Origin: Chrysochromulina tobinii
Lineage: Eukaryota
Length of the DNA: 45,457 nucleotides
Assembly (NCBI GenBank): GCA_001275005.1
Contig: JWZX01002865.1
Span: 1-45,457, forward strand
Direction: 5' to 3'
The notes under the pieces are model-generated. The model was not told the origin of the DNA, searched no databases, and saw only the letters and a program-made list of their open reading frames with translations. Made by a program: the position numbers and the translations under genes. This document shows positions 1 through 45,457 of this stretch, one piece after another; position 1 is the first letter of the stretch; each line of letters begins with the position of its first letter.

Positions 1-228
1 GGCCTGCGCCTGCCGCCGACCCGCCCGGCTGCGTGGGAGGCGTCCGTAGGTGGCGTCCGCGGTTTCCGCTGACCGGGTCCGGGTGCAAGTTTTTGTGTAG
101 AGAGACGAAAAGAAAAGCGGGTCCCCAGCCCTCGCCCCCTGGGCCCATATTCCGTCGGCCCTGACGAAAAACGACAGGCGCGGCACTCATTCTCGGTCGC
201 GACTCCGACTCCGACGTGTCAGACACCG

Positions 229-1191
229 ATGCCGCCGAGATTATTGCAATTGATAGTGATTTCAATGGTATCGTGCCACACGCACGCGTCCTCGCTAGAC
301 GCCGACCATGCAGAGCTGCTGCACTCAGTCAGAGAACAGCTTGAAGGTGGCGGAAAGGTGTCGGAGACGCATGTCAGCGACCTGCGTGAGGCACTTGAGG
401 AAAATCCAAAGCAGGTGGACCTGCTCACAATGCTCGCGTATGCTTTGCTCTCACGGAACCAGCCGGATGAGGCGGTCACACAAATGAAGAAGGCGCTCAA
501 GCTTGCCAAGCAGCAGGGACGCAATGGCGCAGACGGAACGGCAAAGACGCTCCTGAAGACGCTGTTACGTCTCAATCGCTTTGAGGAGGCTTCCCAAATG
601 TACAGTACGTATGATATCCCATTGGACGCGGCGACGCATTCAATGCTCGCCCTACGGCTTGCCCAGGGCTCACAGACCGAGAGGGAGGGGCAGGCGGCGC
701 TGCTGCACTCTGAGAAGGCGCTCGAGATGGCGCCACAGGAGCCGACGACGCACCTGGCGCGTGGCATGGCGCTGCTCATGTCAGGCAACTTTTCGCCCAA
801 CTCGCCAGAGCCAGTCATGGATGCGCTGACCTCGGCGTTTGAGCTGCGCGAGAAGGGCGCGATGGACAGCGCGTTCCCTGAAAAGTGGCCCGAGACTCTC
901 GAGGCGCACGTGCACCACACGCTCGGCAAGCTCATTGCGACCACCCCGCCGGAGCCCGAGAAGAACACACGCTTGGATGACGCGCTCCTCCACTTCACCA
1001 AGGCGGCGCAACTCTTGCCTGATCATGAGGTTTATAAGGCGTCGCTCAACCACGGCTATGCAGCGATGATACAGAGGGAGAAGGCGCTGCGCACCGAAGG
1101 CGCCAACGCCAACGATATCGTCATCGATCGCAACAAGCTCATCGTGGGCAAGGATGAGGCGCCGACCACGCTGACCAAGGACGAGATTTGA
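229..1191 (+). CDS. TPR-like helical repeat protein with signal peptide and C-terminal KDEI (ER-retention-like)
   Basis: 320-aa ORF; hydrophobic N-terminus (LLQLIVISMVSC); TPR-like segments (LAYALLSRNQPDEAVTQMKKALKL, EKALEMAPQEP, FTKAAQLLPD); ends TKDEI. Confidence 0.7.
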   Translation: MPPRLLQLIVISMVSCHTHASSLDADHAELLHSVREQLEGGGKVSETHVSDLREALEENPKQVDLLTMLAYALLSRNQPDEAVTQMKKALKLAKQQGRNGADGTAKTLLKTLLRLNRFEEASQMYSTYDIPLDAATHSMLALRLAQGSQTEREGQAALLHSEKALEMAPQEPTTHLARGMALLMSGNFSPNSPEPVMDALTSAFELREKGAMDSAFPEKWPETLEAHVHHTLGKLIATTPPEPEKNTRLDDALLHFTKAAQLLPDHEVYKASLNHGYAAMIQREKALRTEGANANDIVIDRNKLIVGKDEAPTTLTKDEI

Positions 1192-1445
1192 GAGTTGACT
1201 CAGAGCGCGCAGGGATCGCCGCGGGCAGCGTCGCCCGCCACCCTCAACGTTCACATCTGTGCTCTCGCTTGCGTCGTCAGCTGAAGTGGCACTCTCCGTG
1301 TTGCTTGCTGCTTGCTTGCATGTGTCCTTCATTTGTTCGTTTCATTACTTCATTTCACAGTTGGAAAGGAATGCCCTCCGAGACTCCGCGAAAGCCCTTG
1401 TTGTGGGCCTGAGCCGCGCGGCCGACGAGCTAGCCGGCGCGCGCG

Positions 1446-2927
1446 ATGGCGGAGGTGTGTGAGAGCGCGGCGGCGGTGGTCAAGGACACGCCATCCCGGC
1501 GCAAGCGCAAGACGTCCGTGGAAGCAGAGGGGCCAGCCCTCGACGATCTACTTTGCAGCAAAGGCGGCGGCAGCGGCCCAGCTGAGGGTGAGCTCGCTAG
1601 CTTTGGTGGCGAGTCAAAGAGCCGGACACGGACGGCGGATGACTGCACGGCCACGCCGATCGGCAACTCCGCCTCCGCACGGCGAGCGCGCGTAAGCTTC
1701 GGCCACGTCCAGATTCGAACCCACGATGTCGAGATGTGGGGAGGCGGCGGCGTGCCAGCAGACGACGGGCCGCCGCTCGGCCTGGGCTGGGGTGTGAAGG
1801 AGGAGCGCGAGGTGGACATCGACGCGTTCGAGGGCGAGCGCGAGGGCGCGCGAACGCCAAAGGACTCGTACTGCATGGTCGGCTGCGTGGAGGCGCAGAA
1901 GCGCCAGGAGATGCTGGTCGCCTCCGGGACGTCACTCAAGCACATCAAGGCCGTCACTAAGCAGGTTGCGCAGCTCAACCAGGACAGGTGGCAGGCCTCC
2001 GAGCTGCTCTTTGGCGACGCGTGGCTCTTCCGGGCGCCGCGCCACTCCGACAATGGCGAGCTGCTCGCGATGCTCGGCCAGCCCGAATGCCACGGGAGCG
2101 AACTCTCGGCCGCCAACTGGCACAGCGCCGAAGCGTGTGCACGTGAGCTCGCGCAGTCGCTGCGGGTGCAGGTGGAGACGCTATATTCGCCGTCCTCCTC
2201 GGAAGTCGGCGAGGCCAAGCGTGGCCATCGCCGAGTCGGCGGCAGCGGCAGCGGCAGCGGCGACGTGCACGGTGGCGAGGGTCACAGCGAGGTCCTTTCC
2301 AGAGGGCGGGAGGACAAGGGCGCATGCAAATACCGGTACCAGGATGAAGGCGAGGAGACCGGCGAGGAGGCCGGCGAGGAGGAGGAGGGCGAGGAGGAGG
2401 AGGAGGAGGAGGAGGAGGGCGAGATCCTGTGGACCGCGTGCTCCGAGGCCATGCAAGCCCTCAAATCCCCACTGGTCCTCTTGATACGCTGCGACCAGGC
2501 CTACGATGGCGCGCTCAACATGCTCGGCAGGCTTGTCGGATGCGCCGCCAACGCGCACATCGCCACCCAGGTGCGTGCGACCAGCCGTTGCCGTGCGCTC
2601 TCCGTGCGCTCTCCGTGCGGCGCGCCGCTTCCCGTCGCGTCGTTTGCCGTCGCGTAGAAAACATATCCCAACATGCGTGCCGCCTGAGTGCCAGCATGCA
2701 TGCCTCCCTCCTGGTCTCGTTAGAATGCGTGCCTTCCTCCTTGTCTCATTCCCCCAGGCTAGCCTCTTGACAGTGCGGTGTGCCGTCTCGGCGCGTGGCG
2801 AGTGCAGGTATTGCAAGCGGCGCGCGCCCAGGTGATCATCGTGCTCCGCGGCTGGGCCGACGACAAGATCGAAGCTGACTGGTCCGACGACGAGCCTGAC
2901 GAATTCTGCATCTCGCCGTTACGCTGA
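1446..2927 (+). CDS. Hypothetical protein, predicted join(1446..2570,2808..2927)
   Basis: ORF with RVSF motif, DGPPLGLGW segment and poly-Glu tract; donor CAG|GTGCGT at 2571, acceptor TGCAG|GTA at 2807; phase-0 join gives ...IATQ-VLQAARAQVII...CISPLR*. Confidence 0.55.
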
Positions 2928-3035
2928 CGAATTCTGCATCTCGCCGTTACACTGACGAATTCTGCATCTCGCCGTTACGCTGACGAATTCTGCATCTCGC
3001 CGTTACGCTGACGAATTCTGCATCTCGCCGTTACG
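2896..3035 (+). repeat. Five tandem copies of 28-bp unit CTGACGAATTCTGCATCTCGCCGTTACG
   Basis: Directly visible; copy 2 ends in A instead of G; no spacers. Confidence 0.95.
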
Positions 3036-3863
3036 CCGAGTGCGCGCACTCGCAGCAGCAGCGCAGCAACGCAGCAGCAGCAGCATGCTCGGCGCCCCTG
3101 ACCGGGCTCGTTCTGGGCGGTGGCAGCGATCGGCGGACGGCTGCGAAAGGCGGGACAATGGGGCAGTGGGCGGCGGGACAGGTTGACGACGAACCGCTAA
3201 AGTTGCAATGATATGATATGAACGAGCTCATGGAGAAAAGGACTGTGAGAGGCGCGAAAGAAAAGGCGGCAGTTGGCTATTGGCAGATTGGCGGGTGGAT
3301 CCGGGATCGGGTGTACTGGATCGGGAGCTACAACGCAATGCCATGTATGGACACGCGCACGACAGCTCGACACCACGTGGCGACAGGCTAGACCGGACAG
3401 TACCGGGGGCGGTACTCGCGTCTGCACCCCTCTGACGCCGACCCCAGCGCGCTCACCGCACAGGGGTGGAGTAAGTCCGTAAGAAGTCGTGAGAGTGGAG
3501 TTAAAATGGAGTATACTATTGACAGCAGATATCCGCTTATTCAGCAACCGGTCCTCTCGCTCAGACGGGGGGCGGTCGTTATCGGTTGTGATGACACTTG
3601 ACAGCGGATTCCTGCCAGGTGCCGTTCCATGTTCCATGTTGCATGCCGCCTTACTCTCACGCCGACATCCCCTTCAAATTCCCCCACCGCAATTCAGGGG
3701 GTCCTGCCAATGCGTAGGTAGCTTGGTAAGTTACAAAGTTCTCTGCGGCGCGGATGATTGTCGCGTTCGGGTGACAGCTCCTCGCCTGTCAGCACACACT
3801 CGACGCGAATCCACTCGTCCCCACTTGTTTCAGTCTTAAACATACCTCGTCTTCCCACTGCCC

Positions 3864-6044
3864 ATGGAAGCAGAAGTGCGCTCTGAAATTGCTTTGACAA
3901 TCACGCCTCTTTCTTTCACAATCACAGGATCAGTCGTCGACGATTCACAAAATCGATGCATTTCCGTCCACATGCGAATACCGCCGCCCAGCGTGTCAGC
4001 ACCTGCGAAGGCGCGAACACGGAGCGCCTTTGAGATTGCCGCAGGGGCTCGACTGCTGAGGAGCAGCGCCGCCCTCGCAGCCGACGGCGAGAGCAACAGC
4101 CTGGACGACCGTGTCGCTGCGGAAAAGCGCGTTCTCGGTGCTGGTGGCAGTGGCAGCAAGTGTGCCAGTGGCAGCAGCAGCAGTCAGGCTGACCGACTCC
4201 CTGCACACCTCGATGGTGGTAGATGCAGCGTGGATGATCGCGCCGACAGCCTCGCGTGGCCTGGCATCGAGAAGGCCGAGAGCAATAGAGAAGGCTGTCC
4301 ACCTTGCGACGTGGTCGCTGCAGCGGCTTTGGCCAGGAAGCTCCGCAGGCGTTCGCTAGCTCAATCGTGGTGGCACTGGCGCGACTGCCTTGAGATTTCC
4401 CGCTCTGAGCGTTGGCTGCGGCTCCACACGATCTTCTTCCAGCTGCGTGAAGGCATCGTCCATGAGGTGGCTCGAGCGCGACTTCGGCACGCACTGCCCC
4501 GAGTGGACGCATCGCAACGGGCGCGTGGGCGCGCGCTTCGCCGCTGGCGAGCTGAGGCTGCACGCCGTCGAGCGCCGTGGCGAGCGCCCTGTCGAGCGCC
4601 GTGGCAAGCGGACCGCATGCACGGTCGGCCAGTCTCACCTTCGGCGCAGTCGGACACCTCGAGCCTCGCTCTGAGCCTGCGGAGCCTGAGCAGCAGCACT
4701 CTGCAAAGTGCCGCCACGACGGTGCTGCGGGGTCCTGTCTATGTGCCGGGCGGACCTGCACATTTTGGCAAGGGGGCTGCCTATGGCCCCCTTCGAGGTG
4801 GCCGTCTGAGAGGAGCCTTGCATGCAACCAGGATGGCTCCCGCCGCACTCGTGTCCACCGTTCGCCAGCTGGCGGTCCTTTGCTGCTGGTCCGCCCGAAC
4901 GCGGCGGGAAGCGCGTCTCATCGCGTCCGTGGCGGCGCTCGCGCGGCGGCGCGGGCGGCGTGCAGCATATCGCGCGCTGCGCTGGTGGGCCGTCGAGCGC
5001 CGCCGCGAGCGCGGCCGGCTTGCGATGTGGGCGTTGGCCGTCGAGGTTTCTCTCGAACGAGCGTGGGCGTGCTGGCGGCGCTACTCGGTCAAAGAGGCTC
5101 GTCGAGCGCGTGCGAGCAGCGCGCCCGTCCTATGGGCACTCGCTCCGTGGGCGCGTGCCGTGCGTTCGACGACTGTGCAGCGGCTGCGTCGCTCGTGTCG
5201 CCGTTGGGTACGCCGGTACCGCTCTCTCCGACCTCTGTCCCTTGCATGCAAGTGCTCACCACGGCGCGGCATCCTACCGTCCCCACAGGTGCGCCGGTAC
5301 CACGCAGACGCGCCTCTGCTGCATTCTCATCGGCAGGGGATGCGGGCGGCGGGCCGCTTCCGGAAACGGAACGTGTGGGTGCGCTTGAAGGCCGGCGCCG
5401 CTGCCGATGCGGAGCGTTGGCGTCGGTGGGCCAACGTGGAGGCGATCGCGCTGGCCCACCGCGGGCGGCATACGCTGCGCCGCTGGCTGCGCGTCTCGGA
5501 GCAGCGGCTGAGTGCAGGGCAGCGATGGCATGGCAGGCTTCTCCTCTTCAGCCTGGTCGGCGATATGGTGATGGCGCTGCACGAGTGGAAGCTCTACTGC
5601 GAGTACGAGGGTCCAATGCAGCAGGTCGTGGCGCTCTGTGGGCGGCGCGCCGGGTTGCGTCACGGCTTCCGTCGCTGGCGTCAGCAGCACGCCTCGGCAC
5701 CGGCACCCGCCCCAGCTCCCGCCCCGGCACCATCGCCCGCTCGATACGGCGCGGCACCCGCCCCAGCTCCCGCCCCGGCACCATCGCCCGCTCGATACGG
5801 CGCGTCACCCGCGTGGTCGCCGACGCGCTTGGCCTCGGCGTCACCACCCCAGTGGGGCCGCGGGCTACTGTCTGCTGCTGCCGATAGTGCCAGTGCCAGT
5901 GCCAGTGCCACGAGTGGCGCGCCCGCCATAGGAAATGCTTGCCGCAGTGCCGCCATGCAAGCAGCCGCAGCAGCCGCCGCAGCTGGTCCGACACACCCTT
6001 CGACTGCTCTACAGCGGGTGCAGGATGTGCAGGAGATGGATTAG
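3864..6044 (+). CDS. Arg/Trp-rich protein with Sfi1-like (centrin-binding-type) repeats; probable in-frame 81-nt intron 5208..5288
   Basis: Recurring motifs RALRRWR, LERAWACWR, RHTLRRWL, ALHEWK, RHGFRRWR; Pro/Ala tail with a 51-bp tandem duplication near 5703-5804; start codon uncertain. Confidence 0.45.
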   Translation: MEAEVRSEIALTITPLSFTITGSVVDDSQNRCISVHMRIPPPSVSAPAKARTRSAFEIAAGARLLRSSAALAADGESNSLDDRVAAEKRVLGAGGSGSKCASGSSSSQADRLPAHLDGGRCSVDDRADSLAWPGIEKAESNREGCPPCDVVAAAALARKLRRRSLAQSWWHWRDCLEISRSERWLRLHTIFFQLREGIVHEVARARLRHALPRVDASQRARGRALRRWRAEAARRRAPWRAPCRAPWQADRMHGRPVSPSAQSDTSSLALSLRSLSSSTLQSAATTVLRGPVYVPGGPAHFGKGAAYGPLRGGRLRGALHATRMAPAALVSTVRQLAVLCCWSARTRREARLIASVAALARRRGRRAAYRALRWWAVERRRERGRLAMWALAVEVSLERAWACWRRYSVKEARRARASSAPVLWALAPWARAVRSTTVQRLRRSCRRWVRRYRSLRPLSLACKCSPRRGILPSPQVRRYHADAPLLHSHRQGMRAAGRFRKRNVWVRLKAGAAADAERWRRWANVEAIALAHRGRHTLRRWLRVSEQRLSAGQRWHGRLLLFSLVGDMVMALHEWKLYCEYEGPMQQVVALCGRRAGLRHGFRRWRQQHASAPAPAPAPAPAPSPARYGAAPAPAPAPAPSPARYGASPAWSPTRLASASPPQWGRGLLSAAADSASASASATSGAPAIGNACRSAAMQAAAAAAAAGPTHPSTALQRVQDVQEMD

Positions 6045-6213
6045 AAGAGGAGGATACCTGGTTCCTGGATGACGATAAGATATGACATGAACTTCCCCTC
6101 TTTCCAAAAACGGAATAGTTTCGACTTTGGGATACATTTTCGATCGTAACGCTGGTTGTGTGTGCGTGCGGCCCTCACGCACGGCGTCGCCCAAACCCGC
6201 CACCGGATATCTG

Positions 6214-7086
6214 ATGGAGGGCGCGATCACGGCGGTGTCGTTTCAGACCACGTCCGGCAAGGTCAAGGCGCCCGTGGCGTACGGCCAGTACGAGCTCGGC
6301 CGCTCGTCGCGACCGAAGAATCAGAAGTACCCCAACCACAAGGGGTCGCCATGGTCTGTCGATGGCATGCTGCAGCAGGTGCCGCTCCCTGGTACGAACG
6401 TGCACTACGGCACGGCCGGCGATCCGGGTCAGTACGAGCCGTACATGTACGAGGACGCGGGCACCAACCCGGTGCACAACAGCAACCAGTCTGCTGAGAC
6501 GCGCAAGCCTTTCGACTCGACGGAGGTGCGTGTGCTGCGCTCGACGCTCTTCGGGCTCGAGACGCCGTCGGTTGGCCAGTATCCGGTCTTTCTGCCCGAG
6601 AAGACCATGGGCCAGATTGACGACAACATCCGCTATCCCAAGCAGGACGCGAACGTGAGCGTCTTCAAATCGGGCTCGCTGCAGCGCCCCGACGCGCGCT
6701 CCAAGGTGCCTGCGGGCGCTGAGTACTCGCCGAACATGGGGTCGATCCAGCCGGTGATCGGCAATCCGTGGGCGAGCTCGAAGAATGCGGCCGACCGTTT
6801 CCACGAGGCCAAGTTCAAGTACGGCACTGGCGGCACGACCGAGATTGTGGGTCCGGGCTCGTATGTTGGCGCCGACTTCGAGAAGACGTTGCTCGAGGAC
6901 TGCCAGGAGCACATCCGACGCTCGTCAGCGCTCAAGATCCCCTTCCAGTCGACCAGTCCGCAGCGCCCCGGCTTCTTCATGAACCCCGGGCAGTCGCCCG
7001 ACATCGCGCCGGGCTGCTACGAGCCTCTTGAACCCAGGCTTAAGGATCTGATGGCCTCGGGCGGCGACTGGCGGCAAGTCATGTAG
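6214..7086 (+). CDS. SHIPPO-repeat / ODF3-like (PGP-repeat) flagellar-type protein
   Basis: Spaced PGxY-type motifs: GDPGQYEP, TPSVGQYP, PAGAEYSP, VGPGSYV, IAPGCYEP; first ATG at 6214. Confidence 0.6.
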   Translation: MEGAITAVSFQTTSGKVKAPVAYGQYELGRSSRPKNQKYPNHKGSPWSVDGMLQQVPLPGTNVHYGTAGDPGQYEPYMYEDAGTNPVHNSNQSAETRKPFDSTEVRVLRSTLFGLETPSVGQYPVFLPEKTMGQIDDNIRYPKQDANVSVFKSGSLQRPDARSKVPAGAEYSPNMGSIQPVIGNPWASSKNAADRFHEAKFKYGTGGTTEIVGPGSYVGADFEKTLLEDCQEHIRRSSALKIPFQSTSPQRPGFFMNPGQSPDIAPGCYEPLEPRLKDLMASGGDWRQVM

Positions 7087-7750
7087 ATGAATTCGGCGCT
7101 GGCCCTGCTGTGAATGACCCTTCTGTGAATGGCCCTGCTGTGAATGGCCCTGCCGTTCGGCGCTGGCCCTGGTGTTCGCCCCCGCCGCGAGGCCAGCAGA
7201 CGTGCGGCCTAGACCGACGGATCGTGCCGCCGGGGCACGTGTTGCTGCGGCCTTCTGGCGAGTGCTCGTCTCTTGCGGATGCGGACGCCGCGGAGGGGGC
7301 CGCCTGTCACTCGAGCCTGTCACGAGGGACCGGCAGCGGGCAGGGACGCCCTTGTGTTTGATGTCTAGTCAGAGGTGTATGCATGCGGCCACTGGCCCGT
7401 GTGTGCGGCGTCATTTGTGCATGCAGTACTGTGTGTATAAAAGGTGAAGCGGATGCATGAGGGATGGAACGCCAAGCGGCCGGGGCGGGGTGTGCCGCGC
7501 GCGCGCGGGCCGCGGCTGACTGTTTGCGACGCTGATCTTGTCGCTCGCCACATCACCTCTCCAGCACACCACGGCTTTATCAGACTTGGGGTGGGGGGGA
7601 AATTTTTTTGGCTTGGTAGAACGCGTCGAGTCTTCATGTCCAAGACAAACAGACGAGCCTCCACGCGAAGTGACCAGAAGGAGGGTTCGTGCCGAAACCT
7701 CCTTTCCACAGGGAACACCAGGATTAAAACACTATTAAACTCGAAATCCA

Positions 7751-7780
7751 ACTTGACTTGACTTGACTTGACTTGACTTG
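7751..7780 (+). repeat. (ACTTG)6 pentanucleotide array
   Basis: Direct reading; same unit at about 12525-12553, 19189-19218 (inverted) and 20815-20827. Confidence 0.95.
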
Positions 7781-7827
7781 GTCCTAAATTCTTGCCTTTC
7801 CGGGCAAGAGCGTGCGTGACCGTGGAA

Positions 7828-8685
7828 ATGGCGAGGAGAAAAGCACGCTTCGCGTCCGACCGAATCCTCGGCAAGATGCGTGCGCTCGCGGTGCACTTCA
7901 CCGCTGTGTACATCTACGCGCTCACGCTCACGGACCCGCCGCCGCACCTCGCCCACCTCAAGGGCATTCGCCGAATAGGCCAAACTGCAGATCATCGTGG
8001 TCAAGGACGGGATGCCACTCTCGCCAACCGATTTCGCCAATATAAGTAATTGCGCGGCACGGGCATCTTGAAGGAGCTCGTGGAGGACATAGCTTCCACC
8101 TATAAATCCGCTTCCGCTGCCTCCGCTTCCGCCAACCCGAATGTCGCCAACCCGAATACCGACTGGAAGCAGTATGTCGCCGATGCCTGGAAGTGCTTTT
8201 CAGACCTCGAGGTCCTCGAGACCATAACGGAGGTGGCGGTGCCTATTTTGCAGTCAACGATGATGGCCACGGCAGATTTGCCGCGCTGCAAGGCGCACGC
8301 GCGGGCAGATGATCGCGAGAAGGCGCTCATCGCGGAGAAGGGGACGTGGCGGGCAAGAGACGCGGACCGTCCCAAAGAGCAGACACTCAATGAACAAGCA
8401 GGGGGGCAAGGAGACGAGTGGGCGCAGATCCGCTCACAGGTCCTGGCAGAGGAGTGGAAGGCAGTGCGGCTGAAAAGGCACACGTGCACGCACGCGGGCT
8501 GCGACAAGAGCTTTGAGCGCTCGGGCGACCTCAAAAGGCACAAGCGCACGCACACGGGCGAAAAGCCGTACGCGTGCGACTACGCGGGCTGCGACAAGTG
8601 CTTCTCGGACTCGGGCAACCTCAAAAGGCACAAGCGCACGTGCAAGTCACGTTTGGTGTATGTTCAATGTTGGGTACCACTTTAA
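7828..8685 (+). pseudogene. GIY-YIG-like nuclease plus two C2H2 zinc fingers, interrupted by in-frame TAA at 8047-8049
   Basis: ORFs 7792..8049 and 8050..8685 are same-frame and adjacent; VYIYAL...RIGQT...LANRFRQY, REKALI...GT...LNEQAGGQG; two Cx4Cx12Hx3H fingers with TGEKPY linker (fingers certain, nuclease tentative). Confidence 0.55.
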
Positions 8686-9202
8686 TCGTGGGGATTTGTA
8701 GACATATGCTTGAGGCACCAATGTGCAATGGGTCCGCGGGCCAGCGAACGCCACTTCGTTCACGCTCGTCCCCTTGCGTGAATCTGCGCGCCACGCGCGG
8801 GCACATTCTGACCAGGATGTTGGGTCACGCGCGCCGCCTGCTGCGCGGCGTTGCTACCGCGAGCGCGACCTGTGCTCGGTGTCCGGAGCCCGACGCTGCT
8901 CGGAGGTCACCCCTCCCCCCACCCCCCACCTGATTGCCTGTCACAATCCCGCCCGGTAGTATAGGGCAGCGAGCACCAGAGATCACACTGTGTGCTGGGA
9001 GAGACCGACCTCACTAGCGAAATTGAGCAGCCCGAGCGAGCGAGTACTCAGTACTTGTGTTGACCGAGGGGAGCGGAGCCGTCCGTCGAGACGGTGGTGG
9101 AGTGAGCGCGGGGGGACCGCGAAGAAACTGAAACTGAAACTGAAACTGACCTTTTCGCAGAAGTTTGACACTCTCCTACCCAGGGTGCGCGAGGTCACGA
9201 TC

Positions 9203-12004
9203 ATGAACGGGATTGAGGCCGCATCGATGAGAATGCCAGAACCCAGTGCCGCAGGCAAGCGGTTTTTTGAGGAATTGTCGACGCGCTGCGAGATCCCACC
9301 AGAGCCTGCGGTGACCAAGGACTCAAAAGGGCATCCGATCTTGCCGGTACAACTCGGGTCACACGATCTGAATCTCTCAAAGACGTACGCCAACTGGATC
9401 CAGGGCTTCACATCGATTCGGAGCTGATGCAAAATTGGTACGATCGGACGCTTGAAGTCCTGGATAGTCGCCCGACTGCACTCCACCTCCAGGACACAGG
9501 ATGGGTGGATGGAACTCACCGGCTTGCCTTTCACGAGCTTCGCACTGAGGGTAAGCCACGGTGCGCGAGCTACGTCCTCGAGCAACGCAGACCCGATGGT
9601 AAGGTGTACGTTCAGCTGACCAATTTTGCAACCGAGCTGCCCAAAGACGCCTTGATCATGGGCTGTAGCCGCAAGAGCACTGCGGACGCCGCAGGAGCCT
9701 ACGGTGAGGGCATGAAAGTCGAGATCAATTGCTTGGTGGCTCGTGGGGTAAAGGTGTGCATCTTCACTGGGAGCCGACGCTGGGATTTTGTGCGCCATGT
9801 GGAGGATGGCAGCTCTGAATCGAAGCTGTTCATGCAGGCCGCCGAGGTTGACCGGAGATGTGCTCATCTCTCAATTTGCCTGCTGGCCGACAAGTCAGTT
9901 CTCAATGAAGTTGACCGGTCCTGCTTCCTCTTTCTCCAGCCCGCCATGGCTCCAGACTTGCGCGGTGGCGAATGAGGTTGTCGAAGTCCTGCTGCATGAA
10001 GAGCACCACGGGAAGATGTTTGCGCGTGGCATCATTATCAAGAGCAAGCCCACTCTGCAGGGCATCGGCCTCAACTTTATCGCGCCCCTCAGGCTTCACA
10101 AAACCTTCGGCTTCACACGTGACCGCGATGACATCGACTTGGAGCTGCTCGTCGCGTACCTCCCGTTCGTGGTGTCTCATGCCTTCAAAAAAAGACGAAA
10201 CTTTGGTGAGGCCCTGGTAAAACGGCTGTATGATATCCTACAATTCGCGCCCGATAGCGACATCGCAAAGCACCTGACATCAGTGTGCTACATATCGAGG
10301 AAGGGCGATTTGAGCATCGAGCAAGCCCGTGAGTTTTTGGCAGACAAGCTTGTCGGCGTCTTTCAGACGCTGCACCAGGATAAGGCGCAGCCCTACTCAA
10401 TAGCCTTGCCAATAGACAAAAGAAGCTCGCTGCATGAGGAGGAAGTGCGCGAGGCCACCTTTCTGCAGTGCACGCCAGTCGAAGTGTCAGAGCCGCTCCT
10501 CAAGCATCTTCGCCTCTCGAAGCTCTGCCCAACTACCGAACAAGTTTGGATTCAGCTGGCGGAGCGTGTCTACGAGTTGGCCGATTGGCAGCCGCCCTCT
10601 AAGGAGGCGAGGCTGAGCGCCGATCGATTTCGGAGTGTGGCGCTTCAGTGGTTTGGCGATGCGCTCAGCAGTGAGTCGCTCCTCTTCAAAGAATTTCCAG
10701 ATGGCAACCAACGCGTGGTCGTTATCGGCAGGAAGGAGTCTAGCATCATCCTGGCGGTCGATGTGAAGCTGTTAGACGATTCGCAGGCGACGCATGAGTG
10801 GGTCCGAAAGGAACACGGGCAGGATTGCATCGACAAGCAACCGGATGGCACGTCGTGTGGTGGCGCATGCACGATGCTGCGATATTCAGAGGCGCTTACC
10901 CAGTGCCTCGAGAAGATCTCTCCGCAGCTCCGTGGTAAGCTGGCCAAGAGACAGAAGATGGCGATGATGAGGATGCAGACGCGCGACCTTCCCAACCAGC
11001 CATTGCCACCGCCACCGCCCCCAAAGCCACCTGCTACTAGTGGCCAGCGTGATGACCAAGATGCTGTCGCATCAACCCCTACTGCAAGCAGCGCCTCAGG
11101 CGGCCAGCACAAGCGGAAGCTATGTGCGCCGTCCTCCCGGGACGAGTTGAATGCTATGCCGGTACGGGACCTCACGCAACTTGCCAAGGAACGTGGCCTC
11201 ACGGTAGAGAGTGGCACAGAAAAGCCCGAGCTTGTCGACCTTCTTTTCGCTGTGATCGAATCTACTCAGGAGGATGCATCTGGAAGTTCAGGAGGACAGA
11301 CATCACGAGGATTGACAGGGGCCTCAGGAAGTGATGCGACAGAGGGTGATGCTCAGTCGGTTCCGAAGCAGAGGCGAGGTGCTGCCTACAGTGCAGAGCA
11401 GTCAGCAGCCGATCTGGTGAGGAAATGCCTGAATGTAAGCAGCGCGAGGGGTGGCACGCGTCCAGATGCAGCCATTCGCAGTGCAGGTGTAGCACCACGG
11501 ATGGCCTTCACGCATGTGGAGCAATGCACGTGCGATGGCCAGAGCGCTTTAGGACTCTTCGAGCTCACGGTTACCAATGGCTTCCGTGGCATCGGCAGCA
11601 GCAAGCTGCCAGCCTATCACGAGGGCACTGACGTCTTCGATGGTCAGAGGCACGGGTGTAATGCAGAGCGCGTTCAGTTCCTTGTGGTGTTTGCCTCTTG
11701 CATTCACAGGTTGGCGCTTAAGGTCTTTGGCATGCTGAATCCAGCTGACTGTGTGCGTGTGTTCTGGGAGGATGCTGAACGCATTGCATTCAATCGCGGA
11801 GGAATCCTCTTCTTCAATGCTCGCTACGCTGAGGTTCTTGATCACATGGGCAAGGACGACTTTTGGTCATACTGGTTTGTGACGTTCTGCCATGAGCTAG
11901 CACACAACGATTCGCCTGGCCACAATAAGTCGCACGAGCAAGCGGAGGAGACGCTGATTGCATCCCACATGGGCAAGCTCTTCAGGCTCTTCAGCCGGGG
12001 CTAG
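9203..12004 (+). pseudogene. GHKL-type ATPase + SAP/HeH-like motif + HEXXH zincin-like domain protein with two compensating frameshifts
   Basis: I(R)ELMQNWYD motif restored across a 1-nt gap at about 9420; AGAYGEGMK G-box; return to first frame at about 9945-9972; LNAMPVRDLTQLAKERG..EKPELV; IAFNRGG..FFN..YWFVTFCHELAHN. Confidence 0.6.
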
Positions 12005-12661
12005 GGCCTAATCGGGCGCGCGCTTCTCCGGAGGAGGATGACGAAGACGAGCCGAGCGACGACGACGAGATTGAGGAGCCGATCAGGCGCAGCACCCAGG
12101 CCAGTTCGTCAACTCGTCGGAAGAGAACCATCCCCGTCGATGAGGAATTCTGATCGCTTCCCGCAGAGAGCGTTTTCTTCCTGACGTGAGTCGGGGGCTG
12201 CTCGTCTGTAGCGGCTCTCTGCGCATTCCGTGTGCGACGTCTAAGCATACTCAGTACTACTCGTTAATGGAGGTTCTGGTAATGACTCGTGGGTGTTGTG
12301 GGGTACAACAACTGTGTCTGGTCAGCGGTGTCCGGCGTCGTCCTTAGTGACTTGTGTAAAGTGTCTGTCGCTGCCAAAAGTGAGGCGGCTGAGCCTAACT
12401 GTTGGCGTTGTCAATGGGCGTTGTCTGAAGTAGTTGAAGTAGTGGATCAGTGTTACCGGTAAAATTGACAAAACACGAAGTTGGTTACCTGGCATGCCCG
12501 TCGCGGGGCTATCCAGTGGTGCCGCTTGACTTGACTTGACTTGACTGGACTTGAACTGAACTTTTCGCAGAAGTTTACACGCCGAGGACGCGATCTTCGG
12601 CACTTCGGCACCGCCGACGTCGGGGTTCAACACTCTCGCCAGCCTCTCCTCGCCGCCACGG

Positions 12662-14689
12662 ATGGTGACCCCCTTGATGGCCGGACCGAGCACGGACCTC
12701 GAGCGCGGACCTGCTGGGCTCACGCTCTCTTGGGTCAATTTGAATTACGTCGTGGGCGAGGCCCGCAAGAAGAAGGCGCAGAAGCTCGTGCTGGACGGTG
12801 TCAGTGGGAGCGTCGAGCCGCGGCAGGTGATGGCGATCATGGGCCCGAGCGGCTCCGGTAAGACGTCGCTGCTGAACGTGCTCGCATGCCGCGTGCCGCA
12901 AATGAAGAACGCGAAGCTCTTCGGCAGGCTTCTCGTCAACGGGCACGACCTGAGGGAGCACGACATGGCGCAGCTCTCGGCGTACGTCGAGCAGCACGAG
13001 GCGCTCTTTGCGCTCTCTACGGTCCGCGAGACGTTCATGTTCACGGCCAAGCTGCGCCTGCCCGATAAGAGCTCGCCCGCTGAGCGGGAGGCGCGCGTGC
13101 AGTCCACGATTGCCGAGCTCAACCTTGTGAGGTGTGCGGATACTTTGGTGGGCTCGGCCAAAGTGAGGGGGCTGTCGGGAGGCGAGCGCCGGCGCGTGAC
13201 CATCGGGATCGAGCTGATCAACAACCCGCCGATCATCTTCATGGATGAGCCTACCAGTGGCCTCGACTCCTTCCAAGCGCAGGCGGTGATGGACACCCTT
13301 CGACGCCTAGCCAACTCGGGACGCACGGTGCTCGCGTCGATCCACCAGCCGCGCTCGTCCATCTATAACAGCTTGGATCAGGTGTGCTTGCTCGCGGGCG
13401 GGCGCACCGTGTACATCGGGAACGCCGGCGCGGCGCTCGCCGCCCACTTTGCGGGCGCCTCCCAACCGATCCCCACAGCCTTCAACCCTGCGGACTTCAT
13501 CATCGATGCCGTCTCCGTCGACTATAAAGATCCGGCCTCGACAGAAGAGTGCGTCCGGCGCGTCGAAGCGCTGCTCGCCGCGTGGCGCGTGCGCCCAGCC
13601 TCCGTGCTCACCGCGACCGCTGCTGGCCGTGGCGGCACTCAGTACGGCGCGGTCGACGGGGAAAGCAAGGCGTGGCTCGCCAGGATCATGGAGGAGCGCC
13701 ACCCGCGTGGCGAGGCCTGGGCCAAGTCGGCCACCGCGTTCAGGCTGCTCTCAAGCCGCTGCTTCCAGGAGCTGACGCGCGACAAGAGCGCCGTCGCGCT
13801 CAAGATGGCTGCCAACGTCTTCTTCGCTCTCATCTTCGGGCTCGTGTACTTCCGGATGGACCGTTCACAGACCTCGCTTCAGAACCGTACGGGCATTCTC
13901 TTCTTCACAGCGATGAACATGGCCTTCGGCATCTCTATTGACACGGCGTCGGTAATCCCGTCGCAGCTCGCCGTCGTCGGTCGCGAGCGCGCGGCGCGCA
14001 TGTACTCGATCGCGCCGTACTACCTCGCTAACTGGATTTGCCGGCTCCCTCTCGACGTCGTGCCCATGCTCGGGATCTCGGCCGTGCAGTACTTCATGGC
14101 GGGCTTGCGGCCGGGCGTCGAGCCCTTTTTCGTCTACTTTGGCATCGCGGTCATCGAGGTCCAGGCATCGATTGCGCTCGGGATGCTCATCTCGGCGCTC
14201 CTGCCGTCGGTCGAGGCGGCGCCCCAACTCGCGCCTCTCGTCGTCATCCTGATGCTCATGTTCTCGGGCTACTTCCTCAACCTGCAAGACGTGCCGGCCT
14301 GGATTGGGTGGATCAAGTACGTGTCCTTTATCCGGTACGCCTTCGAGGCGCTCATGGTCAACGAGTTCAAAGACGCGTCCTTCGACTGCACCACCTCGGG
14401 CGGCAAACCTCTGCCACCGGGCTTCCCCTGCCTCGACGGCAACATGTATCTGAAGCAGCTCAACTTTGAAGCCCCCATCCTCGAGTCCATACGCAACCTT
14501 GCGATTCTCGCGCTCGCATTCAACATTGCCGCCTATATTGTTCTCGTGCTCCGCCGTCCACGCTTCCTGCCTCTCCGACCGGAGAAGGAGATGCCCGGTC
14601 TCACCGGCGACTACACACAACAAACCTCCAACCTCCAGACCAGCCTCCTCCCCTCGCGCCCTGCCGAGAAATTCGCCTCCGTCAACTGA
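12662..14689 (+). CDS. ABCG (White-type) half transporter
   Basis: Walker A GPSGSGKT, signature LSGGE, Walker B IIFMDEPTSGLD, IHQP, NPADF, C-terminal ABC2 membrane domain; intronless, 675 aa. Confidence 0.97.
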   Translation: MVTPLMAGPSTDLERGPAGLTLSWVNLNYVVGEARKKKAQKLVLDGVSGSVEPRQVMAIMGPSGSGKTSLLNVLACRVPQMKNAKLFGRLLVNGHDLREHDMAQLSAYVEQHEALFALSTVRETFMFTAKLRLPDKSSPAEREARVQSTIAELNLVRCADTLVGSAKVRGLSGGERRRVTIGIELINNPPIIFMDEPTSGLDSFQAQAVMDTLRRLANSGRTVLASIHQPRSSIYNSLDQVCLLAGGRTVYIGNAGAALAAHFAGASQPIPTAFNPADFIIDAVSVDYKDPASTEECVRRVEALLAAWRVRPASVLTATAAGRGGTQYGAVDGESKAWLARIMEERHPRGEAWAKSATAFRLLSSRCFQELTRDKSAVALKMAANVFFALIFGLVYFRMDRSQTSLQNRTGILFFTAMNMAFGISIDTASVIPSQLAVVGRERAARMYSIAPYYLANWICRLPLDVVPMLGISAVQYFMAGLRPGVEPFFVYFGIAVIEVQASIALGMLISALLPSVEAAPQLAPLVVILMLMFSGYFLNLQDVPAWIGWIKYVSFIRYAFEALMVNEFKDASFDCTTSGGKPLPPGFPCLDGNMYLKQLNFEAPILESIRNLAILALAFNIAAYIVLVLRRPRFLPLRPEKEMPGLTGDYTQQTSNLQTSLLPSRPAEKFASVN

Positions 14690-15276
14690 AACAGAGGGAG
14701 ACGACGGTGGCCGTCGGCGGCGGCGGATGTGCAATCGACTGCCGGCTGGAGGGAGACCGGGCCGCCCACGCCACCGTCGCACAGCGCAGCTGCAGGGGGC
14801 GTGGCGCGTGCCTCTTGGGCTGGCGGGGGGTGGTGGGGGCTTACAATCATATACTGTATTTGTCGAGGGCGACGGACGGTACATGTATTATGTGAAGCAG
14901 GTGGCGACGGACGCGCGCTCATGCGCGCGCTGCCGACGTGCCGTCGGTGTCCGGTTCGGTGCGTTTAATATTTGTGGCTGCTCGTTTCAGAGCGGTGCCT
15001 GCGGGCCCGTTCGGTTTGCGCGTTTGGCGTTTCAGAGATCGCCCCCTGCCCCGCGGATACGGGATAGCGACACCGGTGCTAGTGATATCAGGACCGCCAC
15101 AAGCCATGGGCCATGGGCATGGCACATAGGGAGCGGTCATACGATCCGGGATAAGGCTTAAGGGGTCATCAAAAGCGCGGTGATCACAGCGGATGGCAGC
15201 GGTGCGGGGAGCTGCAAATGTGGCAGCCGACTCCGATCCTCAACCTCGTTCCGCTGTGGACTGTGCCCGGCGGCCG

Positions 15277-17757
15277 TTACCGAAGCGGCGCCCCCTTCTC
15301 CTTCAATCCCTTGCGCGGCGAGTGGACCGCCGGGGCCAGCCTATCGCCACCTTGTCCCCACCTCACTGGCCATGCTACCTGCAGCATTTCGTCAGGTCCG
15401 CCCCTCGACAAGACCTCCAGACGCTCTGCAGTGCTACGCCCTCGGCCAGCGGAGGCAGGGCGCAAGGCCAGCGCAGACCTGCCTCCCCCGCTGGCCGCAT
15501 CCATCGCACGTGTGGACCCTATGGCACTCTGTGGTGCGGGCGGCGGGCGGCGAGGGCTGGTGATGGCCGGCGCAATCGGCTCTGTGGAAGCACCTGGGGT
15601 TTGGAAGCCCCGGAGCTGCGGCGCAACACGCCGGTAGGCTATCCCATTGTGAGGCCAATTGAGGCGTCGTGAGAGGAAGAAGAAGCCGTCAGCAGCCCCC
15701 GCCCCAGTCTCATTGTCTCGCTCCGTGTCACTTCCCCTCGGCCCCTTTTTATTGAAGCGCAGGTAGTAGTTGTCTTCGCGAGTGGGCGCGGCGGGCACGC
15801 GAGCTCCCTTGGCGGCCAGATTCGCAAGCACCCGCCGCCGGCTTTGCTGCTGGCGGCTGGTGAGTAAGACCGTGTTCACTTCGAGGGGCCAGACGGGCCG
15901 ACCCTTGCCACCGCACGGACGCCAGTCAGGCTTTGGCGCAACGGGCTCTGCGCTTGTCCCCGTCGGCGGTCGGTCCGTCATGTTTCCTGGGCCAGACGGA
16001 CCCATGCCCACGGGTGAGGCCGATCGCGCCGTGGCCAAGGGCGTCGACCCCCCACCCCCAGCAGATAACCCAGCAGAAGACACGCTCGGCGCAGGCGAGT
16101 CACGCCCGTGGAGCCTTGGGATCACCTCGAAGCTCGGCCGCCGCGTCGCCCTCGGAGAGAGCTCCCGAGAGACCTCCGAGGAGGCGCTCGCCATCGCACT
16201 GAAATTGAAGCTCGGACGGTCCTTTTCCTTCTCCTTACGACGCGCCTCGGGCCGCGTCAACCACTTTGCCATGTCGCCGATGCTCACCTGCTTCGGCTGT
16301 GACATGTGGAGAGCAGCGAGCGTTTCGAAAGCCTCGTCAACTGCACATCTCACCTTCTCGTACCAGAGCGCGACGCCCTCGGAATCGGACCCGCCGAGCT
16401 CGCCCGCGCCCCCAAACAGACATTTGAAGCGGACGAGCCACTCACGCTTCCCAAGAGAGCCATCGCCGCTCTTGTCCCACGCCTCTGGCAAGTCTGTCGG
16501 CCGAAGATCCGCCTCTCGAATCACGTGGCGCAGCTCATCACGTAGTCGGGCCTCACTCCAAGGCTCATCCTCGAGGCGCACGCGATGGCGCAGCGAGAGC
16601 GTGTGCACCACCTCCATACGCTTCTGCCTCCCAAACGAGCGTCCAAAGACCCATGAGTCCAGCTCGTCGAAGGTGACGGCGCCGCTCTCGTCTCCGTCGA
16701 GCTCAAGCCAGGCCGCGTTGAGAGCTGCCTTCCCGCCCCGGTAGCCAGGATGCCCTGCAGCCATGCAGCAGCACAGCAGACAGCACAGCGTCGGCTCGAC
16801 GGGCTACACTTAGGGTAACACTTCGGGCTGCACACGTGCTTCGAACACGTGCTGCGTGAATCGGGTTGTCTTCCAACACAGAGCTCACAAGCATGCAATC
16901 ACAGTGCACTCATCAGTGGGGACAGGCTGTGGCCGAAGCGCGTGCCTTCCATCATCGAGAGGAACTCTCCGTAGCTGCACACAAAGTCCGAGTTCTTGTC
17001 GGCCTGGTTAAAGAGGTGAGAGAGCTTCACGGAGTGCAGCTTCACTAGCCGGCACAACTCCCGCTTGACGCCGGCCGCTGAGTCCGCTGTGAATGACCAA
17101 CTGCTCGTGTCGATGTGCTCGTGATCCTTGGTCGCGTTCCAGCCAGCACATGAGCAGGGAGGCAATCCGCGTTCACCCAACACATGCCATGCACAGACAA
17201 TCAGCATGCAATCGCTCTGCAATCAGCGTGCTATCAGCATGCTATCAGCATGTAATCACGATCCTTGGGCTTACCTTGGTCGGGTCCCAGCACATGATGA
17301 GGAAGAGGTCGCGCACATTGGCCGACAAGAAGTTGGTCGTCTCCTCGTCGCTCATGCCGTCGATCGTGGCGAGCACCTCCGCGTAGTCGAGGAAGCCGTC
17401 GCTCTTTTTATCGAGGTGATCGCGGTCGAGTTCTTGGAAGATCTCTTGTGCGTTCACGCTGCCCGGCTCGATACCAAGGCTCTCAACCGCACGGCTGAAC
17501 TGGTGGACGTCCAAGCAGCCGGAGCCATCCACATTGAATCGCATGAAAAAGCGTTTAGCTCCCGAGCCTGCGACGATCGACTCGGGGCTCATCGACCACT
17601 TGAAGAAGGCGCCCATGCTAATCAACCCAGAATTTGTGACGTCGAGCTCATCAAACCAATGGCGGAGATCGTTTGGCTTGCGCAGTTCCCGGACGCGTTC
17701 AGGCAGAGCCGCGACAAACTCATCGAAATTTACCAGGTCCGACTTGGGCCGGGCCAT
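15277..17757 (-). CDS. Multi-EF-hand calcium-binding protein, predicted complement(join(15277..16754,16946..17126,17275..17757))
   Basis: EF loops DVTNSGLISMGAF, NVDGSGCLDVHQF, DKNSDFVCSYGEF, DGDESGAVTFDEL, DKSGDGSLGKREW; GT-AG intron 17127..17274 and GC-AG intron 16755..16945 keep the frame. Confidence 0.75.
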
Positions 17758-18074
17758 AGAGCCACGCCAGCCACAGCGCCGTGCCTAGATGTCAAGCGTC
17801 CGGTGCGCTCAAAAAGCTGTTTGTTGATGGAGCACATGGAGGGAGTGTTTGGCATGCAATTGTTCTGAATCTATGGCTCTGTTACAAATGAAATCACACA
17901 GACACAGCACATCATAAACACACACCACGCTACGCGCGATGTCGCCCACACCGCACAATAAATTTTATGGAGATCTGACTCTTCTCCCCCAGCGCCCAGG
18001 CTCATTACTGTCGGGTAGCTTGCTCACAAAAACTCACTCTCTCCTGAGACACACTCAACAATCCAACTATGTCG

Positions 18075-19158
18075 TCAAAACTTCATCTGCTCTGGCTTCA
18101 CGCCGCGCTTCAGGTTCATCTCCCTGGTCTCCCAGGGCCTGTAGTCGACGATGACCTCGCCCGTATTGCAGCGCATCGTGCCGTCCGAGTCGGTCGTCCA
18201 GCGCACCGTCCTGTCTACCTTGGCGCCCATCACACCACCGATCCAAGCCACGTGTGTCGGGACAGTTACGTTGCGACGGCTGCCCGGTACGATCCCAAAC
18301 GGGGTCATGGCTTTGACGGATTCCTTGTCATCCGGATAGACGCCCGCGAGATGTAGGTTCCACCTGTCCTTCCGATACTTCTCCGAGTACGCGCCGCGCT
18401 GCCCGTACAGTGGGTGAGCCGGGTCCGTCTGCCATTTGAGCCAGCATTCGCCGAACAGGTGAGTGTTGCCGTTGTCGGCGGACCAGCAGTGTGGTAGGAA
18501 GCAAAAGACCCATGAGTTGCACGGGCGAGTCGGGTGCTTGGCGGCGTGCGCGGCGCACGCGGCGCAGCACTCGGCCGCGCTCTTCACATGGTGTCCGCGC
18601 CCATCGACAACCGCGTTGCCCTGTGGATCACTATGGAGCTCTGCGTGCACAAGCGGGAGTCGAGGAGGCGAACGAGATGCGTGCCCATGTGAAGGGTGCG
18701 ACGGGCAGCGAGGCGGAGGCGGAGGACGCGGTAGCGCGCGCACCTTCGCCGCACGAGGCGTCCGTCGACGGACCCGGGCAGTCGGCGAAGCACGAGGAGA
18801 TGGTCTCCGAGGGCGCATCACACACACCATCGCCGCAGACTGAGGGGCTGCGGTTCGCGTTGGCGGGCGCAGTGGCACTCGTGGAGCTCGTGGCAGTCGC
18901 CACTTGCGATGAGGTCGACGGTGGCGGAGGCGGTGGCGAGCTTGCCGCCAGCAGTGGTGCCGTCGAGCCAGCTCCAACCTTTGCATGGTATACGATCACA
19001 CGGGATTGTTCGCTCAATGTGGCAGCCAGAGGCCCGCCCCCGACGAAGAGAACAACGAGGCCGAATGAAATGCTGACGAAGAGACACCATGGGCGTCGGA
19101 CGGAGACAGAGGCGCGGTCGATGCCATCCGCCAAGTTGGAGGCTAAGGAGTCAGACAT
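18075..19158 (-). CDS. Membrane-anchored PAN/apple-like Cys-rich protein, complement(join(18075..18640,18744..19158))
   Basis: N-terminal hydrophobic segment; CGDGVC..ETISSCFADC; SAAECCAAC..CNSWVFC..ECWLK; intron 18641..18743 (GAAG|GTGCGC...ACGCAG|AG) joins CGE-ELHSDPQG in frame. Confidence 0.75.
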
Positions 19159-19188
19159 TGCGAAGGCTCGTTGTGAACGTTAACACGA

Positions 19189-20827
19189 GTCAAGTCAAGT
19201 CAAGTCAAGTCAAGTCAAGGTACGAGGCGCAGGCTGGCAAGCGCGCGAGCGCTAAGGCGGCGGCGGATCTTGCAAGGGAGGAGGGCTGCTTCAGGTATGC
19301 TCGACTCGAGCAGGAGCGCGAGCTGGGCGAGCTGGTCGAGCGGCGCATCGAGCGTGGTTTCGAGAACTTGGCGGAGCCTGACGATGAGGAGCGTGATCTG
19401 CTGTTCGACGGGGGGCGTGAGCGGGCGGCGCGACTGATGCGTGAGGCGTCAGCGGTGGGCGCGCGTGCGTGGGCGATGCCGGATGGCGGCGGGGCGGCGG
19501 GAACAGCGCGGGTTACGGGCTGCGTCGACGAGCGCATGGACGAGGGCGGCGCCGACGCGGCTCCGGCTTTTTTCGGCAGCGATCTCGATGATATGGATGC
19601 TGATGACGCGCCAGCACCACCGCTACAGGCGACGCAGAGCTACGGCGCGGCGCATGATGACGACGAGGAGGAGGCTGAGGCCGATGAGGCTGTGTGCCGA
19701 GCGCCTATATGGCACGCGACTCAACAGTACGGCTCGTCGCAGGTTGGCGACTATGATGATGATGACGATGACGAGGCGGTGCGACGATCTGATTGGCCCG
19801 ACGCGCCGATAGCAGAGAGCCCGAGGGCCCTCGCGGCGAGATGGGCGGCGTGCGGGCTCGAGATGGACGGCGACAGAGTTCTCTGGCGAGCCGAGCGTGA
19901 CGAGAGAGGACGTTGAGTGCATGAGTGATATGTTGTCTGGTGATGCACATGACGAGCTAGCGAGTAGCATGGATGTCGTAGCGGCGGCGCTTGCGCAGGT
20001 TGCAGAGTAGTTGCAGAGGGGGAGCAGCAGAGAGAGAGGGTGTCTGTAGGGTGTGCCATGCGGGACGGCGACGGCGCGGGCGGCAGCGGCAGTGAGGCTG
20101 CGCGAGCGCTCGAGGGCGGCGACGGCGGCGTCGTCATGGGCTGCGAGGGCGTCGACGGCGCCGAGCAGGGAGCGTCGTTGGCGGCGCGCGAGGCAGAGGG
20201 CGACGACGAGGACGAGGCGATGGCGGGCGACGAGAACGTCTCGGTGCAGCACGAGGAGAGGGGCGGCGGCGCAACGGGTGGCATCAAGAAGGGGAAGCGC
20301 AGACGGGGCAAACAGAAGGGTACTGGCCATCGACAATGGATGGCGGCCAAGGGAGCTGATCTACGACCGGCGGCTGGCGAAGCGAGCGTGAGTTGAGCTC
20401 TGAACAGCGCGAGGTTGAGGGTTATCGGACTGCGCCTTCATTGCGCTGCAGTACGGGCCCTCCCTCTCTCGTTGATCATCTCGGTGAGCGTGACGCGGTG
20501 CCGACCGGCCTTGAGTTCTTCGGTCGAGGCGCTTATGTCCCTCCCTCTTTCTCTCCCCCAATCCCCCATTTTATGCTTGACGCCACGGTCGATCTCGAGC
20601 CGATTTCCTCTTCAGCGTAAGAGTGGCGCTCATCGGCTCGAGATCGGCCCGTTACTTCTCACCTACTTGTTCTCCGAGGGCACGTATGTCAGCATTTATG
20701 ACGTGTCACCTCTAGATGGACCCCTCCGTCATCTCCGCCTACTCCCGTCCTCCCCTGCTGGCTACCGGAGCACATTCGATAGGCTTCCGTATGGTTGTCT
20801 GTTGTTTATGTATAGACTTGACTTGAC
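19189..20827. mobile_element. Putative non-autonomous insertion with inverted pentamer termini and 9-bp target-site duplication TTAACACGA
   Basis: TTAACACGA (19180-19188) + (GTCAA)6 ... GACTTGACTTGAC (20815-20827) + TTAACACGA (20828-20836); no recognisable transposase inside. Confidence 0.7.
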
Positions 20828-21057
20828 TTAACACGACATAGCGTGAACAGCTGCATGAACGGTTAGTTTCCATCGGTGGGAACTATGTGTGATCCGTTTG
20901 TCTGGCTACCCGAATCTTCTAAGAACTTGCCTTTCGCCTCACCTCGCGCTTGCTTCCTCGACGCCGTGCCTCGGTCGGGGCTCGGAAAGCAGCAGGCATC
21001 CGGCGCTCACTCAGCCAGCTCGCGTCGCTGACGCGCTCGTTATCCGCGCCGAGCACC

Positions 21058-22545
21058 ATGGCGAGCGTGCACTATGACCTGCTCGTCATCGGCGGCGGCT
21101 CGGGCGGCCTCGCGGCAAGCAAGGCGGCGGCCAAGTACGGCAAGAAGGTTGCCGTCTGCGACTTTGTGAAGCCATCCGAGGCAGGCACCACATGGGGGCT
21201 CGGCGGCACCTGCGTCAACGTGGGCTGCATCCCGAAGAAGCTCATGCACCAGGCAGCGCAAATCGGCGAGATCATGAAGACCGACGCCGCCTCGTACGGC
21301 TGGGAGGCGGACGCGCCCAAGCACAATTGGGAGACGATGGTGAACAATGTGCAGTTGCACATCAAGTCGCTGAACTTTGGCTACCGCTCCGAGCTCATGA
21401 GCAACAACGTCAAGTACTACAATGCGTACGCCACCTTCACCGACCCAAAGACGGTGGTCGCCGTCGACAAGAAGGGCAAGGAGACGGTGCTCACGGCCGA
21501 CGCCTTCGTGATCGCATGCGGCGGCCGCCCCAAGTATCTCGACATTCCGGGGTGCAAGGAGCACTGCATCACGTCTGACGACGTGTTCGCGATGCCGACG
21601 GCGCCCGGCAAGACGCTCGTCGTGGGCGCCTCGTACGTGGCGCTCGAGTGCGCCGGCTTCATCCACGGCGTCGGCTTCGAGACGCACGTCATGATGCGCT
21701 CCATCCCGCTGCGCGGCTTCGACCAGCAGATGGCGATGCACATCAAGACGTACATGCAGGAGCACGGCATCAACTTCATCGAGGGCGCCGTGCCCACTAA
21801 GGTCGAGCTCACGCCCTCGGGCAAGAAGCTCGTCACGTGGGCGCACAATGACGGCACGACCGCCTCTGCCGAGTACGACACCGTGCTCATGGCCGTCGGG
21901 CGCGACGTCACCCCCGGCCAGATGGGCGTCGACAAGGCGGGTGTGGCCGTGAACCCCAAATCGGGTAAGATCCCCACGGTGGCCGAGCGGACCAACGTCG
22001 AGCACATTTATGCCATCGGTGACGTCATCGACGGCGAGGCGCTCTCGCCGCCTTCGCAGCTCACCGAGCTCACGCCCGTGGCCATCCAAGCGGGCAAGCT
22101 GCTCGCGGCGCGCCTGTACGGCGGCGGGACGGAGCAGATGGACTACCATGGCGTGCCCACCACCGTGTACACGCCCATCGAGTATGGATGCGTCGGCCTC
22201 TCCGAGGAGGCGGCCGAGGCGGCCCTAGGCAAGGAGAATCTGGAGGTGTACCACACATACTTCACGCCACTCGAGTGGACGGTGCCCCATCGCGGCGAGA
22301 ATAAGTGCTACGCCAAGCTGCTCTGCGACAAGACCAAAGGGGAGCTGGTCGTCGGGCTGCACATCTGCGGCCCCAACGCGGGCGAGATGACGCAGGGCTT
22401 CGCCGTCGCGCTCAAATGCGGCGCGACCAAGGCGCACTTTGACAGCACGGTCGGCATCCACCCGACCAATGTGGAACAGTTTACCACGCTCTCGATCACG
22501 AAGGCCTCGGGCACGTCGGCCGAGTCGACAGGTTGCTGAGGCTAA
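21058..22545 (+). CDS. TXNRD: Thioredoxin reductase, high-Mr animal type, selenoprotein (C-terminal Gly-Cys-Sec-Gly)
   Basis: GGGSGG FAD motif, CVNVGC redox centre, GASYVALEC, IHPT; ends GGT TGC TGA GGC TAA with TGA 22537-22539 read as Sec; SECIS downstream. Confidence 0.96.
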
Positions 22546-22623
22546 GCCCACTTGGTACACGGTAAGAATCCTTGCCGTGTAGCAGGTGGGCTTTGGCAGC
22601 TTCTCCAGGGCCGCAAGCAGATG

Positions 22624-22710
22624 GCTCGGATCGCTCACGAAAGGAATGATGGCAGGCCTTGCAATCGCGCGAGAGCGCTCAAGGCCATGCCGGAGTCGTG
22701 GGGGTCGAGC
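22624..22710 (+). promoter_or_regulatory. Eukaryotic SECIS element (type II)
   Basis: ATGA 22646-49 with GA 22693-94 core; helix II GGCAGGCCTTG / CAAGGCC(A)TGCC; unpaired AA 22663-64; minihelix GCGC-GAGA-GCGC; helix I CTCACGA / TCGTGGG. Confidence 0.9.
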
Positions 22711-23138
22711 TAGCTCATGTCCGCAGCCCGAACCGTCAGGAGGCCGCTTGCATTCTTGACGAGGCGACACGCAGCGTCAACGGCGGACTTTTGGCGACAT
22801 GGATGTTTGGTATAGTTGCGGGGTCATTCACGGGGGTGGTGGACGGGTGCAGACTGCAGTTGCCGTGGCGTTGTCTGGAGCAGCATAGGCGTTGGTGTGC
22901 CGGCTCGCGGCGCAGCGCCGCGCCTCTTGCGCGTGGCGCGCGGAACCTCGCCCACGCGCGCGCGCCCCGCCCATGGCCACGCGCCAGGGCACGGTGCGCC
23001 CGCGCGTGGCGGTCGGAGTCGCATCGCATCGCTGAGGTTTTCGACGACGATTTTCAGTCACTGTCGGCCTGTGCCCACAGCCCACACTGTCATGTCACTC
23101 TATACTACGCTTTTCAGACGCACCGTCGGCCTGTGCCC

Positions 23139-24089
23139 TCACTGTCGCACGTCACTCCTCTCAACAACCAGCTCCGGGACTCGGCTGCCCGTGGCCGTGA
23201 CGCTACTGAGGCAACTCTGGAATTTCTGCTTCATGGCATGCTGCTCCGCCACGCTGCGCAACCACCACGCCTTGGAGTTGCGTCTGCCGCTCCTGTTTTG
23301 CGTGGCCTGAGGATGCATCAGATGCGGCCTGGCGGTACCAGCCGCGCTGTACACGCCATGACGCAGCTGGACACCATTGGACGCGAACGCGCCCAGAACG
23401 ACGGGGTTGTACTGGTGCGTCGAGAAGATGACCTCCACCCTTGCCAGGCTCCGCAGTCGGCGAAAGAAGAGCGCCTGTGACGCTCGCAACGACGAGGGCG
23501 GGACCAAGCCAGGCCTCTGCAGGAGCACAGGCGGCCAACCGCCCCAGGCCATGTAGTACAAGACGTCACTGACCAGGACCAAGTCGGCAGCTTCTGGCAC
23601 GCCGGCACGACCCGGCTTGAAGCTCGCATCGTCCAAAAGGCGCTGCAAATCGAACTGGTGCGTCGAGCACGATGGGCACCGTCGACGCGTCGAGGACACC
23701 ATCTCCGAAGAGATGTCTGTGCCCACGTGTGATGCGTTCGGGCGAGATGTCGCGAGCCGCCCGAGCATGATGCCTAAATTGCTCGCGACGTCGAGCAGCG
23801 AGTCGTACTCAGGATGATGGCTCTCGATGTAGCACAAGAGCTCGGGGTGCACTGAAGAACCGTAGCGCCAGATACCAGACGAGCCATTCGCCCGAGAGTG
23901 GATGTAGTCCCACAAGACTGGCGGTGGCCGCTTGAACAAGTAGATGAGCCACACGAGCGAGGTGGCTCGGTGCCAATCATGAATGAGCCAAACGGAGCCG
24001 AGAAAAACTATCGTTGCCAAGACGCTCGTGCGAATGCCATCTGGCGCCCGTAGCGTACACCGTGACGCAGGGTGACAACATGAAATCAT
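23139..24089 (-). CDS. Class I SAM-dependent methyltransferase with N-terminal membrane segment
   Basis: SLLDVASNLG (motif I), HVGTDISSEMV, ADLVLVSDVLYYM; first ATG 24089; ends uncertain. Confidence 0.7.
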   Translation of the reverse strand: MISCCHPASRCTLRAPDGIRTSVLATIVFLGSVWLIHDWHRATSLVWLIYLFKRPPPVLWDYIHSRANGSSGIWRYGSSVHPELLCYIESHHPEYDSLLDVASNLGIMLGRLATSRPNASHVGTDISSEMVSSTRRRCPSCSTHQFDLQRLLDDASFKPGRAGVPEAADLVLVSDVLYYMAWGGWPPVLLQRPGLVPPSSLRASQALFFRRLRSLARVEVIFSTHQYNPVVLGAFASNGVQLRHGVYSAAGTARPHLMHPQATQNRSGRRNSKAWWLRSVAEQHAMKQKFQSCLSSVTATGSRVPELVVERSDVRQ

Positions 24090-26248
24090 GCATGAACACT
24101 CTTGTGTGGATAGCTGAACTATCTGTCCCAATCAGTCAGTAAGTCAGTTTCGTCGCGGTCCCCCAGCGCACTCTCCACCTCGGCTCCAAATAGCTTGGAA
24201 AGGGGTGGGGGAGTACGTGCCCGCGCTCACGCGTGCGTTGCCTTGGGCCGGTGTGTGGCCTTCGGTCGGCCGAAGATGAGCGTCTGGGGACACGCTGGAC
24301 GTGCACGGAGCGCGCCTGCCAAAGTTGCATGCATTTCATTCACCACATCCCTTTTTTGGTACCTATTTGATGTTTCTGTGTCGAGTTTTCTGTTACAGAC
24401 GCCCCTGCACCAAAATTCTCTCGAGACACTCAATGGACACTCTCAAAACTGCGCACCAGATGGCGCTTCCGTGCGCTCACGGTCAGTCGGTCACCCTCAC
24501 GCTCGCTCGAGGTCGCACCCCAACACCCACCCACCACGCCCATCCGTGTGACCGAGAGTCAAGAACTGGTCATCACCCCAGTCGTTCTTGCGCCCGTCGA
24601 TACGAGCTCGTGCCCGGGCTGCCTGGCTCCTACGAGGCGTCTGAAGCACACATGTACGAAGGCACGCAGCGAGAACAAGTGGCACACTTCTCCCTCCGTC
24701 GATTCCCGCCATGCCAAGCGCTCGGGCACAGGGTCCGCACCCGCTCTCACGGCACCTGAAGCAGTCCAAATTCCAGGCGTCTCTTTGGCGATCGACTTTG
24801 GGAGTGACGTGGGCGTTCGCGCGGGCGAGATGCACGTGTTCTCAGAAGCACCTTCGCATATTTCATCATCCTCTCAGGCGCTGAACTCATCGCACTTGCC
24901 CGTGCCGACGCTCATTATGGAGCAAGGTGAGGTATCTGACGTGGATGGCGACGTAGTCATGGCCGAGGGCGACGCGTTCGCTCGAGACACACGTATTGCT
25001 AACCAGGCGGTGGATGGCCTGGCGCCGCCCGCTCTCGACAATGCTGTGCGTCGGTGCGCACCATCGGATGCTGTGCGAGGTCCAGCGCCGCCACCCGGCC
25101 GTCAACATCACCGGCACGGCCGATGACACGTACTTCAACGGCGACGAGCGCCACTGAGGCGCCGTCGAGCATCATGTACAGGTACCATCCCGCCCGTTCG
25201 TACAAGTATCGACCCACCAATCCAGTTCGTACGTACCAGTACCAACCCCCCGATCTACAGCGTGGTGCAACCGCCGGGAACACCCGGATCCATACCATCC
25301 CGAACAACTACTATAATGGCAGGCAAACGAACCGTTGATGTCAAGATCTCATTCGAGCAATTCGACATGCTGCCAGGCGCTGCAGGCAAGATGAGTACGA
25401 GTTCCCAGAGAAGGGCAATCCAGACTAAGGAGCATTTTTAGCCCCGAGGAGCTGGACTACTTTGCCGATGTTATCAAGTACGCCTCGCACTCGGGCCTCT
25501 ACACTGTAGATGTCGAGGATGCATGCGACATGCTCCGCGCGGCAATTGAGCGCCCCATCCCTGACATGTTTCTCCCTCTTGCCAATCTCATGCTTGACCT
25601 TGTGGACTCTAACGAGTTCCACATGGTCTCGAAGTACGCGGAGGCTCACACTCTGGCCATGCAGCTCTGGAGCCTTTCAAGTGCACCGCAGCACCGGGAG
25701 TCCACGATGAGGATGCGTGCATCCCAGAGCTCATGCTCGCTCACGGACGGGATGGCAGACAAGCTCCTGGTTACAGACGCCCGCCTTCTGGAGCTGCAGA
25801 TGTATGGCGGGGATGCCCTGGCCGGCTGGCGGTGCTTGTTACGGTGCACGAGGAGCAGGGACGGCACGGCACGCGCCCGGCTGCCTGTGCAGCTCACTCA
25901 AAGCGGGTGGGAGCGCGAAGACGCCATCATCATCGTGGCCGTCTTCACAGTGATGAGGATGCCACTAGCCTGGGCCTTGCGCGACGTGATTGGTCCGTTG
26001 CGGTGGAGTTAGAGCCGCGACCGCTTATTCATATTATCCGCTTATCGTTCGCCGCGCCGCTGTCCCCTGAGCTCGCTGCGGACAAGGTCACGCACAATCC
26101 ACACGACCCGAAGAATCAGCCCTGCTTTCAAACTGCTTCTCCCCGCGACCCCGTTCCCCCCCGTTTCCCCCCTATGCATGCGCGCATTGCACCCGACCGA
26201 AACAGCGCGTCGACCTTGCTGCGCCCGGCGACGCGGCGACGGGGCCGC

Positions 26249-27995
<1,747 letters not shown>

Positions 27996-28601
27996 GGTCA
28001 CTGTCATGAGGACAGGAGAGTCAGAGACAGAGTCGCATCAGCTCGTGCCCGTTGGCGTGCTCGGCTCAACGTTCCTCGTTCACGCGTGGACTCTGCGTGA
28101 GAACACCCACCCTCACTGCAGGGACCTCGCACGGAAAATCAACATTCTTTGGGGCGGCCGCTGTCTACGTGTGCGCGGAACCGGGAACGGACTCTCCGGT
28201 CACCCTCGTCAGACGCTCCGCACCTCTAGAAGTCTAGATTGTCGAGCGTGTCGTCTGCGCGAAAGTAGAGATCTCGACTAGTCGAAACACGGAAGATCAC
28301 ATATTGATTGATACAATTCGAATTGGCGTTGGTCTCAACTTTTTATCGATTTTGGTTTCGCGGGTTCGTTTGCGGACCGCGCCCGCGGGGGCCTTCCCCC
28401 TCGCCTCGAGCTCGACCGCTCGCACGCTCCGCGGGTCGGGTCTGTGGGGCCCGCGCATCCGATGGGCAACCGCGCGCGCGCGGCCCCGCGACCAGAAGAA
28501 CTGTCAATCACAAAGCTGATGATCTATAATCAAAGTAGATCCCGGCCTCCGCGCTCTCTGTGCTCCCGTGATTGTGCGCCTAGGAGCTGCTCCTCCGTCG
28601 C

Positions 28602-30047
28602 TCACGGCGACGCCTCGCCGGCTCGCTGGTTGTTAGCTTGCTGGTGCGGGCTGGGTCGTGGTGATTTGGAGGCCGAGGCGCGTCGGCTCGCACGGCTCGG
28701 GCTGAGCTCCTCGAGCTCGTCGCACTCAATGCGCTCGATGCCGTGCTCTTGGGCGAGTGCGAGGAGCGCGTCACGATCGATGCCCTCGAGCAGACCGAGC
28801 TCCTCGAGCATCTGCTGAGGGAGGCGCCGCTCGAGAAGCACCCGCAGCTGCACCCGTGTGAGCGACGTGCATGCAATCGCGTTTTCGGCCGCCAAGTGGC
28901 GACCGCTGCCGAGCACCTCGTCGGGGCTCGAGCCAAGGACGCTCGCCAAGCTCGCACCTGCCTCGAGCTTGAAGTCCATGCCTTTGGCGTGCAGCGCGGC
29001 GCACTGGTCTATGAGGGCCGTGTGACGGTTGAAGAAGAGGGCGATGCTGCTGCCACCACGCGCGAAGCAGCCGAGAAGCGCGCCCCGCTCGACGCGTGCC
29101 CCCTCGTGTATCCCGGCCTCCAACCGAATCGAATCGACGGTGACGCCGCCGATGATGACGAGCACCGCACGCAGTGGCGGCGCGCCAGCTGGTCCTCGCG
29201 CGGCCTGTTCGAGCACAAGGATCGCGCGCCGGTTCGTCTCAAGCACGTTAATGTGCTCGTAGATGTAGGGCTTGACCGAGGCGGAGTGCGTGCCGAGCGA
29301 TGCGAAGGCGCAGCTCACCACCGTGCCCGCAAACGGTGCGTGGTAGCAGTGGTAGTCTGCAGGCGCGAGGTACAGGATGTAGCACGGATGCTCCACGTAC
29401 TGCTCGTGCTCCGGGATGCCCACGTCGCGGATGTGGAACTGCTCGTTCTTGATGATCTGTGGCATCTCACGCACGCTCGGGAAGGGCGTCACCACCGCTG
29501 TCGCGGGAGATAGCACGTGGGACGTGCCCAGGTTGCGCTCGGGCGCGTGCGGCCCTGCGTACTTGCGCGTGAACCACTCGTTCATCGTCGTGTACTCGCC
29601 AGCCGATTTCTCCCAGACCCAAGGCTCAACCTGCACGCCGTACGTACGGCAGTAGGAGAGCACCTCGGTGGCCGCATTCTGTCCGAGGTCCTCAAAACGC
29701 GTGTCCCAATGCAGATACTTTCTGTTCAGCCAGCGCAGAAAGGCCTGATACAGCCGGCCCGAGCCGAAAACGCGCCAAATGAATGCGAGCACGTGCCAGA
29801 CGCCGTCCGACGGCGGCCGGATCTCGCAATCAATCTGATCCGTCTTCAAGATGTGAAACGGCCGAACGGATGCGCAGAAGCGGAGGGTCGCACGGCGAAG
29901 CGCGACGAGGAAGATGAGCACCATCGCTGTCGAGATGCCAACGCAGACGTGCAAGGTCAAGCGCAGCGTGACGAGGAGTATGAGCACGCTAACCGTCCAG
30001 ACGCCGATGACGCCAGCGACTAGCGCGACCAACTTCTCGTCGTGCAT
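28602..30047 (-). CDS. PSD: Phosphatidylserine decarboxylase proenzyme
   Basis: YTTMNEWFTRK, YLAPADYHCYHAP, IIGGVTVDSI, FARGGSSI self-cleavage-type motif; two N-terminal hydrophobic helices. Confidence 0.88.
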   Translation of the reverse strand: MHDEKLVALVAGVIGVWTVSVLILLVTLRLTLHVCVGISTAMVLIFLVALRRATLRFCASVRPFHILKTDQIDCEIRPPSDGVWHVLAFIWRVFGSGRLYQAFLRWLNRKYLHWDTRFEDLGQNAATEVLSYCRTYGVQVEPWVWEKSAGEYTTMNEWFTRKYAGPHAPERNLGTSHVLSPATAVVTPFPSVREMPQIIKNEQFHIRDVGIPEHEQYVEHPCYILYLAPADYHCYHAPFAGTVVSCAFASLGTHSASVKPYIYEHINVLETNRRAILVLEQAARGPAGAPPLRAVLVIIGGVTVDSIRLEAGIHEGARVERGALLGCFARGGSSIALFFNRHTALIDQCAALHAKGMDFKLEAGASLASVLGSSPDEVLGSGRHLAAENAIACTSLTRVQLRVLLERRLPQQMLEELGLLEGIDRDALLALAQEHGIERIECDELEELSPSRASRRASASKSPRPSPHQQANNQRAGEASP

Positions 30048-30623
30048 TTTCCTATGATGCAAATTTGCGAGCGTGCGATACCGGTAAGCTTCACAGTGGT
30101 TTCCTTTACCTGCGGCTGCGCCATTCGGAAGGCATACGCAGCCACTGCGTGTAGTTTCAAGCAGGGCTAATCGGAAGCAAGTTATTTCGATTAATTACAA
30201 ATTAGCTTTCATCAGTACCAAATCGCACGGTATTTTCGGTATCGCACCGCCGCGGTCCGCACGGGTCTCGTGCTCCGGACACCGGAGCTCTCCGGTTCCG
30301 CTTGACCAGCCCCCACGCGGCCCCTACCGCCTATGCGCTACGGAGTACGGTACGCTATGGCGTAATATATAGCCTGTGCGCGACCGCAGGAGCCAGGAAC
30401 GCAGCGAGCACCCGGGATCGGCGCATGCTGCCCATGCGCGCGCGCGTTTCCGCACACAGCCACACACACACCGACAGCATAGACGACAGACACACTCGAA
30501 GTTCATCTCACACGAACTACGCAGTACGTTCGCCGCGTTACACTGTAGTGCTGCGGACCTGCGGTTGAAAGACACCGTGGGGGAGAACCGGCGGCTGGGC
30601 CAGGAACTCACCACCACAGCAAC

Positions 30624-32222
30624 TCAATCGGACTTCTTCGCGGCTCGACGACTCCTGTTCCACCATAAGTTCCAGAAAAGCCACGTGCAGACGATCAGGA
30701 TCATGACAAAGTCGTCGATGTAGTTCTTCTTGACGAACTCGTGCGCGCCAACGCACGCGCCGCATGCCCATGTCGAGTTCAGAGCTCCGGCGGCGTCCGC
30801 AGCCATGTACGCCGCCGACGAGGTCCCCACACCCGCCACCTCGGCCGGCAACTCGGTCGTGGCACAGTCGGGTTCGTGGTCGGAGCTAGCAGTGCACGAC
30901 GCCGCGGCGGCGGCTTTTTTGCATGAGTCGCAGTCCGCCTGGAAGAGCTTTTGAAGGGCCCAATTGACAAGATCGACTATCCTTGGGTCCTTGTGGTCAA
31001 TGAGGAAGAAGATCACGTTGTGGAAAATGACGCTGTACACTAGGTAGTGGCACGCCTCGTGGTACCGGTCGAGTTCCGTCGAGTAGGGCAGTGCGGGCAG
31101 GGACTCCGCGGCGGTGTAGTTGATGCTGGTGAGCGTGAGGAGGACGGTGAACGTGAGCGCCAGCTGGTTGCCGATCTCGTTCGTCGGGATGAAGGTCGAA
31201 ACGCACGCGAGGGTGGCGATCACGCCCGGCCGATACACGTACTTCTCGAGGTAAAATCCCGGTTTGCGTTTGAGGCCGAGTGATAGCGTCGCGGCCGACT
31301 GATAGCGACTGCGGCTCTCCTCGTCGACTTCGAAGATGGACCCAACGTCGTCTAGCTCCCACTCCACCCCTATGGTGTCCTTGGCCTCTTTCTTGATCTC
31401 TAAGATGCCCTTGCCGACTGTACCCTTGCCGACTGTATCCTTGTACGAGATTCCCTTGGGCCAGATGCCCTCCGAAGGGAGCCGCAACTCCTTATCGCAC
31501 ACGAACTCGTACATTTTGTCCTTGTGCTTCTTGGGAAGGAAGAGCTTGACCTTAAGCTGTTGGGTGTCGAAAGGGAAGTCACGTAACTTCCAGTCGAGGT
31601 GCACGTTCGTCGCCTCGATCTGGTACGTCAGGACGGCGATGGTTCTCTCGCGATCACTGTTTCGCTTCGGGATAGCTTCATCAATTAGGGGCAGCGGCGG
31701 GAAGCTCTTCCAGAGGGGCTCCTCCACGCCGCCATCTGTATAGATGCTCTTGGCGTCGTCGTCGGCCAGCAGCCACAGCTCCTTCTCATGATGCGTCTCC
31801 TTGGTGTCGTCCTTGCCATTCTCGATCCCCAACCTTGGCAGCACTTTGCGCCCCTCGATGTCTTTCCACACTTCCTCGTCCGAACTGATTCTCTTCGAGT
31901 CACATCCGCGAAGAGGTTGAGATGGCAGGAACGCCAGGGCCTCTTCGCGCGGCCGAAAGATGAGCCAGATGCGAAAAACCACCACTGCCTTCATCGCTTC
32001 GGTATCGAGCTGGTTCACGGCCCACACCCGGCACGCCAGGTAGCACGGCTCGTGTCCCCGGTCCCAAATATTTTGCAAGATGTCATTCGGTGCGCTGCGA
32101 TCAGCGGGCGAGAATATCGAAGGTCCCGATCCGCGATCGACGAAGGTCGGGGGCGCTGCGACCTCGGCGTTCTCGGCACGAGAGGCACGCTTTGGAGATT
32201 TCGCGAGCCGGCCAGGCGGCAT
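30624..32222 (-). CDS. Cys-less pentameric ligand-gated ion channel subunit
   Basis: Pro-loop LRDFPFDTQQL, LKRKPGFY pre-M1, M2 QLALTFTVLLTLT, LPALPYSTELDRY M2-M3 loop, C-terminal M4. Confidence 0.85.
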   Translation of the reverse strand: MPPGRLAKSPKRASRAENAEVAAPPTFVDRGSGPSIFSPADRSAPNDILQNIWDRGHEPCYLACRVWAVNQLDTEAMKAVVVFRIWLIFRPREEALAFLPSQPLRGCDSKRISSDEEVWKDIEGRKVLPRLGIENGKDDTKETHHEKELWLLADDDAKSIYTDGGVEEPLWKSFPPLPLIDEAIPKRNSDRERTIAVLTYQIEATNVHLDWKLRDFPFDTQQLKVKLFLPKKHKDKMYEFVCDKELRLPSEGIWPKGISYKDTVGKGTVGKGILEIKKEAKDTIGVEWELDDVGSIFEVDEESRSRYQSAATLSLGLKRKPGFYLEKYVYRPGVIATLACVSTFIPTNEIGNQLALTFTVLLTLTSINYTAAESLPALPYSTELDRYHEACHYLVYSVIFHNVIFFLIDHKDPRIVDLVNWALQKLFQADCDSCKKAAAAASCTASSDHEPDCATTELPAEVAGVGTSSAAYMAADAAGALNSTWACGACVGAHEFVKKNYIDDFVMILIVCTWLFWNLWWNRSRRAAKKSD

Positions 32223-32509
32223 TTGTTCGCCTTTGTGTTGAGTGGCGCTTAAAAAATCTGTTGAATGCTACTTTAATTATACCGACTTCGGAGCTCTGCG
32301 ACGGCCCGGGGCTGTTCAGAAGAGACGTGCAGAAGAGATGTGCTTTCACGAAACATTTTTCCGATGTGTGAATGGTTTTTACTTCGGCTACTTGTAGAAC
32401 GCAAGAACATCGACGGCAGTATCCTACTAGCTCGCCATTGCCTGGTGCGCAGGCGAAGAGGACGCAGCAGCGCTAGGTCCGCTGCTGTACGCCACAGGAG
32501 CTCGCTCCG

Positions 32510-35500
32510 ATGGCCGGCATAGGCGCTGGGCCACCGCCAGAGTTCGTGCAGGCCATCCTGGTCTCGTTCGACCCGCAGAGCAATCCAACGCTGCGTGGCC
32601 AGGCGTCGTCATCGCTCGAGGCACTGCGGCAGTCGGATGACGGCTGGGCCTTCTGCATGCAGGCCTTTGGTTCGGCCGTCGAGGAGCAGGTCAAGTTCTG
32701 GTGCTTGCAGACGGTCATCCACATGGTGACGAAGAAGAGCCGCTATGCGCAGCTGCCGGCCGAGCAGCGATGCTCACTGCAGCGCGCGCTGGTCGCATGG
32801 CTGCAGGCGCGCGGAGGCGCGGAGACGGACGAGCCCGCGTCCGTCAAGAACAAGTTCGCGCAGCTCTTCGTCGCGGTGCTCAAGGCCGACTTCCCGCTCG
32901 CCTGGCCCGATGCGTTCTCGCAGCTGCTCTGCACGCTGGGCAATGGGCTCGTCGCGATCGACATGTTCCTGCGCGTGCTCAACGAGCTGCACGAGCAGGT
33001 GGTGGTGCACGAGGAGTCGAATGGGTACGACTCCGAGACGGCCACGCGCGTCAAGGACGGCATGCGCGACCGCTGCCTGGCGCAGGTGGCCGACGCGTGG
33101 TACTCGATCCTGCAGCTGCACAGCACAGCGCCGGCCCTGTGCGCCGCGTGCCTGCACACGGTCCATCTGCACGTGGCGTGGATCCCGATCGAGCTCGTGG
33201 CCAATCCGCGCTGGTTCGGCACGCTGCGCCCTTTTCTCCACCACGGCGCCCTCCACGACGGCGCGAGCCTCGTGCTCAAGGAGATCGTCGAGAAGCGAAT
33301 GGACGCGGCTAACAAGATGGAACACCTTACCGAGCTGCGCATCGTACCGATGCTGACGGAGGCGGCGGGCTCGGGCGTGCAGACGTCGCCGCGCTTCGGC
33401 GCGCTCGTCGCCGCCCTCTGCCTCGAGCTCCTCGACTGTTGGGACCGTCTGGCGGGCGCTGCGCCGCCCTCGGCGCGCGCGGCGATGCTCGTGCCCCGCG
33501 CCGTCGAGATGCTGCAGCAGACGCTGCCGCTGCTGCTGCAGACCCTCGCGTGCGACGACATGGAGACGTCGCACACGACGCTCGCGTTCTTGCACTCGTA
33601 TGTCGGCCGGCTGCGCAAGCTTCTCCCCTCGCAGCGCGATCTCGCTGCGCACGAGGGGCAGCTGCAGGCATTGCTCCTCGTCCTTGGCCAGCGATGCGTC
33701 TATCCTGACGACTTCGACTTCGAGTCGCCCGACGAGGCGGAGGAGGCCTTCCTCGCGTACCGGCGCGAGCTCTCGACTCTCTTCAAGGGCGTCGCGCGCG
33801 TGCACGCCACGCTCGCCCAGGAGATGTGCCGCTCCACGCTGCTGCGCACGCTCGAGCGGCTGGGGGAGGTGCCCTGGACCCATCTCGAGGTCGCCCTCTG
33901 GCTGCTCTACACCCTGGGCGAGGGGCTGCCCGAGAGCATGCTACGCCAAAAGGGCGGCTTCTTCGAGCAGCTGATGGCGACGCTCACCGCCTCGTCCGCC
34001 TCTGCCTACCCGCACCGCGCCGTCCAGCTCATGTCCTTTGAGCTCAACGTGCGCTACTACCGCTTCTTCCTCGCCAACCCAGAGCACCTGCCTGCCGCGC
34101 TCGCGACCTTCCTCGACGGGCGTGGCATCTACAATGGCGACCGCGAGGTGCGCGCGCGCGCGTGCTACCTGCTCCTGCGCTTCGTCAAGCAGACGCTCAA
34201 GGACGCCTCGGCCGCCGCCTATTCGGAGGTCGCACGCACGCTGCATGTTGTGCTCGCTCATCAGCGAACAGAGCACTCTCCCTACACGCAGCTGCTCGAG
34301 CAGCTCTACGCCGCCGAAGGGCGGGTTCCGCCGCCCGCGCCCGCGCCGCCCTTTTTCGGCGACGCGCACGCGCGTGCGAGCGGCTTGCAGCTGCCCGAGC
34401 CGCCGCAGCTGAGCGCCCCCGAGGCCCTCAATCTGTTTGAAGCGTACGGCCTGCTGCTCGGCGCGCGCCTCGCGCCCGCCGACCAGGTGGGCGAGCAGTT
34501 GCAACGGCTGCTCGCGCTCCCGATGGCGCATCTGCAGGCGCTCACGCAAGGGGCTGCGCAGGGCGTACCGCCCGGGCTGAGCACGAGCCTCTCCGCCGAG
34601 ATGGTCCGCCAGCTGCGATGTGCGCGCGAGGTCGAGGCGGCGCACCACATCTCAGCGGTCGCTCTCACGAGCAAGGGGTTCGTCGACGTGGGCGTCAACG
34701 ACGAGGGCTCTCACATGCTGCGCGACGCCTTCTCGCGCGCGACGCAGGCGGTGATCGCCTCGATGAGCGTGTTTGGAGAGTCGGCGGAGGTGCGCGCCAA
34801 GTGCTCCATGCTGCTGCACCGGATGATTGAGACGCTCGGCGTCGAGCTCCTGGGGGTCCTCTCGAGCGCGCTGCCGCAACTGCTCGGCGCCGCCGACGCG
34901 CGCGAGCTCGTCGAGCTCGTCACGCTCGTCAACCAGCTCGTGCTCAAGTTCAAATCGTCGATCCTCGCGCCAGTCACCGTACTCTTCTGCCCGCTCTCCA
35001 CCACCGTCTTCGCGCACCTGGGCGCGCTCGACGCCGCCATCGCCTCTTCCTCCTCCGCCTCGGTCGGCGCGACCGGCCCCGCAAGCGAGCCGGTGCGTGA
35101 GCGGCGCAACCTGCTCCGCTGCTTCTACTCGTTGCTCCATTCGCTCGTCCACTCGGATCTCGCGGACGTGCTCGCCGCGCCGCAGAACTCGGCCCACGCC
35201 GCGCCCTCCCTCCGCGCGCTACTCGCCGGCTGCATCGAGGGCCCGGACATGCAGCTGCAGCGCCAGTGCTTTGCGATCACTCAGAGGCTCGTCGAGCTGT
35301 GGGTGGGCACGGTGCCCGGGTTCGACACGTACGTGCTGCACGAGGTGCTGCCTGTGTGCTTCCAGGCGCCTGCACAGCCCCACTTTATGCTCAAAGACGC
35401 GGCCGCGCTGCCGCTGCTCGAGGCGAGCGCGCAACTGCAGAAGGCCATTCTCGCCAAGCTCGGCAACGAGCTACTCAGCTACCTGCGCGACCGGCTGCTG

Positions 35501-35611
35501 CCCTCGCTCGGCTGTGAGGCCACCTTTTGCACCGAGTACGTGCGGCGCGTCGCCGAGGGGGACGTGCACCAGCTGCGCGACTTTATCAGGGACGCGCTCG
35601 TCCGCCGATAG
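32510..35611 (+). CDS. XPOT: Exportin-T (tRNA exportin, Los1/PAUSED family)
   Basis: 1033-aa karyopherin: VKFWCLQT, VKNKFAQLFV, RVKDGMR, WIPIELVAN, EVALWLLYTLGE, FLDGRGI, VRARACYLLLRFVK. Confidence 0.92.
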   Translation: MAGIGAGPPPEFVQAILVSFDPQSNPTLRGQASSSLEALRQSDDGWAFCMQAFGSAVEEQVKFWCLQTVIHMVTKKSRYAQLPAEQRCSLQRALVAWLQARGGAETDEPASVKNKFAQLFVAVLKADFPLAWPDAFSQLLCTLGNGLVAIDMFLRVLNELHEQVVVHEESNGYDSETATRVKDGMRDRCLAQVADAWYSILQLHSTAPALCAACLHTVHLHVAWIPIELVANPRWFGTLRPFLHHGALHDGASLVLKEIVEKRMDAANKMEHLTELRIVPMLTEAAGSGVQTSPRFGALVAALCLELLDCWDRLAGAAPPSARAAMLVPRAVEMLQQTLPLLLQTLACDDMETSHTTLAFLHSYVGRLRKLLPSQRDLAAHEGQLQALLLVLGQRCVYPDDFDFESPDEAEEAFLAYRRELSTLFKGVARVHATLAQEMCRSTLLRTLERLGEVPWTHLEVALWLLYTLGEGLPESMLRQKGGFFEQLMATLTASSASAYPHRAVQLMSFELNVRYYRFFLANPEHLPAALATFLDGRGIYNGDREVRARACYLLLRFVKQTLKDASAAAYSEVARTLHVVLAHQRTEHSPYTQLLEQLYAAEGRVPPPAPAPPFFGDAHARASGLQLPEPPQLSAPEALNLFEAYGLLLGARLAPADQVGEQLQRLLALPMAHLQALTQGAAQGVPPGLSTSLSAEMVRQLRCAREVEAAHHISAVALTSKGFVDVGVNDEGSHMLRDAFSRATQAVIASMSVFGESAEVRAKCSMLLHRMIETLGVELLGVLSSALPQLLGAADARELVELVTLVNQLVLKFKSSILAPVTVLFCPLSTTVFAHLGALDAAIASSSSASVGATGPASEPVRERRNLLRCFYSLLHSLVHSDLADVLAAPQNSAHAAPSLRALLAGCIEGPDMQLQRQCFAITQRLVELWVGTVPGFDTYVLHEVLPVCFQAPAQPHFMLKDAAALPLLEASAQLQKAILAKLGNELLSYLRDRLLPSLGCEATFCTEYVRRVAEGDVHQLRDFIRDALVRR

Positions 35612-35953
35612 CACTTGGCGGACTGCGCACGGATGGAGCGGCAGCTCCTTGCATCTTGCAAGCGACTGCGCGTCCGTGGGGCTTTCGAGTTCGTCAGGCG
35701 CTTGAGGCGGATGAGTGTACTACTTGCGCCTTCTTGCAGCAGCAGCTTTTGTTTCCCTGGCTGATTTATTCTCCTTTCTCTCGAACAGACGATACAGAGA
35801 ACCCTCAGGGTTATTAGGGTTACGGGTGGGGTATGGAATTAGGAGGGTGCAGATGGCACGACTTCAGACATCAAAATTCCGAGTTGGGTTTCGTCACTTC
35901 GCGGATTTCGCTGCAAATGCGACGAACCCTTGCCGTGGTGCTCTCGCTGCAAA

Positions 35954-36943
35954 ATGCGACGAACCCTCGCCGTGGTGCTCCTCGCCCTTCCGACCGCTGC
36001 TGGCAAGACCGTCGCGTTAACGGGCGCGACCGGCCGGCTCGGCCGCATCGCGGTACAGAAGCTCAGCCAGCGCGGCTTTTCAACGCGGCTGCTCGTTAGG
36101 CACAACATCGAAGGTGTCACGCCCTCAATCGAGGCTGACGCTCCGCCCGCCGCCATCGCCGCCTACCTCGCGAAGCTGCCTGGCGTTACCGTCGTGAAAG
36201 GCGACGTGACCGATACGGCGAGCGTCGTGACGCTTCTCGAGGGCTGCGAGGCGTGCCTCGCGCTGCATGGTGCACGGCGAACCCGCAAGCTTCAGGACTT
36301 GCTGCCGTGGGTGGATCCGACCACCGACCCGCAACATGCCAAGCGCGTCAACTACGACGGCGTGCGCCACCTGCTCGCGGCGGCCAAGGCGAGCGGCACC
36401 TGCAAGCGCATCGTGCGCATCACAGGCAAGGGCGAGACCCCGTGGTCCCTCTTCTCCATCCTCATCAACACGATGGGTTCGCTAGCCAAGGCGTGGAACT
36501 ACGAGGGCGAATGCCTGCTGAGATCAGACCGCCGGGTGGACTACACGATCATCCGGCCCGGAATCATGGTCGCGGGCATGGAGGCCCTCGACGAAGGCAC
36601 GGCCCTCGGCCTCGCCGACAACGGCGGCGACCTCAAAGTGAGCAAGATCCCACACGCGTCCATCGCCGAGCTGGCCATTGAGTGCCTCGCCTATCCGAAC
36701 GCTGCGCGCTCGACGCTATGCGCCATGGCCGTGCCCACCGAGGAGGGCGCATCGTCATACGCACCGCTCCTCGCCAAAGTGAAGCCCGACACGCGCGAGT
36801 TTGCTCCGACGCTCCTTGCCCAGCACTTGCTCGCGGTGCGGGTGGGCGGCACCGCCCTCGCTGCGCTCGCCACCGGGATGGCCAGTGCGCTGGTGGTTGC
36901 AGTCGTGAACATCTTCCGCGCGCTCATGCGGCTATTCGTTTGA
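35954..36943 (+). CDS. NAD(P)-binding Rossmann protein (atypical SDR, NmrA/Tic62-like)
   Basis: Signal-like N-terminus, TGATGRLG, KGDVTD, VNYDGVRHL, DYTIIRPG; C-terminal hydrophobic helix. Confidence 0.85.
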   Translation: MRRTLAVVLLALPTAAGKTVALTGATGRLGRIAVQKLSQRGFSTRLLVRHNIEGVTPSIEADAPPAAIAAYLAKLPGVTVVKGDVTDTASVVTLLEGCEACLALHGARRTRKLQDLLPWVDPTTDPQHAKRVNYDGVRHLLAAAKASGTCKRIVRITGKGETPWSLFSILINTMGSLAKAWNYEGECLLRSDRRVDYTIIRPGIMVAGMEALDEGTALGLADNGGDLKVSKIPHASIAELAIECLAYPNAARSTLCAMAVPTEEGASSYAPLLAKVKPDTREFAPTLLAQHLLAVRVGGTALAALATGMASALVVAVVNIFRALMRLFV

Positions 36944-37514
36944 GGACACGAGCACGTTCTCAGGGTGAGTGAGAGTACGCAAGACGACCTCGGACCTGCT
37001 CTTCAAGACTGAAGTGCCACATCTGCGTCTCATCGAAAACAGCGTACAACGGAACAACCCGACCTGCTCGATCGGATCGGTTAGCCTCGTAGCCTGCATA
37101 GTGGATCCGGTTACGGCAGACCTGCAAGCCGAACGAAGACGTACTATGCGAAAAGTTCACCGCGCGCCGCGCCGCCGGCGGCCCCGGTGACTTGACAGCC
37201 ACCGCGGCGCCCCTCGCGATGACACTCTGGATCTTCGCGTACAAAACCACACACCCCCCAGACCAAGCGTTTAACACCGCCTTTCCCGCTCGGTGCGACT
37301 CGACCGACGCAAAGTGCGATTTTGGGTTGTAGGCGCTCGGCGGTTCAGGCTTGTTTGAGATTGTGCTACCTTGGACGGATGCGCGTGTCGCGTGCTCGGC
37401 GTCGTGGAAAAGCGTAGCTGGTGTGTACGAGCCACGCCTGGGATGTGTTGACCTCAGTTGCAGTTGATCCGTGCGCACCACACAGTCCACAATGCTCGTG
37501 AGGCCGGCGGCAGC

Positions 37515-39578
37515 TCATTCAACTTTTGGTGCAAAGCATAGGAAGGCGCTGGGAGGCACTGCAGCAGATCTGAGAATGCTGTCATCGAAGCCGGCGGGCA
37601 GCTTGATTGACGCCAACGAGGAGCAGCCATCGAAAGCGCGCTCACCGATGCTCGTGAGGCCCGCGGGCAGCTCGATCGACGTCAAAGAGGAGCAGCCACG
37701 GAAGGCGCCCCAATCGAGGCTGGTGAGGCCTGCAGGCAGCTCGATCGACGTCATCGAGGAGCAGTCCTCGAAGGCTAACTTACCGATGCTCGTGATGCCG
37801 GCGGGCAGCTCGATCGACGTCAATGAGGAGCAGCCAGAGAAGGCCTCCTGACCGATGCTCGTGAGGCCAGCGGGGAGCTCGATCGATGTCAATGAGGAAC
37901 AGCCATTGAAGGCGCCCCAATCGAGGCTCGTGAGGCCTGCAGGCAGCTCCATCGATGTCATCGAGGAGCAGCCATCGAAGGCGTACTCACCGAGGCTCGT
38001 GATGCCGGCGGGCAGCTCGATTGACGTCAAAGAGGAGCAGCCAGAGAAGGCCTCCTTACCGATGCTCGTGAGGCCGGCGGGTAGCTCGATCGATGCCAAC
38101 GAGGAGCAGCCATGGAAGGTGAACACACCGAGGCTCGTGAGGCCGGCAGGCAGCTCGATCAACGTCAACGAGGAGCAGTCATCGAAGGCGCACATACCGA
38201 TGCTCGTGAGGCCAGCAGGCAGCTCGATCGACGTCAATGAGGAGCAGCCATCAAAGGCGCACATACCGATGCTCGTGAGGCCGGCGGGCAGCTCAATCGA
38301 CGTCAACGAGGAGCACCCATTGAAGGCGTGCTCACCGATGCTCGTGAGGCTGGCGGGCAGCTCGATCGACGTCAACGAGGAGCAGAGAAAGAAGGCGCCC
38401 TCACTGATGCTCGTGAGGCCGGCAGGCAGCTCGATCGACGTCAACAAGGAGCAGCCCTCGAAGGCGCTTTCACTGATGTTTGTGAGGCCTGCAGGCAGAG
38501 CGATCGACGTCATCAATGTGTCGTCGCGGAACGCGCCCGGCGGCACGCGCGCCTCGCCATGGCGCAGCGCGCACGCGGCGAGCAGCACCTCCATCGGCGC
38601 CTCGCCCTCGCCGCGGATGCACGCGCGCACCCCTGCCATCGGATACGGCGGTGGACCCTCTTCATCTTCTTCTGATCCATCCGAAGACGCCACGCTCCTC
38701 AGCGCGGCCACGTCCACCTCGAAGCCGCCCAGCCCCGTCACTTTTTCCAGGTTGGGCAGCCAGCGCGATGCGTCGACCGCGTCGGCGAAGAGGCGACCGG
38801 CGGCGCGGCTGCCCGAGAGGTCGAGCTTGGTCACCTCGACGAGGTTTCTCGTGAGTCGCAGGCCGACGCGTGCGCACAGCCGCGCGCACAGGACGCGCCG
38901 CACCCGCGCGCGCCACGAGAGGCTCACGCCCTTGAGCGCGCACAGCGTCGGCACGTCGGCGCCCGCGAGGGCGTCCTCGAGGGCGTCCTCGTTTACGAGC
39001 TGCGTCGAGAGCCAGCACACGGGCGCTGGCGTTGTGGGTGCGTCGGCCGCTCGCAGTGCGGTGGCGTCGTGCTGAGCGTCGTCGTGCGTGAAGATCTGCT
39101 CCTCCGTCGCCGCCTGCCGCTCCGCCTCGGTGGGGAAGTCGCTCACGACACCAAGCAGCCGCCCGAGCTCCGGGCTACTCTTGCCGGCGAGGTGGCCGGT
39201 GCACAGGGAACGCGAGAGGAGGCGGAGAAGCTCGACGTCCACGTCGAGAAAGTGCGCGCCGTGCAACAGCTGCGCGAGCTGCGCGAGCGAGCACCCCTCC
39301 AGCGCCCTGCCATCCTCCGCCCCGCCCTCGGCGACGCGCGAGAGCGTGCGGAGCGCAGCCGCAGGCACCAGAGTGGCGAACGCCCCCTCAGCGCCGCCCG
39401 TGTCGCTCACCCAGTTGGCGAGCGCCGCCGATCGCGCCGCGGCCAAACGGGACCACGCGACCACCTCGCCCTCGGCGCTTCGCACCCTCACATCGCCGTC
39501 GTCGCCGACATAGCCGATGACGTCGCCGCCGCCGCTGTCACCGCCGCCGCCGACGTCACCGTCCCGACATCGCTTCAT
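37515..39578 (-). CDS. SKP1-like + F-box-like + BspA-type (LRR_5) leucine-rich repeat protein
   Basis: 13 full 23-aa repeats LTSIELPAGLTSIGxxAFxGCSS; N-terminal LLHGAHFLDV..LAGKSSPELGRLLGVVSDF..AERQAATEE; NEDALEDAL..DVPTLCALKGVSLSWR. Confidence 0.8.
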   Translation of the reverse strand: MKRCRDGDVGGGGDSGGGDVIGYVGDDGDVRVRSAEGEVVAWSRLAAARSAALANWVSDTGGAEGAFATLVPAAALRTLSRVAEGGAEDGRALEGCSLAQLAQLLHGAHFLDVDVELLRLLSRSLCTGHLAGKSSPELGRLLGVVSDFPTEAERQAATEEQIFTHDDAQHDATALRAADAPTTPAPVCWLSTQLVNEDALEDALAGADVPTLCALKGVSLSWRARVRRVLCARLCARVGLRLTRNLVEVTKLDLSGSRAAGRLFADAVDASRWLPNLEKVTGLGGFEVDVAALRSVASSDGSEEDEEGPPPYPMAGVRACIRGEGEAPMEVLLAACALRHGEARVPPGAFRDDTLMTSIALPAGLTNISESAFEGCSLLTSIELPAGLTSISEGAFFLCSSLTSIELPASLTSIGEHAFNGCSSLTSIELPAGLTSIGMCAFDGCSSLTSIELPAGLTSIGMCAFDDCSSLTLIELPAGLTSLGVFTFHGCSSLASIELPAGLTSIGKEAFSGCSSLTSIELPAGITSLGEYAFDGCSSMTSMELPAGLTSLDWGAFNGCSSLTSIELPAGLTSIGQEAFSGCSSLTSIELPAGITSIGKLAFEDCSSMTSIELPAGLTSLDWGAFRGCSSLTSIELPAGLTSIGERAFDGCSSLASIKLPAGFDDSILRSAAVPPSAFLCFAPKVE

Positions 39579-39685
39579 GCTAAAAAAGGAGAGGACTGAA
39601 GGTTATGGACTTCAATGAGAGGCAGCTGACGAAATAACTGATTGACCGCGTGGTGCTCAAACTTTGAGTTCACGAACTTTCTGAA

Positions 39686-41664
39686 ATGCGAGCTCTCCAT
39701 GTACAAAAGTATACCATGAAGTCATCAGCTCTCCGTCGATCCTCAAGACGAGTCCGTGGCATGCCGATTTGCGGCGGGCGGACTGCTGCCGTGCAGTTTC
39801 TATCTCTTCTTGGGACGGCCGGAAGCTGCCTCGCGCTTTCTGTTCGAACATCGCCGTCTGTGCGAACATCGCCGCCGTTCGCCTGTGCGACGCAGCAAAG
39901 TCCGACGCCGCAAAAATTGACGGTCCCAAGTAGCTCCGGTGCCCAGTGCTTCATCTTCACGAGCTGCCAAGCTGGGTCCGAGAAGCTCCTCAAGGCCGAG
40001 CTCGCACGCACCCATCCGGAGCTCCGGTTCGCCTACTCGCGCCCGGGGCTTGTCACCTTCAAGAATAGCTCCGCGGACGGGAGCGTCTCTCCGGCGGTGT
40101 CCCTCCGCTCGTCCTTCTCCCGTGTGCACGGCGCCTCCGTCGGCCAAGCAAGGACCGCGCCGGAGGTCTGCGAGCTCGCGCGGCGCCTACCGTCCATCCA
40201 TTCGCACATCCGCCCTCCTCTGTGCCTGCACGTGTGGAGCCGCGATCTAGCAGGTGCGCGTGCGATGCACCCAACCGCCGTGAGCGAGCGAGCGGCCCGG
40301 GTGGTCGCCCTCCGGCGCGAGCTGCAGGCGTGCGCCCCCGACCTATGGGCTCCGAGTGAACTCGCTCAGGAAGGCGCGCCGGTGCTCTCAGTGATCCTCG
40401 GCGAGGCTGACGAACCTTTCTTTGTCGGGGTGCACACCCATCAAAGCTACGAGGAGGAGGGGGTCCCTCCGCGAGGCGCGGGCGCCGTAATGGGCGCACC
40501 GAACGCCATGTTGAGTGCGTCTTCAGCTGCGCGTGGGCGGGGCGCGGGCGGCGGCACGATCGGCCCTCCCAAAGATGGCAATCCTTCCAAATATGGGAGC
40601 GCATGCGACCGACCGATCGTCCTACGGCGCGCGCACGTGCCGCACGCCGGAGCGCTCTTCCCCGGCTTGGAGCAGGTACGTTGATGGCCACCGATGCCCT
40701 GCCCTGCATGCAAGTGCTCACCACAGCGCCTCGACTCTACCCCGATTTGGAGCAGCACCCGATCGAAGCGCCGTCGCGGGCGTACTTGAAGGTCGAGGAA
40801 GCGCTGCGTTGGGCAGGCGCGATGATCGAGCTGCGCGCGGGCGACACAGCGCTCGAGATTGGATCTGCGCCAGGTGAGATTGGATCTGCGCCCGGAGGGG
40901 CCGCCTCCATGATTGCCTCCATGATTGCCCAGAGTGCTCCTCTGATGACCTCCCTGATGGCCTCCCTGATGATGACCTCCCTGATGACTTCCCTGATGAC
41001 TTCCCTGAAGCCTGATGGCCTCCCTGGATGGCCTCCCTGATGGCCTCCCTGAGTGCCTCCCCCGAGCCAAAATGGAAGAAAAAGACAAGGAGATATGGAA
41101 GAATGCGTGCCCCCTTCATAGGTGGGGCCGCCTATGCCCTCCTCGAGCGCGGGCTGCGCGTCTACGGCGTCGACCCGACGCCGCCCGGGCGCAAGCACGC
41201 GCCGATCGTGGCCGAGCATCCGAGATTCGTCGAGATCGTGGCGCGGCTCGGCGAGCCGGGGCTGCTCCAGCGACTCCCAACCGACGTCGACTGGCTCCTC
41301 TGCGACGCCAACATCGCGCCCGACGTGGCCGTGCCCCATCTCGCCGACCTGTGCTCGCGCTGTGGTGAGCGGCTGCAGGGCCTCTTCTACACTTGCATGC
41401 AAGTGCTCACCACGGCGCTCTTTCCCCACAGGTGAGCGGCTGCAGGGCCTCTTCTACACTTGCAAGCTGGGCGAGAAGCTCTGGACGAAACCGGCGCAGA
41501 TGCTCGATGAGCTCGAGGCGCTCAAGGCGCAGCTCGCGGAGGCGGCGGACTTTGGCGTGATGCAGAGCGTCCAGCTGAGCGCCAACCGGCAAGAGCTGCT
41601 CGTCCTGGGCGTGACGCGTAGGGGGCTCCAGAGGGCAGAGGGGCGCACGGCGTCCTGGGCGTAA
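39686..41664 (+). CDS. RlmM/YgdE-like (FtsJ family) RNA 2'-O-methyltransferase, predicted join(39686..40675,40756..40873,41122..41364,41432..41664)
   Basis: Spliced product has APSRAYLKVEEAL, ALEIGSAPGGAAYALLERG..YGVDP, VDWLLCDAN, TCKL, QLSANRQE; all three GT-AG introns keep the frame; start may be 39716 or later. Confidence 0.8.
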
Positions 41665-42875
41665 CGCGTAGGAGGCATGGTAGGAGGGGAGGCGGCTAGG
41701 GGGCTCGTGGAAACTCGTGGAGTTGAGATTGAGCTTGTGGAGTGAGATTGAGGACTTTGAAGAGCGTTTGGAGCTACTAGCACATACTATGTCACTACTG
41801 CTACAGACAGGGACACACGCGACGCGATGATTGTGGTTTGTGGATTGTCGATTGTGCTGGGCCACCCTGATCCCTGTGCGTCGCTGTGCCACTGGACCAA
41901 CAACATGACGATCGGGTCGCCGGAGGCGAAAGCACCCCCACCTCCACGAAGGTACTTTGCTGAATCATCAACGGTTCTTTGCAGCTCCATATCGACCAAG
42001 GTGTTCACATGGAGGCCTCTCTGCGCCTCCGAGCCTCCGCCTAATGCGCAGCCGAGCTTCCGCAGCTTGAACTGCTCGCATGAGCTATGTCACTTGCTCA
42101 GTGGAGCGCGTTCGATTATGCAGCGCCTCTCGGTCTCTTTGTGCCCGTTCGACATGTGAGGGCAAGAAGATCGACGAGACACAGTATGCGACGCGTACGA
42201 GGAATGGTGGCGGCGCAGGACAACTCGACCTCGCGGAGGTCCATGTGCTCCAGTTCGTCCGCGGTGAGCACATCGGTGAGCTCGTCGATCCAACTGATGT
42301 CGGTGGGTAGGGCCAGGTCGCCTTTTGCGCCGTCGGCCACCGCGGGCATCCAGCTGAACATCTGCATCGTCGGAGACGGGGCGGACGACCGATGCTGATT
42401 GCCCTGTCCTAGGAAATTCCTATGGGTTGCAGGGAATCTGCAGCGAAGTCCGTCGAATGACGTCTTTTCCGGTGCAGAGAATTCTCACTATGCTCGGATT
42501 CAAGACCCGAATCTCGGGGGAGGGGGTAAAGGTGATGAGTCTTCTCATCTCTTGACCGGTCTCCGACAATACATGTAAGGTAGACCACTGGGTCAGCCCG
42601 TTAGGGCTTCCCCTATCCTGTTCCTATCCTATTGCCCGTGTCGTTGACCCTTGTCGTTCGGTGCGTTTCATGAGCCCGCCCCGGCTCCGGGGAGCCGAGC
42701 GAACGAGTGAGTGCCTCCTGCGGCGAGGACCCCCTCGCACGTGGTGCTTGACTGCCCTTTAAGGCCAAAGGCCTGTCCATCAGAGGGACTGTATAGGACT
42801 GTATTTGGTGATCACCTCTCCGATCAGATAGAGGTTTTCACGGTCTCGTACTCCTGGGGTGACGTGGGGTTTGAC

Positions 42876-43909
42876 GGTTTGTTATCGAGTTTGGGGGGGT
42901 TTGTTATGTATCAGGATACGTATCCCATGTATCACGCATGTATCCCGCATGTATCCCGCATGTATCCCGCATGTATCTTGATGTGTCCCGTTCATATATA
43001 CATCAAGATACATCAAGATACATCGAGATACATTTGTATCTTGACTTTGGCCATCATAGGAAATGTATCTTACCTAGGGATATGTATCCTTCTTTACGAT
43101 ACATTTAGGATACAGTAAGGATACATTTAGAATACAATGTATCTTAACCCTCAGATACATGACACACAAGATACATGCACGATACATGTCAGATACAAAG
43201 GGATACATTCGTACATTCGAGGATACGTATCTCGAGCCCGACTTGCGGGGCGCGTGGATTCCCCCAAACCCCCGAGATACGTGTCCCGCATGTATCCCGC
43301 ATGTATCCCGCATGTATCCCGCATGTATCCCGCATGTATCCCGCATGTCTCAATTCATATCGGATGCATCTCTCTCTGGATGCATTTGAGATACATGTAT
43401 CTCATCATGTATCTTGGATATATCCCGCATGTATCTTGATCACCCTTGCAGATACACGATGTATCTCGCATGTATCCCGAATGTATCTTGCATCTCAGAT
43501 ACTGTACGTACCTCGTCATGACGCATCCAAGATACATGTACACATGTATCGTGATTTTGTATCTCGGTGTATCCTGATGTATCATAAGATGTATCGTGAT
43601 GAAGAGTCCAAGATACACGTATCCTGATGTATCCTGATATGTATCCAGTGTGACACCAGGAGGAAGCGCCCAAGATACATGTATCTTGATGTATCTGATA
43701 TTATGTATCCCAAAATGTATCTTGGACTCGTTTGGGATACGTGTAAACTACATGATTCTCTTGGAATGTAACAGGGCATTTAAGATACATTTGAGATACA
43801 TCAGGATACATGAGGGATACATGTATCCTTCAGGATACACGCAGGATACATCACGATACATCAGGATACGTATCCTGATAACAAACCCCCCCAAACTCGA
43901 TAACAAACC
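42876..43909. mobile_element. MITE/foldback-like element with about 46-bp TIRs and GTATC/GATAC-rich interior
   Basis: GGTTTGTTATCGAGTTTGGGGGGGTTTGTTAT(GTAT)CAGGATACGTATCC versus its reverse complement at 43864-43909; 11-bp tandem ATGTATCCCGC arrays. Confidence 0.8.
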
Positions 43910-44185
43910 CCCCCGCAGCCTGCCAGGGCCCCCGGGGCGGGGGCGCCGGCCGCCTTCCGGCCGCCGGGGGAGGGTGGGTAAAGAATGCTGAATGCAGAAT
44001 GGACAACAGCGAACAGGGTACATCGTGAGAATGCAGAATGTACAACGGTCGAACGGTCGGAGGCTCGGAGCCAGACAGTGAAAATTTAAGCTGGTTCGTG
44101 CCTCGAGCCTCCACCGCGCAACCACGGCCTCGTGCATGTCGATTTGACGATTTCGATGTGAACAAGGGCCGGAGAAATCACTCAT

Positions 44186-44423
44186 GTTGACCCAAGGGGG
44201 AGTGGTCTACTATTTTATTCATGTTTATAAGGCCCTAACCCCACACCTGTTTGGGAACTGAATGGTTGACCCAAGGGGGAGTACGTCTACTATTTTTCAT
44301 GTTTATAAGGCCCTAACCCCACACCTGTTTGGGAACTGAATGGTTGACCCAAGGGGGGAGTGGTCTACTATTTTTCCAGTGTTTATAAGGCCCGTAACCC
44401 CACACCTGTTTGGGAACTGAATG
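44186..44423 (+). repeat. Three tandem copies of a 78-81-bp unit
   Basis: GTTGACCCAAGGGGGAGT..TCTACTATTTT..GTTTATAAGGCCC..CCCCACACCTGTTTGGGAACTGAATG starting 44186, 44265, 44343. Confidence 0.92.
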
Positions 44424-45376
44424 GGGTGGGCTTACCTTACATGTTTTCATGCACAAGAGACGAATCGCCGCGTGTCCAATGAAAGTTTGAAACCTTTCTC
44501 GCAGATCCCTCGCATGCCGTTTTTCTTTTTTTACGTGGGGTTTCGTGGCGTTAAGCCGTAATGTCTACTGAGCGTGCTGTTCATGTGCGGACCTGTCTAT
44601 CCGCTGGACATGTTCTACATGTGCGGACCTGTCGATCCCGTCTGCTGGACATGTTCTACTCTACATGTAAGCGAACAGTAACAAAAAGCCTGTGACTGTC
44701 ATGATAATGTGACTGTGTCTGTATTATCATGATACGTGTAGACTTCAGTTCACCGCCGCGGCGCTTTGCGCCGCGGGTCTCGTCTAGTCGATAGAGAAAT
44801 CGATAGAGAAATCCAAAATTGGAAAGTCGGCTGCTGTAAAGGTGGCAGCTCGGCTCGCAGACATGTACAGTACTCTATACGTCACTCGCAAATGGTCAGT
44901 CTACATTTGCCTTGAGGTGTGTCTCTCGAGACTCTCTCGAGGTGTCGATTAGCCCCGCGAAACTGTTTAGGTGTTTTCTAAATCGGCCGGTCGTACAACG
45001 CTGCCATCCCGATTCCCGAAGATGGACTTTGAGGAGTATCGAATATGTGTAAAAGTTGCTTGAAAAATTCCCAGGTGGGCGCGCCGTCCTGATGTCCGGC
45101 GTGTGCCCTGGCAACGACCTTCCGTATCCGTTACAAGCTGGATTCGCGCCGAGCACGCTGGTGCTGAGAGGCTCAGGATAGATAGGCCAAGGGGCGGGGG
45201 GGAGTGGGGTCAAGCAAGCAAGGAAGCTTGACCCATGCTCAGCCCCGAGGTCAAGCTTGACCCCACCCCTCTTGCTTGACCCGGACCCTCTCAAGACCTA
45301 ACGGGCGGTCAAGCTATAAGCTTCCGCTCGTCGCGCTTCGGTGGCGCGGGTCAACCAAGGTGGACGCGAAGCCCTG

Positions 45377-45457
45377 GCTGTCGAGCTGTCGAGCTGTCGA
45401 GGCTCCGTCGAGGCGCTGTCGAGGCGCTGTCGAGTCGACTGTCGAGGCGCTGTCGAG
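45377..45457 (+). repeat. CTGTCGAG-based minisatellite (8-11-bp units) running off the window end
   Basis: Reiterated GCTGTCGA / GCTGTCGAGGC. Confidence 0.85.

Follow-up and report, generated by a model that had tools for sequence, protein, structure and literature searches.

A 20-nt core shared by three short introns of Chrysochromulina tobinii belongs, as our analysis supports, to a high-copy intron family whose members are sense-oriented, apparently recent and share a copied module. In this family the core stands between two duplicates of exon sequence, and two mirror classes differ in the splice site that comes with the core; one copy is spliced in RNA, pieces of flank are common to different copies, and neighbouring copies tend to be kin. 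We regard template switching that is primed by microhomology on existing introns, its products filtered by selection, as the best reading of this anatomy, with a probability of about one in two. Our literature search found no description of this intron family.

The core and its host introns in the window

The window, that is, the whole 45,457-nt stretch of DNA analysed, had been the subject of a preliminary description that pointed to a 27-nt identity between 5241-5267 and 41392-41418, to a 20-nt core recurring at 40705 and to the sense orientation of all three within predicted introns, two of which end alike. Direct matching bears this out: the 27-nt stretches agree without a mismatch, the core occurs at 5243, 40705 and 41394, always on the + strand and each time within a GT-AG intron, and CCCCACAG closes both 5208-5288 and 41365-41431. 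No further core copies were found in the window at up to 3 mismatches, the core is absent from the other introns there, and 100 shuffles of the 20-mer search gave 0 matches against the 3 observed. The features are the following.

3864..6044, + strand: host gene 1, encoding an Arg/Trp-rich protein, family unassigned; five homologues, 82-99% identical
4819..4826, + strand: separate TGCATGCA palindrome
5208..5288, + strand: intron of class A (acceptor-carrying), 81 nt, GT-AG, phase 0, stop-free, putatively spliced
5208..5222, + strand: T1, intron-side duplicate, supplying GT and retaining the Arg codon found in homologues
5243..5262, + strand: 20-nt core, with a palindromic TGCATGCA start and then branch-point-like GCTCAC
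5263..5288, + strand: acceptor tail, consisting of GGCGC, a pyrimidine-rich stretch and CCCCACAG
5289..5303, + strand: T2, exon-side duplicate, reading VRRYH
39686..41664, + strand: host gene 2, an RlmM/FtsJ-like SAM-dependent rRNA methyltransferase with three introns
40655..40675, + strand: T1, exon-side duplicate of class B, ending in AG; 18/21 identical to 40735-40755
40676..40755, + strand: intron of class B (donor-carrying), 80 nt, GT-AG, predicted to be spliced
40874..41121, + strand: intron without the core, 248 nt, whose start copies exon sequence found on either side of the junction
41365..41431, + strand: intron of class A, 67 nt, GT-AG, core at 41394-41413, spliced in RNA
41365..41397, + strand: T1, identical over 33 nt to 41432-41464 and overlapping the core start with its last bases (microhomology)
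41432..41464, + strand: T2, exon-side; the encoded residues align gap-free with intronless homologues

The 81-nt intron had been described as stop-free and hidden inside an ORF call, and as starting with a match to the next exon, and both statements hold. Within the stop-free ORF 3840-6044 it sits in phase 0, stop codons are absent from all three + frames, and 5208-5222 and 5289-5303 are identical at 12/13 and 13/15 positions. At the duplicate the homologues read VRRYR or VRRCR, and none has the H. Exactly the 27 codons of 5208-5288 are missing, in a protein-level comparison, from 19 of the 21 close homologous proteins that cover the site, 4 of these 19 being encoded on contigs of 14.0-17.7 kb; it is these homologues that suggest that the segment is spliced. 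The candidate branch A at 5258, which would serve as the branch point, lies 30 nt from the AG. Gene callers read through in-frame stop-free copies of this kind (P0107, P0113).

Relatives of host gene 1 have a 17-aa insert adjoining the palindrome at 4819-4826, between two copies of GPxRGG, and two of them have it twice. The 10-aa middle of this insert equals the minus-strand translation of the 4819-4826 region. The protein sequences thus point to a DNA-level inverted local insert in the relatives, which would start at TGCATGCA and lie between duplicates. Pfam gave no matches to six ORF pieces of both host genes.

Host gene 2, read from the ATG at 39716, encodes 517 aa when all three introns are removed, and is truncated at 322, 414 or 463 aa when one of them is retained. 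In 40676-40755 a 29-nt donor head (40676-40704) is followed by the core (40705-40724), AGCGC and T2 (40735-40755), which supplies the AG; here it is the intron end that copies the previous exon, at 18/21 positions. The core-less 40874-41121 continues after its exon copy with arrayed CTGATG/GATTGCC units that are akin to the head of class B. The perfect 33-nt exon duplicate of 41365-41431 had gone without mention in the preliminary description, and a 14-nt complement beside 41365, which suggested pairing with the antisense module, is an oddity of this copy, not a general feature.

The preliminary description had named retention of these segments as exon in RNA-seq as a refuting outcome. In X14 (record 22) and X15 (record 28), two of the three RNA runs examined, RNA contigs join 41363 to 41431, which is the GT-AG cut displaced by one shared G, whereas one contig of RNA run X13 is unspliced there, as is DNA run X1 (record 5), whose contig spans 41368-41460 with zero differences. 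For 40676-40755 there is no RNA joint among the matches listed and one X15 contig passes through unspliced; its reading frame and homology nevertheless argue that it is an intron. Among the copies in the window, 41365-41431 is the only one with splicing shown by RNA.

In the sequences searched, neither a parent element nor a small RNA came to light. Rfam at the gathering threshold gave no matches over the whole window, and viral contigs contained no core. The two matches in prokaryote genomes (Flavobacteriales MAGs) were rejected as chance, because flanking module sequence is absent and about 1.1 matches are expected. None of the three core introns folds stably (z 0.88, 0.84 and -0.13), and a hairpin model of the terminal-inverted-repeat or fungal ILE-like kind was rejected, the intron folds being no better than those of shuffles.

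Two mirror classes and the kinship of copies

The preliminary description proposed a high-copy family of recent introns with a shared 3' module, to be judged by the rarity of the 20-mer, how far it lies from the 3' splice site and how long the flanking duplications are. The motif is not rare: exact 20-mer matching, by which all loci were picked, gave 135 metagenome loci, and about 1600 stretches are estimated for the whole collection (runs X19-X21, with next to none of the words present, were left out). DNA depth at the core is 174-366x single-copy per bin, which is to be read as 'many' rather than as a copy number. Relative to the host the core is sense in 46, antisense in 4 and unclear in 83 of 133 cases, by a weak strand classifier that gave the correct direction on 4 of 6 held-out stretches. 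GCTCAC lies 22-37 nt from the AG across copies, and the core was found upstream of 73 of 79 pyrimidine-CCACAGG acceptors in the core-selected loci and the window. The copies have 25-55 nt in common rather than sharing sequence end to end, the common core itself measuring about 25 nt; the acceptor-tail sub-type of 5263-5288, for example, recurs in L096 and L056. The claim of an apparently recent high-copy family therefore stands on these loci, on their orientation and on the homologues empty at 5208, but the module is not only a 3' one: in the mirror class, for example in 40676-40755, the 5' donor comes with the core and the AG is provided by the duplicate.

The defining footprint of the family is the flanking duplication, which is 10-44 nt long, variable and imperfect. 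At a score of at least 10, a splice-site-anchored exon duplication surrounds the core in 63 of 95 non-tandem copies, compared with 7 of 400 controls made from swapped pairs. When unanchored duplications are allowed the figure rises to 82/95, and 13/95 have none. In 49 copies the acceptor is carried and the duplicate gives the GT (class A), in 14 the duplicate gives the AG and the donor is mostly carried (class B), and about a fifth (20/95) have neither donor head nor acceptor tail. One end is fixed and the other variable; class A has its fixed end at 3', class B at 5'. Class B ends 4-9 nt past the candidate branch A, where it shares microhomology with the beginning of the duplicate.

Class A statistics rest on 48 copies (L030 dropped, at least one orthologous pair included). 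Their duplicates have a median of 27 nt, a range of 10-44 nt and a mean identity of 95%; 14 are perfect and 34 differ between the two copies. Intron size is 67-92 nt in 46/48, the three length classes modulo 3 are about equally filled (15/17/16), and fillers tend to be shorter where duplicates are longer (rho -0.52). The base before GT is G in 38/48 and the dinucleotide AG in 19/48, against backgrounds of 26% and 6%. Error-prone copying of the duplicate was rejected: mismatches are evenly spread (9/180, 10/259, 19/269 and 11/223), and the A/T is more often on the side of the intron copy (21 versus 13), a pattern in line with ordinary ageing. As a rule of target choice, pairing with the antisense module was likewise rejected, the match at -8..-2 being 2.31 against a background of 2.35 (p=0.68). 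Among 72 non-exact copies anchored on the right half of the core, the left 10 nt differ at no more than 2 positions in 43, at 3 in 2 and at 5 or more in 27, many of the latter being chance matches or one array.

Several copies contain flank pieces of other, non-orthologous copies. L096 holds the exon-derived intron start of L056, and L036 holds the exon-derived tail sequence of L010 followed by its own upstream flank. L006/L068 and L031/L049/L129 have whole tails in common, with targets that match the donor's last 9-14 nt, and L063/L069 and L083/L084 are further such pairs. The captured pieces found so far all come from within the donor intron. From splice site to splice site, L096 and L031/L049/L129 resemble whole introns. 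Among copies without donor head (61 copies, 12 contigs), those less than 10 kb apart have 7.9 flanking bases in common against 4.0 when permuted (p=1e-4; worst leave-one-out p=0.0013), same-strain grouping being presumed from contig-name prefixes. Local kinship becomes weak when the 82 copies are all taken together (p=0.018, with 0.066 in the worst leave-one-out and 0.26 for the upstream side alone). Opposite-strand neighbours are also kin (L012/L013 and the L062 pair). Microhomology at the junction of module and duplicate averages 2.75 nt against 0.97 expected (p=7e-4), in a small sample confined to donor-head junctions (8 scorable of 23 donor-head copies). The 99%-identical alleles L074/L126 show repeat-number polymorphism, and in L051/L058 one SNP is altered in both duplicates, so conversion happens. 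Where the preliminary description spoke of a mobile or templated module, this flank evidence favours templating from other copies over a mobile element with fixed ends.

Origin of the introns

In the template-switching reading, a broken or stalled DNA end would use microhomology to prime on an intron copy that is already there, often one in the neighbourhood, and would copy the predicted branch-point core together with one splice site. It would then switch back upstream in its own gene, so that an exon stretch is copied again, with the GCATGC palindrome at the left core edge as a possible favoured switch point. The enzyme could be a polymerase-theta-like repair polymerase, and the template DNA or perhaps a nearby nascent transcript. 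Among the products, selection would retain those in sense orientation that reach about 65 nt and have a T1 starting with GT (class A) or a T2 ending in AG (class B), since in these cases the mRNA is restored exactly by splicing. Each new intron would become a new donor, and the family could grow as a chain without an autonomous element. Several observations count against this reading: the sharp left edge of the core looks like the end of a discrete element, the whole-intron captures fit an excised-intron RNA template equally well, later gene conversion among neighbours could give kinship without local birth, 13/95 copies lack a duplication, and an autonomous partner may exist.

The main rival, which we consider possible rather than probable, starts from RNA: at a staggered nick, a LINE/Penelope-type reverse transcriptase or a repair polymerase would copy into DNA either intron RNA, excised or trimmed, or a SINE-like transcript, and variable target-site duplications would result. 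Class A would then stem from RNAs that end at the AG, copied in 5'-truncated form, and class B from lariats that had been trimmed to a few bases beyond the branch point and were copied in full, in keeping with where class B ends and with the microhomology there. The long and variable duplications, the fixed end exactly at the splice site in each class, the sense bias, the whole-intron copies and the sharp left edge all suit such a source, as does the excess of G and AG before GT, which pairing with a CAG-ending RNA predicts; selection for splicing, however, also predicts this excess and the fixed ends. No poly(A) or simple-repeat tail is present, the tails being pyrimidine-rich acceptors or AGCGC plus filler, and no reverse transcriptase partner is known. 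For a SINE head derived from tRNA, 5S or 7SL, the Rfam scan of the window gave no match at the gathering threshold. Cis or DNA templates are needed to account for local kinship that includes opposite-strand neighbours, for L036 with its junction of several templates and for the local insert that relatives carry in inverted form.

The duplication could also have come first, as a plain tandem exon duplication to which gene conversion from other introns later added the core, improving splicing. Core-less introns with a duplication do exist (40874-41121, +; 17127-17274, minus), L051/L058 demonstrate conversion through their concerted change, and in 53 diverged copies GCTCAC has 16/87 mismatches, under its 30% share (p=0.01), but the branch A and the -2 T, with 7/87, are not significantly better conserved (p=0.35). 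We think this order of events unlikely: a lone 10-44-nt duplicate is smaller than the observed introns and mostly lacks its own AG (29/48), so that the intermediate would disrupt the frame, and the core sits precisely where the duplicates meet. An origin as a MITE-like DNA-transposon introner, of the kind described for marine Chrysochromulina MAGs, Aureococcus or Polarella, is highly improbable. Carrying one splice site and co-opting the other from the duplication is what published introners are described as doing, and introner families are reported for the genus in TARA MAGs; the target-site duplications given in those accounts, however, are short and fixed per family, and the length spread found here already largely refutes this origin, to which the variable module-side end, the differing fillers and ends that are not inverted repeats may be added. 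An assembly artefact from mis-resolved repeats, or a chance motif extending the branch-site consensus, is hardly credible. Short repeats do trouble short-read assembly and introns are expected to hold a branch-like motif, yet the X1 DNA contig has no differences over 41368-41460, RNA contigs are spliced exactly, independent assemblies have the same structures with allele-specific SNPs, most class A duplicates differ between their copies and other introns of the window lack the core; nor could point change reach 20-27-nt identity where 95%-identical homologues lack the intron.

Building on template switching, we tentatively offer a broader picture, which may well turn out otherwise, of a transposon-free chain in which repair synthesis copies a branch-point cassette into a nearby exon and duplicates 10-45 nt of target, the product being both an intron and the next donor. 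Introns numbering hundreds to thousands may have arisen through such a chain in an algal population alive today, and introner pipelines that rely on end-to-end similarity would not see them. The origin of new spliceosomal introns is a long-standing question, and mass gains are now credited to transposons; if true, this would be a route of intron gain that needs no transposon. The family preserves an unusually full record of events, with long target duplicates, donor pieces, empty alleles and repeat-number polymorphism, so that donor-to-recipient genealogies and the choice between DNA and RNA templates become directly testable.

Comparison with known systems

Polymerase-theta templated insertions and microhomology-mediated template switching produce microhomology junctions, multi-step fillers and tandem duplication, as found here, and use local direct or inverted templates, as may be the case here. 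To our knowledge, such events are one-off repair scars and not a self-amplifying source of a spliceosomal intron family.

The family works like an introner, with common sequence in many introns at unrelated sites, precisely spliced insertions (shown by the RNA joint at 41365-41431, and suggested by frame and homology at 5208-5288 and 40676-40755) and empty sites in relatives, but it has no terminal inverted repeats, its ends not being complementary on inspection, and no fixed target-site duplication. In the part of a 2025 survey that lists species, C. tobinii appears with 0 introner families (PMC12130899, supplement 7), and about 72% of introner elements are given there as not confidently categorisable (PMC12130899); if the assembly in that survey has the core family, current pipelines miss such families.

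Hypoxylaceae sister (stw)introns, according to the portion of the report cited here (Fekete et al. 2021, PMC8469720), resemble the core family as proliferating, sequence-similar introns with a central palindrome, and microhomology-mediated end joining is invoked for their cropped derivatives. They integrate without target-site duplications and have 45-55-nt terminal inverted repeats, whereas our family has long duplications and no stable fold. Introns from tandem genomic duplication take both sites from a duplicated AGGT without foreign sequence (Yenerall and Zhou 2012, PMC3443670), and Daphnia introns from double-strand-break repair have short repeats (PMC3443670). As those routes are outlined there, exon duplication gives splice-site sequence and direct repeats flank the intron, as here; AG precedes GT in only 19/48 class A copies, however, and the core family inserts one shared, repeatedly copied core, foreign sequence being present in every copy by the selection of loci.

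In Polarella glacialis and Symbiodinium, introner-like elements of classes 4/5 and 6/8/10 use the element end as the 3' site and the duplication's 5' end as the 5' site (Roy et al., 10.1101/2020.10.14.339549), which is the logic of our class A. The Polarella duplications are fixed, at 3, 4, 5 or 8 nt where that text states them, Symbiodinium elements are described with terminal inverted repeats, and several classes work in both orientations (10.1101/2020.10.14.339549); none of these properties holds for the core family. The source organism clusters with Chrysochromulina. A marine Chrysochromulina sp. has an introner family with co-opted splice sites, for which the cited section gives a 4-bp duplication (Gozashti et al. 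2022, 10.1101/2022.06.06.494994 / PMC9860276). Here, in contrast, duplications of 10-44 nt are variable and imperfect, only 25-55 nt are common to the copies, one core serves both mirror classes, and flank pieces of other copies are present in the copies.

The core in the window and in metagenomes

The 20-nt core TGCATGCAAGTGCTCACCAC has three plus-strand matches in the 45-kb window, at 5243, 40705 and 41394, with no further copies there at up to three mismatches and no matches in 100 shuffles of the window. The 27-mers starting at 5241 and 41392 are identical. These positions agree with the preliminary description, which was also right that the start of the 81-nt, stop-free predicted intron 5208-5288 matches the next exon start (12/13) and that two introns end in CCCCACAG. 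Core density is 66 per Mb (three copies in 45.5 kb; 95% range 14-193). A scan for GT..AG segments with flanking repeats, from which four repeat-rich regions were excluded, listed 11 candidates, among them 5208-5288, 40676-40755 and 41365-41431. The palindrome TGCATGCA occurs eight times in the window (1.1 expected), which also holds the following repeats and genes:

17127-17274, minus strand: candidate 148-nt coreless intron in an EF-hand gene; repeat units as in the intron 40874-41121, AG supplied by an exon-end duplication
42900-44430: region of higher AT content holding 11-nt CATGTATCCCG arrays, together with 78-81-nt repeats in which CCCTAACCC occurs; includes a candidate telomere-like motif
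37515-39602, minus strand: BspA-type LRR gene, 13 units of 69 nt
2868-3067: 28-nt tandem array
7752, 12525 and 19190: dispersed CTTGA microsatellites, both orientations

In 5/64 parts of a metagenome collection, in culture and other assemblies, the exact 20-mer was found at 135 loci, and about 1600 core-bearing stretches are estimated in the collection. These loci hold 53 more cores with 1-4 mismatches, 51 of them on the strand of an exact copy. The core was absent from viral contigs, and two matches in prokaryote genomes were attributed to chance. Two window proteins cluster at 90% identity with proteins annotated as Chrysochromulina parva, so the window probably comes from a Chrysochromulina haptophyte.

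Anatomy of the copies

Removing duplicate loci and filtering by flank length left 133 exact copies, 38 of them in tandem arrays. In 63 of the 95 non-tandem copies, as against 7/400 swapped pairs, the core lies between the intron-side and exon-side copies of an anchored duplicate (GT/GC upstream, AG downstream, score at least 10). Class A copies (49) carry the acceptor, and the intron start copies the next exon; class B copies (14, the few calls without a donor head being doubtful) mostly carry the donor, and the intron end copies the previous exon. An unanchored duplication in 19 of the 32 unclassified copies brings the total with a duplication to 82/95, and we regard a real intron family with long duplications as close to certain.

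In class A (48 copies, L030 dropped), duplicates span 10-44 nt (median 27, 95% identical, 14 perfect) and their length is anticorrelated with that of the filler (rho -0.52, p=2e-4); introns measure 67-92 nt in 46/48, with lengths spread evenly modulo three. The A of GCTCAC sits 22-37 nt from the AG. As the branch-point consensus is generally of CTRAY type, this spacing makes the adenosine a candidate branch point. Among diverged copies GCTCAC is somewhat protected (16/87 mismatches, p=0.01), and its A and -2 T are not singled out for conservation (p=0.35). The class B donor head measures 29-30 nt. Because the base 3' of the core tracks class (A in 10/13 donor-head versus 6/61 acceptor-tail copies, p=2e-6), classes A and B represent two lineages; neither end module was found in 20/95 copies, and both in one.

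A codon model, itself weak, oriented 46 of the 133 copies as sense and 4 as antisense, leaving 83 unclear. Read in antisense, the core gives a GTGAG donor site. L044 and L097 show an apparent opposite-strand 3' end of a repeat-type intron downstream of the core, possibly an antisense copy. Core or half-core arrays have units of 45 (L004, L008), 48 (L033), 39 (L075) and 18 nt (L039), all multiples of three, and consecutive units are not separated by evident splice sites; such arrays may be either translated or non-coding.

Host genes of the window introns

The site of 5208-5288, in a gene for an Arg/Trp-rich protein, is covered by 21 of 26 homologues inspected. Its 27 codons are read through in two (P0107, P0113), and exactly these are absent from the other 19, four of which are encoded on contigs 14.0-17.7 kb long, suggestive of empty sites in genomic DNA. 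Where the window allele's exon encodes His, all 19 have Arg, and they are therefore not spliced transcripts of that allele; the intron-side copy retains the ancestral Arg codon. Because the predicted intron is absent both from the closest relatives (95%) and from more distant ones, its gain is the simpler reading. The 135 loci, the estimate of about 1600 and these 19 homologues support the proposal of a high-copy family of recent introns, and the core-bearing introns are a real, high-copy and apparently young family.

At the same gene, P0110-type relatives carry GCMQGSSQTA between two copies of GPxRGG. This insert, doubled in P0123 and P0132, is the minus-strand translation of window 4770-4835, beginning at a TGCATGCA palindrome, and may be a clue to inverted local templating. 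In P0110, P0111, P0123 and P0132 an in-frame insert reads, once or twice, as an inverted copy of window 4800-4826 between duplicates.

The second host gene yields an RlmM/FtsJ-like methyltransferase of 517 aa when 40676-40755, 40874-41121 and 41365-41431 are all removed; keeping any one cuts it to 322, 414 or 463 aa. The spliced product has zero indels at all three junctions against P0007, P0009 (encoded on an 11.9-kb contig) and nine other P0007-cluster members. Among the contigs listed from three RNA runs and one DNA run, X14 and X15 each have one RNA contig in which 41363 is followed directly by 41431; this joint is the GT-AG cut of 41365-41431 displaced by one shared G and shows the segment to be spliced out. 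The segment is unspliced in the DNA run X1 and in one contig of the RNA run X13. For 40676-40755 the RNA contigs listed contain no joint, and one X15 contig running through it unspliced may be DNA or retention. Close relatives in the P0003 cluster read FPGLEQAR and then stop at this junction, which fits the GC-donor head variant of L031/L049/L129 and would make a single intron polymorphic for a GT or GC donor.

Window 41357-41370, spanning the exon/intron junction of the 41365 intron, is reverse-complementary over all 14 nt to 40716-40729 in the class B copy and is 13/14 complementary to the intron's own core, so that its donor and candidate branch sites can pair; the fold of 41350-41435 has a z of -3.19. 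Such donor/core complementarity is not general across core copies; at this site it may be a coincidence, or the GT may stem from a local inverted patch. The coreless intron 40874-41121 starts with a copy of exon sequence from both sides of its junction; two synonymous differences fall precisely on the AG/GT. Next come CTGATG/GATTGCC repeat units of 9-15 nt that resemble and are related to the head of class B; this arrangement suggests a broader vocabulary of intron-building modules.

Mechanism of gain and comparison with known introners

The family's existence is close to certain, and uncertainty is confined to mechanism. We favour, with a probability of about 0.5, template switching, in which a new intron would be primed by microhomology on an existing copy and selection would retain products that splice cleanly. 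This would account for duplicates that are long and variable, for fillers and captured flanks, for kinship both local and inverted, and for copies that lack splice sites. L096 holds the beginning of the L056 intron, which derives from exon, as well as a separate 14-nt duplicate of its own, and L036, whose reading frame is continuous once the intron is removed, combines a head variant and an exon-derived tail common with L010 with an end matching its own upstream flank. Entire tails are common to L006/L068 and to L031/L049/L129, with targets matching the donor's last 9-14 nt, and fillers or tails to L063/L069, L083/L084, L019/L087 and L014/L103. Microhomology was scored in eight of the 23 copies with a donor head, which adjoin the module and overlap it by 1-6 nt (mean 2.75 versus 0.97 expected, p=7e-4), and the last bases of the 41365 duplicate are the first bases of the core. 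Across 82 copies on 57 contigs presumed to be of the same strain, copies without donor head less than 10 kb apart have 7.89 flanking bases in common versus 3.97 by permutation (p=1e-4; worst leave-one-out 0.0013); kinship over all 82 is weaker (p=0.018; upstream alone 0.26; worst leave-one-out 0.066), and later conversion may be the source of kinship among neighbours.

At GCATGC the core has a sharp left edge (43/72 non-exact copies nearly intact there, few intermediate truncations), which counts against a purely random switch; template switching needs the extra assumption that this palindrome would be a switching hot spot. Copying of RNA by a reverse transcriptase would explain why ends are fixed, why whole introns are copied and why class B ends just past the candidate branch point, but it requires a cis preference, and we hold it possible yet doubtful. 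Other explanations fit more poorly than either: duplication first with the core added by later conversion is improbable, a MITE introner very improbable and an artefact hardly credible. Copy structure is still changing: L074 is one repeat unit longer than L126, an allele 99% identical to it; L051 and L058, alleles 98.9% identical, differ by one SNP that is altered in both exon and intron copies of a 16-nt duplicate, either because these very short repeats change in concert or because the site received two insertions. We tentatively propose a transposon-free chain of intron gain by template switching, each product being the next donor.

The core family behaves as an introner; in membership tests it fell outside both MITE-type introners and tandem-duplication introns. 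We found no published description of it in a search of largely non-subscription literature; the comparison also took in Yenerall and Zhou 2012 (PMC3443670), the 2024 review PMC11282704 and PMC12403724. Gozashti 2022 (PMC9860276) describes a marine Chrysochromulina introner family whose TSDs measure 4 bp and which has no TIR. In supplement 1, all Chrysochromulina rows among places 1-32 of 214 come from TARA MAGs, and a search of the available portion of that file for a 13-nt piece of the core gave no match. As far as available, Gozashti 2025 (PMC12130899) lists C. tobinii with 0 introner families and does not name Chrysochromulina in the main text, and neither of two motifs searched occurs in supplements 1-12 of 14. 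The introns of Fekete 2021 (PMC8469720) lack TSDs, whereas the core family has long duplicates, and those of Roy 2020 (10.1101/2020.10.14.339549) have fixed TSDs of 3-8 nt, in contrast to the 10-44 nt duplicates of the core family.

Follow-up and report, generated by a model that had tools for sequence, protein, structure and literature searches.

It has long been asked where spliceosomal introns come from, and for most recent gains no source can be traced. Reviews list duplication, transposition, transfer and break repair as separate routes (PMC3443670, PMC3296678, PMC11282704, PMC8469720, as far as their accessible text goes). The introners of Polarella and Symbiodinium are reported with target duplications of 3-8 nt (bioRxiv 10.1101/2020.10.14.339549). 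A Chrysochromulina sp. family of a 2022 survey has 4-nt duplications and carries its 5′ splice site, and some introner families are published as having neither terminal inverted repeats nor target site duplications (bioRxiv 10.1101/2022.06.06.494994). In the accessible part of a 2025 survey, Chrysochromulina tobinii is listed with zero introner families (PMC12130899). The locus considered here lies in a 45,457-nt stretch of C. tobinii DNA, contig JWZX01002865.1, that was analysed whole (the window). GC across the window is 0.51-0.70, close to the 63.4% reported for Chrysochromulina tobin (PMC4580454). Intron 3 of the host gene, and the family to which that intron belongs, suggest that new introns arise in this lineage when the ends of older ones are copied into its genes. 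Such a process joins exon duplication to intron transposition, which are usually treated as separate routes. Some of the copies can be traced to a named donor intron, and public assemblies contain both intron-bearing and intron-less forms.

The host gene (Table 1) is read in a single frame up to its stop codon after removal of its three introns. That excision of intron 3 restores the frame had been claimed by the first-pass annotation, and it does (...CSRCGERLQGLFYTCKLGEK...); retained, intron 3 shifts the frame onto a stop at 41433-41435, and it is from the restored frame and the intact exon 4 that we infer splicing. On its sequence the host is an RlmM-like methyltransferase only, and is so called because an orthologue (P0007) passes Pfam FtsJ above its cut-off, whereas the score for NCBIfam RlmM (PRK11760) is far below the cut-off (P0007 and P0008 at 38 bits versus 176). 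Single exons of the gene gave no Pfam match. For the host protein the ESM Atlas returned bacterial RlmM/FtsJ clusters and nothing else, and for the module peptide no match; Rfam gave three weak microRNA hairpin matches, far under cut-off.

Table 1. Features of the host gene, of intron 3 and of the family copies in the window (positions are those of the window)
Feature	Position	Strand	Remark
Third family copy	5208..5288	+	intron-like, 81 nt; the frame around it (734 codons) is unrelated
Exon 1	39716..40675	+	start codon uncertain: 39716 or 39761
Intron 1	40676..40755	+	80 nt; second family copy
Exon 2	40756..40873	+	
Intron 2	40874..41121	+	248 nt; family core absent
Exon 3	41122..41364	+	
Target site spanning intron 3 donor	41357..41370	+	reverse complement of family core
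34-nt direct repeat, first copy	41364..41397	+	provides donor G|GTGAGC
Intron 3, likely	41365..41431	+	67 nt, GT-AG, phase 1; in RlmM/FtsJ-like methyltransferase gene
CTTGCA	41392..41397	+	common to exon copy and family core; 6-nt microhomology at 5′ junction
Family core in intron 3	41392..41418	+	palindrome 41390-41405; branch-like CTCAC 41406-41410
Intron 3 tail	41418..41431	+	pyrimidine tract (41418-41428) and CAG acceptor (41429-41431)
34-nt direct repeat, second copy	41431..41464	+	start of exon 4
Exon 4	41432..41664	+	ends at stop codon 41662-41664

Intron 3 opens, as first noticed, with an exact 33-nt copy of the next exon (41365-41397 = 41432-41464), and the repeat extends one nucleotide (G) further leftward to give 34 nt in all. 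The proposal that the donor was recruited from the duplicated coding GTGAG also holds. The acceptor has a different source: exon 3 ends in TGTG, with no AG upstream of the intron, and the CAG sits within the foreign part. The branch-like CTCAC, the pyrimidine tract and the CAG are where the annotation had placed them, but the foreign piece is not just the final 34 nt. It begins at or before 41392, and not at 41398, because 41392-41418 is identical, over 27 nt, to 5241-5267. The tail ends in the same 9 nt as the copy at 5208-5288. Intron 3 has no terminal inverted repeat, its sole pairing being a locus-specific one between the donor site and the internal core. The site spanning the donor matches the reverse complement of its own core at 13 of 14 positions and that of the intron 1 core (40716-40729, 650 nt upstream) at 14 of 14; among 90,886 positions one other non-family site is as close, and no other GTGAG site in the window is as complementary to the core. 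Such complementarity may reflect guided insertion, or may be a post hoc coincidence, and by eye no pattern of this kind was evident in the upstream peptides of the other family sites.

The core, TGCATGCAAGTGCTCACC, occurs three times in the window versus 0.03 times expected, always on the coding strand, within a GT..CAG span and with an in-register exon repeat; no terminal repeat was found in these three DNA copies. The exon repeats match at 34 of 34 nucleotides for intron 3, 13 of 14 for the copy at 5208-5288 (a span that is stop-free and in frame, hence a candidate intron) and 18 of 21 for intron 1, where the repeat is on the upstream side and it is the 3′ end of the intron that copies the end of the upstream exon; the target duplications at these other two copies are 14 and 21 nt. 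Among the 4590 GT..YAG spans in the window that are 60-100 nt long, a junction-repeat score of 11 is attained by only 8, namely the three module-bearing spans and five within tandem arrays, so that the intron 3 repeat is not attributable to chance.

Profiles of the core as peptide yielded 10 proteins among representatives and then 35 of 267 candidates. The resulting census set, drawn from open reading frames of public assemblies, holds 57 core copies in 38 proteins (P0086-P0123). With the 10 copies that have no acceptor-like tail removed, the other 47 represent 36 distinct sites, which belong to 27 gene groups, keeping in mind that three pairs of these sites are probably one intron counted twice and that one site is the window's own at 5208. 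The host genes include those for LRR, Sec1, armadillo and helicase proteins, and exon repeats clearly flanking the core are exemplified by YRIWILSNCPKI, VRQHLLRFQA, VRIGVLEAAV and VRAAAALSDL. A frame-aware test scored how many bases upstream of the core were able to equal the start of the next exon. The copy so defined reached at least 18 nt at 21 of the 36 sites versus 4 of 400 shuffled cross-gene pairs, at least 24 nt at 14 versus 0 of 400, and at least 30 nt at 8 versus 0 of 400 (median 19.5 nt versus 8 nt in the null), with lengths overstated to the extent that, on peptides, synonymous differences count as matches. At 12 of the 36 sites the copy was shorter than 12 nt. Over 21 sites the distance from donor to core is 22-49 nt, and longer copies tend to have a shorter spacer ahead of the core (Spearman -0.53, p 0.013). 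Likeness between the copies is confined to the core, about 27 nt long, and to their final bases, the 5′ part being locus-specific. Because the search was keyed on the core, ascertainment accounts for part of its constancy. The first-pass annotation had seen in intron 3 a short acceptor cassette inserted with a long target duplication; the acceptor does lie within the inserted piece, but with a 36-site family the notion of a one-off 34-nt cassette falls away.

Like the introners of Symbiodinium, of Polarella glacialis classes 4, 5, 6, 8 and 10, and of Aureococcus, this family comprises related introns at many unrelated sites, and as in those introners the 3′ splice site is carried, the 5′ site comes from the duplication and the length of the message is kept. 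Unlike those introners, whose duplications are reported as fixed at 3-8 nt per family, the duplications here range from about 11 to about 39 nt with no constant 5′ end, and intron 3, with its 34 nt, is a typical member at the long end of that range. Symbiodinium elements are described as having inverted repeats, in contrast to the present family. Copies here also carry scraps of the exons of older hosts. The Chrysochromulina sp. family of the 2022 survey, in which the 5′ site is part of the element, is in this respect the opposite of the present one. A long duplication and the lack of terminal inverted repeats had both been set against described introners by the annotation, and both are real, but the lack of inverted repeats is no novelty given the published families that do without them. 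By introner tests in the broad sense, many unrelated loci and recent gain are found here and end-to-end likeness is not; the family functions like an introner, yet does not pass for one of the DNA-transposon kind. The core was not found in the supplement of the 2022 survey (bioRxiv 10.1101/2022.06.06.494994) or in 12 of the 14 supplements of the 2025 survey (PMC12130899), in the parts accessible. No description of the family was found in the open-access literature, and subscription papers, supplements and survey consensus files could hold one. The family suggests that surveys requiring end-to-end similarity miss whole intron families, C. tobinii being listed with zero in the 2025 survey. Unannotated copies also explain why MQVLTT and ACKCSPRR occur as spurious peptides among public proteins.

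Outside introners, there is a likeness to the break-repair gains reported for Daphnia pulex (PMC4202315), where the introns are also young and polymorphic, carry a direct repeat of the neighbouring exon and have later acquired duplications inside. The Daphnia repeats are reported as 4-12 nt; those here exceed that length, and their filler can be recognised as part of another intron of one family. As in the tandem genomic duplication of AGGT (PMC3443670, as excerpted), exon duplication gives a splice site, but here the acceptor and branch point are foreign and the duplication does not supply both sites. As in intron transposition or transfer, an existing intron is the source of the new one; in the account given of these (PMC3443670), reverse splicing leads to whole introns without duplication and transfer needs paralogues, whereas here partial introns pass between unrelated genes on short homology.

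Searches for the core beyond these proteins gave 10 matches in GTDB genomes, all 10 of them bacterial chance matches with no intron context. In viral contigs one 18-mer of the core gave no match. Another 18-mer gave three, two of them chance and one a true family tail (L027, 1375-1560), where core, tail and CAG|GTGAG stand at the very end of a phage-like fragment that stops 12 nt past the AG, with a local duplication of 36 nt and repeats of 10 nt ahead of the core; this is likely a chimeric contig end. At one site of a helicase gene two different family introns are seen (P0107, P0116, P0121), and the P0121 form includes a copy of the tail of the other helicase intron, as if re-copied in place. 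P0102 is an open frame of tandem core copies without acceptor tails, whose sequence suggests possible arrays of the core.

The scan of metagenome contigs gave 417 candidate stretches, 12 of which were confirmed. The identical 67-nt insert is present in L013, L014 and L015, the first two being equal to the window over 1821 nt and the third, 97% identical over 717 nt, representing another haplotype. Misassembly of this contig, which had been flagged for checking, is excluded because three DNA loci carry the identical insert. In L011, L012, L016, L017 and L018, which are contigs of 4-7 kb with several genes each and are 62-72% identical, a single unbroken tblastn match spans all three intron sites, and in L019 and L020 the peptide is continuous over the intron 3 site; L021 and L022 are distant. 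Overall, orthologues without intron 3 are at 62-74% identity, so that an intron-less form, as sought, exists in distant orthologues and the position is not conserved there.

In the allele survey 50 close proteins, called straight through the DNA, were classified, and 8 were uninformative; the two protein clusters are represented by 15 of 25 and 15 of 18 members among those listed. Among the proteins listed, the window's own group has 19 with intron 3 (33 contigs, a figure in which 5′ and 3′ reads may double-count one contig) and 8 without it (10 contigs). In the sister group, at 97-98% identity, 14 of the 15 informative proteins listed are without it (52 contigs), and one, P0075 (3 contigs), has it. 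Intron 2 is retained, but intron 3 is lacking, in contigs of the sister group that reach 7 kb. At k of 35 or less all k-mers of the intron-less form are also present in the intron form; the intron-less P0010 and P0011 share markers with the intron-bearing P0061 and P0070/P0072, and P0013 is a mosaic of the window group and the sister group. The absence of intron 3 from the sister group is well supported, and its absence within the own group is not secure, being indistinguishable from collapse at such k. Because distant orthologues and 14 of the 15 informative sister-group proteins lack it, intron 3 is a recent gain. The annotation had called it newborn, which goes too far: with at least five sequence variants among near-identical alleles, intron 3 is young and not newborn.

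These variants are the window type, FYTYMQV, STRR, ASSALA with STRR, and MCSPRRPF. P0016-P0019 have one or two additional tandem copies of the junction region at the 5′ end of the intron, and further alleles with additional tandem copies are P0092 and P0109; these extra copies show local re-copying. The idea that P0016-P0019 hold another intron, gained separately at this site, was set aside, since P0060, P0069 and P0076, which probably pair with P0018, P0017 and P0019, respectively, as their longest contigs are equal in length, carry the same exon copy, core and tail.

The copies also hold traces of their sources. For the copy at 5208 the 20-nt spacer, taken as DNA, matches the intron as read in P0090 at 19 of 20 nt, the next best among 31 sites matching at 11; 15 nt of it fit the next exon of the armadillo-repeat gene of P0090, and the tails agree (RGILPSPQ versus RGLLPSPQ and RDILPSPQ). 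P0099 and P0101 align over the intron and its repeat only and are otherwise unrelated. The intron of P0099 reads VRDGDL, from its own exon, and then NPA, which fits the exon of P0101 and not its own, and the target matches the exon of the donor at 5 of 6 codons. New introns are likely 5′-truncated copies of older ones because two introns carry scraps of an unrelated gene's exon, the genealogy being a matter of these two donor-recipient pairs. An all-against-all comparison of spacers on peptides was rejected as stand-alone evidence, being too noisy: chance codon-compatible runs of 20-22 nt occur in 3 of 490 pairs.

The reading preferred here, at a probability of roughly 0.55, is that homology-primed template switching on DNA produced intron 3 from an older family intron. 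A free top-strand 3′ end of the gene, ending CTTGCA, would have paired with the same six bases in a family intron elsewhere, and synthesis would have continued through the branch point, pyrimidine tract and CAG of the donor intron. The strand would then have rejoined the home gene at a GT that lies 33 nt upstream and resembles the first bases of the exon following the donor intron, and 34 nt of exon would have been duplicated in the process. In order, the product would consist of the exon, a copy of the next exon that begins with GT, the 3′ end of a family intron with its AG, and the next exon, the duplicate having become the 5′ splice site and the copied piece the 3′ splice site, with the message unchanged. 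Each new intron, flanked by direct repeats, could serve as donor in its turn, so that later copies would bear scraps of host exons, and insertions without a usable GT start, or too short, would be purged. Selection for spliceable inserts accounts for part of the geometry, whichever model applies. A more tentative extension, for which the odds are somewhat short of even, is a self-propagating, transposase-free family in which ordinary break repair would use the flanking exon copies as homology arms and return to GT sites would create the donor automatically. If that is so, each generation records its parent as an exon scrap, and the family would be abundant but invisible to introner surveys, half of each copy being local.

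An RNA template is the most serious competitor to template switching on DNA, though on balance an unlikely one. A LINE-like reverse transcriptase would copy an excised intron RNA, or a pre-mRNA ending in CAG, at a staggered nick, to give a 5′-truncated copy with a variable duplication, and those copies starting with GT would survive as introns. The fixed acceptor 3′ end, the 5′ truncation, the variable duplication and the junction microhomology fit target-primed reverse transcription as well as they do the DNA model, resembling in the last three respects L1 retrocopies, where microhomology is reported for about 80% of 5′-truncated insertions (PMC2912911). If an older intron were copied from RNA, scraps of donor exon would be expected just as much, and introners derived from non-LTR elements are reported (PMC12130899). 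Unlike L1 retrocopies, those here have neither poly(A) nor a simple-repeat tail and end with CAG directly at the duplication, and 14 of the 36 duplications are at least 24 nt as against a reported L1 peak of 14-16 (PMC2912911). The six-codon similarity between target and donor exon in P0099/P0101 suggests strand invasion instead, and no reverse transcriptase was found in the 26 of the 52 long window frames that were scanned.

It is improbable that the family is a small DNA transposon, an introner with its own enzyme, for example of HUH or Replitron type, that recognises the palindrome and leaves long variable duplications. The single conserved core with its 12-16-nt palindrome would suit such an element. 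As in the family here, Replitron-1 is described with variable duplications and a fuzzy end that derives from the sequence flanking the donor, and C. tobinii is reported to have one Replitron-like protein (PMC10288648). Unlike Replitron-1, intron 3 is inserted at TG|GT and not after RG, and the copies here have no terminal repeats, direct or inverted; a constant 5′ end is absent, and the duplications of published introners are fixed per family at the short lengths given above. In their accessible text neither the L1 nor the Replitron-1 report (PMC2912911, PMC10288648) describes introns of the present form, and no gene for an enzyme was found among the window frames scanned.

Very little weight attaches to the reading that the insert is real but poorly spliced or unspliced, a persisting frameshift allele with an intron look inherited from the family. 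Its attraction lies in a predicted hairpin at intron 3 (z = -3.5, modelled on the transcript) in which the donor pairs over 14 bp with the branch region and which could hinder splicing, and in the branch-like motif being altered in the alleles P0060, P0069, P0070, P0076 and P0077. Against this, exon 4 is open and almost invariant in the 13 proteins reading from intron 3 into it, and the exact GT/AG geometry repeats across the 27 gene groups, helicase, Sec1 and armadillo genes included. Least tenable is an old intron with its 5′ half overwritten by the adjacent exon and with intron-less forms due to loss between repeats or to assembly collapse, since, for all that both forms occur in both haplotype groups, that direct repeats permit exact loss and that k of 35 or less cannot separate the forms, the orthologues at 62-74% identity are without the intron, the sister-group contigs keep intron 2 and not intron 3, and the three identical DNA loci rule out an artefact of this assembly.

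Intron 2 opens with GT, after which the final 17 nt of exon 2 are copied and the first bases of exon 3 nearly so; together these amount to a copy of the unsplit exon 2/exon 3 junction. Repeats of 9-12 nt come next, P0018 holds one junction copy more, and the sister group has a different intron body at this site. The end of exon 1 at 40654-40665 (GCGCTCTTCCCC) is similar to the intron 3 tail at 41415-41427 (GCGCTCTTTCCCC), a likeness for which chance or a local template may be suggested.

The window has other repeats as well. The minus-strand gene at 37518-39602 has about thirteen 69-nt repeats encoding BspA-type leucine-rich repeats, and a dispersed 36-nt repeat occurs in inverted orientation, 89% alike, at 9096-9131 and 24144-24179. 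Three tandem units of 78-81 nt stand at 44191-44424, with related sequence at a different position in L014. An AT-richer, MITE-like stretch at 42876-43909 is bounded by a perfect 32-nt inverted repeat and packed with 11-nt satellite units.
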